Positions 1-64,000 of a stretch of 64,000 nt of DNA are shown here, piece after piece (position 1 is the first letter of the stretch; each line of letters starts with the position of its first letter). The translations under genes and the position numbers were made by a program. Origin of the DNA: Candidatus Bathyarchaeota archaeon (GTDB taxonomy: Archaea > Thermoproteota > Bathyarchaeia > Bathyarchaeales > Bathycorpusculaceae); assembly GCA_963768425.1 (NCBI GenBank), contig CAVYHV010000009.1, positions 96,001-160,000 on the forward strand. The letters are read 5' to 3'. The notes beneath the pieces were generated by a model. The model did not search any database, was not told where the DNA came from, and was given only the letters and a program-made list of their open reading frames with translations.

Positions 1-710
1 AACTAGAACCTCTTTTGCCATTATAACTCAATTCAATTACCTTCAAGAGAAAAAAGTAATAATAGACGATTTTTCACATGAACCCCATTCTAGACGGAGA
101 CTTCACAGAACCCTTAAAGATAAGTTTTATGTGAAGGCTTCAGCGGCTAAATCAAGAACAAGCTTAATTGTTGGTTTTTCTGATTCAATTTGGCTTAAGT
201 TGTAATCATTGCGCCGTCATAGATTATTCCTGAGGTGCAGAAGCCGGAGGAATCGTGCCAAAGCTGCTAGGCACCCATGAGTACATTGGAAAATCCTTCG
301 CCACTTTTCCAACGCCGTCCAGCTGAAAAGTCTAAGGATAATCATAAATCAAAACAAGAAAATTTAAGAATATCAAGACAGCGATAACTGATATTATCAA
401 AACTTTTCTTTTTTTCGAAATTGGTGGATGTAACGTCTTTGTGCGCATGAATCTTCAAGGATGCAAATGACGCTTCTATCAAGATTATCGAACACTTGTT
501 AAAGATTTTAATGTTTTTGATGTATTTTTTCTTAAAAAAGCCACACGGCTACCCTAAAAGAATGTACGAAAGGTTCATAAGTAATTGGGTCTTTTTCCTA
601 ACGGCAATAGATAGCAGAACCAACTGCAATTCAAGCTAACGTCAGCATCAAAAAAGGTTGATGTTGGCCAACTGAAAAGTTAAAATAGTCGGTTGAAGAG
701 GTGAAAAGGT

Positions 711-1034
711 ATGGAAAACATTTACGCAGCGATGCTCCTTCACAAGGCAGGAAAAGAAATAAACGAAGAATCAGTAACAGCAGTTCTAAACGCAGCAGGA
801 ATCACAGTTGATCAGATTCAAGTAAAAGCGCTCGTTGCATCACTGAGCGAAGTAAATATTGATGAGGCAATCAAAGCAGCTCCAGCAATGATGGCGGCCG
901 CTCCAGTTGCAGCACCAGCAGGCACAGAAGCAAAACCAGCAGCCGCAGCTCCAGAAGACAAGAAGAAGAAAGCTGAAGAAGAGAAAGCCAAAGAAGAAGC
1001 AGCGTTAGAAGGATTAGGCGCCCTATTCGGGTAA
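711..1034 (+). CDS. rpl12: 50S ribosomal stalk protein P1/L12
   Basis: [11 protein letters not shown] start, Ala-rich hinge, acidic tail ending GLGALFG. Confidence 0.97.
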
Positions 1035-1127
1035 ATCAGCCTCTTATTTCTTAATTTCAACCAATTTTTCCCCAAACCTGTTTATTTGCAGCTTCAGTGA
1101 GTTTTCAAAAACAAGAAAAAAATTGTT

Positions 1128-2336
1128 TTATTGAACGGGGACGTTTGCGTCTTGAGCGGTCTCAACAGTCGGAGTTGCCGCTGGCAAGTTTGCTTTCGTC
1201 TTACGTTCAAACCAAAGCGCCAACGCGACTACAGGCGCCCACCCAGTAATAATAAATACGGTGGCCGGTAAGCCTCCAACGTTTCGCCCAACAATCGGAA
1301 CAAGCCAATTTATTATGTCAAATAAATAGGCATCCCAGACGCCAAACACTATAGCTATAACTGTTGCAGCGATAAGGGCAGTTTTTAGACTAAATCTTTT
1401 GCATGTTTGAATTGTAAGGAGGCCAGCAAAGAAAAAGTCGCCTAAACCGAGTCCTCTATAGCCGATGGCCAAAGCAGTGGAGTTTGGAATTTTGATCATC
1501 TGAAGGGGGATGTTGGGCAGGTAAACGAGTACTGGAAGCCCAAGTCCACTAAATTTAGTTGCCGCTGCAACCATCGCGGTGCTTCCGATGACCAGGATGA
1601 TATCCAAGCTTGTTAAGAGAACTGCAAAAAGCCCAACAGTCTTCCAGTTAAACAATGTGCTTAGATACAGTATGATGAGGACTGCGAAGGTTAAAGCAAA
1701 AACATCCATAAGGTACGGGGTCCAAACCGCCGCTGTTCCCGCGTTATTCAAAAAGTTAAAGAAGACAAACAACAAAACAAAAATCGCCGGAGGCTGCGCA
1801 GCAACATACCAACGCTCTTTATGAACCGTGTTTTTTCGCTCGTAAAAGGCGACACCGAAGCAAAACGCCGCTAACACGATGAAGGCTACAACTCTCAGTA
1901 TGGTGTAGGCATCTTGGAGCGGCGGTAACACGCAGACTGCACCTGCAATTATAGAGGCAACGCCGAACCCCACTGAAAAAAGCTGCGCCCTGACTTTTGG
2001 GATACCGCTAAACAAGTATGAAATTGTGTACAGCAGCATGGTGTATGAGAACAAGAAGAATACAAGAATTACGTCGCTGAAGAGTTCTCCAGGTGCATAG
2101 ATAGCGGCTAAGGCTAAGCCTGAAATGATTATAGCCATGAATACGACGAGGACAACTACATCTTTAGTTTTGAACTGCTTCTGCTCAACAGTTGACATCA
2201 GTCGTCCTTCTGTGCGCTTATTCAAAAACAAGGCAATAACAATTACACTGAATAAGGCCAAAGGCATGGCGATGTCAAGGGAGGGCATAGAGAGAGCAAT
2301 AATCATCGACTCATTTATCTGTTTATCCAACAACAT
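1128..2336 (-). CDS. Presenilin/signal peptide peptidase-like GxGD intramembrane aspartyl protease
   Basis: Multi-TM protein with SLDII (first Asp), GLGLGDF and LPAT (PAL-like) motifs in the expected order. Confidence 0.75.
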   Translation of the reverse strand: MLLDKQINESMIIALSMPSLDIAMPLALFSVIVIALFLNKRTEGRLMSTVEQKQFKTKDVVVLVVFMAIIISGLALAAIYAPGELFSDVILVFFLFSYTMLLYTISYLFSGIPKVRAQLFSVGFGVASIIAGAVCVLPPLQDAYTILRVVAFIVLAAFCFGVAFYERKNTVHKERWYVAAQPPAIFVLLFVFFNFLNNAGTAAVWTPYLMDVFALTFAVLIILYLSTLFNWKTVGLFAVLLTSLDIILVIGSTAMVAAATKFSGLGLPVLVYLPNIPLQMIKIPNSTALAIGYRGLGLGDFFFAGLLTIQTCKRFSLKTALIAATVIAIVFGVWDAYLFDIINWLVPIVGRNVGGLPATVFIITGWAPVVALALWFERKTKANLPAATPTVETAQDANVPVQ

Positions 2337-2422
2337 CTAAAAAACTCAATTTCAAACCGCCCCTAAATAACGCTCTTACGAATGCCATAACCTTAAGAAT
2401 AGCCAAAGAAATAAACAAACCC

Positions 2423-3004
2423 ATGATCCAACCACCCGAAAGATGCTGGAACACCAATGACTCTCTCTATGTCAAGTACCATGATGAAGAATGGGGCGTC
2501 CCCGTGCATGACGACCGCAAACTTTTCGAGTTCTTGGTTCTCGATAGTTTTCAGGCTGGCTTAACGTGGTTGCTTATTCTTCAGCGAAGAGACTCCTTTA
2601 GAATAGCTTTCGATAACTTCAACCCTGAAAAGATAGCAAAATACACCTCTAGAGACGTCGAACGATTAATGGAAACGCCCAACATAGTTCGTAACCAATT
2701 GAAAATCAAAGCTGCAATAAACAACGCCGAAAAATTCCTTGAAGTTAAAAAGGAACTCGGCAGTTTCAACGGCTATGTCTGGGGATTCGTCAATGGAAAA
2801 ACAATCCACAACTCTTTCGCAACCTTAGAAGATTTGCCTGCGGAAACCGAGGCGTCAAGGGCAATGAGCCAAGACATGAAAAAAAGGGGATTCAAGTTCG
2901 TCGGACCCACAATATGTTACGCCTTCATGCAAGCTGCAGGTTTAGTGAACGACCACCTGCAATTTTGCTTCAGATACAAGCAAATCAAAGAAAACAAACT
3001 CTAA
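2423..3004 (+). CDS. tag: DNA-3-methyladenine glycosylase I
   Basis: YHDEEWG, FQAGLTW, GFKFVGPT, GLVNDH motifs. Confidence 0.95.
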   Translation: MIQPPERCWNTNDSLYVKYHDEEWGVPVHDDRKLFEFLVLDSFQAGLTWLLILQRRDSFRIAFDNFNPEKIAKYTSRDVERLMETPNIVRNQLKIKAAINNAEKFLEVKKELGSFNGYVWGFVNGKTIHNSFATLEDLPAETEASRAMSQDMKKRGFKFVGPTICYAFMQAAGLVNDHLQFCFRYKQIKENKL

Positions 3005-3035
3005 AAACTACAGGGCAAGGCCACTATTTTGGTAT

Positions 3036-3890
3036 TCAGTAGCTAAATCTTTCATTGAAAATGGCTAGTGAAGCCAGAAACGCCTCTTCAGTTCTAACCG
3101 TCGCCGTTCCTTGTCCGGGAATCGTGTTCACGACAAAATCAACAATTGACTCAAGTTTTGTTCCCTCTCCTTTGGCAATCTCGTGCAAGCCCCTTAACGG
3201 TGCCCCAAAAGCCACCAAGATGTTTTGAGCCGGACTCCATTTTGCGTAAATCTTGTCCGATATTTTGTTTACATAGATGCCAAGTCTGGCAGTTGCAATG
3301 GTTAAATCAAATCCTCCGGCAGCTAGTAGCTGCTTGAACGATGTGTTTTCCACCCTTACCCTGAAGCCCCAGTACATCTCGATTTCGTCGCGGTTTGCAG
3401 CCTGAACTTCAATCCGTTCGCCTACATTGACTATTTGCAGCGTCAAACGCTCTCCGACAACATACTGGCTTTCTCGCAAAATCGCAGGTTGCTCCACACC
3501 TATATCCACAAGCAAGCCGTCTTTAACCTCTGAGAGCACCACGCCTTCACGGTAAACGCCTGCCTTCAAATCACGGGTTTTGCCGCTATCAGGATGATGA
3601 GGGGTACGTAGCGGCGGCAGAATCCCAGCGTATTGCAATCGGGGCTCGATCTTGAAGAGGCTTTTGCGCAGGTACTGCGGAGTCTCCAAGTAGTTAAGCA
3701 AAAGAACTATGAAATTCATGTCTTGTGTCTGGTTAATTTTAGGGTTATCTGGGTAAACAATGATTTCGTGGACCCTGAAAATCGCCGCTGCTCGTCCAAT
3801 CAATCCGACCTTCGCTGTTTTCTCCCGAAGATGAGGCGTATCTGCTATAGTTGAGGCTGGGATGGCGACTGTGAGTTTCTTTTTGTCCAT
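3036..3890 (-). CDS. SPOUT-family RNA methyltransferase (DUF171/C9orf114-like)
   Basis: GRAAAIFRV, YLETPQYLRK, PPLRTPHH, NTIPGQGTATVRTEEA. Confidence 0.9.
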   Translation of the reverse strand: MDKKKLTVAIPASTIADTPHLREKTAKVGLIGRAAAIFRVHEIIVYPDNPKINQTQDMNFIVLLLNYLETPQYLRKSLFKIEPRLQYAGILPPLRTPHHPDSGKTRDLKAGVYREGVVLSEVKDGLLVDIGVEQPAILRESQYVVGERLTLQIVNVGERIEVQAANRDEIEMYWGFRVRVENTSFKQLLAAGGFDLTIATARLGIYVNKISDKIYAKWSPAQNILVAFGAPLRGLHEIAKGEGTKLESIVDFVVNTIPGQGTATVRTEEAFLASLAIFNERFSY

Positions 3891-3988
3891 GACTTTTTTG
3901 CTCCGAACGCTAGATCGATCCTGGTTTGCGTTGAGCTTAAAAGGTGGAGTTTAGATATAAAATTGCGGGTTACTGGAGGGATTTTGAA

Positions 3989-5089
3989 ATGACGAGTTCC
4001 TTTTTAGATGATGTAGAAAACATTAGAGCCGTTGATAGAAGTGGAATGATTGATTTTTGTCTTAATTCCGCAAAGATTTACTCCGAAGCTAAGGTGCTGG
4101 CTGATGAAATTAAAGTAAACTATCTTGAACCAGAGAACATTGTTATCTCGGGTATGGGTGGCTCAGGAATAGGGGGCGACCTGCTTAAGGACTGGGCAAA
4201 AAAACAAACGTCGGTGCCAATCGAAGTCAACAAGGATTACGAGCTTCCAGAATATGCGGGCGAAAAAACCCTAGTGTTCATAACAAGCTACTCAGGCGAC
4301 ACTGAGGAAACCCTCAACGCATTTCTTGACGCGTTAAAGCGGAAATGCATGATTTTTTGCGTTAGTAGCGGGGGCGCCTTGCTTGAAAACGCTGAAAGGC
4401 TCGGTGTACCTTACTTTCGGGTGCCAAGCGGAATGCCTCCCAGAGCTGCACTTCCCTATATGTTTGTTCCGCTTTTGATTTACATGGAGAGAGCAGGCTT
4501 AGTTGAAGGCGCCTCAAAAGAACTCTTCGAAGCAATGCCGCTTCTTAAGAAAATAAGCGAAGAAAATGCGCCTGACAAACCAACAGTTGAAAATTACGCG
4601 AAAGCCTTAGCGCTGAACATAGGGAAAACTTCGCCTGTCATCTACGGGTTCGGTGTTTACCGCGGCGTGGCCCTGCGTTTCAAGCAGCAATTTAACGAGA
4701 ACAGCAAGGTTCCTGCGAAATCAGACGTTTTCAGCGAGTTGAATCATAACGAGATTGTAGGTTGGGAACGCGCTGAAGAACTTGGCAAGTGCTTCTCCGC
4801 GATCTTCCTGCGAGACCAAGAAGAGCCAGCTGCGATTCAAAGCCGCATTGAAATTACAAAAGAGCTCGTGGAGCAGGCTGGTGTGAACGTGCTTGAAATT
4901 GTGGCTCAGGGCAAAAGCAGCCTGGCGCGGATGCTGTCAACAATTCTGGTCGGCGACTTTACAAGCGTTTACCTGTCAGTCTTGCGAGGGGTAGATCCTA
5001 CTCCCGTCAAAACTGTAAACTACCTCAAAGACACGCTGAAGCAAAACGGGTTTAGAGAGAAAGTTATAGGGGAACTCGCAAAACTTTAA
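3989..5089 (+). CDS. Bifunctional phosphoglucose/phosphomannose isomerase
   Basis: SIS motifs GMGGSGIGG, SYSGDTEET, NENSK, ELNHNEI; start set at ATG after GGAGG (ORF track start 3944). Confidence 0.92.
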   Translation: MTSSFLDDVENIRAVDRSGMIDFCLNSAKIYSEAKVLADEIKVNYLEPENIVISGMGGSGIGGDLLKDWAKKQTSVPIEVNKDYELPEYAGEKTLVFITSYSGDTEETLNAFLDALKRKCMIFCVSSGGALLENAERLGVPYFRVPSGMPPRAALPYMFVPLLIYMERAGLVEGASKELFEAMPLLKKISEENAPDKPTVENYAKALALNIGKTSPVIYGFGVYRGVALRFKQQFNENSKVPAKSDVFSELNHNEIVGWERAEELGKCFSAIFLRDQEEPAAIQSRIEITKELVEQAGVNVLEIVAQGKSSLARMLSTILVGDFTSVYLSVLRGVDPTPVKTVNYLKDTLKQNGFREKVIGELAKL

Positions 5090-5118
5090 CACGAACACTC
5101 CAGGGTTGTTCTTGACAA

Positions 5119-5778
5119 CTATTTCCTTTTATTTTTTCGAGAAATTACAGCTAAGGCAGCAATCACGGCAATTACCACCACGATGACCGTAACAACCAGA
5201 TAAAACACGTTCTGATTTAAGCCGAGAATCTGGGGGCTCCAAATGTTTGTTGCAATCGCCTGGGCGTTGACTGTATAAGTTCCCAAGTTATCCGCACTTT
5301 GAATGTAGAAACCCGTGTCTTTATCCCATTCCTTGTTTCTTTGAACACCGCCTAGCGAACTGTTTGTGTATGTTACTGTCCTGTCTGCTCCCGCGACGGT
5401 TTTTTGGATTTGTCCTTGTATGGGCACGTTGCTGTTGATTGACGAATCGTAGAAGGTTTGGCCTGGACTGAGGTTTGCCGGGATGATTATCCAAGCTTGA
5501 ACGTTTCCCGTGGAGAAATCGAAGAACCTAAGCGAGGTTGAGAGGGTTCCGTTAACGTATTTGACGGTAAAGTTTGCATGAAACGCTTCGCCCTCTATAT
5601 CAACGATCTCGATCTTAGCCCACGTTAAATCTTGAGCGGCAGGAACAGCTCCAGTAGTTTTGACTGAGTATTCAACCCAGTTGCCCGCCTTAACGCCTAC
5701 AGAAGGCTGAGCCTCCGCTGCGGCTATCGAAATAATCATGAAAGCAACAATCATCAACGCAACAACTGTTTTACGCAT
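5119..5778 (-). CDS. Secreted, C-terminally membrane-anchored hypothetical protein
   Basis: Signal peptide, GNWVEY-containing domain, C-terminal TM plus basic tail. Confidence 0.75.
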   Translation of the reverse strand: MRKTVVALMIVAFMIISIAAAEAQPSVGVKAGNWVEYSVKTTGAVPAAQDLTWAKIEIVDIEGEAFHANFTVKYVNGTLSTSLRFFDFSTGNVQAWIIIPANLSPGQTFYDSSINSNVPIQGQIQKTVAGADRTVTYTNSSLGGVQRNKEWDKDTGFYIQSADNLGTYTVNAQAIATNIWSPQILGLNQNVFYLVVTVIVVVIAVIAALAVISRKNKRK

Positions 5779-5879
5779 GAAACAGACTCAAGAATGTGTT
5801 AGGTTTTTTCACTTATAACACTTTTTATTGAACGAAGATTTGGAAAGCGGTTAGGAAATAGGCCTTCCAAAAGGGGGTC

Positions 5880-6933
5880 TTAGGCGATGAATTTCGCGAA
5901 TTCCTTTTCCGCAACTTCCATGGATACAATTTGCGGAGGACGCTTAAACGCGTAAGCGCAAACGGGTTCAATCGCGCCTTTAAGCTTCTTGTTCAAAGCT
6001 AGTTTCATCGCGCGGACTACGTCGAAGAGCACGCTGCCAGCGTTAGGTGCATCAACCGTTTGGAATTTGAGGTCGATTTTCATCGGTGCATTGCAAAAGT
6101 ACACACCGCTTATCCAAAAGTAACTGTCACGTTTGTTCTGTAGAAAATCGACATAGTCAGTTGAGCCTGCTACAACTTCAGCTTTGTATGGGATTGATGC
6201 AGCTACGGATTCGGTTTTTATGCTGCGTTTTGCATCTCGGCTTCGGTCCATGGTATCGACGGATTCTGTTCCTCCGCCTACGTCAAGCTGGTAGGTCTCA
6301 TTGATTTTGACGCCGTTTTCGCTAAGCAGCTTAAGAAGTGTCTTGTGCAATGCGGTTGAGCCAACTTGGTCAACAAGGTCGTCACCGACAAGAGGAAGCT
6401 TTGCGTCGGCGAACTTTTTAGCCCAAGATGAATCGCTAGCTATGAAATTCGGCGTGGCATTCACGAATGCGCATCCTGCCGCCAAAGCCTGTTCAGCGTA
6501 CCATTGGCTGGCTTTTGAGGCTCCGCTGGGAAGCAAATTAACTATGACCTCGGCGCCTGCCGCCTTAAGAACTTTAACTACATCCGCATCTGGGGCGTTG
6601 CTGACTTGAACGATGGCTTTAGTTGAATCTCCTAAGCCGTCAAGCAACGGACCCTTAGCAACCTTAACACCCAACGAGGGAACATCAGCAACTTTAGGCG
6701 CGTTGTTCGGAGCAGCAAAAATGGCTGTCGGAAAGGTCTTTTCCGACTTTACGCTCATCAATATCAAAAGCCGCAACAACCTCGATGTCTTTGGAGCTTA
6801 AACCTGCCAAAACTGGATTTCGCAAGCCAACGAAATCTTCCGGTTTGCTGGATTTCTGGTAGTACTGGATGCCTTGGATGAAGGCTGAGGCGCAGTTTCC
6901 AACGCCGATTAATGCAACTTTGACTTTGGGCAT
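5880..6933 (-). CDS. ino1: myo-inositol-1-phosphate synthase, split by one frameshift near 6730
   Basis: VALIGVGNCAS and FDIDERKVGKDL in ORF 6694-6972 continue as AIFAAPNN...VGDD...SAYAFK-like (CAYAFKRPP) in ORF 5880-6779. Confidence 0.88.
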
Positions 6934-7097
6934 ATGTGGCACCTTGCTTGGCTTCTCTATTTGCGATTGCATTATAAAAAGCTACGCCGCGCTAAAACTT
7001 GAACAAACGCTCAGTGCGCGCCTTTGGTCTTCTTTTTGCAACTGGATAAGAAACGCTTATTAAACGACGCGTCTAAAGTTTAGACGCCACATAGTTC

Positions 7098-7172
7098 GGG
7101 CGAGTAGATCAGTCTGGTATGATCGCCACGTTGGCATCGTGGAGGTCCCGGGTTCAAATCCCGGCTCGTCCA
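7098..7172 (+). tRNA. tRNA-Ala(GGC), intronless, CCA not encoded
   Basis: Acceptor GGGCGAG/CTCGTCC with G3:U70, anticodon arm CCACG-TTGGCAT-CGTGG, T arm CCGGG-TTCAAAT-CCCGG. Confidence 0.96.
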
Positions 7173-7246
7173 CTATTCTTGTTTAAACGCCACCCTGGTC
7201 TAAACCATAAGAAACCTTATGAATTAGCGAAACCAAGAACAATCTG

Positions 7247-7808
7247 ATGGAGACTCAATGCATGTTAAGTTCTGAAAAGTTGTTGGGAATAGTTAAAGAC
7301 GTCGTTTTGCCGGTTGATGTCCGCACTAGATATGATGTTTATTTTACTGACAAGCGTGTTGCGATTGTTTGCATGGGTAGGGCAGATCGTTTTGAATCCG
7401 AGACGTCGGAGCCGCTTTCCATTATGCCTTCAGTATTCGGAGTGCCTCCTCCCATGTCATCGTACGTGGAAAAGACCGAAGATAAGCGAATCGATTGATG
7501 AAAAAATAAAACACTTGTCTTTAGACGACATTTTAAAGCTCAGCAAGAAAAGCTGTTTCTACACTAACGATGAAGTCGAAAAGGTGAAATTGATTTGTGG
7601 ACACAGCCCAAAGTTCATAATCTTGAGCAAAGAATGCGAATCAAAGTTTTCTCCCGATGAGGAGCAGCTCAAGCAAATAACCGAAATATTGACGACGATA
7701 GAACCGTTGAGGAACAAGCTTTGGATCGCTGGCAAATGGAACAATCTTCTCGAAATGGGACTCATGAAGCCTTTCTGCAAATTCTACGAGAAAGAGGTCC
7801 CGAAATAA
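7247..7808 (+). CDS. Hypothetical protein, frameshifted near 7490
   Basis: Overlapping ORFs 7247-7498 and 7314-7808 join into one plausible protein (YDVYFTDKRVAIV...SLDDILKLSKKS). Confidence 0.6.
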
Positions 7809-7838
7809 TTTGGCTATTCTTGATTGCTTGTTAACTGT

Positions 7839-7982
7839 TTATGCGAGACTTGCTTCATCGACTAGGTGAACTGTGCCGTCTGGGCAGAAAACTTGTTCTC
7901 CGAACGAGGCCCTGCGGTAACTTCTTATGCATGGCTCTTGCCGTCCACATCCATCGCAATCTTGCGAAACCATTTTCTTCAT
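7839..7982 (-). CDS. 47-aa Cys/His-rich small protein (not in ORF track)
   Basis: MKKMVSQDCDGCGRQEPCIRSYRRASFGEQVFCPDGTVHLVDEASLA with GAGGGG SD-like motif upstream. Confidence 0.6.
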   Translation of the reverse strand: MKKMVSQDCDGCGRQEPCIRSYRRASFGEQVFCPDGTVHLVDEASLA

Positions 7983-8112
7983 TCTGTCCCCTCTGCTTCA
8001 TAGTATATTATTGCATGATTGGATTTAAGGAGTTTTATACTTCAGGGCTTGGTTACACGGCGTAAGTCTTAAGTTGGACAAAGCTTTTGTGGCAGTGGGA
8101 AATTGAGCCTAA

Positions 8113-8409
8113 ATGAATCTTGCAAATTTAGCGTTAAGCATTGCCAGCATAATCAACTTTACAGCCCTACTGCTGATGCTGCGGGCGGTCATCAAAAATA
8201 GGAACGCGTTGCGGGGCTACAGTATCACTGGCTCATTCTTAACGTTCGTTTCGCTCGTTGGCTTCCAAATTGCCTACTACCTTCTAGATAATATTGTTGG
8301 GTTTATTTTGGGCTGGGTAAGCGTAGCCTTCTGGTTCATCGCTTTCATCTACACGTTGCGGCAACGGCTGAAAGGCAGCGAGCCCGAGAAAGAAATGGTT
8401 GAACCCTAA
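8113..8409 (+). CDS. Small 3-TM membrane protein
   Basis: Three hydrophobic segments in 98 aa. Confidence 0.7.
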   Translation: MNLANLALSIASIINFTALLLMLRAVIKNRNALRGYSITGSFLTFVSLVGFQIAYYLLDNIVGFILGWVSVAFWFIAFIYTLRQRLKGSEPEKEMVEP

Positions 8410-8441
8410 AACGGCGGAAGCAAAGTCAAGAATTTTATGTC

Positions 8442-9356
8442 TCAACTTTTTTCGCAGTCGAAATATGGCTTCAAAGTTGACATGCGACCGAAAAAATCGA
8501 GTCTTACAGAGTAATTGAGAGTTCTTTCGTTTGGCTTTAGGGAGTAGCTTAAACCCGCCCATGAAAAACGATTCCTTGTCCTTTCCCAACCCCTAAACAA
8601 CGTCGTCCCATGAACCTTTTTTAGGCTAAAAGATAACGGTTCCTTGATGTTGACTAACAAGGCCCAGTCTGCAGCCACCTTATCCCACGCCCCGATTTCC
8701 CTACCAAACAATTTCAATCCGCTATCGTCAACGTATTTTTCGAAAACTGTGGAACCCTGCTCATTTAGAATCAAGATTTCATCGCAACCTGACAGAGATA
8801 AGTCTGCAAAGTCGACGCTTATGTCAATCAGGGTTGGCTTAATCGTGTAAGCAACAGTTATGGTGCCTCTATTTTTCACCTTTTGGAATTCAGTCTTTAT
8901 CTTCGCGATCTGGCGAAGTTCCATAACAGCGTTGAAAAAAGGCGAGAGATTCTTTTGGGTCAGGTATGGTTTTTCAAAAGTCTTTCTTAGCGAGGAATAA
9001 ACGCTATCGTCGATGTAAGATGCTCGCCAAAACTTCTTTCGGGCCACAGAGTCTAAAGCGTACTTTTTGAGTACCCTGCAAGCATAAGTGGTTTTTTCAA
9101 TCGATATTTCCGCTGAACTGGAAAAGTAGGTTTTGTCCTGGTACTTAACAACTGGAGCTCCGAAGCCGAGCCCTTCTTCAATTAACTCTTTACCATCAAG
9201 CGTTAGGACAAGGCCCTTTTGAAGGGGCGCTGTCTCCATGCAATGGGGGCAACAGTCTTTGTAAAGCCTTGCGGATAATCGGTCGGTAAGCTTAATGGTG
9301 ATTGGTTCATCTGAGATGACCGTTTCCATTTTCAGTTTGCTTGCAGGAAGACTCAA
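8442..9356 (-). CDS. Hypothetical protein
   Basis: 304-aa ORF with no motif recognised. Confidence 0.7.
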   Translation of the reverse strand: MSLPASKLKMETVISDEPITIKLTDRLSARLYKDCCPHCMETAPLQKGLVLTLDGKELIEEGLGFGAPVVKYQDKTYFSSSAEISIEKTTYACRVLKKYALDSVARKKFWRASYIDDSVYSSLRKTFEKPYLTQKNLSPFFNAVMELRQIAKIKTEFQKVKNRGTITVAYTIKPTLIDISVDFADLSLSGCDEILILNEQGSTVFEKYVDDSGLKLFGREIGAWDKVAADWALLVNIKEPLSFSLKKVHGTTLFRGWERTRNRFSWAGLSYSLKPNERTLNYSVRLDFFGRMSTLKPYFDCEKS

Positions 9357-9549
9357 GTTGGCATCCTTCTTATTTGCTTTTTACTAAGCTGGGGGGACTT
9401 GTCAGCCTTCAGCGGCTCCTGTGCTTTTTTGGTCGCCCTAAATACTTAATAACATAGTTACGTTAACATTTTATTGTCAAAGTTGCTTTGTTACAATCGA
9501 ACAATAGCTTAACTACTTTAAGGATTGGTAACTGGCGGAGTTAAAGATT

Positions 9550-10719
9550 TTGTTTTGGAATTACTTCTGGCTAATTTGGGTCCTGTCCTCCATCCTATTC
9601 ATCAGGTTCTACTTTTACTTGATAAAACAGCATTCTAAATTAGTTGCGAAACCGCCAAGAGATAGATTTGGAACGCCGAAAATAATTTTTCAAGTGACCA
9701 CCAAAGGAAATATCGGAATAGTCCAGAACACAATTGATCGGGTGAATAACGTTTGTGCAGATATTGAGTACAAAAAATATGAATTGTGGGTGGTTACCGA
9801 CGCACAGGAAAATTTTGAAGGATGTAGAACCATCGTAGTTCCACCGAGTTACAGCTGCAATGCAATCCATAAAGGCAGGGCACTTCAATACGCGGTCGAA
9901 GTTCGAAGAAAAGAAAACAAATGCGACAAAGACACCTTCATTTTTCACCTTGACGATGAAAGCCTAATCACGAAACAAACATTATGCAGCCTACTCTGTT
10001 ACTTAGAAGACAATCCTAAACCGATAAGCGAAGGTCTAATAATTTATCCAGTACAGGAAAAAGAAGAAATCAAAATATCCAACCTTATGGATACGCTCCG
10101 ACCCTTCTGCTGTTACGAATGCTTAGCGTTGATGAGTGGTGGAAACCCAGCATACATCCACGGCTCAAACCTTTTGGTGAGAAGCGACGTTGAAGATGAA
10201 GTCGGTTGGAAAAATGGGAAAACCATAGCTGAAGACACACTGTTCGCAATCAATGCCCGATTGAAGTTTGGAAAGGACGCATTTGGTTGGCATGGCGGAG
10301 TTGTTGAAGAGAAAAGCCCTCTGAACCTAAAAGACTTGATCAAGCAACGACGAAGATGGTTTTACGGCTTTATTATGAATATGAAATTTTTTGAAAGAAG
10401 GGAGAAAATCAGGCAAACAGGAAGAGCACTAATTTGGACATCTGGGTTGTTTTCAGGAATTGCGTCAATCTTCGCCTTTTTCATCTATCAAGACATATAT
10501 TGGCCCTTGAGGGTCTTCTTTACAATAACAAGCCTAATGTGGCTGTCTTCCTACCAAATCGGCGCTTATGTAAACGGAAAATATCTTCCAACAAAAAGGA
10601 GAATAAGCTACCACCTCTTAGCCCTATTATCTTCAATAGTAATAGGCTTACTTGAATGTCTCACGCCAGTAATCGCTATCCTAAAAAAGCCTAAAACGTT
10701 TGAAGTAATCCAAAAATAA
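9550..10719 (+). CDS. GT2 glycosyltransferase (egghead/Bre-3-like beta-glycosyltransferase)
   Basis: HLDDES, HGSNLLV, IAED and QRRRW motifs with flanking TMs. Confidence 0.85.
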   Translation: MFWNYFWLIWVLSSILFIRFYFYLIKQHSKLVAKPPRDRFGTPKIIFQVTTKGNIGIVQNTIDRVNNVCADIEYKKYELWVVTDAQENFEGCRTIVVPPSYSCNAIHKGRALQYAVEVRRKENKCDKDTFIFHLDDESLITKQTLCSLLCYLEDNPKPISEGLIIYPVQEKEEIKISNLMDTLRPFCCYECLALMSGGNPAYIHGSNLLVRSDVEDEVGWKNGKTIAEDTLFAINARLKFGKDAFGWHGGVVEEKSPLNLKDLIKQRRRWFYGFIMNMKFFERREKIRQTGRALIWTSGLFSGIASIFAFFIYQDIYWPLRVFFTITSLMWLSSYQIGAYVNGKYLPTKRRISYHLLALLSSIVIGLLECLTPVIAILKKPKTFEVIQK

Positions 10720-11988
10720 TCACACTGTTTCGTTTATTTGCATCTTAAACTTCTTTACCAAAAGGATTTTGATAGCTAACATCCAAGCAAAAAACTGCCA
10801 TGCCACCACAGTCAAAAAGCGTGCAATCAGTCTCCAATCCCTGACGTTATGTTCAATTTGAATCGCTGTTGCGACGAGGGATTGAGGGGAAACAAGGTAG
10901 AAAAGCTGAAAAAAATTAGTGGTAAAGATCATGAATACTAACGTGATTACCCATAAGAAGTGGAAGTTGCGGAAATTAATCTTGGTGAACGGCAAAGCTA
11001 GAAGAGCTAGCGCGATTACAACGTTGACGTAGGGTTCGGAGAGCCAGGAATATGTTAGAAAAAAAATAAGCATTATACCGATTGCTTTCTGGGTTAATTC
11101 ATTGAATGTTTTAGGCGGATCACGATAAACGGCGTAGTAGCCCAATATCAAGGCGGGGATCCAAATGTAGCCTAATAACTCAAGTCCTGTCGGAATTGTG
11201 ACGGTGTCCCTGAAAAGTTCCACCAAGCTGAAAGGCGTCATACCGCCCGCTCTTGTGAAATACGAGGCTAGCTGGGTGCCTGAAGAAGGCATAGTCCAGC
11301 TGAGAGAGACGAAGGGTAGAATCCACAAAGCCACAATTACCGCTGCTGAAATCAGAATGTATACCGCTGTTTTGCGCCAACTTTGTTTTGAGATAAAGAG
11401 AATAGGAAGACCGATGAGAGGGAGCGAAATGGGTTTCAAAACTGCGCTTAACGCAAACAGAATTGCGCTTCCTTTAGTCTTGCCGTTGCTTAAAAGATAC
11501 ATCGAGGAAATGCACAAAAGTGCTATAAGCGAGTCGAATTGTCCCCAGGCTGCTGTTGTAAGCAGTAAGAAAGGGTTGAATAGTAGGAAAACCCACGCGA
11601 ACTTGATTTTTCTTTCGGATGCACCTTTCCTTCTAAGCAAGTTTTTGGTAAGATAAGCTAATCCAAAGTTGGCGGCGATAACTGGAATTTTCGTTGCAAA
11701 ATTGTAAAGAAAAATGTTTGGCACGATGCCGTAGGATAATCTGTAGATGGCGCCTAAGAGTAAAGGCCACAGTGGTGGATCTCCAATGATCGGGTTTACT
11801 CCAACTAAATAGGGAGAAAAAACTGTGACTAAGTGAGATTGATATGGGTTCAAACCGGCGCTGACCAGGTACCCTGTGTCCATGAAAGTTGTTTGGTCGT
11901 AGGCGTGCCCTAGGAAAATCGCTAAGGATACTTGGACCGCAATGCTCACCAGCACAGTTAAAACATCACGGCTAACGTGAAGATTCAC
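10720..11988 (-). CDS. GT-C fold membrane glycosyltransferase (GT87/PIG-like)
   Basis: Multi-TM; GHAYD, PPLW, FLLFNP, WGQFD, LKP motifs. Confidence 0.7.
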   Translation of the reverse strand: MNLHVSRDVLTVLVSIAVQVSLAIFLGHAYDQTTFMDTGYLVSAGLNPYQSHLVTVFSPYLVGVNPIIGDPPLWPLLLGAIYRLSYGIVPNIFLYNFATKIPVIAANFGLAYLTKNLLRRKGASERKIKFAWVFLLFNPFLLLTTAAWGQFDSLIALLCISSMYLLSNGKTKGSAILFALSAVLKPISLPLIGLPILFISKQSWRKTAVYILISAAVIVALWILPFVSLSWTMPSSGTQLASYFTRAGGMTPFSLVELFRDTVTIPTGLELLGYIWIPALILGYYAVYRDPPKTFNELTQKAIGIMLIFFLTYSWLSEPYVNVVIALALLALPFTKINFRNFHFLWVITLVFMIFTTNFFQLFYLVSPQSLVATAIQIEHNVRDWRLIARFLTVVAWQFFAWMLAIKILLVKKFKMQINETV

Positions 11989-12329
11989 GATAAAATCTTC
12001 CTGTAACGGCTTTCAACGACAAGGCTTGTTGCTCAATAGAAAAGTAATCAAGTAAGCATATTTAAAACTAAATCCTGAGCGAAAAGCCATGCTATTAAAA
12101 ACGCTGCCCGAACCAAGTGGGGTTGACAGAGCATACTCCGAAAAGAAGTCATTTTAAGGGAAGGAAAAAATGTTTTAGCATTTTTAGGTGGCTTACATAA
12201 TTTTGTGGTTGCATATTAAGAACAACTTAATGCAAAGTGCCCTGTTCAAGATGTTGTTCGGGGCTGTTTTGTGGGGTTGATTAGAAATAGTCTTAAAGTG
12301 GTCTTGCCGATAGTATCTTCGAAGTTTAT

Positions 12330-13514
12330 ATGCCGACTAATCTGCCGCCTGAAGCAATGGACAAATGGGAGCTAGTTGAAGCTGCTCATTCGCCTAAAGA
12401 AAAAATGGATGCCATGATTGAGTTCCTAAAGTATGTTCCACATCACAAGGGCACCATGAAACTTCGTGGCGAAATGAATAGGAAAATTTCTCTTATTCGC
12501 GCTGATTTGGACAAGAAGAAACGGATGGGCACGGGTAAAAGTAGCGGCGGGCCGAAGCTTTTTGTTGAAAAGGAAGGTTCAGCGCAGATTGCGCTAATCG
12601 GCATGACCAACGTGGGTAAGAGCTGTCTTATGAGTGCCACAACAAATTCCAAAGTGGTTGTTACCCCCACGCCTTTTAGCACACATGAACCAGTGCCGGG
12701 CATTATGAATTTTTTGGATGTTCAGTTCCAAATTGTTGAAGCCCCAGCAGTGATGGAGGGTAGTGCAGGCGGGCGTGCAGCCGGTCATGTTACGCTTGGC
12801 TTAGCGCGGAATGCTGACGGCGTGATCTTGATGATTGATTTATCCCGAGATCCAATTGAGCAATTGGATCTTGTTTTAGCTGAATTGGAGAAAAGCCGCG
12901 TTCTCGTAAGTAAGCCTAGTGGCAGGGTGGATATTGACCGTCGCCATGCTGGTGCCGCTTTGAGGGTGATTCTTGTTGGCAAACTTCTGGATTGCAGCAT
13001 GCAGGATGTTGAGGATTTACTTCGCAGCTACAAATTAACCGATGCTATTGTGAGAATCAGCGGTGAGGTGCGGCTTGACGACGTAGAAGATGCCATTTTT
13101 GAGACTACAATATATAAGCCAGCGGTTATAGTTGCGAACAAACTGGATTTGAAGGGCTCTGCGGCGAATCTTCGGCTTCTGAAGAGTTACGTGAACGGGC
13201 GTTTACCTGTTATCCCTATGTCATGTGAACAGAAGACAGGCATAACTGAGTTAGGACAAGCGCTTCTGGAAAGCTTAAAGATAATCCGCATTTACACTAA
13301 AGAACCAGGTTCCAAGGAGGATACAGGTCACCCGTTTGTCATGAGACATGGCGCAACAATCAACGATTTAGCAAAGAATATTCACAAGGAATTTGTGCAG
13401 AACTTCTTGTTTGCTATGGTATGGGCTAAACGGTTGCCTTTCAGCCCCAAAAAGGTCGGCTTAGGCTTCGTACTGGAAGATGGCGACATCGTAGAAATTC
13501 ACGCAAAAATTTAG
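12330..13514 (+). CDS. DRG/OBG-family GTPase with TGS domain
   Basis: MPTNLPPEA start, GMTNVGKS, NKLD, C-terminal LEDGDIVEIH. Confidence 0.92.
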   Translation: MPTNLPPEAMDKWELVEAAHSPKEKMDAMIEFLKYVPHHKGTMKLRGEMNRKISLIRADLDKKKRMGTGKSSGGPKLFVEKEGSAQIALIGMTNVGKSCLMSATTNSKVVVTPTPFSTHEPVPGIMNFLDVQFQIVEAPAVMEGSAGGRAAGHVTLGLARNADGVILMIDLSRDPIEQLDLVLAELEKSRVLVSKPSGRVDIDRRHAGAALRVILVGKLLDCSMQDVEDLLRSYKLTDAIVRISGEVRLDDVEDAIFETTIYKPAVIVANKLDLKGSAANLRLLKSYVNGRLPVIPMSCEQKTGITELGQALLESLKIIRIYTKEPGSKEDTGHPFVMRHGATINDLAKNIHKEFVQNFLFAMVWAKRLPFSPKKVGLGFVLEDGDIVEIHAKI

Positions 13515-13593
13515 GTTAGAAACTGAAACAAGAGTTTTCCCGCAGCTTACGCCTTGTGCCTCTTTGGGCTTAAGGATAATCTTGAAAAGAGGA

Positions 13594-14652
13594 CTAAGGC
13601 GGAGGCGGTGGTGGAGGAGGCGGCGGAGGAAGTGGAGCCCCTGATTGATCATTCTTTCTCGTATTTCTAAGCAGCATCAAAGCGACGAGGGCAACGACAA
13701 TTATTACTGCTGCAGCCACAGCACCATACATCCATAAAGAGTTTATTTGAGTAGAGTGGTCCTTTGTGGAAGATGAGGAAGTCGAGGTCGGAGTAGGTGT
13801 TGGCGTGACTTGGGCTATAGGTGTCGGTGTAACCGAAGGTCCAGAATATTGTGAGGATTCAACCAGCATTGAGTAGTTTGTTATTTTGCTTGTTAAAGCG
13901 GCTGTGTTGTCTGCAGGTGTGGCTGTGACTGAGACGCCGTTGCCCGGCGTGAGAGAGCCCGATGGGTCCAGGTAGTCTGTGTAGTTGATGGCAACGACTG
14001 TTCCGGAGGCGTCGTAGAACGTTGTCACAGCCCAGACGTCCCCGACTGTTTGGCTGCCTGCGTTTGTGATGGTTCCTGTAACAGTGTATGTGCCGCTGGC
14101 GACGTAGTGATTCAAGTTGCTTGTCGTTAAATCTGAGTAGGCTGTTTGGTTTGTAGTTAATTGCGCGCCCACATATAGTGTAACGTTTGTGACGGATGAC
14201 GCCCAGTTCGACGCCAATATTGTGTCCGTAATACCGCTATACTCAGGGTTAAAGTCCATGTAGAATGGGGCTTTCTGGCCTGAAGCAAGCGACTGCGCAT
14301 AAACTGAAGCGGTGGCCGTGCACAAAGCGCTCCCTGTCGAATTGTAGGCGGCGCCTTCGATAGATATAATGCCCAAGGTAGTGGTGCCTGTGTTTTGGAC
14401 TTCACCGACAGCGATCACGTCTCCTGCCCAAGCTGCAGGATCTTGAGTTTGAGAGATGTACCAGCTGTAGCTGACGAGTGTTGCGTGCCCAGTTTCCTGC
14501 GCCTTCGCATGAGGCGTTGATACTGCGGCGAATGCGCCAGTGACCAAGATGAATAGAACTAACGCTAACAATATTTTCTTCAATCTATCCCACTCAACCG
14601 AAATGATTCCTTGGAACCATTCTTCTCCAATACAGTTATTAAACTTTTTCAA
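13594..14652 (-). CDS. Surface protein with two Ig-like (FxLYD-type) domains, PT linker, C-terminal TM and polyproline tail
   Basis: Signal segment, GEVQNTG and GTITNAG...FYD repeats, TPTP linker, TM, P11 tail; true start probably downstream of 14652. Confidence 0.75.
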   Translation of the reverse strand: MKKFNNCIGEEWFQGIISVEWDRLKKILLALVLFILVTGAFAAVSTPHAKAQETGHATLVSYSWYISQTQDPAAWAGDVIAVGEVQNTGTTTLGIISIEGAAYNSTGSALCTATASVYAQSLASGQKAPFYMDFNPEYSGITDTILASNWASSVTNVTLYVGAQLTTNQTAYSDLTTSNLNHYVASGTYTVTGTITNAGSQTVGDVWAVTTFYDASGTVVAINYTDYLDPSGSLTPGNGVSVTATPADNTAALTSKITNYSMLVESSQYSGPSVTPTPIAQVTPTPTPTSTSSSSTKDHSTQINSLWMYGAVAAAVIIVVALVALMLLRNTRKNDQSGAPLPPPPPPPPPPP

Positions 14653-14790
14653 AATTTAACCCAAATTCTACCCCTTTCTTATGAAGGAACAAACTCACAT
14701 TCCAGAGATTCAGACCCCATTTTACACTTGTTTCCGGTTACTGTAACTATACCCTTTCTATCGAGAAAGCGAGGAACCATAGCTGAAATT

Positions 14791-14894
14791 GTCAAATTGT
14801 GTCAAATTATGTCATTCTGCGTCAATTCGTGTCAAATAATGTCAAAAAATGTCTCAACCTGCAGCCGATCCAAGTTCTGTTTCAAAAAAACAGC
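14791..14894. repeat. 10-bp-phased GTCAAA array plus conserved TCAACCTGCAG block, copy 1
   Basis: GTC at 14791, 14801, 14811, 14821, 14831, 14841, 14851; downstream block aligns without gaps to 33273-33316. Confidence 0.85.
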
Positions 14895-15031
14895 TAAAAG
14901 CAACCTGTTTAAAATTGCCAACACAACAACTAGTTCTATCAAATACACTTACTAGCAAAATATCAAAAACTAAACACACCAAAATACCTATGAATAGAAC
15001 AAAGAAAGAACAAAAAATGGAGTATATTGTT

Positions 15032-15622
15032 TTATCTGCTTGATTGTGCAACGCGTTCGATTTCGTTGCGTTTTGCTACGCCAGCGCTCTTTATGTCTTT
15101 GTTTGCCGCCAGTATCAGTTCGTCTGCGAGTCCTTCTTGGATGCTGCGTGGGCTGTTTGCGCTTGCTAAGCGTGCGCCTTCGGCTATATGTCTGATCGCG
15201 AGGTCTATGCGGCGCTGCGGTGCAACGTCAACTGACAGGTGGTAAACAACTCCACCGTAGCTTACTCGTGTGGTGTCTTCGCAGGGTGAAGCGTTTTCAA
15301 CTGCTTTAACTAGAACTTCTATCGGATTTCTGCCAGTACGTGTGTTGATGATTTCGAAGGCTTCTTTAACTATGTTGGTTACCTTGGCTTTTTTGCCTGA
15401 GTTCTTTCCTGGTCGCATCATGTTGTTGATTAAGCGTTCGACGATGTTTACTTTGGCTTTGCGGAATCTTTGGTGCTCGTGGCGTCCCATGCTGTGTGGG
15501 GCAACCATCGGGGTCAAGTTTAGGTATCGCTGCAGGCCGATGTCTACGACCTTAATGTCTTTGAAGCTCCATTTCTGGAAAAGCATGATTTCTTGAGATT
15601 GAGCTACACTTGTTTGTGCCAT
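15032..15622 (-). CDS. rps7: 30S ribosomal protein S7
   Basis: IVERLIN, GKKAK, NPIEVLV, RNEIERVAQSSR. Confidence 0.98.
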   Translation of the reverse strand: MAQTSVAQSQEIMLFQKWSFKDIKVVDIGLQRYLNLTPMVAPHSMGRHEHQRFRKAKVNIVERLINNMMRPGKNSGKKAKVTNIVKEAFEIINTRTGRNPIEVLVKAVENASPCEDTTRVSYGGVVYHLSVDVAPQRRIDLAIRHIAEGARLASANSPRSIQEGLADELILAANKDIKSAGVAKRNEIERVAQSSR

Positions 15623-15627
15623 ATAAA

Positions 15628-16068
15628 TTACCTTGCTGGCTTCTGTTTGCGTCCGTAGACGAGTTCGTTGAGACTTACGCCGTTAACCATAACGACCTTC
15701 CAGCGGACACCAGGAATGTCTCCCATCGCGCCGCCTCTTGTTCCCCCGATGCCTTCAACAACGACTTCGTCGTGTTCATCGACAACGTTTAGGGCGCCGT
15801 CTCCAGGTAAGAACGCGGTGATGGTTCTGCCGTTCTTGATTAGTTGGGTGCGGACGCATTTGCGTATAGCGCTGTTCGGCTGTTTTGATTCAACACCGAC
15901 TTTCTCCAGAACAATGCCCCTCGCTTGGGGTGCGCCCTGCATCGGATCAACTTTCTCGTCGAGCATAAGCATGCGACGGTTAAAATAACGATCGTGCCAA
16001 CGGAAATTCTTCCGTTTAGCTGCTAGCTGCCTTGCGGCGAATTCGCCTCTTGGTGACTTGGAACCCAT
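15628..16068 (-). CDS. rps12: 30S ribosomal protein S12
   Basis: [22 protein letters not shown]; start at MGSKSPRG. Confidence 0.98.
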
Positions 16069-16339
16069 ACTTTTAATATTCCTTCTTTTTGCACATGCAT
16101 AGTCAAAGTTCCAATATATAAACAAAACGAACCAAATTCGCCAAGTTAGGAAGTAAGTTTGGGTTATCTACAAAAAACCAAAGGTGAGAACTGAATACCG
16201 CTCAACGATTTGAAATCTAATCTGCTCACAAACCAAATTTAACCTTAAACCTGAATAACTGCACGTCTTTCTAATTCTTCATTTTTGCTAGAGCTCACGT
16301 CATAGATAAATATCTAAACGTTCTCAATATTAATTTGGA

Positions 16340-17317
16340 ATGCAAGTTCTAAAGCAGCATAAAAGAATGGTTTTGGTTGGGTTATTGTTAGTGACGGTGC
16401 TGGTTGTTTCTCTGCTTATTGTTCAGAACTCTTACAAGCCTTCTCCGTCAACCACTCCTTCACCGGAACCAACGTTAAGTTCACCAACGCTCACTGTAAC
16501 AACATCGCCTTCGCAATCCGTTACGCCTTCACCGTCAGAAATAGCTACGACTTCTTCATCGCCCACGTTCTACCTTTACCCAGGAGAAGTTACCCAATAT
16601 CAGAGTCAAAACTTAACGCCGGTTTCGGCTTTTCTCAGCGAATTGGCTCAACATCCAGATGTCTCCATCATGGGAACGCAGGAATTAGACGAATCAACTT
16701 ATCGCCTAACAGTCACTGGGCTTGTAAACAACCCTGTTGAGTACACGTACAACGATGTAGTTAATGACTTCACTTCTTACCAAAATGTTGCAACGCTTCT
16801 TTGCGTGGAAGGCTGGAGTGCCACTTGCCTTTGGCAAGGAGTCCCAGTGAGCGACCTCATTAATGAGGCAGGGGTTAGCCCAAATGCGACAACTTTAATC
16901 TTTGTAGCGTCCGACGGATACACCACATCGTTTCCCTTGAACTACGTCCTGCAAAGCAACATGACTTTAGCCTACAAAATGAACAACGTAACCCTGCCTC
17001 CCGCCGCAGGATGGCCGTTTATGCTTGTACCTCAAAACCAATATGGATACAAATGGATAAGATGGGTAACCCAAATCGACGTTTCAAATGACTCAAGCTA
17101 CCTTGGATACTGGGAAAGCAGGGGGTACCCGAACAACGCCACAGTCGACAACCCCGGCGTGATGCCCGCGAGTGCATTTGCAGCAGCTGAGATAATTGGA
17201 TTCGTCGTCGTCATCGTGGTTTTGGTTGTGGCTTCTTACATGATTTTGGTCAGGTTTAGAAGAAGGTATTCCAGTCGGGAAGAAGGCGAGCATGAAATCT
17301 CTTCCGGAAATATGTGA
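16340..17317 (+). CDS. Membrane-anchored molybdopterin-dependent oxidoreductase (sulfite oxidase/MsrP family)
   Basis: LTVTGLV, CVEGW, WQGV, DGYTT, GWPF, YGYKWIRWV, GYWESRG. Confidence 0.85.
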   Translation: MQVLKQHKRMVLVGLLLVTVLVVSLLIVQNSYKPSPSTTPSPEPTLSSPTLTVTTSPSQSVTPSPSEIATTSSSPTFYLYPGEVTQYQSQNLTPVSAFLSELAQHPDVSIMGTQELDESTYRLTVTGLVNNPVEYTYNDVVNDFTSYQNVATLLCVEGWSATCLWQGVPVSDLINEAGVSPNATTLIFVASDGYTTSFPLNYVLQSNMTLAYKMNNVTLPPAAGWPFMLVPQNQYGYKWIRWVTQIDVSNDSSYLGYWESRGYPNNATVDNPGVMPASAFAAAEIIGFVVVIVVLVVASYMILVRFRRRYSSREEGEHEISSGNM

Positions 17318-17387
17318 AAGAACGCCTTCTTCTTTAAAGCCTATAAACTACATCCGCAAGTAGTTATTTAGAGGCAGGTTCTCTATT

Positions 17388-17570
17388 ATGGCTCAGTTTG
17401 AGGTGTATAAGGATAATGCTCGACTTTTCAGATGGCGGCTAAGAGCAAGCGATAACACTGTCATAGCGGAAAGTTGTGAAGGCTACTACAACAGGTCTGA
17501 CTGCGAGAATGCAGTTAATTTGGTTCGCAACGAGGCGCCAAGAGCGGACTTAATTCTAAACAACACTTAG
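17388..17570 (+). CDS. YegP/DUF1508 family single-domain protein
   Basis: FEVYKD..FRWRLRA...IAES.EGY...C.NA pattern. Confidence 0.85.
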   Translation: MAQFEVYKDNARLFRWRLRASDNTVIAESCEGYYNRSDCENAVNLVRNEAPRADLILNNT

Positions 17571-17698
17571 CCGCCAGGCGCGGGCGTCAAAAATACTAAG
17601 AGAAGACGAAAAAGGCTATCGGCTCTATGCCCTTTGGGTTTTTCGCAAAAAGGTTTTAAGCTTAAGTCTGCGCTCTTTGATTGAAGAGGTTATTGAGT

Positions 17699-17803
17699 TT
17701 GGATAAAAAATGCCCAGTTTGCAAACGAGCCTACACAACATTTAACGCTAAAAGCAAGTATTGCAGCGACGCCTGCGCGAAGAAAGCAGGAAAATCAAAG
17801 TAA
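17699..17803 (+). CDS. 34-aa zinc-ribbon protein (CxxC...YCSxxC), not in ORF track
   Basis: TTG start after GAGGT; MDKKCPVCKRAYTTFNAKSKYCSDACAKKAGKSK. Confidence 0.7.
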   Translation: MDKKCPVCKRAYTTFNAKSKYCSDACAKKAGKSK

Positions 17804-17917
17804 TTCGCCCATTCGGTCAGCCGCTTCTTTCCATCTTTATTTAAGGGGTTGGCAAATTAAAAATAACAGTTACTGCATAATGTATTATGCTGATTGAAAC
17901 TTTGTGGAGGTTTCGTA

Positions 17918-18097
17918 TTGGCGGAAAATGTTGAGTATGTGAAGGGTCCTGAGCCTGACAGGTGGCATTGGCAAAAAGACTGCAAGCAGTACCCTCGTGT
18001 TGTCCTTCGGAAACGCCTCGGCAGACCATCTTCAGATCTCTGCGATGAATGCTTAGACTTAGAGAGACTTGAGATACGTAAAATAGCCATGGCTTAG
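17918..18097 (+). CDS. Small putative Zn-binding protein (H-x4-C...CxxC)
   Basis: TTG after GGAGG; WHWQKDC...LCDEC. Confidence 0.6.
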   Translation: MAENVEYVKGPEPDRWHWQKDCKQYPRVVLRKRLGRPSSDLCDECLDLERLEIRKIAMA

Positions 18098-18435
18098 CGA
18101 GGTTTATCCCTTGAAAAATTGCAGCATAAACCTTAGCTTATGCTTTACCAGTGCCACTAAAAAACCCAAGTTAGTTTCGTTTTTTGAGTAATCTTTCGAA
18201 AAATCTATGGTGGACTGAGGAGATTACTGAGAATTTTTTAATATTAACTAGTTTGCCCGTCAATATAGTTAAGAATTGATTCTGGTTCCCTCTCTTCCTG
18301 AAGGTTCCAGACTGCCCTTAACCAAACCTTCTATAAACGGTAAGCTTGACGTTTATCAGCATGCTTTTATTTGGGGCGAAAGAACTATCCCTTAACAAGC
18401 CCTTAAAACATTAGCTTAGAAGGCGCATTTCCAAA

Positions 18436-19968
18436 ATGGTTGAACTTAGAACGCAAGAAAGTCAACTCCTATCCGCTCTGCAAGAAGTTGGCGGAGAAGC
18501 CACAGTAGAGCAGCTAATAGAGAAAACAGGAATGCAAGACTCTGCAGTCATGCGAATCGGGCTCACTCTTCAGGAAAAAACACTAATCGCCATTCATGCC
18601 AAACATCAAAACGTCGTCAAATTAACCGCTGAAGGAGAAGTTTACGCTAAAAGCGGTTTGCCCGAACGCAAACTAATCCGTGCCGTGGCAGATCTTGGTG
18701 GTTCAGCGGACCTCAAAAAGGCGACGGAGCTAGCGGGCATCGAGCCCCAGTTTATCCAAATCGCACTGGGCTGGGCGATAAGGAAAAAATGGGCGCTTTA
18801 CACTTCAAGCGACAACACGTTGCGTGTCGCTGAAAACTTTCTTCATCAAGCGTTTATTCCTGACGGAGCAGATGAGAAGCTCTTCGACTTCTTGGCGGAA
18901 AATAAACAAATTGGGTTTGAACGCCTCAAAGATGATGATTTGAAGGAAGCTGCTGAGCAGCTTAAGAAACGCAAAGTACTCGTAATAGAGCTTAAAACAA
19001 GCCGCTCGCTGCAAATTACGCCGGAGGGCAAAGCGGCAGTCGCTGAAGCCAAACCCAAAGTCCAAGAAATCACCCAGTTGACGCCTGAACTCATAATCAC
19101 GGGTAAATGGCATACGTCAAAGCTTCAAAAATACAATATAGCCGCGCCAGTAGCTAAGACTTGGCCTGGCAAAAAACACCCATATTTGCAATTCCTCGAC
19201 GAAGTACGCACTAAACTTGTGCAGTTGGGCTTTCAGGAAATGACGGGCACGGCTGTTGAAACGAGCTTCTTCAACTTCGATGCACTCTTTGTACCGCAAG
19301 ATCATCCAGCAAGAGAAGAAAGCGACATTTACTATGCTAAAGACCCAGCTTTCGGTGACGTAAGCCAGCATGCAGAAGCTGTTGAGCATGTGAAGGAGAC
19401 GCATGAGAACGGGTGGACAACGGGTTCCACAGGATGGGGATACAAATACTCGCTTTTAAACGCACAAAGACTTATTCTTCGCGGTCATGGTACTTGCCTT
19501 AGTGCCAGAACGCTTGAAGCAAAAAAGTTTCAGGTTCCCAGTAAACACTTCAGTATAGCACGGGTCTATCGCCCGGAACTTATAGATAGAACACATTTGT
19601 CCGAATTTAACCAGGTGGAAGGCATAATCGTAGACGAAAACCTAACGCTAAAGGACCTGCTTGGCGTTTTGGGCAAGTTCGCTATAGAAATCGCTGGAGC
19701 TGACAAAGTCCGCTTCAAACCTGATTATTTCCCGTTTACTGAACCCAGCGTTGAACTCAGTGCGTATCGGGAAGGTTACGGCTGGGTTGAATTCGGCGGC
19801 AGCGGCATTTTCCGCCCAGAAGTCACGTTGCCACTCGGCGTCAAGGAACCTGTCATCGCATGGGGCTTAGGCGTCGACCGTCTGTTCATGATGCGGGCAG
19901 GGCTTGAGGATATTAGGATGATTTTCAGCCAAGACCTTGATTGGCTAAGGCGCAAAGAGGTAACCTAG
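18436..19968 (+). CDS. pheS: Phenylalanine--tRNA ligase alpha subunit
   Basis: NFDALFVPQDHPARE, EFNQVEG, FPFTEPS, AWGLGVDR. Confidence 0.98.
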   Translation: MVELRTQESQLLSALQEVGGEATVEQLIEKTGMQDSAVMRIGLTLQEKTLIAIHAKHQNVVKLTAEGEVYAKSGLPERKLIRAVADLGGSADLKKATELAGIEPQFIQIALGWAIRKKWALYTSSDNTLRVAENFLHQAFIPDGADEKLFDFLAENKQIGFERLKDDDLKEAAEQLKKRKVLVIELKTSRSLQITPEGKAAVAEAKPKVQEITQLTPELIITGKWHTSKLQKYNIAAPVAKTWPGKKHPYLQFLDEVRTKLVQLGFQEMTGTAVETSFFNFDALFVPQDHPAREESDIYYAKDPAFGDVSQHAEAVEHVKETHENGWTTGSTGWGYKYSLLNAQRLILRGHGTCLSARTLEAKKFQVPSKHFSIARVYRPELIDRTHLSEFNQVEGIIVDENLTLKDLLGVLGKFAIEIAGADKVRFKPDYFPFTEPSVELSAYREGYGWVEFGGSGIFRPEVTLPLGVKEPVIAWGLGVDRLFMMRAGLEDIRMIFSQDLDWLRRKEVT

Positions 19969-21672
19969 ATGCCGACAATCGATGTTGAATATCGGGAACT
20001 TGAGCGCCTTCTTGGGTTGAATCTGAATTCGAATATGGAGAAGCTCGACGAGATTCTCGCGAACGTTAAAGGCGAAGTTAAGCTTTTCAACGAGCAGGAA
20101 GGCATCGTCAGCATCGAGATGAAGGACACCAACCGACCTGACCTATGGAGCGCGGAAGGATTAGCTAGGGGGCTGCGCTGCTATCTTGGTTTAGAAAAAG
20201 GGCCCAGACGCTACTTTGCGGAGAAAACTGCAGTAGAAGTGAACGTAGACTCTAAACTCTATAACATACGCCCATTCATTGCCTGTGCTGTCGTAAAAGA
20301 CGTTCAGCTAACCGACCCCGTAATCCGAGGGCTGATGCATCTTCAGGATAAGCTGGACAAGACCTCTGGGAGAAACCGCCAGAAAACCTCTATCGGCATA
20401 TACAACTTCCACTTAATCACACCGCCCATAGAATACCGCGCCGTAAACCCACGTGACGTCAGCTTTGTACCGTTGGGATTCTCCAAAAAAATGAGTTTGG
20501 ACGAGATTTTGGAGCTGCACCCTAAAGGCATCGAGTACGGGCACATAGTCAAGAAGAACCCCCTTTACCCCATGCTTTTTGATTCAGAAGGAAAAATCCT
20601 CTCTTTCCCCCCAATCATCAACTCAAACGATCTAGGAAAAATCACCGAGGAATCCCGCAATCTCCTTGTCGAAGTTACAGGAACACAAAACAGAACCGTC
20701 GTCAACACGTTGAATCTGGTAACTGCAGCGTTGATTGATCGCGGCGGAAAAGCCTACTCAGCCACAATCCATTTTCAAGATGCCTCAGGCGACGTAAAAA
20801 TGGGCGTTCTCACACCCGACTTTAGCAGCCGAACCATGCCATTAAACGTTGAGTATACCAACAGGATTCTTGGGTTGAATCTTTCATCCAAAGAAATCCG
20901 CAAACTGCTTTTAACGGCTGGTTTAGGCGTCTGCAAAGTGGATAATTGTTGCGTTGAGGTTGAGGTTCCGTTTTACCGCATAGACGTTATGCATCAAGTT
21001 GACCTTATTGAGGATGTCGCAGTTGCATACGGTTACAACAACATCGAGTGCATATGGCGTGAAATGCCAACAACGGGCAAAGCGGAGCCTGCACAGCAAA
21101 ACATCAACATCGCGCGGGAACTAATGATTGGCTTAGGCTACCAGGAAATCTTAACTTACACCTTAACAAACGAGGAAAATATGTTTGCAAAAATGAACGC
21201 CGCGCCATCCCCACACGTTGAACTCTCTAATCCAAAAGTTGCAACTATGACTTGCTTGCGCAGTTGGCTCCTGCCAAGCCTCATGGAGTTCCTTAGCAAC
21301 AACCAATCCGTCGAGTTCCCGCAAAAAATATTCGAACTTGGAAAAGTAACTCTGCCCGACGAATCAGCTGAAACCAAGACAAGGGATGAGGAGTGGGTCT
21401 GTGCGGCCACGACCCATGCAAACGCCAACTTTACTGAGGCGAAGTCAGCTTTGGATGCTTTCTTCAGAAATCTTGGGGTTGAATTGCAAATAATGGAAAC
21501 CGCTCATCCAAGCTTTATTGAAGGCAGAGTTGGAAAAGCAAGGGTCGGAGACGTTGACGTAGGCTTTGTCGGCGAAGTCAACCCGCTTGTTCTTGAAGCA
21601 TGGAAGCTGGAAAACCCAATAGCCGCCTTCGAGGTTAACCTCCAGAAAATCCTTCTTGGAAAAACCAAGTAA
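19969..21672 (+). CDS. pheT: Phenylalanine--tRNA ligase beta subunit
   Basis: NRPDLWS, SFPPIINS, DLIEDVAVAYGY; abuts pheS. Confidence 0.98.
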   Translation: MPTIDVEYRELERLLGLNLNSNMEKLDEILANVKGEVKLFNEQEGIVSIEMKDTNRPDLWSAEGLARGLRCYLGLEKGPRRYFAEKTAVEVNVDSKLYNIRPFIACAVVKDVQLTDPVIRGLMHLQDKLDKTSGRNRQKTSIGIYNFHLITPPIEYRAVNPRDVSFVPLGFSKKMSLDEILELHPKGIEYGHIVKKNPLYPMLFDSEGKILSFPPIINSNDLGKITEESRNLLVEVTGTQNRTVVNTLNLVTAALIDRGGKAYSATIHFQDASGDVKMGVLTPDFSSRTMPLNVEYTNRILGLNLSSKEIRKLLLTAGLGVCKVDNCCVEVEVPFYRIDVMHQVDLIEDVAVAYGYNNIECIWREMPTTGKAEPAQQNINIARELMIGLGYQEILTYTLTNEENMFAKMNAAPSPHVELSNPKVATMTCLRSWLLPSLMEFLSNNQSVEFPQKIFELGKVTLPDESAETKTRDEEWVCAATTHANANFTEAKSALDAFFRNLGVELQIMETAHPSFIEGRVGKARVGDVDVGFVGEVNPLVLEAWKLENPIAAFEVNLQKILLGKTK

Positions 21673-21701
21673 ACGTTTTTCAAGTCAGAAGCTGGGAAAT
21701 T

Positions 21702-22499
21702 TTAAAACCACGAGAGGGTTCCGTTTTTCCTCGCAGTTTTCAGGCACCACGCATAAATCACGTATCCCACGGGCACTATTATCGCGCACATCAGGGCCAA
21801 AATTGCCAGGTTTGGTAAAATCGACACGATAGTTGCGCCTGTCAGCATGAATTTAATGCACGTCATAAAGTAGTAGGGTGGGGTCACGTAGGCGATTAGC
21901 CGAAGTCCATAAGGCAGTACTTGGGGTGGAAAAAGCACGTTTCCAAAAAGGGTTATCGCTATGGTTGTGAGCGCCGTGACTGGGTCGCCCTGTTTGGTCA
22001 GAATAAGAATTCCTGAGCCAATCATGCTGATTCCGATAAATGTTCCAATGCCGAGGGCAAGAACAATCAGTGCTCCTACAATGTTGACGCTTAAAACTAC
22101 TCCGAAAAAGTAAACGCCGATAAGAAGGTAAATAGCGGCCACTCCAGTGCTCCAGATAAACCCCCAAAGGGAGCTGCCGATGATGAATGTTGTTAAATGA
22201 GTGGGCGAAACCAAGACTTCTTCAAGCGACCACGGATTGATAGTTTTCTGCACCAGCGTTAAGGCTTGGCCAAGGTACGTGTTGAAAGCTAACCCGATAA
22301 GAAGGTAAGTCGTGTAGTTAGTATGGTACAATTCAGTTACAGTTTGGTTAACTGAGCTCTGTCCAAGATAAGCAAAGGATAACGCCCCAAAAATAGCGGT
22401 AAAAACTAGAATGAGAATGTTTGTCTTATAAGTAGAGAAGCTTATCATGTCCCGCTTCATGAAATACCAGATTTTCTCAAGCTCTTGCCCCAGCGTCAC
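21702..22499 (-). CDS. ABC-2 type exporter permease
   Basis: Multi-TM protein immediately downstream of ABC ATPase. Confidence 0.85.
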   Translation of the reverse strand: MTLGQELEKIWYFMKRDMISFSTYKTNILILVFTAIFGALSFAYLGQSSVNQTVTELYHTNYTTYLLIGLAFNTYLGQALTLVQKTINPWSLEEVLVSPTHLTTFIIGSSLWGFIWSTGVAAIYLLIGVYFFGVVLSVNIVGALIVLALGIGTFIGISMIGSGILILTKQGDPVTALTTIAITLFGNVLFPPQVLPYGLRLIAYVTPPYYFMTCIKFMLTGATIVSILPNLAILALMCAIIVPVGYVIYAWCLKTARKNGTLSWF

Positions 22500-22502
22500 T
22501 GC

Positions 22503-23514
22503 TCAAGCCCTCCTGGTCAACTCGATAAATGCGTCTTCGAGGCTGGGTTCCTCCCGCTTAAGATTCACGAGCTTGATTTTTTGCTCGAAAAGGAAATCAA
22601 AGATCAAAGGCAACTGGTCTACTGTTTGAAGTTTAACGTGAAGTTCTCGCTGCCCAAGCATCAGAGGCATATCGGTTTTTTCAGAGACTTCTATCACACC
22701 TGGCAGCGTTCGCATTTTTTCAATCTGAGGCTCAGCCACATCTTCCACGACCAAGTTGATTTGCTCGTCTTTCTTTATTTTGGCTTTCAAAGCTTCAGGG
22801 GTATCGTAGGCGACGATTTTTCCCTGCTTGAGGATGCCGATTTTGGTGCAGATTTGCGCGGCCTCTTCAATGTAATGCGTGGTGTAAATCACTGTTTTGG
22901 CTGTTTCCCGAACCGTTCTCTGGACGAAATCGCGGACTGCTCTGGCGGATATTGCGTCCAGCCCTGTTGTAGGCTCGTCAAGCATGATTATGGGCGGGTC
23001 GGGAAGTAATGTTCTTGCTAGGGCAAGTTTGCGTTTCATGCCGCCTGAGTACTTCTGGAAGGTCATGAAAGTGTTGTTTTCTAAGCCCACTAGCTTGAGT
23101 ACTTCCAAAATCCTTTCATTCCGCTTCTGCCGCGGCACATTATAGATTGCGGCGAAAAATTCCAGGTTTCGGTACCCGTTAAGCCTCCAAAAGAACCCAC
23201 GTTCCCCAACACTGAAAAGGGTGCCCAAAGAACGTTTAACCTGCATCTGCTGCTTCACGATGTCAAAGCCGTTAATCAGAGCAGTTCCCCCGTCAGGCGG
23301 AAGAAGAGTGCATAGCATTTTAACAAGGGTGGTTTTTCCAGCGCCGTTGGGACCGAGAAGCCCAAATAGCTCGCCTTTCTTGACAATGAGGTTGATACCA
23401 TCAACGGCGTTTACAGTAATTGTTTTGCGCCTGAGAAAGCCGTTTCCATTCGGAACTGTTGACTTAAATTTCTTTATCAGGTTGATCGTTTCGATCGCGT
23501 TTTCGGTCTGGCAC
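22503..23514 (-). CDS. ABC exporter ATP-binding protein (5' end apparently frameshifted)
   Basis: GPNGAGKTT lies in frame upstream of ORF-track start; YSGGMK, LDEPT; probable GTG at 23514 after GAGGT is one base out of frame. Confidence 0.88.
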
Positions 23515-23648
23515 TCGTTAAACCTCTTGCTGTCACCTAAACTTGTATGGATGCTTCAACTAACCATGTTGCAATAAGAAGCGATTAGTCGTATTTTAGT
23601 AAAGTTATCGGTGAAACAATTAAGCATTTTGACCCGCATGAGAGTACG

Positions 23649-24573
23649 TTAAAATTTGTGGATGAACGGCATAAGCTGGTTTGCGTTTTCGAATTTTTGC
23701 GAAAGAGGAAACTGCAAGTACGCTCCGTACCTGTTAAAGTAAGGTGCCCCTTTCCTTGAAAACAGGGTTAAGACCTTGCCGCCGTGATTGATTTTGAAGC
23801 CCGTGCTGCTTGCCTCATGACCCCTTATCAGAATTTTTGCTTTCAACCTTTCAAGCACCTGTTCCGTGACGTCTTTGCCGAAGAGTTTTCCTGCGCCTCT
23901 CGGCGAAAAAGAAACCCCGCGCATCCCTTCCGCAGGGTCGCTCCACAGCAAATCCTCCAGCAACCCCTCGTTGTGACCCTCTTGGGCTTGACGCGATGTC
24001 TTGTAGGTGTCTGATTTCTGGGGAGACGCCGCCGTGAACCATCAAAAAACGTTCCTCAACGTACACGGCGTTGTACAGGCAAGCCCACAAAGCGCGGGTT
24101 TTTTTATAGACCTGCAACGAGTCTTCGCCGAACTTGGCTTGGAGTCGCTCGGGCAAATCATGCGGAGAAGCCATCAAATCCTCGGGTCCCTCATGGTTTC
24201 CCCTAATTAAAATAACTTGTTTTGGGAAGGCAAGCTTCAACCTAAGAATCAAGTAGTAGACTTCGGCTGGTTTTTCTCCTCTGTCGCCGTAGTCCCCAAG
24301 AAAAATCAAAGTTGCGTCACTTCGTTTTCTCCATTTTTTGCACGAATTGGCTTTCTTGAAGTATCAAGGAGAGGCTTTCGAGGTCGCCGTGCAAGTCTCC
24401 TACGACCAAGAGCTTCCCCAGTCGGCTCAAGTGTGACAAGGCGATCTTCTATTTTTTAGATTGCCATTTTGCCCGTTTTCCTTCTGCAACAGAAGCGTGG
24501 CTTCGTCAAGCGTCTCCATGAATGATTTGCTTTGAATACTTTGGGCTTCTTTGACTATTGTAGATAAATCCAA
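23649..24573 (-). CDS. PPP-family Ser/Thr protein phosphatase, multiple frameshifts
   Basis: GDLHG, GDYGDRG, RGNHE, VHGG, LLWSDP, RGHE motifs spread over shifting frames. Confidence 0.85.
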
Positions 24574-24591
24574 GGGATCCACAGGTCAGAA

Positions 24592-25843
24592 TCATGGGAT
24601 TTGGACTTTTATGTCTATAGAACTGAAAATGTTCTTCTCTATCGTTCGTTTGAGGTTGTTGATTTTGTCGATTGCTTCATGGTACGCGTTTTCTTTGACT
24701 GCCTCGTGGGTTTCGATGCTTGTTTTCCGAGTTTTAAGCTGGTCAAGCTGCTGCTGGTACACGGTGAGATTGCGTTTTGTTTCATCCATCAATGGCGAAG
24801 CCAGCAGCTGCTCTCTTGTTTTTGCCATTTCCATGCATTTGAGTTGAATCTGGCTGAGTGAGTTGTTCTTTACTATTTCATTTATTGACTGCTCGGCTTT
24901 CCGCGCCTTTTCATCTTTAAGTTTTAACTTGTCTTCCTCCAAAAAACGTTGAAGTTTCTCCAAAATCTCCCTAAACTCGGGGTACCCGCTCTGCTCAGTT
25001 ATTAACGCGTCAAAAGGATTCTCCAAGTACAAGTTTATTCGTGGTTAGCTCGTCGGGAGTTATTCCTCCGCCGCCGCCACTGGTGGCTAACGCCTGCATT
25101 TTTATGAATGGCTTCTGCAGATGCCTAAGAAAGTTCTTTAATTCGTTGGTTAAATTGCATATTTCAATGTTCACTGTGTTTAAGATCGTCGATGGGTCCC
25201 TTTAGTTTTCAACTCATCAATTTTCTGCTCCAAATCAGCGATTTCTTTTTCAATTGGCAAACGCTCATTTTTTATTTGGTCTTTTTCTTCGCCTATCGTT
25301 CCCTGCTGTTTCTGCACGTTTTGGAGTTCGTTTAGCAGGTTGAAGGCTTCCTCCAAAGTTTTTGTTTTCACATATTCTTTTGTGAGAAAGTCATTAAGGA
25401 ATTGTGGGTTTGTTTGGCTTTCTCGTACACCGTTAAGAATCTTCTTCTATCCATGATGAAGAAAGGGGAAATTCTTGGAAACCAATTTTTAATGTCTATG
25501 TCGGTTACAATGAAGATTTTTTGGATTTCCTGAGCATACTTGTTTAGCGTGTCGTAGGAGATTTCTTCGGCGCCTTAAGCTTCTTGAGTCGATCAACAAA
25601 CAAATGCGCAAGCTTGTTTAGGGCTCGGGCTCGATTGTAAACTTTCATGTTTCTTTTTTCGATTTCTTTTGTGCTGTTATCCAAGAGCATCTTGCTCATG
25701 TCGTCGATGCCTTGGATCGCCAGGTTCATGTCGTCCCTTAGCTTTTTAGCTTGGGCATGCACAGGCGAGAGGATGGAGTTTGTTTTGTCTTCAAGCCAAG
25801 GCTTAACTTCGCCGGTTGAGGTGAACTGGATTGTTTCAGTCAA
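24592..25843 (-). CDS. Coiled-coil hypothetical protein, multiple frameshifts
   Basis: Collinear fragments 25544-25843, 25180-25371 and 24592-25032 with E/K/Q/L-rich heptads. Confidence 0.65.
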
Positions 25844-25981
25844 TACGTTTCACTGTTAGAGATATGTTATGTTGGCTTATTTATCAATTTTAGCCCTGAT
25901 TTTACCAGATTCTTTACGTTTTTTTGAGTAGCTACTCTTAAATAGCTAACGCGGGATTGAACAACCAAACGAGACAACAAA

Positions 25982-26562
25982 ATGAACACAAAAACACTGG
26001 CACTAATCATAATATTTGTTGCGCTTAACAATGGCCTTAAACGTGGCTGGACCAAAAATTCCAGCTCCCTACGCACCATTCCTTATACTACCAAATCTGG
26101 GAAATTCCAATCGTGGTTGCTTTCTTAGCCCTAGGCTTAGTAGCTGGTCTAATAATATCGGCAATAAACACAGTAATTCTAACAATCTATTTTACCGGGG
26201 GCTTTTCGCCGCTGGGACCAGTTTACAATCTCGTTGCAATCCTCTCAATGATGCTAGGCATATACATCCCCTATCTCATTGCTACCCGAGGTTGCAAAAC
26301 AGAAACCTTATCTGACACCCTAAAGAATCATGCTAAAATAATAAGCATATCTGCAACGGCCTCAGGTATTGTCGTTCGCATAGCCATAACATCAGTAGTG
26401 AACTACTTTACGCTTCAACAACCGTCCCCAGTGGGATTTTCATATAAACCCGCGGCAGCCTTAGCTTTTCTTCCACTCGGCGCAGTTTTCAACGGCACCG
26501 TAGCACTCTATACAATACCCAATTGCATTTGCCATAACAGTGCCTGTTCTTTCAAGATTTAA
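25982..26562 (+). CDS. ECF transporter S-component-like membrane protein, frameshifted
   Basis: MNTKTLALIIIF...KIPAPYAPFL...QIWEIP followed by multi-TM ORF 26113-26562. Confidence 0.6.
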
Positions 26563-26581
26563 GCTGAAATGAAAAAAAAGG

Positions 26582-26770
26582 TTAGAATCCTAAGGATTAT
26601 CCCTAGCACCTTGGGGATTAATTTGCCCCGCCTTGAAGGTATTCCCAGTTTTAGCGTTCTTTATCATTAAAACTGAGGGTGCGAACAAGCCGTGGTCTAT
26701 TTTGTAGAAACCGCGGCCTGCTTCGCGGAAAATCTGCAGGAAAGTTTACTCTTAACTCTTAGAAGCTTGA
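26582..26770 (-). pseudogene. mch: Relic 3' fragment of a second methenyl-H4MPT cyclohydrolase gene
   Basis: Translates TFLQIFREAGRGFYKIDHGLFAPSVLMIKNAKTGNTFKAGQIN, collinear with the C-terminus of the intact Mch; flanked by stops and indels. Confidence 0.85.
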
Positions 26771-26808
26771 ACAAAAGAAGTAGAATTGATTGATATGTGC
26801 TTTTTGTT

Positions 26809-27576
26809 TTATTTTTCTCTGAACAGTGACATGTTCGGGTAGATTTCTATTCCGGTTTTGTCGATTGTGTAGGGAACAAGGTTTGTGTTTACGCTAACAC
26901 CTCTCATTTTTTCCACTTGTAGCCCTCTAGTCGTGGTTCCGCTTGAAAACAGAGTCTGCATCATAATTACTCCGTGAACTAAGAATTCTTCATCAGATAT
27001 CTTTCGTTCAAGCCCAAGTTGACCCAATTCTGTAGTAACGAGAACTGTTGCACCGCAATCGGAAAGTGCCTCTATGAGATCTACGCTGGCGGTTCTTCTT
27101 TCTATTGGATCCAAAAACCTGTAGAAAAGCGAAGCAAGCGTATCCAAAACCACACGTTTAGCGTTAACCTTCTTAATAATCTCCTGTATGTCTTCTACTA
27201 ATCTGTCGACCTGCAGTTCTTTTCCTCGAAGACTGCCAGATTCTTCTTTCATCATTTTTTCCTTTAGCATCGCAACTCTGGAAAGTCTTGTCGCGTCGAG
27301 GAAACCGAATTTTCCTTCTTGCTCAGCTTTATTGAAATCCCAACCGAATTTCGCCATTTCAGAAAAGAAATGATTCTTACCCTCGTCTAAGCTGACGAAA
27401 ACGCCGTTTTCGCCATATTCGGCAATGCCCTTATATAAGAATTGGGAAGCAAAAATTGTTTTTCCAGCTCCAGGTCCCCCAATAACTAATATCACTCTAT
27501 TCTGTGGGAAGCCGCCGCTAATTAATTCATTCAAACCTTCTATTCCAGTGGGAACAGTCTTTACAAAGTCTGACAT
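26809..27576 (-). CDS. Single-domain KaiC-like RecA-superfamily ATPase
   Basis: TGIEGL, GGPGAGKT, VVLD, TTE, VEKMRG. Confidence 0.92.
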   Translation of the reverse strand: MSDFVKTVPTGIEGLNELISGGFPQNRVILVIGGPGAGKTIFASQFLYKGIAEYGENGVFVSLDEGKNHFFSEMAKFGWDFNKAEQEGKFGFLDATRLSRVAMLKEKMMKEESGSLRGKELQVDRLVEDIQEIIKKVNAKRVVLDTLASLFYRFLDPIERRTASVDLIEALSDCGATVLVTTELGQLGLERKISDEEFLVHGVIMMQTLFSSGTTTRGLQVEKMRGVSVNTNLVPYTIDKTGIEIYPNMSLFREK

Positions 27577-27906
27577 CTTGCGTACCTTCGAACATGCTAA
27601 AAGACTCTACTGTATATTTATAATTTTTGTAGGAGATAAAATGCTAGCAAGATAGACATAGAACTCGAAAAAAGTAATATTGGAATTCTTAACACTCAAC
27701 ATTATTTAGATAAGATAAAGGTGCAAAAAGCCTTACGCAATCCCCATTATCCGCATAGATTTTCTTATGCAATTTCCTTTTTGGAATGTTTAAAATTCGT
27801 AAAGAAAAAATTTTGCGGAACGGCTTGAGAAAGAAATCAAATCTATTTAGAACGTTCTTCAGTCAGACTTTGGAGCAACAAGCCATCTTCAAGATATAGA
27901 TAAATT

Positions 27907-28902
27907 CTAAGTTAAGCCTAGGGAAGCTTTCATTACTTCTACGTCTAGATTGCCTGCTGTGAATGTTTTACCCGTTTTCATATTGTTGACGGCGACGACA
28001 GCGGGAGCAAATATGTTTGTGTCAATCTTGTAGAAGTCGAAGCCTGCTTCTTTGTAGATGTCTAGGAATCGGGGATTTTTTTGGGCGAGTCTTTTTGCTT
28101 CTTGCAACATTGCAGAAGCTGACGAGGGAGCTTGCTGAACTATGCTTTGCAGTTTTTGTTCGTCATCGTAATTTACTATGTAGTTCGTTACTCCTCCGTA
28201 GAGGATAGCATCATTTGTCCTTCCCATGGCTTCGCCTGCATCAGGATGCAACGGGACAATCGGAGCATAACCCCACGCATGCTTTACAACCAATGGGTCT
28301 AAACCGCACCTTTCAAGTTTATGAAGCCCCGTTTCAACTATTCGTCCTGAAACTTGAGTTGCACCAGCCACGCTAGTCGTAGAAAACATTACCAAATACA
28401 GGTTTTTAGCGGGAACCTTGCATTTATCGGCTATAAATTGAATAACTGCTTCTGGCGGCTTCGTTTGGGTTTCTAAAACAAGCACTGCAGTATCGGATTC
28501 TTCCTTAAATTGAAGTTTTTCGTAGAGATCTTTGGGTTTAAGGGCCAAAGCTCTTGCTGGACCAGATGCGATGGCTGAATATCCTTCACCTTTTACTTGC
28601 CAGCCTGCAAATTGGGAAGCCAAGAGAGACAGCGCTGGGTAATCTGTCTTTATGAAAACTGAGGGCAAAACAATATTTCCGTATTGAATTGCAGTCACAT
28701 TGGCGGTGCCATAACCTGCTAGGCAGATTTCAGTTACCATTTCGCCCGCAAGAAAACCGCCTTCAGCTTCAATGCCAGCGTCAATCAAGGTTGCGCCAGA
28801 TTCAGATTTTTCGACGTTAACGCCATATTTATCTGCTTCATCACAAAACTTATTCACCAAACGCAGCGCTGATTTATTTAGAGTAATCTTTGGCATTGTC
28901 AT
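27907..28902 (-). CDS. mch: Methenyltetrahydromethanopterin cyclohydrolase
   Basis: SQFAGW, SGPARAL, QVSGRIVETG, GRTNDAILYGG, FYKID.. FAPA; start set at MTMPK. Confidence 0.96.
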   Translation of the reverse strand: MTMPKITLNKSALRLVNKFCDEADKYGVNVEKSESGATLIDAGIEAEGGFLAGEMVTEICLAGYGTANVTAIQYGNIVLPSVFIKTDYPALSLLASQFAGWQVKGEGYSAIASGPARALALKPKDLYEKLQFKEESDTAVLVLETQTKPPEAVIQFIADKCKVPAKNLYLVMFSTTSVAGATQVSGRIVETGLHKLERCGLDPLVVKHAWGYAPIVPLHPDAGEAMGRTNDAILYGGVTNYIVNYDDEQKLQSIVQQAPSSASAMLQEAKRLAQKNPRFLDIYKEAGFDFYKIDTNIFAPAVVAVNNMKTGKTFTAGNLDVEVMKASLGLT

Positions 28903-28980
28903 TTGCTTCCCTAAAGGTACTGGAATAAGCAAATATATAGCCACGGATAAGTCTTTTCCCCAAACACGCAAAAAAGAATC

Positions 28981-29547
28981 TTATTTTTCCAAAAGTTCTC
29001 TGTACTTTCCGAGCCTGCGGTCGTACTCTTCGTTAATCATGTTTTTCAGTTCCAGATAAGCATCCAAATTCATTTCGTATTTTGCTGATTTCAAATTAGA
29101 ATGATCGAGTGTCGATTTAAGTTTCCGAATCTTTTGCTGCCATAACTCAGTAATCTGCTGTGGAAACATGAATGGGTAAGTTGCGATGGTTTCATCAATT
29201 TTTTTCCTTTCTTCAAAATCTAGCCAAAACCCTGTGTTTTCCGAATTAGAAGTCTTGTTAAGAAGCATGTATAATGGCCCGTAGGCTTTTTCGAGTTCGT
29301 TTCTGGCATCTTCAATCTGATGTCTTTTTGCCTCTGTAGAGGCTCGTTTAAACGTTGAAAAGCCCTCAATGGCAGCGAAAACAGCTAAAGCAAATGTTAG
29401 AAGTATTGTGGTTTTGTCCATGAAAGTGAGGTCTGATAAAACTGAAATGTGCCCAGAATACCCCGTCAGCTGAGGAATGTACAAAATAACAACTAACACG
29501 ATTAGTCCCAAGAATGGCAAAGAGAGCAGCCAAGTCTCTTTCGGCAT
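28981..29547 (-). CDS. Hypothetical protein with two N-terminal TMs
   Basis: MPKETWLL start within ORF 28981-29712; two hydrophobic segments then a helical domain. Confidence 0.65.
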   Translation of the reverse strand: MPKETWLLSLPFLGLIVLVVILYIPQLTGYSGHISVLSDLTFMDKTTILLTFALAVFAAIEGFSTFKRASTEAKRHQIEDARNELEKAYGPLYMLLNKTSNSENTGFWLDFEERKKIDETIATYPFMFPQQITELWQQKIRKLKSTLDHSNLKSAKYEMNLDAYLELKNMINEEYDRRLGKYRELLEK

Positions 29548-29701
29548 TCGCACCCACAGACAGTAACGTGTTCTTAGAATATAACTTTTCAAATGATAGC
29601 TATCAATTTCTCTTTTACTCTCAATTAATTTGCATGATTCAGCCGCCGACCTGTAGATTTTCTGGTGTTCGAAGATGTAATTGCTGCGTTTATTCTGGCG
29701 C

Positions 29702-31981
29702 CTAAATTTCAAGGTTCTCCCTTGTTAGCATAAATTCAGTGTCAGTATATCTTTGGTTATACAGCTTTCGAATGCGCAGAATTTTTTCGGGTCCCTTCTC
29801 GGCGTCTTTTTCGGTTATCCTGATCTCTCCTTCGAATAGACCGGAAATTGCTTGCACTTCTTCCTGCGGATGCATCTGAGGGTTAATAACTGCCAATGTT
29901 GTGAAGCCTTTTGCCTTGAGTTCCGGAAGGAGCCCGCTCAGCCATTTTCTGGTCATTACGGCGTGGTGTTGCAGCAAAACGTCAGATATGATTTCAATGC
30001 AGGCCCTTTTTGGTCCGCTTTGCGAGTTGTCGAACATGCGGAATGATTTGATTAAGGCAATATCGATATCCGTGAGATTTTCTATCCCCTTCATCTTGAA
30101 AACATTGGGCAAATTCTTGACAATGATGTCAGCTCGGGGATTACAAATAAACAGGAAAAGAGAAGACGGAAATTTCTCGGCCAAAGCTGCTGTATTGCCC
30201 ACTTCTGTCGTAATGTAAAATGTTATTTGCCCATTAACCAAGCCTGCCTGGATGAACCTTTTAATCAATTCTTCTTTCTCGTCGCAGGATGGACTTGTCA
30301 ATATGATTGTGTAGGTTTCAGGTATTCCGCCCAATAGAAGGTTATCCAGACCGTTGAACCCCGTGGTGACGCGCCCAGGTAGCGCGGCTTCCAGAAAACT
30401 GAACGCGATCGGCTTAGGATTGTGGGTCATTTGATGCCCTGTTTCGTCGACGCAGATGATTTTTGGGCTGATCCTGACATTGCCTTTTATAAACGATTTA
30501 AAGGTTATTTTGATTTCGTCAGTCTTAAGAGGTTCTATTTTCCTTCCCTTCAGAGCGAGAGTAGTGCCCTCAACAGAGCATCCGTCGGGCTTGGCAACGA
30601 TTAGAAAACCAGCTTGGAGAAGGTTTTCAATTTTGGTCAGCAGGACTGGTTCTTTCCCCACGTTCACTATTTGAATTTCGAGGTTTACGTCCTCTCCTGC
30701 TTTAGTTTCATTTTCTTTCTGGATGAGTTTAGCTTGAATTTCTGCGTGTTCGAATCTTTCTAATCCCACTGCTTTTTCTTCGTTCGGCTCTATCGAAGAG
30801 AAGCTTGCCGTCGAAGATGTTATAGCTGGTGCATGGAAAAGTTCGCCGAGGGATAATGCCAATTCTTTGTCGTCTCTGACTTTCCTTAAAAGACGCTGAA
30901 CTTGCTCGTTTTTCTCGGTGTGCCCTGCTTTTGCAAAACATTCGGCTGAAATTTGCAGCACTTTTTCAGCCATCAGATAAAACTTTGCCTCTTTTGAAGG
31001 ATCTTTTTCTCGTTTAGCGCTGTCCATGTAGACGTAAGCGTCGAAAAGGCGTTGCGTGCCTTTTGCGTAATCAGAAGCTGATTCGAAGCCAGCTCGAAGA
31101 TAGTAGCTTGCGGCAGAACCAATGTGTTTGGCGGTTTCCTCGTACATGCTCGCATTTCTCGTGATTTCAAATTCTATTCCAGTTTCCAATGCTTTACAGA
31201 AGCTACTGTGTCCCAACGCAAGCAGACCTGCTGATTCCTTAGTAGCATGTTCATTTGCAAGAGTAAAGAGATCTGCAGCCTCTTCATAGATTATTGGGGA
31301 GTTTTTGGCTTCTGCTAATGTCATTTTTTGCCATGCTTGGCAGAGGTAAACGAGTGGTCTAACTTCTTTTCCCGTTTGCTCTGGGTCAACTTGTAATATT
31401 TTTTTGAAGATTTCAGCTGCAGATCCATATTTTTGGGAACTGCCACCGTGGTCACCTTGTCTGTCGAGAATTTTCGCTTCTTCTAAAGAGATTCTTCCAT
31501 TGCTGTATTCAACCCTGATTTTTGAAGCCTCAACTAGTGCTTTGACAAGTTTTTGTTCGTCCGTCTTGTCGATTCTGCCGAGTTCAACCAGAAGAACACG
31601 TTCCGAGTCTTGCAAAAATCTGATAGCTTTCTCGAAGGTTGCTACTGACTCTTTGCAGCTTTCTTTTCTGCTTAAGTCTTCTGCTTGTTCAAGAAGTGAC
31701 CATGCATAAAAGTTTGAAGATAAGTAGTTCCAGAATTTTGATTGTTTCAAAACGCTCGACGCTTTTTCGTAATGGTTCATAGCATCAATGTATCTTTCGC
31801 CATTGTGTTCAAGTTTTGCCGTTTCAATCTCGCTCCATGCCTTCATGTAGGATGCATAGTCGAGGAAGAAGTCGCTGAACTGACTGATTTTCTGAGCGGC
31901 TGCTTTGTATCCAGCGAACCCTTTTTCAAAATTTTCCGCAGCTTTATTATACTCGCCGAGAAGGTCGAGGTTGCTCGTCAA
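29702..31981 (-). CDS. TPR/SNAP-like repeats + Ig-like domain + degenerate KaiC-like ATPase domain
   Basis: Helical repeats, NVGKEP Ig-like module, then VTTGFNGLDNLLLGGIP with Walker A replaced by TSPSCDEKE. Confidence 0.8.
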   Translation of the reverse strand: MTSNLDLLGEYNKAAENFEKGFAGYKAAAQKISQFSDFFLDYASYMKAWSEIETAKLEHNGERYIDAMNHYEKASSVLKQSKFWNYLSSNFYAWSLLEQAEDLSRKESCKESVATFEKAIRFLQDSERVLLVELGRIDKTDEQKLVKALVEASKIRVEYSNGRISLEEAKILDRQGDHGGSSQKYGSAAEIFKKILQVDPEQTGKEVRPLVYLCQAWQKMTLAEAKNSPIIYEEAADLFTLANEHATKESAGLLALGHSSFCKALETGIEFEITRNASMYEETAKHIGSAASYYLRAGFESASDYAKGTQRLFDAYVYMDSAKREKDPSKEAKFYLMAEKVLQISAECFAKAGHTEKNEQVQRLLRKVRDDKELALSLGELFHAPAITSSTASFSSIEPNEEKAVGLERFEHAEIQAKLIQKENETKAGEDVNLEIQIVNVGKEPVLLTKIENLLQAGFLIVAKPDGCSVEGTTLALKGRKIEPLKTDEIKITFKSFIKGNVRISPKIICVDETGHQMTHNPKPIAFSFLEAALPGRVTTGFNGLDNLLLGGIPETYTIILTSPSCDEKEELIKRFIQAGLVNGQITFYITTEVGNTAALAEKFPSSLFLFICNPRADIIVKNLPNVFKMKGIENLTDIDIALIKSFRMFDNSQSGPKRACIEIISDVLLQHHAVMTRKWLSGLLPELKAKGFTTLAVINPQMHPQEEVQAISGLFEGEIRITEKDAEKGPEKILRIRKLYNQRYTDTEFMLTRENLEI

Positions 31982-32122
31982 ACCAAAGATCAGCCTAACT
32001 TAGAAAATTAGCTTCAATTTCAAGTGGCAAAACGAGTGCGCTAACAAAAGACAAGCACATTTTCTTCCATCGAAGAGAAAGAGCCCAAAAGTGTTTTAAG
32101 CAAACAAACATAAAAGGTCTTA

Positions 32123-32518
32123 TTGGGAGATCAAAAGACGATAGTAACTTACTCCAAACCTTATGGAATTGTTAGAGGCATGCTTAAAAAATGGAAGAAG
32201 ATCGGCGTAGTTTCTTGTAATTCTTGTGCGAGGGCATGTGAAACTGGAGGGAAGGAGAAAATGGATGAACTTGCGGCGAGGCTAAAACAGGATGGCTTTG
32301 AAGTGGTTGATACGGAACTGCTTCCGATGGCATGCAATATTGATGCGGCGAAAAGAACTGACTACAAGGGCGATATGCTGGTGGTTTTGGCTTGTGATTC
32401 AGGTGTGTGCACTCTTCAGTCGTTATTTCCATCCAAAATTGTTGTTCCTGCATTAGACACGATCGGCATAGGGGCAAGGGATGCTCAGGGCAACATATTC
32501 GTGATGAGGAAATTCTAA
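32123..32518 (+). CDS. MetV-like (MTHFR small-subunit-related) Cys-rich protein, short form
   Basis: IGVVSCNSCARACETGG, MAC, LACDSGV, VPALDT pattern. Confidence 0.6.
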   Translation: MGDQKTIVTYSKPYGIVRGMLKKWKKIGVVSCNSCARACETGGKEKMDELAARLKQDGFEVVDTELLPMACNIDAAKRTDYKGDMLVVLACDSGVCTLQSLFPSKIVVPALDTIGIGARDAQGNIFVMRKF

Positions 32519-32557
32519 ACCAAAACCAACATGTAAAAAATAGCTAAGCATGTTCTT

Positions 32558-33118
32558 CTAGCGCTTTAACCGGTGATAAGCGGTGAATATTTTGTTTCTA
32601 ATGAACCCAAGGATGGTGGGTGTGAAAATGGAGAGCGAAGCCAAAAGATAGTTAAGTGGAAAAACCGACGGGTACTCGAACAGGTTGCCGCCCCATGACC
32701 CCGCAACGTCGAGTATGCCGCCTGTAAGCTGAATCAGCGACCAAATTGTCACAGCGAGTAGGGCGCCGCTTAGTCGAGCAAGATATTTTTCTCGTTCCAC
32801 AAGGGCTTTGGATTTGAGGTTTGAATAAAAGATTTCGCCAGCAACAGCGCCAGCGCCTCCTGGGAAAAACGCGTTAACCAAAATCTTTTCAACAAGGTTT
32901 GCAGGGACATACATGCCTACCCAAGGAGTCGCAGCCCAACTCAACACTGGTAAAATGACGTTTCCTGTCGCGATGCGAATGGCGGCTGGAACAGAGTAGA
33001 TGGCTGCACCGCAGAGTCCCCAAACCCAAAACCTTCTGCTTCTAAGCATGTTTTTGAAGGCTTCGAAATACATAGCCTTAACATACCTGAGACATTTAGA
33101 AAAACCTTCCCAAAACAA
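32558..33118 (-). CDS. Hypothetical membrane protein
   Basis: Several hydrophobic segments; start uncertain. Confidence 0.65.
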   Translation of the reverse strand: MFWEGFSKCLRYVKAMYFEAFKNMLRSRRFWVWGLCGAAIYSVPAAIRIATGNVILPVLSWAATPWVGMYVPANLVEKILVNAFFPGGAGAVAGEIFYSNLKSKALVEREKYLARLSGALLAVTIWSLIQLTGGILDVAGSWGGNLFEYPSVFPLNYLLASLSIFTPTILGFIRNKIFTAYHRLKR

Positions 33119-33222
33119 CCAAACCTTTTCTCAACTGCGGGCTTTTCCTCTTTCTGGAGCTTGCCTCTAAAGGTTACTTTTCGAGTTAATGGCATACGAA
33201 TTATTCCTTCAATTCTATTGAA

Positions 33223-33316
33223 GTCAAATTTGGTCAAATAAAGTCAAAACAGGTCAAATAAAGTCAAATAAAGTATCAACCTGCAGATGATTCAAACCCT
33301 ATTCCAACAAAACAAC
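33223..33316. repeat. 10-bp-phased GTCAAA array plus conserved TCAACCTGCAG block, copy 2
   Basis: GTCAAA at 33223, 33233, 33243, 33253, 33263, then GTATCAACCTGCAG at 33273. Confidence 0.85.
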
Positions 33317-33465
33317 CCATTTCACAAAGAAAAAAATGTGAACTTGACAATTATTCTTTATTGTTTATTGCCTAATCCTTCAATGATCAGCCAGGAAAAG
33401 TTAGTGGGGAGAAGAACCAAGTGTGCCCACAAACAAAAAAGACCTAAACTGGTCAAATTGTCTCG

Positions 33466-34413
33466 TTACGGCCTGTAACCGCGCAGAACACAGAGTGCCA
33501 AGGCGGCAGCCGTCAAGTCTGCGGTGGTTCCAGGGTTGCATTTGTTCTGATTAGAGCGAAGTCTACGGTCGAAGCTTCTTAGCCTGGTTTTGCCCCGTGC
33601 CGTTTCTAGTCCGCCGAGATCCAGAACTGCTTTTGCACCGACCGAAACTTCTAACGCTTTTTCTTTCCCCATCTTACGCGCGATGAAAGTATCGGGGTGC
33701 ATGGATAGAATTTTTAGGAAAGTGTGAACGACAGCTGTGTTCAAAGGCTTATTTTTCAGCTGCTCCGACAAATACGGGTAAGCTAAATCAAAAGCGACCG
33801 AGTAGTTGTTGACCCATTCAGCGCAGATGTCGTCGTATGTCGACGCCAAACGGAAAACCTCAAACAGACTAACATTCTCCTTTAGCAGGCGCTCCTTTGA
33901 CTGCGGGTCCGTTACGTCAAGCTCAGGCGCCTTGTTCAAACCACTTGGATTGGCAATGTCCACCGCCTCGTAGAGGTGCACTGAATCCCAAGCCGTCGTT
34001 GCCTTAACTGTCCGGTCGATGTTTCTGCGCAAAATAGAAAAATCAAGCTGCAAATCTTCTCCTGTTGGAGTCATTCCCGCCGCAACAGCAATCGGCATAA
34101 ACAGCATTATAGTGCCGAGAATCGTGTTGCCGCCCCTCTGCCAATCGTTGACGTCTTTTGCGCAGGATTTTATGAGCTGTCCCAATTCAACTTTGTCGAT
34201 GTCCAGTCTGCCTTCTGCTACCTGTGTCCCTCGGTAGGCAGCTTCTTGTAAGCTCGGTCCTGCAGCGATGGCTGAAGCTAAAAAGTGCTGACAGGTAGTT
34301 CCCTCAAAGCTCGCCGCCAAGTTGATATTACCTGGTTTTTCTGCGCTGACTTCAAGCAGAATCGCCAATTGCAGGCTTTTTGATACATTTTGAACTTTAA
34401 CACTGTTATTCAA
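33466..34413 (-). CDS. citG: Archaeal CitG-family triphosphoribosyl-dephospho-CoA synthase-like protein
   Basis: LEVSAEKPGN, NTILG, PDTFIARK, NPGTTADL. Confidence 0.88.
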   Translation of the reverse strand: MNNSVKVQNVSKSLQLAILLEVSAEKPGNINLAASFEGTTCQHFLASAIAAGPSLQEAAYRGTQVAEGRLDIDKVELGQLIKSCAKDVNDWQRGGNTILGTIMLFMPIAVAAGMTPTGEDLQLDFSILRRNIDRTVKATTAWDSVHLYEAVDIANPSGLNKAPELDVTDPQSKERLLKENVSLFEVFRLASTYDDICAEWVNNYSVAFDLAYPYLSEQLKNKPLNTAVVHTFLKILSMHPDTFIARKMGKEKALEVSVGAKAVLDLGGLETARGKTRLRSFDRRLRSNQNKCNPGTTADLTAAALALCVLRGYRP

Positions 34414-34488
34414 GGGAATGCATCAACGATATTGGCGCAAAGAAGGTTTATTAAACTTATTAGAAAACTACAAGCTGTGGTTTGTTTG

Positions 34489-35505
34489 ATGGCACGTGAA
34501 GGCGATCTGATCAAAGCAAAAAGTGGCGTGGTTTTTGACGTTAAAGGCTTGGTTCACCCCATTGACAAAATAGTTGCTTTTCCGCGTTTCATCCCTTCTC
34601 CGCAAGGCACTCGGCAGGGCAAAGAAGGGACATATGGCAAAGTCTACAGCCTTGGCGACCGATTTAAGTACCTCCAGGAAAATCACCCAAACCTAATTGT
34701 CTTCGATCCAGTGTTTGGCGAGACGATGTGCGAAGTCCCAGTTGACCAAGTAGCTCAACATTATAAGCCTGAGGAAAAACTCTGGGCATTACGAACCTCC
34801 AAAGACCTTACCGTGTTGGAGAGTAAGGCACTGCAGCTGGCGGAAACCCTCAAGAAAGAAGCAGGAATTCCATGGAGCAACATCGGTATTTCGGGCTCAA
34901 TAATGGCTGGGTTAACAACCGAGAAGTCAGATATTGACCCTCTCGTTTATGGCGAAGAGAACTGTAGAAAAGCATACGCTGCTCTTAAGACACTTCTTGG
35001 GCTTGGGCAATTGGGTTTCAAGCCTTACAACATGGAGGAGTTGCAGGAGCTTTTCGATTTCCGTTCGAAGGATTCTCAGATGAGCTTCGAAGACTTCGTG
35101 TTGGTCGAAAGCCGCAAAGCATTCCAAGGCAAATTCATGGGCACCGACTACTTCATCCGCTTCGTGAAAGACTGGCGCGAAGCCACCGAGCAATACGGAG
35201 ACGTGTGCTACAAAAACAGCGGCTACACAAAAATAACCGCCAAAATAGCCAGCAATATTGACTCTCTTTTCACGCCCTGCACCTATAAGCTACAAGACAC
35301 GCAAATTGTTGAAGGACCCAAATTGGCACCAATAGTTGAGATTGTTTCTTTTCGCGGCAGATTCTGTGAACAAGCAGAAAACGGCGAGTTGGTTGAGGCT
35401 CAGGGAAAAGTTGAGTTGGTCACAGACAATAAAACGGGGAGCGAACACTACCGTTTAATCCTTGGAAACAAGCCGTCAGACTACATGGTTCTTTCTCGAG
35501 CTTAG
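34489..35505 (+). CDS. Pol-beta-superfamily nucleotidyltransferase (COG1665-like), paralog 1
   Basis: REGD, VKG..HP, GISGS...SDIDPLVYG, C-terminal VEAQGKVE. Confidence 0.8.
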   Translation: MAREGDLIKAKSGVVFDVKGLVHPIDKIVAFPRFIPSPQGTRQGKEGTYGKVYSLGDRFKYLQENHPNLIVFDPVFGETMCEVPVDQVAQHYKPEEKLWALRTSKDLTVLESKALQLAETLKKEAGIPWSNIGISGSIMAGLTTEKSDIDPLVYGEENCRKAYAALKTLLGLGQLGFKPYNMEELQELFDFRSKDSQMSFEDFVLVESRKAFQGKFMGTDYFIRFVKDWREATEQYGDVCYKNSGYTKITAKIASNIDSLFTPCTYKLQDTQIVEGPKLAPIVEIVSFRGRFCEQAENGELVEAQGKVELVTDNKTGSEHYRLILGNKPSDYMVLSRA

Positions 35506-36578
35506 TGCTGCACTTTGAGGACTTGTTCGTAGTAACGTGGGCAATAAGTCAAAGTGACCTGGTGGAACTGTTCAGTTGGCGACATAACTTCTTCAAGATT
35601 CCCTTCGACTATGACTTTTTCATCTTTTTTTGCCTGCTGGCGGAACTCCTCCATGAAAGAGAAAATTCTCTGCACCTCATAGGCTTCTTTTGGACCGCTG
35701 ATAACTTCTAGAGGTTCAATGCCATAGATCGATGGAATAAACGGCGCCTCGTCGTCGGCTGTTACGAGCGCTTTAAGTTTAACCCAGCCACGCCGTGTTA
35801 TGCACGTTCGCGGGTCGTATTCTGATTTGATTTCGCTCCACGCCTTCACAGGTTCAAACTCAGCCTTAATTGTTCGCCCACTTGCTTTGTCATCGTATAA
35901 CCCATAAATCTGCTTTCTACGTTGATGCCAAACGAAATCTGGTACTGCAAAGTTTTTGAAACGCCAATCTTTCCCATCCATAGCATGATCAGATTCGAAC
36001 TCGTTATGAAAACCTGACTGTGGATCATCGTACATGGCTTCAAGGGTTTTTCGCATGATGGCGTTCTCTTTTTTGCCGTAAACAATCAAGTCTATATCTG
36101 AGTAATTGGGATGATGAAACCCGTGCAGCATGGAGCCAAAGACACCGAAATTCTCTGTTTTTAACCCTGAATTGCTGAGCGATATCATGAGCACCCGCTC
36201 CATCGCTGCCAGCAACTCATCAGTCGGCTCCGTCTCAAGCAACTGCTGTAGTCGCTCCTCAGGTTTTCTTGCTTCCACAATGGCGCCATCCTTCACTCCG
36301 ACAAGATTCAGCCCCAGCATCTCATGGAAAACCTGGTACTGCGGATACTTTTTCATGACAAGTTTCATGCCTTCGTCATTGTAGAATTTAAAGTACAGCT
36401 GCCCTTTGCCTGTCCGCGGCGCTCTGGGGTCTTTGGACTCAAAAATCTTTGATGAAGCGTACTCGGCATCGCAGATGTAGGCGCCTGGCGGATGCGAGTA
36501 GCCGAAGACACGAAAGATCAAGCCCTCGGCGGTTTCTATGGCGTCGCGATCCCGCAGTCCTAGGCTATCACTGGCCAA
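35502..36578 (-). CDS. Pol-beta-superfamily nucleotidyltransferase (COG1665-like), paralog 2
   Basis: RDRD, VFGYSHP, GVFGS...[15 protein letters not shown]. Confidence 0.8.
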
Positions 36579-37591
36579 ATGAATTCTTCCTCTGACGTAG
36601 CGGTTCCGACAACAACTTGATAATAAACCTCGCTTGAAGATGTGGATTCGACCCGCTCAAGCTTGCCAGATACCCTGATAGTGCTGCCGCACTTTGCAAC
36701 GTTTCGATATAGTCCAATGTTCGAAACAACCTGCGAAGGTACCTTGTCTAATTCAAGTTCAGACTGGTCATCTAGGGGTTTGTAGCTTGAAATCCTATAA
36801 GCTGCGGGGCGATACATTGTTTCGGTGTCGTCGCTGACGACCGCTTCAAATCTCACTGGATCAAGCGGGACAAAGCGGTAAGCGCCATACTTTTCCTTGA
36901 TTTGTTCTGGTTTTTTTGTGGCATTGTACATGAAGATTTTTCCCTGGTACCTCCCTTGGAACTTTCTCGCGGCTTCAATGCGGTTGCCTACAATGTAGGT
37001 GAGTTTCCCAACGTTAACAAGCCTTGCAATTGCTTCCTCTACCATGCGGAAGTTTTCGGTTCCGTAGACGACGAAGTCAATGTCAGATTCGGGCGCGTGC
37101 ATCTGCAGGGCTATTGAACCGTGGATGCCCAGGTCGCAGAGGTTAACGCCGGATTCTTTGGAGACTAATTTTATGAGGTCAAGTGCCATTTGTTGCAGTT
37201 TATCCCGTTGCGGCAGGTTGGTAAGCCATACTAATCGGTCTTTGGGAACAAACACTCGCTCGATGCGATCCAACGGCGCTGTGATTAGTTCTTTGTTGCG
37301 AAAGGGGCAGAAGTAGATGTAGTCCGGAAAGTTTTTGCGAAAAGCCTCAATGAAAGTCTGGTAGTTCTTGGCCGTGTATAGTTTTTCTGCTCTGAACAGC
37401 TGATTACCGCTGAACTTCCAAGTGCGCTCCAGCATTTGCACATTGAAGAGTTCTTTTAACTGGGCTGGAATGTACTTTAAAAAAGCAAATACGCGGTCTT
37501 CCGGATGTTCATAGCCGAAAGTGTTAAGGATGAAGCCGTCTTTGGTCACAAAAGTGTCTCCATCCATAGGAACCCAAATATCTTCAGACAT
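36560..37591 (-). CDS. Pol-beta-superfamily nucleotidyltransferase (COG1665-like), paralog 3
   Basis: DGD, FGYEHP, GIHGS...[15 protein letters not shown]. Confidence 0.8.
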
Positions 37592-38109
37592 ATGGCACTC
37601 AGCGAAAATAGATTAAGAGCGATAATTAAAAGGCTATTGGGCGAGAGACTGACCGGTGCCAAATCCTGACAAATGGCTACTTCATCCACCATAAGACTAT
37701 CATAAGTCAAATGTATTCTAGACTTTTTGTTTTGTTTTTCTAGATATATTGCGGTTTTGTAAGTTCCCTTATATTATTTTTCGGTAATGACTTGCCCTAT
37801 TTAAGATAATTGAGCAAGGACGAAAAGGAGAAGGCTTCAATGTTCCCATCAAGCAGGCTATGGTTCTTGAACTTGGCTTTGAACTTGTTTTATGGTTTAA
37901 TTATGGGCAAATTTTTTAAGCGTCAAGCAACAAGAAATAAGATTCAACACTCAAGGAGATGAATTAGAGACAAATAACGTCCAGTCAAAGTACATACTTT
38001 TCTTATCCGCTTCCATCAGGAAGGGATTGATAGCTTGTGCTTTGACAGTTATTTTGCATTTGAGGAACCTTAACTTTTTCGCTTAACTTTATGTTTTTGC
38101 AGAGTGTTC

Positions 38110-38400
38110 TTGTTGGGTAAAAATCGTGATTAACTAAGCATAATAGCAGCTATTCTGGAGACTGCAACTTCGGGTGCAAACAAGACCCGGATTATGTTTG
38201 GGGCAAATTTGAGTTTCAAGCTTTTAGAAAAGTATTTAGAAGTTGTCGGAACACTGTTTTTGTTCAAGTTGATGAATCGGTTTATATACTGACTGATGTT
38301 GGCCGCGATTTTCTTAGGGAATATGGCGATTTTCGTTAGCGTTATGTCAAGGTGCAGAAGCCAAACGATGCATTCTGTTCGGAATATGAGAACATAGCTT
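38110..38400 (+). pseudogene. Decayed winged-helix transcription regulator (HTH_45-like)
   Basis: KNRD*LSIIAAILETATSGANKTRIMFGANLSFKLLEKYL, then shifted YILTDVGRDFL with a second in-frame stop; 3' end approximate. Confidence 0.75.
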
Positions 38401-38555
38401 GTTTTTTTGAAAAATAACTTAACTAAAATGCTTGATATATTCAATGTTTCGAAATATTGCCTTAAATATAAGTAGAACTTTTTGTCTTGTTGCTTTTGAG
38501 CTATTTCATTTGAGAGGAGGTTGAACACTTGCAAAGACACTTGGAAGAAGCACGT

Positions 38556-39302
38556 ATGCCTTCGACGCAGATTATTATAGCTGCGTTGAACGAGGAGGAA
38601 GGCATAGGACCCACCATAGCTGAATTAATGGAAAACCTTGGGTGCCCACGTGTCTTGGTAGTTGATGGTCGGAGTACTGATCGAACTGTTGAAATAGCTA
38701 AGAATATGGGAGCTGAGGTCGTTTATCAAGATGGATTAGGTAAGGGTGATGCGTTAGCGAAAGCAGTTCAGTGTATGAATCTATCAGTTGATTATGTTGT
38801 CATCACAGATGCAGATTATACATATCCTGCTGAATATGTTACTGAGATGATTCGGATTTTAGAGGAGAACCCGCATGTAGGCATGGTTTGCGGAAACAGG
38901 TTTAATAATGCTCTTAACCTTGGAGAAAAGCATAACATCCTTTATTTTGGAAACCGTATAATTGCTTTTACTCACAATTTACTAAATGGAGTCCACTTAG
39001 TGGATCCGTTGACAGGGTTACGGGTGGTACGAGCGTCTATTTTCAGAAGTTGGACGGTGAAGTCTCGAGGTTTCGATGTAGAGGTGGAGCTTAACCATCA
39101 GATAGAGCGGGAAGGGTTTGCCATCGAGGAAATTCCAATTCGATATCGAGAAAGAATAGGCCAGAAGAAACTGGGCGTTAAGAATGGCGCCGAAATTTTG
39201 AAGCGCATGATACTAAGAAACAACGTATTAACCGGCTTTAGATGCTTTAATATGATTGCGCCCAATCAGGGAATCGTTCCACAACCGAGAAGCACTGATT
39301 AA
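38556..39302 (+). CDS. GT2 glycosyltransferase (dolichol-phosphate mannose synthase-like)
   Basis: ALNEE, VDGRSTD, GKG, TDAD, GFDVEVE, YRERIG. Confidence 0.9.
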   Translation: MPSTQIIIAALNEEEGIGPTIAELMENLGCPRVLVVDGRSTDRTVEIAKNMGAEVVYQDGLGKGDALAKAVQCMNLSVDYVVITDADYTYPAEYVTEMIRILEENPHVGMVCGNRFNNALNLGEKHNILYFGNRIIAFTHNLLNGVHLVDPLTGLRVVRASIFRSWTVKSRGFDVEVELNHQIEREGFAIEEIPIRYRERIGQKKLGVKNGAEILKRMILRNNVLTGFRCFNMIAPNQGIVPQPRSTD

Positions 39303-39449
39303 ATTACCTCCCAAAATCCAATCGTTAAGTTTTAAATGCCAATACCAATTTAAATATGGTAACCCTGATTATTTCGTGAAAAAGAGAAATTAACTATCGT
39401 TTTAATCCAAATGCATAGACATTGCCTCAATCAGAAAACAGGAGATAAA

Positions 39450-40713
39450 ATGGTAAGAATCCTACTAACGAACACAAATTGTTCGTGGAATGCTGGGTCT
39501 GCTGCCCAAGTAATTAGTACAGTTGAGACTATAAACGAATATATTAAAGACGCCAATTTTGTCCTAATATCCGATAACATCCCCGAATTGGACAATAGAC
39601 ACTGCAGCGAATATGGAGTAAAAGCTGTAGGTCCAACTAGAAAAAATCCTTTTTCAAAACATGCTTATACGTTAAAGTTACTCGCTTCGATAAACTCCTT
39701 AAACTAGAAGCGGTACTCGGGCCATTCTTAAAAGAATTGGTATACATGCCGACAGATTGATTGAAACAAAAGTTTTGAAAGAATACAACAAATCAGACTT
39801 GATTATCGACCTTAGCGGTGATTCTTTCAGTGACTATGGTAACTACTCCATTTTCTCTATTCTCAGCATTTTGATAGGTCTTTCCTTTGGGAAAAAAATT
39901 GCACTCTACTCTCAATCCATCGGCCCATTTAGGAGAATAAGTGTACCGTTAGTTAAACTCTGTTTAAACAAATCCAACTTAATTGTAATAAGAGAAGTTG
40001 AAACCGAAAATATTTTGAAGAAGATTGGTGTCGATTTTACACATACATACCTAGCACCTGAGATCGCGTTTCTGCTAAAATCGGTATCGCCTAAAGAAAC
40101 ATCCGAAATATTCCAAAAAGAGGGAATAAGCAAAAGCAACCGCCCGTTAATTGGTTTAGGCACAAATATTTTTGTGCACAATGGGCTTAAGTCAGGAAAT
40201 GAATCGGATGTGATACTTATGGCAAATATTGCCGATTTTTTAGTTGAAAAAATAGGGGCTCAAGTGATATTGGTTCCTCACGTTATTATTCCTGCGCAAT
40301 ATAATTTTGAAGATGACCGTTTCTTGTCTCAAAAGATTTTTCAAAGAATTAAAAATAAGGATGATGTCAGGCTTATCAAGGGAGATTATTCTGCTGTGGA
40401 ACTGAAAGGAATTATTGGTCAGTGTGATTTATTCATTGGAACAAGAATGCACTCTAACATTGCTTCAACTTCAATGTACATTCCTACGGTTGCACTCTCA
40501 TGGAGCCATAAATATCACGGCATAATGAGAATGCTGGGTCAAGAAGAATACTGCTGTGATTTTCGAATTGCTACGTTCGACGACATAACTCAAAAAATCT
40601 CTGCCGCTTGGCAAAATAAATCTGAAATAAGAAAAGAATTGAGCTTACGAGTACCTGAAATTAAAAAATCCGCTTTTAAAACAGGTGAACTGATAAAGAA
40701 CCTATTAAACTGA
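39450..40713 (+). CDS. Polysaccharide pyruvyl transferase family (WcaK-like), frameshifted near 39700
   Basis: NAGSAA N-terminal piece; SGDSFSD, QSIGP, IRE, GTRMHSNI in second ORF. Confidence 0.82.
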
Positions 40714-41265
40714 TCAATTTATTTTAATTTAGGCGCCATTTCAATAAACCCATGATCAAGTCATTCTGACCCCAAAATTACTAAACTATTAAGCAAACGT
40801 TTACTAAACTGTAGACAGGGAAATTATGTAGATTGCAGGTATAGTCCATTCAGTGAATTTAACTTGAGAAAAACTCCTCTTTTGCTGACACTTGGTTTTG
40901 TTTATGGTTTTTTAGTGATCTTGATTGCTGTTTAAAGCAAACGCTTGTTTAACCGTTTTTGTTTTTGGCGATTTGCAATAGAGTTTTTTCACCTATGCCT
41001 TTATTAAGGATTTTAGAATCTATTTGGCAAGAGTGACAATCCAGAGTAAACTACACTTGTTATGTGCTCTAATTACTATCTGCTCTCGTCAGAGAGGGAT
41101 TTGATAGTGTTTACTTTTTATCATTCAGAAATTTCATTACAAGAAACAAACAATGAATACAGAAGTTATTTAAAAACTACGCCTAAATCTCAATTCCAAA
41201 TAAAGTAACATTTTACTTGGAGGCAATAACAAATACGCAAGCATACTAGATTTTTTGTCGTTACC

Positions 41266-41739
41266 TTGTTTGTCTTTTTGGCGTTCGGCTTTTGTCTCAA
41301 TAGTGAGCCTCGTGTTTTTGCCCAAGTTAATCAAGTCTCATCAAAACTGCAGACCGCCAACACAGCAGTTGACCAGGCTTTTAATGCAGTTTTCGACGCT
41401 GAAAAGGCGGGCGCCAACGTGAGTAGCCTACTAACTCAATTAACTGTTGCTGCAGACGATGTAGCTCAAGCTGAAAATGCATACCGAACTGGAGATTCTA
41501 ACAGTGCCGCCGTCCAAGCAGACAGTGCACTCCCAATCGCACAACAAGTTATAACCGAAGCTCAAGACGCCAAACAAAACGCTACAGCTTCCCAACAAAA
41601 TACCTTCTGGTCCACCACAGCATTAACAGTTATTGGCACCATTGTATTCATTTTGGCTTTGTTTCTGGGTTGGCGCCGGTTTAAGCGAAGCTACATAAGT
41701 AGATTATTTGAAGCAAAACCTACGGTGAATACACAATGA
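41266..41739 (+). CDS. Secreted helical protein with C-terminal TM
   Basis: Signal-like segment, AEKAGANVSSL helical region, TM; start may be upstream (ATA at 41233). Confidence 0.7.
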   Translation: MFVFLAFGFCLNSEPRVFAQVNQVSSKLQTANTAVDQAFNAVFDAEKAGANVSSLLTQLTVAADDVAQAENAYRTGDSNSAAVQADSALPIAQQVITEAQDAKQNATASQQNTFWSTTALTVIGTIVFILALFLGWRRFKRSYISRLFEAKPTVNTQ

Positions 41740-42335
41740 AGCTTGAAAGTTACAAACTTATTTTTATAGTCGGGTGCCTAATTGGAGTTTTGATAATTGC
41801 CTCTCCTGCTCTTACAGGTTTTATTCATTTTCCAAGCGGAGAGCAATTCTCCGAGCTTTATCTCTTAGGATCAGGAAACATGATGGCAAATTACCCATTC
41901 AATATTGCAGTTGGACAGAATAATTCCGTTAACGTAGGCGTCACGAATCAATTGGGATCGTCAGCCTACTACGTATTGTATGTGGAACTGAAAAACCAAA
42001 CAGACCCCTACCCAAATGCAACAACAGAATCTCCCAGTTCACTTTCCCCATTATACGAATATCGGTTTTTTGCTTCGAATGGTCAAACTTGGGAGAGCAA
42101 ATTGAACTTTACAGTATCAGCTGCAACATTTTCCGAGAGCCAATCAATTATTAAGGTCTTAACGATAAACAATTTTGCCTTTAATGCAAATAAGCCAGCT
42201 GAATGGGATGCGACTGATAAAACATTTGCATATCAGCTCTTATTCGAGCTATGGACTTACAACCTGAAAACTAGCTCCATAACTTATAACAATCGTTATG
42301 TAAGTCTCCAACTGAATCTAACTCAAAGTTCTTAA
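41736..42335 (+). CDS. DUF1616-like protein (exported domain)
   Basis: FSELYLLG...NYP, VGVTN, LLFELW; overlaps upstream stop. Confidence 0.7.
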   Translation: MKLESYKLIFIVGCLIGVLIIASPALTGFIHFPSGEQFSELYLLGSGNMMANYPFNIAVGQNNSVNVGVTNQLGSSAYYVLYVELKNQTDPYPNATTESPSSLSPLYEYRFFASNGQTWESKLNFTVSAATFSESQSIIKVLTINNFAFNANKPAEWDATDKTFAYQLLFELWTYNLKTSSITYNNRYVSLQLNLTQSS

Positions 42336-42462
42336 TTTTGCCTTTTAATATCAATAAATCCCTTTTGTTTTGGTTTCGAATAAGGAATCAATCGCAAGAA
42401 TAGTTGTCATTACTACAATCAGTTGATTCAACAACGCGTAAATACTGATATTCTATAAGCTG

Positions 42463-43131
42463 TTGACCGGAATGACTAAAAAACAAACTAACAGTAATCA
42501 CACAAAAGAGCAATCCGAACAAATCATACTTGAAATCATAAAAAATCAATCTCCAGAAAACACTCAACAACTAATCAGAATGATACAAGAAAAAACCCCT
42601 CTATCCACAAAAGCCATAACTGAAATGTTAATTCAGCTTGAGAAGGAAGATAAAGTTCACTTCAACAAAAAAGAAATCATTACAACTTCCCTTTGCGCCT
42701 ACGCTTTCTCAAAGCAAGCAGCTTGGTATTGGATTACAGTCGCCCTTGCACTTGGAACTGTTTTAACCGTGTTCACTATACCTGACAGCAGTATTCCACT
42801 CGTTTACCTTCGTTCGGTACTGGGTTTAGTATTCATACTATTTCTGCCTGGTTTTGCCTTAGTGAGGGTGCTTTATCCTTCAAAATCCCCTTTCCAAACC
42901 AACAACGAAAACTTGGACAATATCATACGTATCGTTCTAAGCATCGGTCTAAGCATAGCACTTGTTCCAATTATTGGTTTAATTCTTTACTACACATCGT
43001 GGGGGATTGGAGCTACGCCCATAACTTTCAGTTTACTCGCGTTAACGCTCTTTCTTGCTACAGTGGCTATGCTGCGCAAATACCAAATAGAGTTACACCA
43101 TTTTCTTTTAGCGTATCCATCACTTAGTTAA
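42463..43131 (+). CDS. wHTH-like + DUF1616-type TM protein
   Basis: FLPGFAL, LSIGLSIALVP TM motifs after a helical N-terminal domain. Confidence 0.7.
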   Translation: MTGMTKKQTNSNHTKEQSEQIILEIIKNQSPENTQQLIRMIQEKTPLSTKAITEMLIQLEKEDKVHFNKKEIITTSLCAYAFSKQAAWYWITVALALGTVLTVFTIPDSSIPLVYLRSVLGLVFILFLPGFALVRVLYPSKSPFQTNNENLDNIIRIVLSIGLSIALVPIIGLILYYTSWGIGATPITFSLLALTLFLATVAMLRKYQIELHHFLLAYPSLS

Positions 43132-43274
43132 TAGTTTAAACAGCTGTTGGCTCTATTCCATGCAAAATTGTTAAGTGAACGCTTATGCCGTGTCGATCAA
43201 AGGTTTAACGCATATTTTGACAATGGACCTCGCAGAACCCCACTAAGAAATAGTAGGACTAGCTAACCGAGCAG

Positions 43275-43487
43275 CGTACGGTTCGTGCAGAGATCCTTAG
43301 AGACTATAAAGTGAAGTCCAATAGCTTCGGCATCGAAGTTGAACTGCATCATTTTGTGGAGAGGAAAGGCTTTGGTATAGTGAAAGTGCCCATTTGTTAC
43401 ATGAGGCGATTTGGTGCGAAGGAATTGATCGTTCGGATTAGTACGGCAATTCTTGAGAGTATGATGCAGGAAGCACCGTTTTGGTGA
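43275..43487 (+). pseudogene. 3' relic of a GT2 paralog of 38556-39302
   Basis: RTVRAEILRDYKVKSNSFGIEVELHHFVERKGFGIVKVPICYMRRFGAKEL aligns to RVVRASIFRSWTVKSRGFDVEVELNHQIEREGFAIEEIPIRYRERIGQKKL. Confidence 0.8.
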
Positions 43488-43591
43488 AGCAAATGGACGC
43501 TACATTGATTGTGGGCGTTGGTATTTCTAGTTTCGCAAATAAGGTTAATAATGTGTTTATAAAAGAAAATATCGTATGAGGAATACATAAA

Positions 43592-44470
43592 ATGAAGATA
43601 CTTGTAACAGGATCAGCAGGAATGCTTGGTAGCGCTCTTTGTCCCACGCTTGCTCGAAGGGGTCACAAAGTGATTGCAACAGACTTAAGCACGATAGATG
43701 CAGGAATTGAATACTTGGACGTAAGGGGTTACGAGCAAGTAGACGACCTAGTTAAGAAAATAAAACCTGATATGGTGATGCATCTTGCAGCTGAAACAGA
43801 TGTTGATAAATGTGAACTTGAACCTGATCATGCATTTCAAACCAATTCTATTGGCACTCAGAATGTAACCTTGGCGTGTCAGAAGCAAAATATTGTGATG
43901 GTTTATATTAGCACAATAGGCGTCTTTTACGGAGATCAGTTTGAACCTTACTCGGAGTTTGATAATCCTAATCCAATTAATATTTATGGTAGAAGCAAGC
44001 TTGAAGGCGAAAAAATAGTTCAGAGTCTCTTGCAAAGGTACTACATTGTTCGCGCAGGTTGGATGATGGGTGGTGGGCCTAAAAGGGACAAGAAATTTAT
44101 CGGTAAGATAATAAATCAAATTAAGGAAAAAACTATACTGAAAGCTGTCCATGATAAGATAGGGAGTCCTACGTACACTGTCGATTTTTCTAAATGCTTA
44201 ACCAATCTAATCGAAACCGGTTATTACGGTCTTTATCATTGTACTAACGAGGGATATTGTTCAAGGTTCGATGTTGCCAAGAAAATTATTGATTTCATGG
44301 GACGACCAGATGTTACTGTTGAACCTGTCAACTCTGCTTATTTTCCTTTGCCTGCGGCACGAGCAAGATCAGAAATGTCTAGAAATTATAAGCTTAAACT
44401 CCTTGGCAAGGACGCTATGAGGAATTGGGAAGACGCGCTTAAAGAATACATTGATTCATGTTGGAAATAA
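43592..44470 (+). CDS. rfbD: dTDP-4-dehydrorhamnose reductase
   Basis: GSAGMLG, AAETDVD, YGRSKLEGE, GSPTY. Confidence 0.9.
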   Translation: MKILVTGSAGMLGSALCPTLARRGHKVIATDLSTIDAGIEYLDVRGYEQVDDLVKKIKPDMVMHLAAETDVDKCELEPDHAFQTNSIGTQNVTLACQKQNIVMVYISTIGVFYGDQFEPYSEFDNPNPINIYGRSKLEGEKIVQSLLQRYYIVRAGWMMGGGPKRDKKFIGKIINQIKEKTILKAVHDKIGSPTYTVDFSKCLTNLIETGYYGLYHCTNEGYCSRFDVAKKIIDFMGRPDVTVEPVNSAYFPLPAARARSEMSRNYKLKLLGKDAMRNWEDALKEYIDSCWK

Positions 44471-44780
44471 ACTCTTTGAACACAAGAGGTTTTTTCGTTT
44501 TTCTTTTTCCATCTTTTCATTTTTCTTTCTCGCTAACGGAGACGGACAACTTTGCCAACTCTTTTCACCAATTGGGCACATTATTCACATGCGGATTTTT
44601 CCAAACTGACGAACAGCCAAGAATTACTAGTACATGCAAGAAAATCGCCGGTGCTTTTGTTAGTTGCTATTGCGTGAGAGAAATATTGCGCGACCGTGTG
44701 GAGACGCCTAATGTTAGGTAGTTGAGGAATAAGATTTTGACAACAAAAATCGTGCTCTAAATCTTGATGTAGCTGATCTT

Positions 44781-45881
44781 ATGCGAATAGCTTATGTGGG
44801 AACCATGGGCATCCCAGCTCGCTACGGCGGGTTCGAAACATGCGTAGAAGAGATAGCCATTAGACTTGCCAGAAAAGGGCATGAAATAACTGTTTATTGT
44901 GGTTACAGGGGTTCAAAACCTCGAACTAAATCATACAAAGGTGTCACGTTAAGATATGTTCCATGTCTTAGAAATAAATTCGTGGATTTCCCTTTTCGTT
45001 CATTTGTTTCGGTTCTTGATGGATTGCACAGTAACTTTGACATTATTCACTTTTATGGCTCTGATGCTTCGCCTTTTGCCCTTATACCGAGAATGGCATC
45101 CTCAAAAACGGTAATTTCTCTTGATGGATTTACTTGGAGCAGATCGAGTTATCCAATTTGGGTCCGAAAAATTCTACGTTTAACTTCTAGCTTTGCTTTA
45201 GTTTTCCCAAATGCGGCTACTGTAGACTCAAAGTTTGTACAACGCTGGTACTGGAAGAATTTACTCAGGTACCCACTGTATGTTCCTTACGGAGCTAATA
45301 TTGATTTGGCTGAGCCTGATGAAACAGTTCTTCTTAAGAATAACCTTAGAAATAAGAAATATGTCCTTTTTGTGGGTAGGTTAGTGCGCGAGAAGGGTGT
45401 TCACTATCTAGTTGAGGCTTTTGCACGAATCAAGACTAATTTTAATTTGGTTATTGTTGGGGCGGACCCATATGGAAAAGAATATGAGCTTTTTCTAAGA
45501 AAAAAAGCTAATGAGAAAACTGTTTTTTTGGGGTGTGTATATGGAAAGGAATACGAAGATTTGTGTAAAGGTGCATATCTTTATGTCTCGCCCTCAGATC
45601 TTGAAGGCACATCCCCTGCCTTGTTAACAGCGATGGCTTTGGGGAAAAGTCCACTCGTAAGTGACATTCCAGAGAATCTTGAGACAATAGGCAATGCTGG
45701 TTTTTCATTTAGACATGGAGATGTTGAGGATTTAAAAGAGAAACTTCAATTTCTTCTTGAAAATCCAGAAGTGGTTGAAGATATGCAAAAAAAAGTGGTG
45801 GATCGAGTTAGGACCTATTATGATTGGAATAAGATAACAGATCAGATGGAGAAATTATATGTCTCCCTTGTCTGTGAGTGA
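44781..45881 (+). CDS. GT4 glycosyltransferase
   Basis: GIPARYGGFET, VGRLVREKG, EGTSPALLTAM. Confidence 0.9.
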   Translation: MRIAYVGTMGIPARYGGFETCVEEIAIRLARKGHEITVYCGYRGSKPRTKSYKGVTLRYVPCLRNKFVDFPFRSFVSVLDGLHSNFDIIHFYGSDASPFALIPRMASSKTVISLDGFTWSRSSYPIWVRKILRLTSSFALVFPNAATVDSKFVQRWYWKNLLRYPLYVPYGANIDLAEPDETVLLKNNLRNKKYVLFVGRLVREKGVHYLVEAFARIKTNFNLVIVGADPYGKEYELFLRKKANEKTVFLGCVYGKEYEDLCKGAYLYVSPSDLEGTSPALLTAMALGKSPLVSDIPENLETIGNAGFSFRHGDVEDLKEKLQFLLENPEVVEDMQKKVVDRVRTYYDWNKITDQMEKLYVSLVCE

Positions 45882-45899
45882 AATACGCAAAGGCAATCT

Positions 45900-47120
45900 A
45901 TGGTCATTTTAATACTCTTTGAACTGTTGGCGAATCTACCTTTGAAGTTTCTGATGACGTCGACTTTTTATCCTCCCTATAGCATAGGGGGAGATGCTAC
46001 TCACGTAAAATACTTAGCTGAAGAGCTTGTAAAAATAGGCCATGAAGTTCATGTTTTCTACAATAGGGATGCCTATGAAGTTAAGAGGCGAAACCTGCCT
46101 CAAATCGTTGAGCCGCAAGATATTTTCCTTCATGAATTTAAATCAAATTCAAATTTTAGTCCATATGCCGCTTACTTCTTCGGGAATTCCCCTGCAATTT
46201 ATAAAAAGTTTAACACTTTAGTCAAACAAATAAGACCAGATATCATACATCACCACAACATTTCTTTACTTGGTTACAATATTCTGAAAAACCATGGAAC
46301 CTCTGCAAACGTTTACACGGCGCATGATTTTTGGTTGGTCTGCTCTCAAAACAATCTATTGAGGAACGGCAAAGAATGCAATGTTCCGTCATGTTTTACT
46401 TGTTCTTTGAAGAGCAAAAAACCTCCACAATTATGGAGGTACTATCGCAACTTCAAGGAAGCTGTTGGCAACATTGATCTAATTATAGCACCATGCGAAT
46501 ATCTTCAAAGAAGAATAGCTCAAGAAATTAATGTTAGAAGCGAAGTGATAAGAAACTTTGCACCTTTGCCGCCGAATTATATTTCACGGACGAGTTACTC
46601 CGATTATTTTCTCTTTGTCGGAGGTTTAGAAGAACATAAAGGTATCATGAATCTGCTGGAGGTGTTTCGAAAATCTCAGCACCGAATAGGTGCCAAACTA
46701 CTGATTGTAGGACGCGGTAGCTTACGAACCCGCATTAAACAGTTCATTCGAGAATATTCCCTAGACAATGTAGTTATTTTTTTGGGATCGGTTCTCTCAG
46801 AAGAGTTATATTCGCTTTATCAAAACGCCTACGCTTTGGTTGTGCCGTCAATTTGGCCAGAAAATTCGCCGTTGGTTATTATGGAAGCTCTATCAGTAGG
46901 TACTCCTTCAATAGTTTCAAATATGGGCGGATTGCCCGAGATTGTTAGAACAGGCAAATGTGGGTTAATTTTCAATAACTTTGAAGAACTTTCGAATATT
47001 CTCATTAACTTTCCTAAGACCAACTGTGATAGAGGAAGAATCTTCAATATATATATGGAAAACTTTTCTCCTGGAACCTACGTGAATCGTTACCTCAAAT
47101 CCATTGAGGCTTATGTATAA
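45900..47120 (+). CDS. GT4 glycosyltransferase
   Basis: FYPPYSIGG, HDFWLVC, ENSPLVIMEA, GGLPE. Confidence 0.9.
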   Translation: MVILILFELLANLPLKFLMTSTFYPPYSIGGDATHVKYLAEELVKIGHEVHVFYNRDAYEVKRRNLPQIVEPQDIFLHEFKSNSNFSPYAAYFFGNSPAIYKKFNTLVKQIRPDIIHHHNISLLGYNILKNHGTSANVYTAHDFWLVCSQNNLLRNGKECNVPSCFTCSLKSKKPPQLWRYYRNFKEAVGNIDLIIAPCEYLQRRIAQEINVRSEVIRNFAPLPPNYISRTSYSDYFLFVGGLEEHKGIMNLLEVFRKSQHRIGAKLLIVGRGSLRTRIKQFIREYSLDNVVIFLGSVLSEELYSLYQNAYALVVPSIWPENSPLVIMEALSVGTPSIVSNMGGLPEIVRTGKCGLIFNNFEELSNILINFPKTNCDRGRIFNIYMENFSPGTYVNRYLKSIEAYV

Positions 47121-47697
47121 GAAAGCTACTAGACAATTTACTTTGACTTTCGAATACGAGAACGGGATTAAGAGCATTTATGGTTAAAGTTGAATGTTTC
47201 CACAATGACGGTGCGACTCATAGAACGTCGGTTTTTAGGCTAATTGCTATTCAACCAAATATCCGCTTGATAGTGTATTTTGGATAATATGCTTTTCAGA
47301 CAGAAAATGGAAAGTTAACATAGGTGAAGGTTTCGATCATGAAATATCAAAAGAAATCAATTTCTTGCCAAATCTTTTTTGTCTTCAAACCCGCGGAAGA
47401 TCCCAGTTAGTCTAAATAAATCATTGTTATTTGAATTATTACGTAATAGTTGCGAAGTGAACCGCAATGACTAAAAAACAAACTCAAATTGATCCAGCCA
47501 AAAGAGCCATCCAAACAAAATCATACACGAAACCGTGAAAAAACAGAAAGGCGTTCTGCAGAGGCATAATTTCGATACCACGTTAGTATTGCGGGGTGCT
47601 ATGGTAAGTCCGAATATCCGCGAGTAAATCGCGAGTAAATTTGGAAGAATTAGGTTTTGATAGTTTGGCTTATTTTTAGGCTTTGTTGGCTGTTTTT

Positions 47698-48600
47698 TCA
47701 TGGTGTATTTATGGTCAGCTGGGAGTTAGCGAACCATGCTTGGCCTGAATCGCTGGCGCCGTATGTTGAGCTCCAAACTTGCATCCAAGGAATTATCGCG
47801 GTCGGTATGATCATTTGTCCTGCGGAATAGCCTCCTGTTGTGCCGTCGGCGGGATAAGTTGATGGTACGGTAAAGCTTATTGTTACTTGGGTCCAGGTGT
47901 TTGTGTTCCAGTTGACGTATGTTTGTCCGTTTGGCCAGCCGCTTGTGGGTGTCCAAACGCTTCCGTCTGGCGCGTCAGTGCCAGTTATTCGCCCGGCAGC
48001 ACTATAGAAGTCTATTCCGACTCTTCCGCCGCTGCATGGGTTTGTGTCGCCAAGGCTGCTTGCGGTGGTTTTTATCCAGCAGCTAAAGACTATTTGGTCG
48101 CCTGGTGCTATTGAAATGTAGGGGCCGTCGCATTCTCTTGCGGCATTACCTGTGTTGCCTGGGGGGTCTATTCTGATTGTGGGGTTTCCGTTGTAAAGTA
48201 CATTTGTATCTAAAACAACATTTGCTACTCCGCCGATTCCCCATTCCATGCCTGTATCTGCCGTAGTCCAACCGTTTGGAACAGGTGCCAAGTTAGTTGT
48301 TGGTTTTGGGGTTGGGGTTGGACTTGGGGTTGTTGTTGGTTTTGGGGTTGGGGTTGGACTTGGGGTTGTTGTTGGTTTTGGGGTTGGGGTTGGACTTGGG
48401 GTTGTTGTTGGTTTTGGGGTTGGGGTTGGACTTGGGCTTGATGCAGATGCTACAACGCTTCCATAGGTTGACATGCTGACCTCAGTTGAAACCTGTGCTT
48501 GTGCAATCAAATATGTAATAGAGTAGCATAACATAATGCATAAGATGATGGCAAAGTATTTACTTTTTTTCATCCGATGGGGCGCCTTTAGGTTCATCAT
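47698..48600 (-). CDS. Secreted protein with PT-rich linker and CBM-like C-terminal domain
   Basis: Signal peptide, (TTPSPTPTPKPT)n, aromatic-rich beta domain shared with 51724-53199. Confidence 0.8.
   Translation of the reverse strand: MMNLKAPHRMKKSKYFAIILCIMLCYSITYLIAQAQVSTEVSMSTYGSVVASASSPSPTPTPKPTTTPSPTPTPKPTTTPSPTPTPKPTTTPSPTPTPKPTTNLAPVPNGWTTADTGMEWGIGGVANVVLDTNVLYNGNPTIRIDPPGNTGNAARECDGPYISIAPGDQIVFSCWIKTTASSLGDTNPCSGGRVGIDFYSAAGRITGTDAPDGSVWTPTSGWPNGQTYVNWNTNTWTQVTISFTVPSTYPADGTTGGYSAGQMIIPTAIIPWMQVWSSTYGASDSGQAWFANSQLTINTP
48296..48435 (-). repeat. Coding 36-bp tandem repeat, about 4 copies
   Basis: GTTGTTGGTTTTGGGGTTGGGGTTGGACTTGGG unit encoding a Pro/Thr linker. Confidence 0.9.
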
Positions 48601-48786
48601 TTCTCTTTGATTAGCAAATCGTAAGCTTCAATATAAGCATACTTACTCGGCTGAATTCTTGTTCAGCTGTGTAACACAAATACACAATTCTTTCCTTAGT
48701 GATTTTAATTTTGAAACGTTTAAATTATTGTTTTACGAAGAAACAACTAACGTGGTCCTTAAAAAGCGAATTATAGTGGATTTTGT

Positions 48787-49773
48787 ATGTCTGATGAAAA
48801 AGTTGAGAAAGATGTTAAGCCTTTATTGAGCGTTATTTTAGCAACCAAAGGCAACAAGACAGTGTTTCTGGAGAGATGCATTAAATCTCTTCAAAATCAG
48901 ACATTTCAACAGTTTGAAATAATCGTTGTGTATTCGATCTATCCTGAAGGGCTTAGTAAACTTTTTGAAGATTGCCACATTCTTGCTTTGAAAGAAAACG
49001 GGCGGACGTTGGGTGCAGCGAGAAACCTGGGAGTAAAGTCTGCAAAAGCAGACATTGTTGTGTTCATAGATGATGACGCAGAAGCTCCCAATGATTGGCT
49101 GAACAAAATATATTCAACCTTTCAGCAGTATCCGTCGTTGATGTGCTTAGGTGGAGCGCATCTAACTCCAATTGAAGAAGGAAATAGTAGTGTTTTAAGA
49201 TTTGTCGAAGGCTCATTTGCAGAGTTACAGAGGAGAAAAGTTGTCCTCGATCGTTCCGCTGTAGGAAAGATTGCGGGTTGCAACGTCGCTTACCGAAAAA
49301 TAATCTTTGATAAAATCGGTCCTTTGAGCGAAACGCTTCGGTCAGGAGAAGATTGGGAGTTTCACATTCGTATAGCTGAAAATGGGTATGCTTTGCGTTT
49401 TGATCCGCAGATCCCAGTTTGGCATCACAGGCAAGGGTTGAAACATGCTTTTAAGAATAGCTCAAATATGGTGCCGTTTTTCTTTTCGTGGAAAGCTCTC
49501 AAATATTCGCGTCACGAATATTTCTTTGCTTCTTTTTATCTTTCAAATTTTCTGTTTTTGATTTTAATTGTAACTATATTTATCTCTCCAGTCGTGTTTC
49601 TTTCGTTTCTCGTTTTAATATTATTATGTTATTTTATATTTACAGCAGTGCGTACAAGGATGCATGACCGCCGGCTTATCTATTTTCCACTGGTGGTTTT
49701 ATTCACTTTGGCAAGAATATTTGGTTTTTACTATGGTATATTAAAGCAAATAGCTTCCAAACTGCATCATTAA
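48787..49773 (+). CDS. GT2 glycosyltransferase with C-terminal TMs
   Basis: ARNLG, FIDDD, GCNVAYR, GEDWE. Confidence 0.9.
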   Translation: MSDEKVEKDVKPLLSVILATKGNKTVFLERCIKSLQNQTFQQFEIIVVYSIYPEGLSKLFEDCHILALKENGRTLGAARNLGVKSAKADIVVFIDDDAEAPNDWLNKIYSTFQQYPSLMCLGGAHLTPIEEGNSSVLRFVEGSFAELQRRKVVLDRSAVGKIAGCNVAYRKIIFDKIGPLSETLRSGEDWEFHIRIAENGYALRFDPQIPVWHHRQGLKHAFKNSSNMVPFFFSWKALKYSRHEYFFASFYLSNFLFLILIVTIFISPVVFLSFLVLILLCYFIFTAVRTRMHDRRLIYFPLVVLFTLARIFGFYYGILKQIASKLHH

Positions 49774-49939
49774 TTCGAAGCGTTTCATTTACCCAAACGA
49801 TTTAATGAACATCTTTCATTATGTTTATTTTTTGTCAGCTTTTTTTATTATCTAAAATAATTAACCAGAATTAGGTTTAACTACTCGCGTTTGACTTGTT
49901 TCTAATTTATTAATCAATGTAAGATGATTTGGTGTAGGC

Positions 49940-51490
49940 GTGGACAAAACTAAAATATTGCTTTTGCCGTTTTTAATCGGCTTAGGCCTTGTTATATATT
50001 CCTGGTTCTTGACTTATCCTCTGTCAATTACTAATGCAAACGACAATATTTTTAATCATGTATCTATCTTTTATTGGATTGGTCTGCCTCTGTTAATGGC
50101 GTCTATGTTATTAATGGCGGCAACAACGAAAAACGTCTATTTGAAGTGGGTGCTCTCTACAGGAATTGTGCTGGCGTTTTATTCCCTATCTTATTCTTTT
50201 AGTTTGCTGCCTGGTGTTGACACACAGTATTTTAGAGGTTTAAGCGAATACTTCTTTAAAACAAATAGTTTGGATGCTTCTCAGTTAAATCATGACTATT
50301 ATCAGTGGCCTGCTTTTTTTATCTTGGCTAAGGTTGTCACCTCAATATCTGGGTTGTCTTTAGAAGATTTCCAATTTCTGCTATTCACTGTTATAGGTTT
50401 CTTGCTTTCCACTGGTATATACGTTTATGCTTCCAGAAAATATAAGTACGGCGGATTCTTAGCTGTAGTGACCTTTTTCCTTTCTATATATTACTTTTTT
50501 AACTATCAAGGTGTGCCCTTTTCGCTTGCTCTTGGTCTTCTTTTTGTTATGTTAATGCTTGACACAAGACAAAAGAGTGCCAGTTCAACAATTACCCTAC
50601 TATTGTTGTACACTGGTCTTTTGTTTATGCATCTTTTTGTGCCCGTTTTTTTTATTATATATTTATTGTTGAGAGGTTTTCTTGATAAAAGCCGATATTA
50701 TTGGAGCCTTTTCCTAATCGCTTTGAACAGTTATGTACTTTATTCGATCACTATGGCCAAATTTACAATCGCGCAGATCTTTGCCCTCCTCATTGCAATG
50801 CCAACAACATACGGTGACATGATCAAGATTACAATACAACCCGTCTTAGCTCCATTTGACGTTACCGCTCAGCTTTTTTCAAGAACGGTAACAATAGGAT
50901 TCATCTTGTTGGGTGTTGTTTGCTTCACTTTCATGTTTATCAAAAGAAAATTGTCTACTCAGGATAAAGCTCTTCTCATAACTGGAATATTTTATTCTGG
51001 GTTGGGTGTTGTATTAAATACTCTGGGATGGCGGGCAATATCCATAGTTTTCATTCCTGTTTGTTTAAGCGCAGCCTATATGTTTGAAAGCAAATTCAGA
51101 CGATATTCCGTTTTCGCAATTTTGGTTTTGGTTATATTGTCCGTTTTTATCCCGATTCATCAATCCTTTAGTGGTAATGATCAATTCCAAACAAAGGAAG
51201 ATTATGTTGCTGAAAACTTCCTCCTCACTCATTGTAATTTAGAACAACATAATTTTGTTTTTACTGATTACTGGGCATCTTGGTACGTGGAGTCAGAACT
51301 CAGTACTTACAAATATATCTATACAGATCCTGGGACAGCGAATCAGGCGGATGTTCTGCTTATTACTCCACCACTAATTGGACAGGACTTGGGGAATAAC
51401 AATACGCTTGAGAGCGTTGTACAAAAAGAAACCCTGAATGTCGTATACAATGACGGTTCATCTTATGTGCTAATTAAATCTCATTCATAG
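49940..51490 (+). CDS. Polytopic membrane protein (possible GT-C/polymerase-type)
   Basis: Many TMs, YYQWPAFF loop, located in glycosylation locus. Confidence 0.65.
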   Translation: MDKTKILLLPFLIGLGLVIYSWFLTYPLSITNANDNIFNHVSIFYWIGLPLLMASMLLMAATTKNVYLKWVLSTGIVLAFYSLSYSFSLLPGVDTQYFRGLSEYFFKTNSLDASQLNHDYYQWPAFFILAKVVTSISGLSLEDFQFLLFTVIGFLLSTGIYVYASRKYKYGGFLAVVTFFLSIYYFFNYQGVPFSLALGLLFVMLMLDTRQKSASSTITLLLLYTGLLFMHLFVPVFFIIYLLLRGFLDKSRYYWSLFLIALNSYVLYSITMAKFTIAQIFALLIAMPTTYGDMIKITIQPVLAPFDVTAQLFSRTVTIGFILLGVVCFTFMFIKRKLSTQDKALLITGIFYSGLGVVLNTLGWRAISIVFIPVCLSAAYMFESKFRRYSVFAILVLVILSVFIPIHQSFSGNDQFQTKEDYVAENFLLTHCNLEQHNFVFTDYWASWYVESELSTYKYIYTDPGTANQADVLLITPPLIGQDLGNNNTLESVVQKETLNVVYNDGSSYVLIKSHS

Positions 51491-51723
51491 TTTTAAAATT
51501 CAAGAATTACGGCCTATATCAATTTCGTTCATTTCTAAGCTTTATTGGCGACACTTGCCAAAAGCTTTTCTTAAAACGCGTTTTTTCGTTGAATGTGAAG
51601 AAAGTTTACGGGCACAGTTTTTTTCGCCTAAAACATGTGTTGATGAACGTCTTGAAGTAGTTATGGGTATCTAAAAAAGGGTTGGTTTGTACGGAACCGT
51701 GTTTGGTTCCGTTTTTTGTTTCT

Positions 51724-53199
51724 TTATGGTGCGGTTATGGTTAGTTGGGGGTTTGCGAACCATGCTTGGCCTTGGTCGCTGGCGCCGTATGTTGAGCTCC
51801 AAACTTGCATCCAAGGAAGTATTGCGGTTGGTGTGACTGGTTGTCCTGTGTAGTAGCCTCCTGATGCGCCGTCGGCTGGATAAGCTGAAGGTATGGTGAA
51901 GCTCATTGTTATTTGTGTCCATGTGCTTGTGCCCCAGTGTACGTAATTCAAGTTTGTGTTGCTTGGGTAGCCTGTTGTGGGTGTCCAAACGCTTCCGTCT
52001 GGGGAGGCGGTGCCGGTTATTCTTCCGTTGTTTGAGTAGAAGTCTATTCCGACTCTTCCGCCGCTGCATGGGTTTGTGTCGCCATAGCTGCTTGGAGAAG
52101 TTTTTATCCAGCAACTAAAGATTATTTGGTCGCCTGGTGCTATAGAGATGTAGGGGCCGTCGCATTCTCTTGCGGCGTTGCCTGAATTGCCTACTGGTAA
52201 TATTTCTATGCTAGCTTGTCCGTTGTAGAGTACACTTGTGCTTAAAACATCATTTGATACACCACCAACGGCAATATGCATACCATTTTTTGATGTACTC
52301 CAGCCTGTTGGACTAGGCGCCAAATTAGCTGATTGTGACGTCCCAGGGGTTTGAGTTGGTGTCGGGGTTGGCGTGGCGGTAGGGGCAGGGGTTGGTGTAG
52401 GGCTTACGGTTGGACTTGAAGTAGTTGGTGAAGCTGGCATAGTTATGAAACTTGTAGAAGCACTGATAAAATCGATGTAATCATTTAGAGTTACTGCAGA
52501 AGGAGAACATGGTCCAATTTGAATTATTTGCGAAGCGCCGTCATAATTATTTGTTAATCCAGTGACGTCCAAAATTTGAGCATTGTTAACCCACATTGTT
52601 GTCTCGCCAGTGCCGCTACCAACTTTGCACATAACTTCTATGTAATACCAAGTACCGACAGAAATACTTGATCCCAAAGAACTGTCAACGTAATTACTCT
52701 TGCCACCGCTGCTCGAATACTCTAAGGTCCAACGATATGTTCCTGCATTGTTATGGATATATGCTGATGCCAAATCATACCCGTTGATGCTGTCCAATGT
52801 TATCCCAGCCATCAAATAGTTGCCCGAAGAAGGCAGGGCATCCAAACAAACGTAACCTGCCAGATACAAAGTAGAATAGGTTGTTCCCAGGTTTTTAGTT
52901 ATGACTGCCCATGAATTAGCTGTATATGGCAAAGTAAATTTTGCAATATTACTTCCTCCATAAACTGTGGAAGTTTGGACACTTTCTGTGCCGCCATTGT
53001 TATTGCTTATTGCCCATGCATTAAAATTCTTGCTTGCAAAATTTTCGCTGAATATTGATGTTGAAGCGTGAACTGCAGCCGACGAGACGAATGATAGCAT
53101 GCTTATGATAAATAGGGCGCTAATGAATAGAACTGTTGGTTTTGAGTGTTTTCTGAAGTTTATAGAATGTAGTATGTTCCTTAGTTTGTGTGTTTTCAT
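51724..53199 (-). CDS. Secreted two-domain protein (beta-sandwich + PT linker + CBM-like domain)
   Basis: Signal peptide, jelly-roll-like region (GTWYYIEV), PT linker, C-terminal domain paralogous to 47698-48600. Confidence 0.8.
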   Translation of the reverse strand: MKTHKLRNILHSINFRKHSKPTVLFISALFIISMLSFVSSAAVHASTSIFSENFASKNFNAWAISNNNGGTESVQTSTVYGGSNIAKFTLPYTANSWAVITKNLGTTYSTLYLAGYVCLDALPSSGNYLMAGITLDSINGYDLASAYIHNNAGTYRWTLEYSSSGGKSNYVDSSLGSSISVGTWYYIEVMCKVGSGTGETTMWVNNAQILDVTGLTNNYDGASQIIQIGPCSPSAVTLNDYIDFISASTSFITMPASPTTSSPTVSPTPTPAPTATPTPTPTQTPGTSQSANLAPSPTGWSTSKNGMHIAVGGVSNDVLSTSVLYNGQASIEILPVGNSGNAARECDGPYISIAPGDQIIFSCWIKTSPSSYGDTNPCSGGRVGIDFYSNNGRITGTASPDGSVWTPTTGYPSNTNLNYVHWGTSTWTQITMSFTIPSAYPADGASGGYYTGQPVTPTAILPWMQVWSSTYGASDQGQAWFANPQLTITAP

Positions 53200-53276
53200 T
53201 TCTCTCTCTCTCTCTCAATTTTGAAATCCTTGTGGTCGCATCTATTTTATAGCTTTTTGAAAAATCCATTAACCTC

Positions 53277-53333
53277 AATTGTCAAGTTCAAAAAATTTTT
53301 GCAGAGTCAACTTGACAAATTTTGTCAAGTTCA
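53277..53333. promoter_or_regulatory. Operator-like palindrome and direct repeat
   Basis: AACTTGACAAA-T-TTTGTCAAGTT at 53309-53331; TTGTCAAGTTCAA repeated at 53279 and 53322. Confidence 0.6.
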
Positions 53334-53993
53334 ACACTTCATCAATTAGCAAGCAAAATTTTCCGAAGATTAACGCGAATGGAGCCATGAATATTGTCAG
53401 CTATCGAATAACCTCTGGAGCTGAAAGCAGCATTTTCTGTCACGACTTGACGCTTTAGGCGAACATAAGGATGAAGACACGTTATAGGTTGATTTATTGC
53501 ATAAATAGAGTGCCTCAGAGGATTTTCGGCGGAGGCTTGTAGTTTCTGCTACTGCATCACTGTACAGTGTTATGTTTTTTAGTGCTAACTTGTTTGTTGA
53601 TTGGTTTGTACGCTGTATCGGATTGATTAGACGAAAATGTTAAGTGTTTACTGCACTGGTTGATTGTTTTTTAGCTTTGTTGTTGCTATCATCTTTCTGC
53701 CTCCAGTGGGCTGGAAGTACATATTTTTTGAAATTGGGTCAATGGTGTGAAGTTACAGGGTTTTTAGGAGCGTTTGGATTGTGTGTTGGTGGGTAACTTT
53801 ACTTAGCGATAACTTGACAGTAGCTCCATGAAACTATTTGAAAAGAGTTTTCTCCTCACACCTTAAATTTTTTATCTATTACAACAGCTGTTGAAATATT
53901 GCGGAAAAACAATAGGCAGATGCTTATCGTCATAGGTTATTAAAGTAGGCAGACTTAAGTACTTATTATATACAAGAAAAATGGGGACAACAA

Positions 53994-54899
53994 GTGGGAT
54001 CAGATTTAGACATCGAGTCTCTTTGGAGCGTTTTTGCTTGCCCGCAGTGTTCAGGCAGACTTGAGAAAACTGATTTCGGGGCGATGTGTACTTCTTGTAC
54101 CACTGAATTTAGGCAAACTGAGCATGGTCAGTTGGATTTACGCTTGAAAAAGGCGAAAAAAATAATAGTCGATTTTGTCATTTCTCCTTCTTTCGAACCA
54201 GATGAGACTGTGTTTGATTTTTTGCCACTCAATTCAACTTCTGAAAGCAAGATCAACCTTGAAGAGTTTGCGTCAATGTCCAAAGAAATTTCTAGTTATG
54301 TACCTATTCCTAGCTCAAAAAATAGTTTGATGTTGGATTTAGGATGTGGCGATGCAAAGTACAGGTCAAACTTTGAGCAGGCGGGCTTCAATTATTTAGG
54401 TTTAGATTATTGTTCGGAAAATGCAACTTTGCTGGGCGACGCGCATGCTTTGCCTTTTAAAGATGAGTCGTTTGAGCTTATTTTTAGCAGATCCGTATTT
54501 GAGCATTTGCAGTATCCATTCGTTGCTATGAATGAAGCCTATCGTGTGTTGAAGAGAAATAGCCGATTTTTTGGGTCTATTGCGTTTCTTGAGCCTTTCC
54601 ACGGACGAAGTTTCTACCATCCTACCCACTATGGTCTTTTGAACTACTTCAAACATGCTGGTTTTTCTGTTCAGCATATTTCACCTAATCCTAAATGGGA
54701 CGTATTAACTGCTCAGGCATCTATGGCTCTGTTTCCGAAACTGCCTAATGCAATAAGTATAGCACTCGTGTCTCCATTGAGGCTAACTCACAAAGTATAT
54801 TGGAAAATAGGCCATTTACTTAAGCCTAATCAAAGTAACGAACTCACTCGACTTCTTTGGACAACTGGCTCTTACGAGTTTGTCGCTACAAAAAATTAA
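53994..54899 (+). CDS. Class I SAM-dependent methyltransferase with N-terminal Trm112-like Zn ribbon
   Basis: CPQC...CTSC, LDLGCG, GDAHALPF, VFEH, RVLK. Confidence 0.85.
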   Translation: MGSDLDIESLWSVFACPQCSGRLEKTDFGAMCTSCTTEFRQTEHGQLDLRLKKAKKIIVDFVISPSFEPDETVFDFLPLNSTSESKINLEEFASMSKEISSYVPIPSSKNSLMLDLGCGDAKYRSNFEQAGFNYLGLDYCSENATLLGDAHALPFKDESFELIFSRSVFEHLQYPFVAMNEAYRVLKRNSRFFGSIAFLEPFHGRSFYHPTHYGLLNYFKHAGFSVQHISPNPKWDVLTAQASMALFPKLPNAISIALVSPLRLTHKVYWKIGHLLKPNQSNELTRLLWTTGSYEFVATKN

Positions 54900-55163
54900 C
54901 TTGTCCAAAATTTTCAGCATCACTACAATTAATCGGCTTATGAGTTTTCAATCTTGTACGATGCTTTTTTCTCAAATGGCCTTTTCTTCTAAGAAGGTTT
55001 CTTTGACATGATGAATCGTATCTGTCCCGTCAGATTATTTTTGATGAATTTGATTCCGAGATTTTGCTGGCGATGTGAAACTTAGTTTGGGCTCCAAAGG
55101 AATTGTTTTTTTGTTTCAGCAAATATTAATAGCTAAATTTAGCTAAGGGGTGGTCGAAAACAA

Positions 55164-56033
55164 GTGAACGATAGTGTTAGCGTCGTTATATGCATTAGGA
55201 ACGAGGAAAACTACATTAAAGAATGCATTGATTCGATTTTGCGTCAGTCTTTTTCTAACTTTGAGCTTATTGTAATTGATGATCAAAGCGCTGATGATAC
55301 CGCAAACATAATTGGTAAATTTACTGATAAGCGTATAAAATATTTTAGGAACGAAAAATGGCTCGGTATTCCTGGGAGCCGAAACGTGGGGTGGAAAAAA
55401 GCATCAGGAGAGTATGTTTTTTTCACTGATGGTGATTGTACTGTATCTGAAAACTGGATTGAAGAAGGCCTAAATTATTTCAAGACTTGTGATTGCCTTG
55501 CGGTTGAAGGAGCTATAATATTATGTGTCGAAGGATTATGAGCCAACATTTTCAGATTATGTCATGGAGAATAAGCATGGAAACAAGTTCATGTGCGGTT
55601 GTATTGCTTACAAAAAGAAGGTAATTCAAACCGTTGGGGGCTTTGACGAGGAAATGGCTTATTTTGAAGATAGAGACATTGCCTATAAAATTCTGCAGTT
55701 AGGTAAAATTTGCTTTAGTCCAAAAATGCTCGTTACCCACCCTCGTGTAACTCGAACGCCAAAAAGTTTCGTTAAGTCAGCCTCCCGTACAAGATACAGA
55801 GTTACCTTATTCAAGAGATATGGTGACAAAGAATGCATCGTTGGCCGTATTGTTCGTCCATTTAACTTGGTTAAAATGCTTTTTCCTCCTGCAATTTTTG
55901 TAAGTCTCTTTTACTAACAGAGTTCGAGGGACCCAATGACTACAAATTGTTACCTTTTACGTATATTTATGTGATTTCTGAACGTTTGCAATTATGGCGC
56001 ACGTGTATTAAAAAGAGAGTTTTCCTGATATAG
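55164..56033 (+). CDS. GT2 glycosyltransferase, frameshifted near 55515 and 55915
   Basis: IDDQSAD, SRNVG, FTDGD, GGFDE, EDRD over consecutive frames. Confidence 0.8.
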
Positions 56034-56219
56034 TCGACACAGGATAGTGCACAATTTAAGGGATTTTAGCTAGATAGATTTTCGATGAATATTTACCATT
56101 TGCAATTAACATCACAATGTAGGCAAACCCCTTCAAGTATCTGCACGGAAAAAGATTCCGACTACATTGTAACATAATTTTAATTTGTTGACAGGGAAAG
56201 AAAATACATGCTTGCTTTC

Positions 56220-56690
56220 TTGTGCTTTATTTCCACTCCACGTTTTGCTTTATAAGCTTAGCAAGTACAGCTGCAGCCAAACAGTGGTCAGGTATATCTT
56301 TGGCGACCAATGGCGCCCGATGCCACGATTGCTCCATCGCCTATCGTTTCACCTTTAAATATGGCTGCTTTGCTTCCAATCCACACATGCTTGCCTATCT
56401 CCACTGCCTTGGACATTTCATATCCATCTCTAACTATCTCATGATAATCTGAGTCTGTTATCTCCACATTCCAAGAAATCATGCCGCCATCGCCAATTTT
56501 GATGTGTTTACAGCACAAAATGTTTGCATACGAGTTATCTACACGTTATCTCCAATTTCCAAGATGCGCATGCCAACTCTCGCAATTAGGGCACTTTGTA
56601 TATTCGTTAACGCGCCTATTGGATATTTACAGCAGCGATGTAAGGCATATTTTCTTTTCCACTAAAATTGGGGTTTTATCATAGATGAGG
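56220..56690 (-). pseudogene. Decayed hexapeptide-repeat O-acetyltransferase
   Basis: ITDSDYH, VEIGKHVWIG, TIGDGAIVA with disrupted flanks; ends approximate. Confidence 0.7.
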
Positions 56691-56808
56691 CATTTTCAAA
56701 AGTACATCTTAAAAACCTCCAAAACGCTATTTGTCAGGATTTTTTTGCGACAGGCAAAGTAATAAAAATGAGCATGTAATAAAAAAGAAATGCTAGGACG
56801 TTTTAAAA

Positions 56809-57735
56809 TTGTCCCGTACATCTGCGTTTGTGAGTATCGGCTTACCGGTATATAACAGCGCAAAGTACCTCAAGTTTCAGCTTGACTCTCTTTTAGCTCA
56901 GACTTATTCCAATTTTGAAATTGTGATTTCTGATAATGCATCAATTGACCAGACTGAGCAGATTTGTCGGGACTATGCAGCTAATGACAGTCGAATTCGA
57001 TATCATCGCAACCAAAGAAATATTGGCGCTCCAATGAACCATAACCGAGTTTTTAAGTTGTCTTCAGGGGAATTTTTCAAGTGGGCTGCATATGATGACT
57101 TGCATGCTCCAACGTATTTAGAAAAATGCATGTCAGTAATTAACAAAGATTCTTCTATAATATTATGTCACTCAAGAACGGGGCGCATCAATGAACTCGG
57201 TGAGTTGGTAGGAAGATATCATGGTGCCCCTAATAATCGTCTCATTTCAGGAAAGCCCTATGAGCGTTTTGGTGTATTCATGAGTTTATATTTTCCATGC
57301 TGGGATCTTTTTGGTGTAATACGTCGGACCTATCTTGAGAAAACCCCACTCCAGAGAAGTTTCGTTGGATCGGATAGAAACTTATTGGCCGAAATAACAC
57401 TTATGGGCAAAACATATGAACTTCCAGAGACTCTTTTTTTTGGAAGAGATCACTCGGGATCGTATACAGGAACATTTTACAAGCAAAATCGTGTTACCAA
57501 TCGGGAGAGTTACCGCAAACAGTTGGATTGGTGGACAGCTGATAACTTGATACCTTTGCCAAATCTGAAAAATTACATCGAGTACTTTAATTCGGTAATT
57601 CGCGTTCCACTCAAACAATCAGAAAAAATAGCATGCTACAATCAGATAATTAGATGTTTTGCCAAGGAAGGATGGTTGCTCATCGGAAAAGATTTGAAGG
57701 ATCGAGTACTTTATTCACTTGAAAGTGGCAGTTAG
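56809..57735 (+). CDS. GT2 glycosyltransferase
   Basis: VSIGLPVYN, SDNAS, FKWAAYDD. Confidence 0.9.
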   Translation: MSRTSAFVSIGLPVYNSAKYLKFQLDSLLAQTYSNFEIVISDNASIDQTEQICRDYAANDSRIRYHRNQRNIGAPMNHNRVFKLSSGEFFKWAAYDDLHAPTYLEKCMSVINKDSSIILCHSRTGRINELGELVGRYHGAPNNRLISGKPYERFGVFMSLYFPCWDLFGVIRRTYLEKTPLQRSFVGSDRNLLAEITLMGKTYELPETLFFGRDHSGSYTGTFYKQNRVTNRESYRKQLDWWTADNLIPLPNLKNYIEYFNSVIRVPLKQSEKIACYNQIIRCFAKEGWLLIGKDLKDRVLYSLESGS

Positions 57736-58030
57736 CTTCTTTTGAAAATAGCTGAAAAAACTTCCTTCATATTAAATAAGGGAACGAATTGAAATTTCAA
57801 TTTATTAGATTTCAAATGTGCCTACATTTTTTTGATAGGCATTACACCGCTAAATGAACATGTAATTGCATGATCTTTTTTAGCTGGCAAAGAAAAGGAT
57901 TGTTATTTCCCATAGAAGTTGTAAATTGTTAAAAAAATAAGAGTTAATAAAAATTTTCAATACTAATGCAGGATACGAAAGCAATATATTGAGGTTTACG
58001 AGATCAAACTAAATTGTGAAGTGACGCTTC

Positions 58031-59071
58031 GTGCGAGTTCTTGTAACTGGAAACAGAGGATATATTGGTACAGTAATGGTGCCCATGTTACAGGCAGCAG
58101 GGTTTGAAGTCAAAGGTTTTGATAGTGATCTCTTCGATGGGTGTGTCTTCGGTGATCAGTCTATTGGCATTATCTCCGATATCTCTTATATCAAGAAAGA
58201 TATTCGAGACGTTGAACTATCTGATTTAAGAGGGATGGACGCCGTAGTGCATCTTGCTGCTCTTTCCAATGATCCTCTTGGGAACCTTAATCCTGAGGTG
58301 ACCTATGAGATTAATCATCAAGCATCGGTCAAATTAGCAAAGCTTGCAAAAAAGGCTGGTGTTCAACGTTTTATTTTATCTTCTTCGTGCAGCACTTATG
58401 GGGCTGCTGGCTCGGAAGTCGCAACTGAGGAATCAGAACTTAACCCCGTAACACCTTATGGGACTTCTAAGATGCTTGCGGAGAAGGACATATCGAAACT
58501 CGCGGATCGTAATTTCGGCCCAACTTTTCTTCGTTCAGCAACAGCTTATGGCGTATCTCGAATGTTGCGCTTTGACATTGTTCTAAATAATCTCGTCGCA
58601 TGGGCTTATACCACGGGTTCGGTAATGTTAAAAAGTGACGGTACTGCTTGGCGTCCGATTGTTCACATTGAAGATATTTCGAGAGCTTTCATTGCTGTTC
58701 TTAACTCTCCTTTAGATCTTGTTCGAAATCAAGCTTTCAACGTTGGCATAACGTCAGAGAATTTCCAAACGCGTGATATCGCCGAAATCGTGAAAGAGAC
58801 GGTGCCCGGATCTAAAATTGAATATGCAAAAGATGCAGAACCAGACAAGCGTTCTTACCGTGTCGATTTCAGTAAGATATCCAAAACTTTGCCTGAATTT
58901 AAGCCTAAGTGGACCGCACGTTTGGGATCAAAACAGCTTTATGAAGCTTATAAAAAAGTCGGTCTCAATTTAGAAGACTTTGAGGGTCCACGGTACCGAC
59001 GTATTACACATCTTGAAAATAGCCTTAAATCCAAACTGTTGGATGAAACTCTGCGCAGGACGAATTCTTAA
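58031..59071 (+). CDS. NAD-dependent nucleotide-sugar epimerase/dehydratase
   Basis: [28 protein letters not shown]. Confidence 0.9.
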
Positions 59072-59123
59072 GTGAACGAAAGCTTCTTAAAAACTTGAAG
59101 AGCAATAATGAGAGGAATATACT

Positions 59124-60413
59124 ATTAACGAAAATAATTTCCCAAAGTGCCGATTTTGTGGGACACCCTTACAACATACATTTGTGGATTTAGGAATGCA
59201 ACCTCTTTGTGAAAGTTATATAAAGGCAGAAGAGCTAAACCGAATGGAACCCTTCTATCCGCTTCACGTACGAGTTTGCGATAACTGTTTTCTAGTCCAA
59301 TTAGATGAGTACGTGTCTCCTAAAGAAATCTTTAGTGAGTATGCTTATTATTCGTCATATTCAGAGGCTTGGTTAGCGCACGCACGAAACTATGTTGACA
59401 TGATTGCTGAAAGGCTTCAACTCAGTAAGAACAGTCTGGTAGTGGAAATAGCAAGTAACGATGGTTATCTACTTCAGTACTTTTTAAAGAAAGAAATCCC
59501 CGTATTAGGTATTGAACCTGCGGCAAACGTTGCTCAGGTAGGGATAAAGAAAGGCATTCCAACCATTGTAGACTTCTTCAATTTGGATTGTGCACATGCG
59601 TTATTGAATAAAGGGCAAAGCGCCGATTTGATTATAGGAAATAATGTTCTTGCTCAGGTAACTGACCTCAACGGGTTTGTAGAGAGTATGAAAGTTTTGC
59701 TCAAATCTTCAGGTGTAATCACTATGGAGTTTCCCCACCTGATGAAGTTAGTTGATGGAAATCAGTTTGACACAATTTATCATGAACATTTTTCCTATTT
59801 TTCGCTATTAACAGTGGAGAAAATTTTCGCCGCGCACGGTTTATCGATTTTTGACGTAGACGAACTTAATACACACGGCGGCTCCTTGCGAATTTATGCC
59901 TGCCATAACGGAAATCTATCTGAACCTGTTAGAAATTCTGTTATTGACTTAAGAGCAAGAGAAAAGCAGCAAAACTATGATAAGTTAGAGACATATTTTA
60001 CGTTTGCTGAAAAGGTACGCGCAACAAAAAGAGATCTCCTAGATTTTCTTATTCATCTAAAACGTGAAAAGAAATCTATTGCTGGCTATGGCGCCCCTGG
60101 TAAAGGAAACACGCTTCTTAACTATTGCGGCATACGGTCCGATTTCCTCGATTATACTGTTGATCGCAATCCTTACAAACATGGTAGATTCCTTCCCGGA
60201 ACTCATGTTCCAATATTTTCCCCCGAGCAAATTGAAAAAACTAAACCTGATTATGTGTTCATTTTGCCTTGGAATATTAAAGAAGAAATAATGAATCAGT
60301 TGTCTTATATTAAGAACTGGAATGGTAAATTCATAGTTCCTATTCCAGAAGTGAGAGTGTATGATCCAAGCAAAAAAGATTTTGGAGTTTCAGCCAATAG
60401 CGAGGTTGAATAA
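59124..60413 (+). CDS. NDP-sugar C-methyltransferase
   Basis: In-frame CRFC upstream of ORF-track start 59184, EIASNDG, YHEH, HGGSLR, GAPGKGNT, LPWN; start at ATT 59124 is inferred. Confidence 0.88.
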   Translation: MNENNFPKCRFCGTPLQHTFVDLGMQPLCESYIKAEELNRMEPFYPLHVRVCDNCFLVQLDEYVSPKEIFSEYAYYSSYSEAWLAHARNYVDMIAERLQLSKNSLVVEIASNDGYLLQYFLKKEIPVLGIEPAANVAQVGIKKGIPTIVDFFNLDCAHALLNKGQSADLIIGNNVLAQVTDLNGFVESMKVLLKSSGVITMEFPHLMKLVDGNQFDTIYHEHFSYFSLLTVEKIFAAHGLSIFDVDELNTHGGSLRIYACHNGNLSEPVRNSVIDLRAREKQQNYDKLETYFTFAEKVRATKRDLLDFLIHLKREKKSIAGYGAPGKGNTLLNYCGIRSDFLDYTVDRNPYKHGRFLPGTHVPIFSPEQIEKTKPDYVFILPWNIKEEIMNQLSYIKNWNGKFIVPIPEVRVYDPSKKDFGVSANSEVE

Positions 60414-61195
60414 TGAAAGTCGTTCTTTTTTGCGGCGGTTTGGGCATGAGATTACATCCAACTACCGAAACTGTTCCTAAACCATTAGTTACTGTAGGCG
60501 AGAAACCTATACTTTGGCATCTTATGAAATATTACTCTCATTTCGGGCATAATGATTTTATTCTTTGCCTAGGTTATAAGGGAGAAAAAATCAAGAAGTA
60601 CTTCTTAGACTACGATGAATGTCTTTCGAGTGATTTTGTCCTTTCAAATGGCGGTAGAGATCGTACGCTTATTGCCGAGAATAATGATAGTCGACGAATA
60701 ACTTTTGTGGAAACTGGCATTAATTCGAATATTGGACAAAGATTAAAAGCCGTGCAAAAATACCTTGAAGGAGAGGAAACTTTTTTAGCTAATTATAGCG
60801 ATGGATTGACGAATCTTCATCTGCCAACAATTATTGATTTTTTTACCAAAAGAAACAAAATAGGCTGTCTCTTGGCAGTGAAACCTTTTCATTCTTATCA
60901 TGCAATATCATCAAATGAGGATGGGTTAGTCTCAGAGATAACTCCGTTGGCTCAATCTAACATAAGAATTAACGGTGGGTACTTTGTTTTCAAAAATGAA
61001 ATATTTGATTATATAAAAAACGGTGAAGAACTCGTTAATGAACCGTTCCAAAGACTAATCGCAAAACAAGAACTTTTAGCATATAAATTTGACGGCTTCT
61101 GGGCGAACATGGATACCTACAAAGATAAACAGCAACTTGACGAGTTAGCTTCAGCTGGTAAAGCTCAATGGCAAGTATGGCTATCCAAAAGTTAA
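60413..61195 (+). CDS. rfbF: Glucose-1-phosphate cytidylyltransferase
   Basis: FCGGLG.R, PKPL, CLGYKG, INGGYF, GFW..MDT. Confidence 0.88.
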   Translation: MKVVLFCGGLGMRLHPTTETVPKPLVTVGEKPILWHLMKYYSHFGHNDFILCLGYKGEKIKKYFLDYDECLSSDFVLSNGGRDRTLIAENNDSRRITFVETGINSNIGQRLKAVQKYLEGEETFLANYSDGLTNLHLPTIIDFFTKRNKIGCLLAVKPFHSYHAISSNEDGLVSEITPLAQSNIRINGGYFVFKNEIFDYIKNGEELVNEPFQRLIAKQELLAYKFDGFWANMDTYKDKQQLDELASAGKAQWQVWLSKS

Positions 61196-61218
61196 CGTAA
61201 GATCGTGATCGGACAAAA

Positions 61219-61873
61219 ATGTTAAAACTAAACTTTTTCGCTTCTAATCAGAACCACCCTAAAATTCTTTGTCTGGGAGCCCATCCTGATGACATAGAAA
61301 TTGGTTGTGGCGGAACACTTCTAAGAATAATAGACGAAGTTCCAAACGCTTGCTTCTATTGGGTTGTGTTCAGCGGTAATGAGCAAAGACAAAAAGAAGC
61401 TATTGAAAGCGCAGAGATTTTTTTAAAGAAACTCGAAAATAAAAATATAATTATTAAGCATTTTCAAGAATCATATTTTCCGTTTATAGGCGCACAAATC
61501 AAAAATTATTTTGAAGAGCTAAAAGTGGAGTTCTCTCCTGACATAGTATTCACCCATTACAAAAAAGATGCACATCAAGACCATCGCTTAATCTCTGATT
61601 TAACGTGGAACACCTTCCGAGATCATTTTATACTTAGAATATGAAATTCCAAAGTATGATGGAGATTTGAGCACTCCAAATGCCTATGTAGATTTAGGAG
61701 AACGTCATGTAAATAAAAAAATTTCACATATTCTTGATGTCTTTGAAACACAAAAAGGTAGATCTTGGTTCACTGAGGATACTTTCAGATCTATTTTGAG
61801 GTTGCGTGGTATAGAGTCTAATGCCCAAGGAAAATACGCAGAGGGCTTTTACTGTCGTAAAATTGTTTTTTAA
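61219..61873 (+). CDS. PIG-L/LmbE family deacetylase, frameshifted near 61637
   Basis: GAHPDDIEIGCGG, HQDH, then YEIPKYDGD and AEGF in the next frame. Confidence 0.85.
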
Positions 61874-61907
61874 TTTACAAATAGGTTCACATAATTTTAA
61901 CTGCTAA

Positions 61908-62795
61908 ATGAGATTTGTCCAAGTTTCAAGGAGGTCAACGCAAATGGAATATAAAGAATTAGTTAAAGGAGTTAAAGTACCTGTACTTGGAGTTGGAACT
62001 TGGGGATTGGGCGGCAAGCATTCTGCTGATTATTCTAATGATCAGGCCTCCATAGCTGCAATCATTCAAGGAATAGATTTTGGGTTAACACACATTGATA
62101 CAGCTGCTTATTACGGTGCAGGTCATTCTGAAGAACTAGTTGGAAAAGCCATTGAACAATATGATAGAGAAGATCTTTTTATAACAACCAAAATATACCG
62201 AACAAACCTGAGCTATGAAAAAGTCATCTCGTCAGTTAAAGACAGCTTGCACCGTATGAATATTGATTATGTAGATCTTTGCCTCATTCATTGGCCTAGC
62301 GATACAGTCCCACTTCATGAAACGATGAAGGCCTTGGAGACCTGTGTTGACGATGGATTAAGTAGGTTCATTGGAGTAAGCAACTTTTCGCTTAGATTGT
62401 TTCAAGAGGCTCAGAGTTATTTGGAGCGATACTCTCTTGTTGCTGATCAAGTTTATTATAATGTAACACGGTCAAACAAGACCTATTTCAACGGTCTTTC
62501 TGTAAACGAACTATACTCATATTGCAAGGCGAACGGCATTCTGCTAATTGCCTGGTCTCCTCTGGAAGAAGGAAAGCTGGCTAAACCGGGCTTTTTAGTA
62601 TTGGACGAACTTGCACAAAAATATGGCAAAACTCAAGCTCAAATATCACTTAACTGGCTAATCTCACAAGATAATATTATTACCGTACCTAAGGCAACAG
62701 ATTCTGATCACATTAAAGAGAATTTGGGTGCTCTCGGTTGGAAACTTAGTCCAGCTGACTCCAAAAGACTAAGCGAAAGCTTTGTCTCTGTCTGA
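61908..62795 (+). CDS. Aldo/keto reductase
   Basis: GVGTW, IDTA..YG, IHWP, IGVSNF, WSPL, PKA; start may be MEYK. Confidence 0.92.
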   Translation: MRFVQVSRRSTQMEYKELVKGVKVPVLGVGTWGLGGKHSADYSNDQASIAAIIQGIDFGLTHIDTAAYYGAGHSEELVGKAIEQYDREDLFITTKIYRTNLSYEKVISSVKDSLHRMNIDYVDLCLIHWPSDTVPLHETMKALETCVDDGLSRFIGVSNFSLRLFQEAQSYLERYSLVADQVYYNVTRSNKTYFNGLSVNELYSYCKANGILLIAWSPLEEGKLAKPGFLVLDELAQKYGKTQAQISLNWLISQDNIITVPKATDSDHIKENLGALGWKLSPADSKRLSESFVSV

Positions 62796-62836
62796 ATAAT
62801 TCGCTGATAAAAGGGAATCATTGAGTTGAAAATTGC

Positions 62837-64000
62837 ATGAAGTTTGAAGTTAGAAAATCTCCTAAACCTTGCCCATTATGCGGTAAAATGGAATCAATAA
62901 TTTTCTTTGAAGAAACTAATATTCCTTGCAGCTGTAACCAATTATGGCCCACCAAGGCAAAAGCTGTCAACTGCCCCAAGGGAGATATTGTATTGGCCTT
63001 TTGTCCTTCTTGCAGGTTTATTACCAATTGTGCTTTAGAGCCTGATAAAAATCAGTACAATTCAATGTATGATAATTCTCTATTTTATTCTGCGCATTTC
63101 CAAAGTTTTGCGGAAGAATTCGTGGCAGGTTTAATTAAGCAATACGATTTGCACAACAAAACTGTCATGGAAATAACTTGCGGAAAAGTCAATTTTCTTT
63201 CGTTTTTCTCTACTATGGGTCCCAATAACACAGTTAAATTAAGTACCTTATCCGGTGCTGGCGGAAAAATTATCAACGCCGCCGCATCATCTACGCCAGT
63301 AATAGACGGTACCATAGGCAGTAGTGAAGCCCAAAAAATTGATTTTGTTTTTTCTTATCATGAACTAGAGCATGCTAACTCTCCGAAGGGTTTCTTGGGT
63401 CTTTTGCGGAAAAAACTTGGTGGCAACTTAGAGACTGTCATTTTCTTGGCTGTTCCTAATGCATTAAAAGCTTTTGATGAAGGTAGTTTTTCAGATATTA
63501 TTTACGAGCACGTTTCGTACTTTACGGTCCCTTCTCTTTATTTTCTCTTTGACTGCTGTGGCTTTAGGATTTTAGATATTACTGAAACAAAAGGTGGAAT
63601 TTTCGATTCAATTTATATTGTTGCTCAATTGAAAAGTCCCGATACCTCTTCATCCAAGTTAGAATCGGCGTTGGAAACTCGGCGCATTGAGGATGCCGTT
63701 CTTTCATTTGGTATGAAATCAAATGAAATGCTTTCTAAACAAACTGAATTGCTTGTGCAATTTTTAGATCAGGGGAAGAAGATCGTAGTTTGGGGCGCAG
63801 GAGCGAGAGGTGTTACTTTCTTAAATTTATTCGGTGATCTACGAGTCGAGTACGCTGTTGATATTAATCCTCGAAAACAGGGCAAGTATGTGCCTGGAAC
63901 GGGGCAAAAAATTGTTGATCCGCGATTTTTGTTAACTTACAAACCGGATTTTATCGTTATAGCAAATCCCGCATATGAAAGAGAGATCAGAAAGATTGTT
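62837..64000 (+). CDS. Second NDP-sugar C-methyltransferase-like protein, runs off window end
   Basis: CPLC...CPSC, YEHVSYF, WGAGARG, DINPRKQG.YVPGTG; not in ORF track, apparently because no stop lies in the window. Confidence 0.82.
   Translation, partial: MKFEVRKSPKPCPLCGKMESIIFFEETNIPCSCNQLWPTKAKAVNCPKGDIVLAFCPSCRFITNCALEPDKNQYNSMYDNSLFYSAHFQSFAEEFVAGLIKQYDLHNKTVMEITCGKVNFLSFFSTMGPNNTVKLSTLSGAGGKIINAAASSTPVIDGTIGSSEAQKIDFVFSYHELEHANSPKGFLGLLRKKLGGNLETVIFLAVPNALKAFDEGSFSDIIYEHVSYFTVPSLYFLFDCCGFRILDITETKGGIFDSIYIVAQLKSPDTSSSKLESALETRRIEDAVLSFGMKSNEMLSKQTELLVQFLDQGKKIVVWGAGARGVTFLNLFGDLRVEYAVDINPRKQGKYVPGTGQKIVDPRFLLTYKPDFIVIANPAYEREIRKIV

Follow-up and report, generated by a model that had tools for sequence, protein, structure and literature searches.

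A CitG-like gene and three nucleotidyltransferase paralogs

The window analyzed here is a stretch of 64,000 nucleotides from a member of the Bathyarchaeia, a soil archaeon whose genome is 91% complete. A preliminary description, made from the DNA letters, had reported a CitG-family gene together with three paralogous Pol-beta-type nucleotidyltransferases (NTases), and the four open reading frames (ORFs) are indeed found, with the nearby gene mch, as follows:

27907-28971, minus strand: mch, methenyl-tetrahydromethanopterin cyclohydrolase (PF02289, E = 1.6 × 10−107)
33466-34413, minus strand: CitG-like gene, 315 aa (ORF, PF01874)
34414-34488, no strand: divergent intergenic region between the CitG-like gene and NTase1, 75 bp, with an A+T-rich TTTATTAAA stretch (read from the sequence)
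34489-35505, plus strand: NTase1, group N1 (from alignment; the ORF spans 34390-35505)
35502-36578, minus strand: NTase2, group N2, downstream of NTase3 (ORF, alignment, tree group)
36560-37591, minus strand: NTase3, group N3 (ORF, alignment, tree group)

Alignment with relatives, together with the sequence, makes ATG 34489 the likely start of NTase1, and the 75-bp region before it we infer to be a promoter. The ends of NTase1 and NTase2 overlap by 4 bases. NTase3 runs 19 bases into the start of NTase2, which makes co-transcription of the two probable, and a TTTTAATTAT stretch is found about 35 bases upstream of the NTase3 ATG. The mch gene, which had been placed within 6 kb, is 4.5 kb from the CitG-like gene; it encodes a user of the cofactor discussed below and is a recurrent neighbor of the block, an mch-like ORF being present in 26 of 80 related loci. 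The label "MetV-like" given earlier to 32123-32518 finds no confirmation, this ORF matching 0 Pfam families at E ≤ 1. In one metatranscriptome run there are 12 short contigs, 90-99% alike, with parts of all four genes; they are from relatives, DNA carry-over is possible, and the parts that they leave uncovered carry no meaning.

The CitG-like protein

The CitG-like protein is placed in PF01874 with E = 4.8 × 10−66 and 223.7 bits against a cut-off of 27, the alignment running over profile positions 3-283 of 284. It does not score as a triphosphoribosyl-dephospho-CoA synthase proper: the NCBIfam equivalog models for CitG and MdcB, TIGR03125, TIGR03132, NF002315, and NF007503, require 272.3, 282.35, 280, and 477 bits and give it 34, 35.1, 48.7, and 23.5, with just the C-terminal third aligning. 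The protein matches PDB ID: 3h9p with E = 1.6 × 10−15, and BLASTP aligns it to E. coli CitG with E = 10−4 over 65 residues. Going by its sequence, it belongs to the ATP:dephospho-CoA triphosphoribosyl transferase family as a distant relative, and its gene is single-copy in this genome.

Membership in the CitG family, and a neighboring NTase that could stand in for CitX or MdcG, bring to mind a system that puts a phosphoribosyl-dephospho-CoA-type group on some carrier protein, by the two-gene logic known from citrate lyase and malonate decarboxylase. We regard this as highly improbable for the present block. The preliminary description had seen no citDEF, mdc, or acyl carrier protein gene in the window, and its observation extends to the whole 91%-complete genome: citrate-lyase acyl carrier protein (PF06857) and CitF (PF04223) find no match there and both match in the E. 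coli control, and a six-frame search with MdcG (PF10620) finds no match at E ≤ 0.001, with the proviso that HMMER filters may hide very weak matches. In addition, the score of the CitG-like protein is far under the equivalog cut-offs, the clustered neighbors include no recurrent gene for a small, conserved carrier, and the distribution of the block tracks methanopterin markers.

The nucleotidyltransferase family

NTase1, NTase2, and NTase3 are 24-27% identical to one another. Invariant in their alignment are D..G..G..HP, close to the N-terminus, and G..GS-x10-SDID..VYG, along with other positions in the last third of the proteins, and the earlier statement that they share motifs, have diverged, and keep the catalytic DxD is borne out, with GS...SDxD in all three. 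Paralogy with motifs shared to this extent is far beyond chance. PF01909 gives 26.3 bits for NTase2, 19.2 for NTase3, and 17.3 for NTase1 against a cut-off of 21, which NTase2 alone passes, and the only Pfam matches are weak generic NTase ones of this kind. The wider family has 1426 representatives at 50% identity (E ≤ 0.001), with proteins of about 340 residues that have additional N- and C-terminal regions, and genomes contain from one to six matches. It has the pattern of Pol-beta-type enzymes, which is hG[GS] followed about 10 residues on by [DE]x[DE]; the G..GS...SDxD..YG motif is kept in 131/131 family sequences examined, covering all four groups, and E249 and E329 are conserved.

In the tree, the three proteins of the window fall in three separate orthologous groups with support 100 each. 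Group N1 (56 rows, support 100) also takes in NTases from Asgard, Hadarchaeota, and Methanomethylicia loci and from within methanopterin operons, among them the NTase at L091:7620-8402, which is sited in a methanopterin cluster. N1 is the old and widespread group, and N2 and N3 are further duplicates found here almost only in Bathyarchaeia; relatives of NTase2 are 94-73% identical among the 120 matches listed.

A sequence search of solved structures returned none for NTase2, and the family profile stayed at chance level there, with the best E = 0.04. The ESM Atlas returned just unnamed clusters of the NTase family itself, or scores below 0.8. The preliminary description had noted a similar motif in MdcG, and here the resemblance does not extend to detected homology with MdcG or CitX: hhalign of a 99-sequence NTase profile against E. 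coli CitX gives a probability of 0.8% over 22 columns, and CitX and MdcG are absent from the 25 most-matched Pfam families listed, of 45, for the 99 members. With no homology detected, what links the NTases to CitX and MdcG is their predicted chemistry and not membership in a common family.

The best Pfam matches of the family are to generic or RNA-type NTase domains, PF01909 matching 94 of 99 members at E ≤ 1 and PF22600 36 of 99, and in two Asgard loci a gene with the TiaS TCKD domain lies between an NTase pair and CitG. Both facts would fit nucleotidyltransferases or modification enzymes for RNA or tRNA that are near C1 genes by chance, which we hold to be the least probable of the explanations considered, with long odds against it. 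RNA-processing genes are not recurrent as neighbors; the linkage, the co-occurrence, and a fusion to HPPK described below point to a small-molecule pterin pathway; and 145 of the 156 Thermoproteota genomes that lack the NTase also lack methanopterin markers, which is odd for a general RNA function.

Related loci and operon context

Related loci were collected with the alignment of the three paralogs, and the 80 considered rank highest among 512 relatives, which biases the set to Bathyarchaeia. A CitG-like ORF is present in 60 of these 80 loci, and its distance to an NTase is at most 200 bp in 34 of them and at most 1500 bp in 56. In the following loci, the NTases sit among pterin genes. In genome G112, from the window's order, one locus (L114) has NTase, NTase, CitG, DUF447, MptE, DmrX-like, DUF1464, PTPS, RFAP synthase, and DHPS-like genes within about 10 kb. 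Genome G235, another of the Thermoproteota, has (L091) Fae; NTase, DUF447, DUF1464; DmrX-like; DHPS-like, RFAP synthase; and MptE. The Asgard genomes G334 and G375 (L106, L108) have an operon of RFAP synthase, DUF1464, DmrX-like, DHPS-like, MptA, NTase, and NTase, with CitG 3-6 kb away from it. Two complete genomes have an overlapping operon DUF1464-NTase-CitG-phosphoesterase (annotated in L093, with the same ORF spacing in L094), whose NTase shares 97% identity with a protein on record for Sulfolobus acidocaldarius. DUF1464 was considered as a general partner and set aside: 77 of 301 genomes have it, none of 16 further genomes from the window's family does, and it adjoins RFAP synthase, not the NTase.

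A protein of 505 aa (P0181) consists of HPPK at residues 8-134 (PF01288, E = 3 × 10−40) and a complete NTase module, motif intact, at residues 167-502, a fusion seen as one protein in two contigs. A metagenome scan with the fusion gave two HPPK relatives, neither with an NTase nearby, and with NTase1 as the query no fused forms of at least 593 residues were found, which is weak evidence.

In many Bathyarchaeia loci, the CitG-like gene comes directly after fwdD, fwdB, fwdA, and fwdC; at least 2 fwd-like ORFs are present in 28 of the 80 loci, and some have MobB as a neighbor. A role in tailoring some other C1 cofactor is thereby raised, either methanofuran or the molybdopterin dinucleotide of formylmethanofuran dehydrogenase. 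We think that very unlikely, as a search for MfnB (PF04476) in 5 complete genomes with NTase, CitG, and RFAP synthase came up empty in 4, and the operon partners elsewhere are the pterin and RFAP genes. The control genomes tell the same way: MfnB matches in just two methanogens, whereas CitG, RFAP synthase, and DUF447 match in the same four archaea, namely these two methanogens, S. acidocaldarius, and H. volcanii, with CitG alone of the three also matching in E. coli.

Co-occurrence with methanopterin genes

The genomes that have the NTase family are by and large those that have the CitG-like family, and both families go with methanopterin genes. Among 301 Thermoproteota genomes, 131 have both NTase and CitG, 14 the NTase only, 4 CitG only, and 152 neither. 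Set against the markers RFAP synthase or Mch, the NTase is present with a marker in 141 genomes and alone in 4, with 11 having markers only and 145 neither, and it is found in 104 of the 110 Thermoproteota genomes that have RFAP synthase. In the 101 Asgard genomes, 67 have the NTase, 79 have CitG, and 62 both, and the NTase is in 43/43 of those positive for RFAP synthase. CitG also occurs without the NTase family, in 17/101 Asgard genomes (none with RFAP synthase), 9/61 Hadarchaeota, and the 4/301 Thermoproteota already counted, and in Hadarchaeota the NTase is in just 9/61 genomes. All such counts overstate the evidence because genomes of one lineage are not independent. Conserved linkage and co-occurrence with known methanopterin pathway genes are found for both the NTases and the CitG-like gene.

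The preliminary description had staked its reading on citG and the NTases being linked or co-occurring in other genomes, as they prove to be in 60/80 loci and 131/301 Thermoproteota genomes. It had offered two roles. Tailoring of a C1 carrier is now strongly supported, by conserved linkage, co-occurrence in two phyla, NTases inside methanopterin operons, and the HPPK-NTase fusion; phosphoribosyl or nucleotidyl modification of a protein receives no support, with no carrier protein or lyase gene found in the genome and none recurrent in the neighborhoods examined.

Of the 131 Thermoproteota genomes with NTase and CitG, 34 have no RFAP synthase at E ≤ 10−15, and 32 of those 34 have Mch. These RFAP-synthase-negative genomes fit salvage, or a different role, as well as they fit de novo synthesis. 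By salvage we mean that the CitG-like protein and the NTases rebuild or exchange the tail of an imported methanopterin-type precursor. A possible importer is an ECF-type S-component-like membrane protein (PF07155, E = 1.5 × 10−7): 34 of the 80 loci have an ORF for it, frequently just upstream of NTase1, as in an Asgard locus. Even so, salvage appears unlikely. The NTases are among de novo genes in G112, G235, and the two Asgard genomes; RFAP synthase, MptA, MptE, and PTPS are encoded in the genome of the window itself, at a distance of about 55 kb; no gene of the ECF-like cluster adjoins the block in the window; and divergent or incomplete genomes could hide an RFAP synthase.

Proposed role in building the methanopterin tail

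Methanopterin-type cofactors serve as one-carbon carriers in methanogenesis, in methylotrophy, and in the Wood-Ljungdahl pathway of archaea. Our main reading, to which we give a probability of about 60%, is that the four genes encode enzymes that make or complete a methanopterin-type pterin cofactor, and not a citrate-lyase-like prosthetic-group system. To our knowledge, the enzymes for the late side-chain steps, which add the second ribose phosphate and the hydroxy acid, have never been assigned, and literature searches found no paper assigning the CitG-like or NTase genes. The cluster supplies named candidate genes for these steps and a concrete two-step chemistry.

By CitG/CitX-like chemistry, the CitG-like protein and the NTases would build the ribose-phosphate(-hydroxyglutarate) tail. 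In the first step, the CitG-like enzyme would use ATP as its ribosyl donor and release adenine, leaving an alpha-linked 5-triphosphoribosyl group on a hydroxyl of a pathway intermediate, with the 5-OH of ribitol in the aminophenyl-ribitol moiety as the most likely site. In the second, the NTase would take this triphosphate as its "NTP", and the tail acid, which in classical methanopterin is (S)-2-hydroxyglutarate, would attack the alpha-phosphate through its hydroxyl, so that pyrophosphate leaves and a phosphodiester is formed, as CitX and MdcG do on a serine of the carrier protein. Acceptor, donor, and step order are all what we infer. The hydroxyglutarate tail is made by classical methanogens, and these possess CitG. 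Weighing against ATP as the donor, extract studies by White reportedly indicated that the ribose phosphate comes from PRPP.

A single tail step would not explain three to five apparently active paralogs, and the three copies here might combine in a mixed oligomer or differ in the acceptors or tail variants that they serve. We put forward only tentatively, as a possibility that may well fail, the fuller proposal that the CitG-like and NTase families are the long-missing enzymes adding the alpha-ribosyl 5-phosphate and the phosphodiester-linked acid of the methanopterin side chain in Thermoproteota and Asgard archaea by way of an ATP-derived triphosphoribosyl intermediate, with paralog number (one to six matches per genome) encoding hetero-oligomers or lineage-specific tails. 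If true, there would be undescribed methanopterin variants in Bathyarchaeia and Asgard archaea. The main reading, for its part, would extend CitG/CitX-type chemistry from protein prosthetic groups to a free cofactor, and the NTase family would be a genomic marker of methanopterin-type metabolism in uncultured members of both groups. One carrier, Sulfolobus acidocaldarius, can be genetically modified.

Comparison with known systems

The known methanopterin genes, RFAP synthase, MptA, MptE, the DHPS-like type of MJ0301, and DmrX, resemble the NTases and the CitG-like gene in phyletic distribution and occur in operons with them. Their products synthesize the pterin and the aminophenyl-ribose core or carry out pterin reduction, and none explains how the second ribose phosphate or the hydroxy acid is added.

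In methylotrophic bacteria, mutants of the CitG-like gene reportedly lose the cofactor. The "archaeal-like" C1 gene islands of methylotrophs resemble the archaeal block in having a CitG-like gene beside mch: a published gene table (PMC11533326) gives mch, an alpha-L-glutamate ligase, and triphosphoribosyl-dephospho-CoA synthase as consecutive in the methanotroph Methylomonas sp. DH-1. These bacteria, according to PMC8141765, make dephospho-H4MPT, which is without the phosphate and the alpha-hydroxyglutarate, and the methanopterin-tail reading therefore predicts no NTase in methylotrophic bacteria.

In CitG+CitX and MdcB+MdcG, a ribosyl group is transferred from ATP with loss of adenine, and the alpha-phosphate is then attacked with loss of pyrophosphate; the same two-step chemistry is predicted for the archaeal block. 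The adjacent and overlapping citG and citX of E. coli K-12 likewise parallel the placing of the CitG-like gene beside a transferase here. The proteins themselves differ, CitG proper being distant from the archaeal protein and CitX and MdcG having no detectable similarity to what is a separate family of about 340 residues. The citrate lyase and malonate decarboxylase systems come with a carrier protein and a lyase, neither of which is found in the archaeal genome; the partner genes of the archaeal block are those of a pterin cofactor.

The four genes and the nucleotidyltransferase family

The block, a CitG-like gene with three paralogous Pol-beta-type nucleotidyltransferases (NTases), is best read as machinery for a methanopterin-type cofactor. 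That pathway assignment is made because of gene linkage, co-occurrence, position in clusters, fusions and controls in named genomes. The genome of the window, from Bathyarchaeia, is 2.96 Mb and 91% complete, and its block is laid out as follows.

Genes of the block in the window
33466-34413, minus strand: CitG-family gene (PF01874, E = 4.8e-66)
ORF from 34390, likely ATG at 34489, to 35505, plus strand: NTase1, about 340 codons
35502-36578, minus strand: NTase2, about 340 codons
36560-37591, minus strand: NTase3, about 340 codons

A 75-bp A+T-rich spacer separates the divergent CitG-like gene and NTase1; NTase1 and NTase2 converge with a 4-base overlap, and NTase2 and NTase3, both on the minus strand, overlap by 19 bases. 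In pairs the NTases are 24-27% identical, and their alignment has in common an N-terminal HP segment, G..GS-x10-SDID..VYG, and conserved C-terminal positions. Their Pfam match is limited to the generic NTase core, and NCBIfam has no match for them. The four-gene arrangement seen in the preliminary description is real and conserved; mch does lie nearby, 4.5 kb from the block, and no support was found for the label "MetV-like" at 32123-32518.

Between mch and the CitG-like gene are two KaiC-like ATPase genes (26809-27576 and 29702-31981), one of them 759 codons long and much extended at its N-terminus, and neither is a conserved neighbor in related loci. Directly after NTase3, G+C falls from about 0.45-0.47 to 0.36-0.40 over 38000-64000; the first genes here are of glycosyltransferase, polysaccharide pyruvyl transferase, DUF1616 and RmlD-like types, and the stretch resembles an island for surface glycans.

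A profile of the three paralogs matches 1426 representative proteins at E ≤ 0.001. Invariant in a 99-sequence alignment are H29, G145, G148, S149, D161, D163, G168, G326 and E329 (NTase2 numbering). A FastTree tree was made with 131 sequences out of 190 eligible ORFs; it retains every locus numbered L039 or higher, eight closer ones, the window and six proteins taken from other genomes, and leaves out the remaining close Bathyarchaeia rows. Each NTase of the window falls in its own clean group with support of 100: N1 with 56 rows, N2 with 31, and N3 with 29. N1 also takes in NTases of Hadarchaeota, Asgard and Methanomethylicia loci. Second copies from these lineages are among the 15 rows outside the groups, and so is the only copy of each of four complete Thermoproteota genomes. 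The catalytic DxD, earlier noted as kept in all three NTases, holds across the tree, with GS...SDxD..YG intact in 131/131 tree sequences; therefore, judged by motif, no NTase group looks inactive.

Two fusions were found. P0181, from the family representative set (505 aa), joins HPPK (PF01288, E = 3e-40) to a complete NTase module, and is a single protein present on two contigs. A 769-aa ORF (L112:1850-4159, genome G151) combines a peptidase M20 domain with a full NTase module; this peptidase family includes enzymes that cleave the terminal glutamate from folates.

Linkage and co-occurrence

Scanning a single genome for each species yielded 512 relatives, and the 80 best loci were retained. 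The linkage of CitG and the NTases that the preliminary description proposed to survey in other genomes is borne out among these 80 loci: 60 have a CitG-like ORF, with the nearest NTase within 200 bp in 34 loci and within 1500 bp in 56, and 54 of the 80, by our count, have at least three NTase ORFs. Frequent neighbors are fwdD, fwdB, fwdA and fwdC (at least two fwd-like ORFs in 28/80), mch (26/80), an ECF-type S-component-like membrane protein (34/80), MobB, cdvA, cdvB and cdvC.

Co-occurrence in an evenly drawn sample of 301 Thermoproteota genomes, with cut-offs of E ≤ 1e-10 for the NTase profile and CitG and E ≤ 1e-15 for RFAP synthase and Mch, was also found: NTase matches 145 genomes, CitG 135, RFAP synthase 110 and Mch 78. 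NTase and CitG are both present in 131 genomes, NTase only in 14, CitG only in 4, and neither in 152. Set against RFAP synthase or Mch, the NTase counts are 141 both, 4 NTase only, 11 markers only and 145 neither, and whole families are without all four genes (0/43, 0/25, 0/20 and 0/17). Among 101 Asgard genomes, NTase is found in 67, CitG in 79 and RFAP synthase in 43; 62 have both NTase and CitG, 5 NTase only and 17 CitG only. All 43 Asgard genomes with RFAP synthase have the NTase, and RFAP synthase is found in 0/17 of those with CitG only. Co-occurrence is weaker in Hadarchaeota than in the other two groups (61 genomes; NTase 9, CitG 16; 7 both, 2 NTase only, 9 CitG only). Because related genomes are not independent, these tables describe a pattern and are not proof.

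Two facts also fit salvage or remodeling of the cofactor by the CitG-like enzyme and the NTases. In the same Thermoproteota sample, 34 genomes have NTase and CitG without RFAP synthase (E ≤ 1e-15), and 32 of the 34 have Mch; the other fact is the ECF-like membrane protein as a neighbor. In many loci (L039, L056, L059, L061, L066-L068, L075 and L077) the ECF-like gene is directly upstream of NTase1, and together with the genomes lacking RFAP synthase this hints that a cofactor precursor is taken up and completed. Tailoring of methanofuran or molybdopterin is less likely; of five complete genomes carrying NTase and CitG, four gave no match to MfnB, a methanofuran gene, which argues against a role in methanofuran synthesis.

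Among the named genomes, CitG matches in E. coli, M. jannaschii, H. volcanii, S. acidocaldarius and M. acetivorans. RFAP synthase and DUF447 match exactly the same four, the archaea of that list; MfnB matches only the two methanogens, and DUF1464 only S. acidocaldarius. Haloferax volcanii thus has matches for CitG, an RFAP-synthase-like gene and DUF447. A review describes haloarchaea as without methanopterin-specific enzymes and doubts the RFAP-synthase assignment (PMC8305020), and the trio may make another product in that organism.

Position inside methanopterin clusters

The position of the NTases inside clusters of methanopterin biosynthesis markers is the strongest evidence for a methanopterin role. 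In G112, which belongs to the window's order, 10 kb of sequence (L114) run NTase, NTase, CitG, DUF447, MptE-like, DmrX-like flavoprotein, DUF1464, PTPS, RFAP synthase, DHPS-like (PterinBD-DUF4346), with DUF447, CitG and the second NTase in a near-overlapping co-directional run. In G235 (L091) the order is Fae; NTase-DUF447-DUF1464; DmrX-like, DHPS-like, RFAP synthase, MptE. Two Asgard genomes (L106, L108) have a tight operon of RFAP synthase, DUF1464, DmrX-like, DHPS-like, MptA, NTase and NTase, with CitG 3-6 kb away on the other strand. The complete genome G113 (L093) has four overlapping genes, DUF1464, NTase, CitG and a metallophosphoesterase, and in G067 an NTase adjoins CitG with the same ORF spacing. 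The nearest recorded protein to the G113-type operon NTase is a Sulfolobus acidocaldarius "nucleotidyltransferase", 97% identical.

In both Asgard genomes, two genes lie between the NTase pair and CitG (L106:10150-12336, L108:10737-13285), one with an HTH and a TiaS TCKD kinase-like domain and the other unassigned, of 350-415 codons; these may be additional pathway or regulatory genes. In complete Thermoproteota genomes a small calcineurin-like metallophosphoesterase (L093:8159-8632, L095:9074-9688) follows the NTase or CitG genes; it is a candidate enzyme for dephosphorylation in this pathway. A metallophosphoesterase of 152 aa is encoded in the window at 23851-24309.

In the window's own genome, PTPS, MptA and MptE genes lie about 55 kb upstream of the block, together with RFAP synthase and DUF1464 genes in fragmentary form. 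About 18-21 kb before the window start (contig C9, 74650-78336; L085-L088, L099, L101-L103), this pterin cluster has two RFAP-synthase-like genes and a DUF1464 gene that are in pieces or have in-frame TGA stops. DUF1464 was found in 0/16 other sampled genomes of the family, and the broken genes may reflect either the decay of a copy gained recently or errors in the assembly.

Of the two functions proposed in the preliminary description, C1-carrier tailoring is supported by the NTases in methanopterin clusters and by co-occurrence, and protein phosphoribosyl/nucleotidyl modification ranks as less likely. A protein prosthetic-group system and an RNA function of the NTases are likewise less likely.

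Proposed chemistry and known systems

The literature search found no paper on COG1665, none linking CitG with tetrahydromethanopterin biosynthesis, and none joining methanopterin, nucleotidyltransferase and hydroxyglutarate. Work on methylotroph mutants in J. Bacteriol. 2005 may bear on the CitG-like gene. In the portions of the methanopterin biosynthesis literature drawn on (PMC8305020, PMC3087415, PMC6193120, PMC8141765, PMC5020050), the genes of the block are given no assignment.

The chemistry we propose is inferred from the CitG and CitX/MdcG reactions and from the structure of methanopterin. At the end of the methanopterin side chain are ribitol, a ribose 5-phosphate in alpha linkage and a 2-hydroxyglutarate bound through a phosphodiester. 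Of these, the phosphate and an alpha-hydroxyglutaric acid moiety are named in PMC8141765. A CitG-type step would transfer triphosphoribose from ATP onto the ribitol hydroxyl, giving the alpha-glycosidic link and leaving a triphosphate, after which a Pol-beta-type NTase could link this triphosphate to a hydroxyl and release pyrophosphate. Such a CitG/CitX-like mechanism would be testable, and it is unproven. Several points count against it: White's extract work is said to indicate PRPP as the ribose-phosphate donor, three to five paralogs are not accounted for, some lineages have CitG without NTase, and the comparison with MdcG and CitX that had been suggested detected no similarity of the NTases to either. 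If the proposed reading is true, bacteria making dephospho-H4MPT would keep a CitG-like gene without the NTase. Pairing "triphosphoribosyl-dephospho-CoA" with methanopterin, the literature search returned one paper, with a methanotroph gene table in which a CitG-like gene adjoins mch (PMC11533326).
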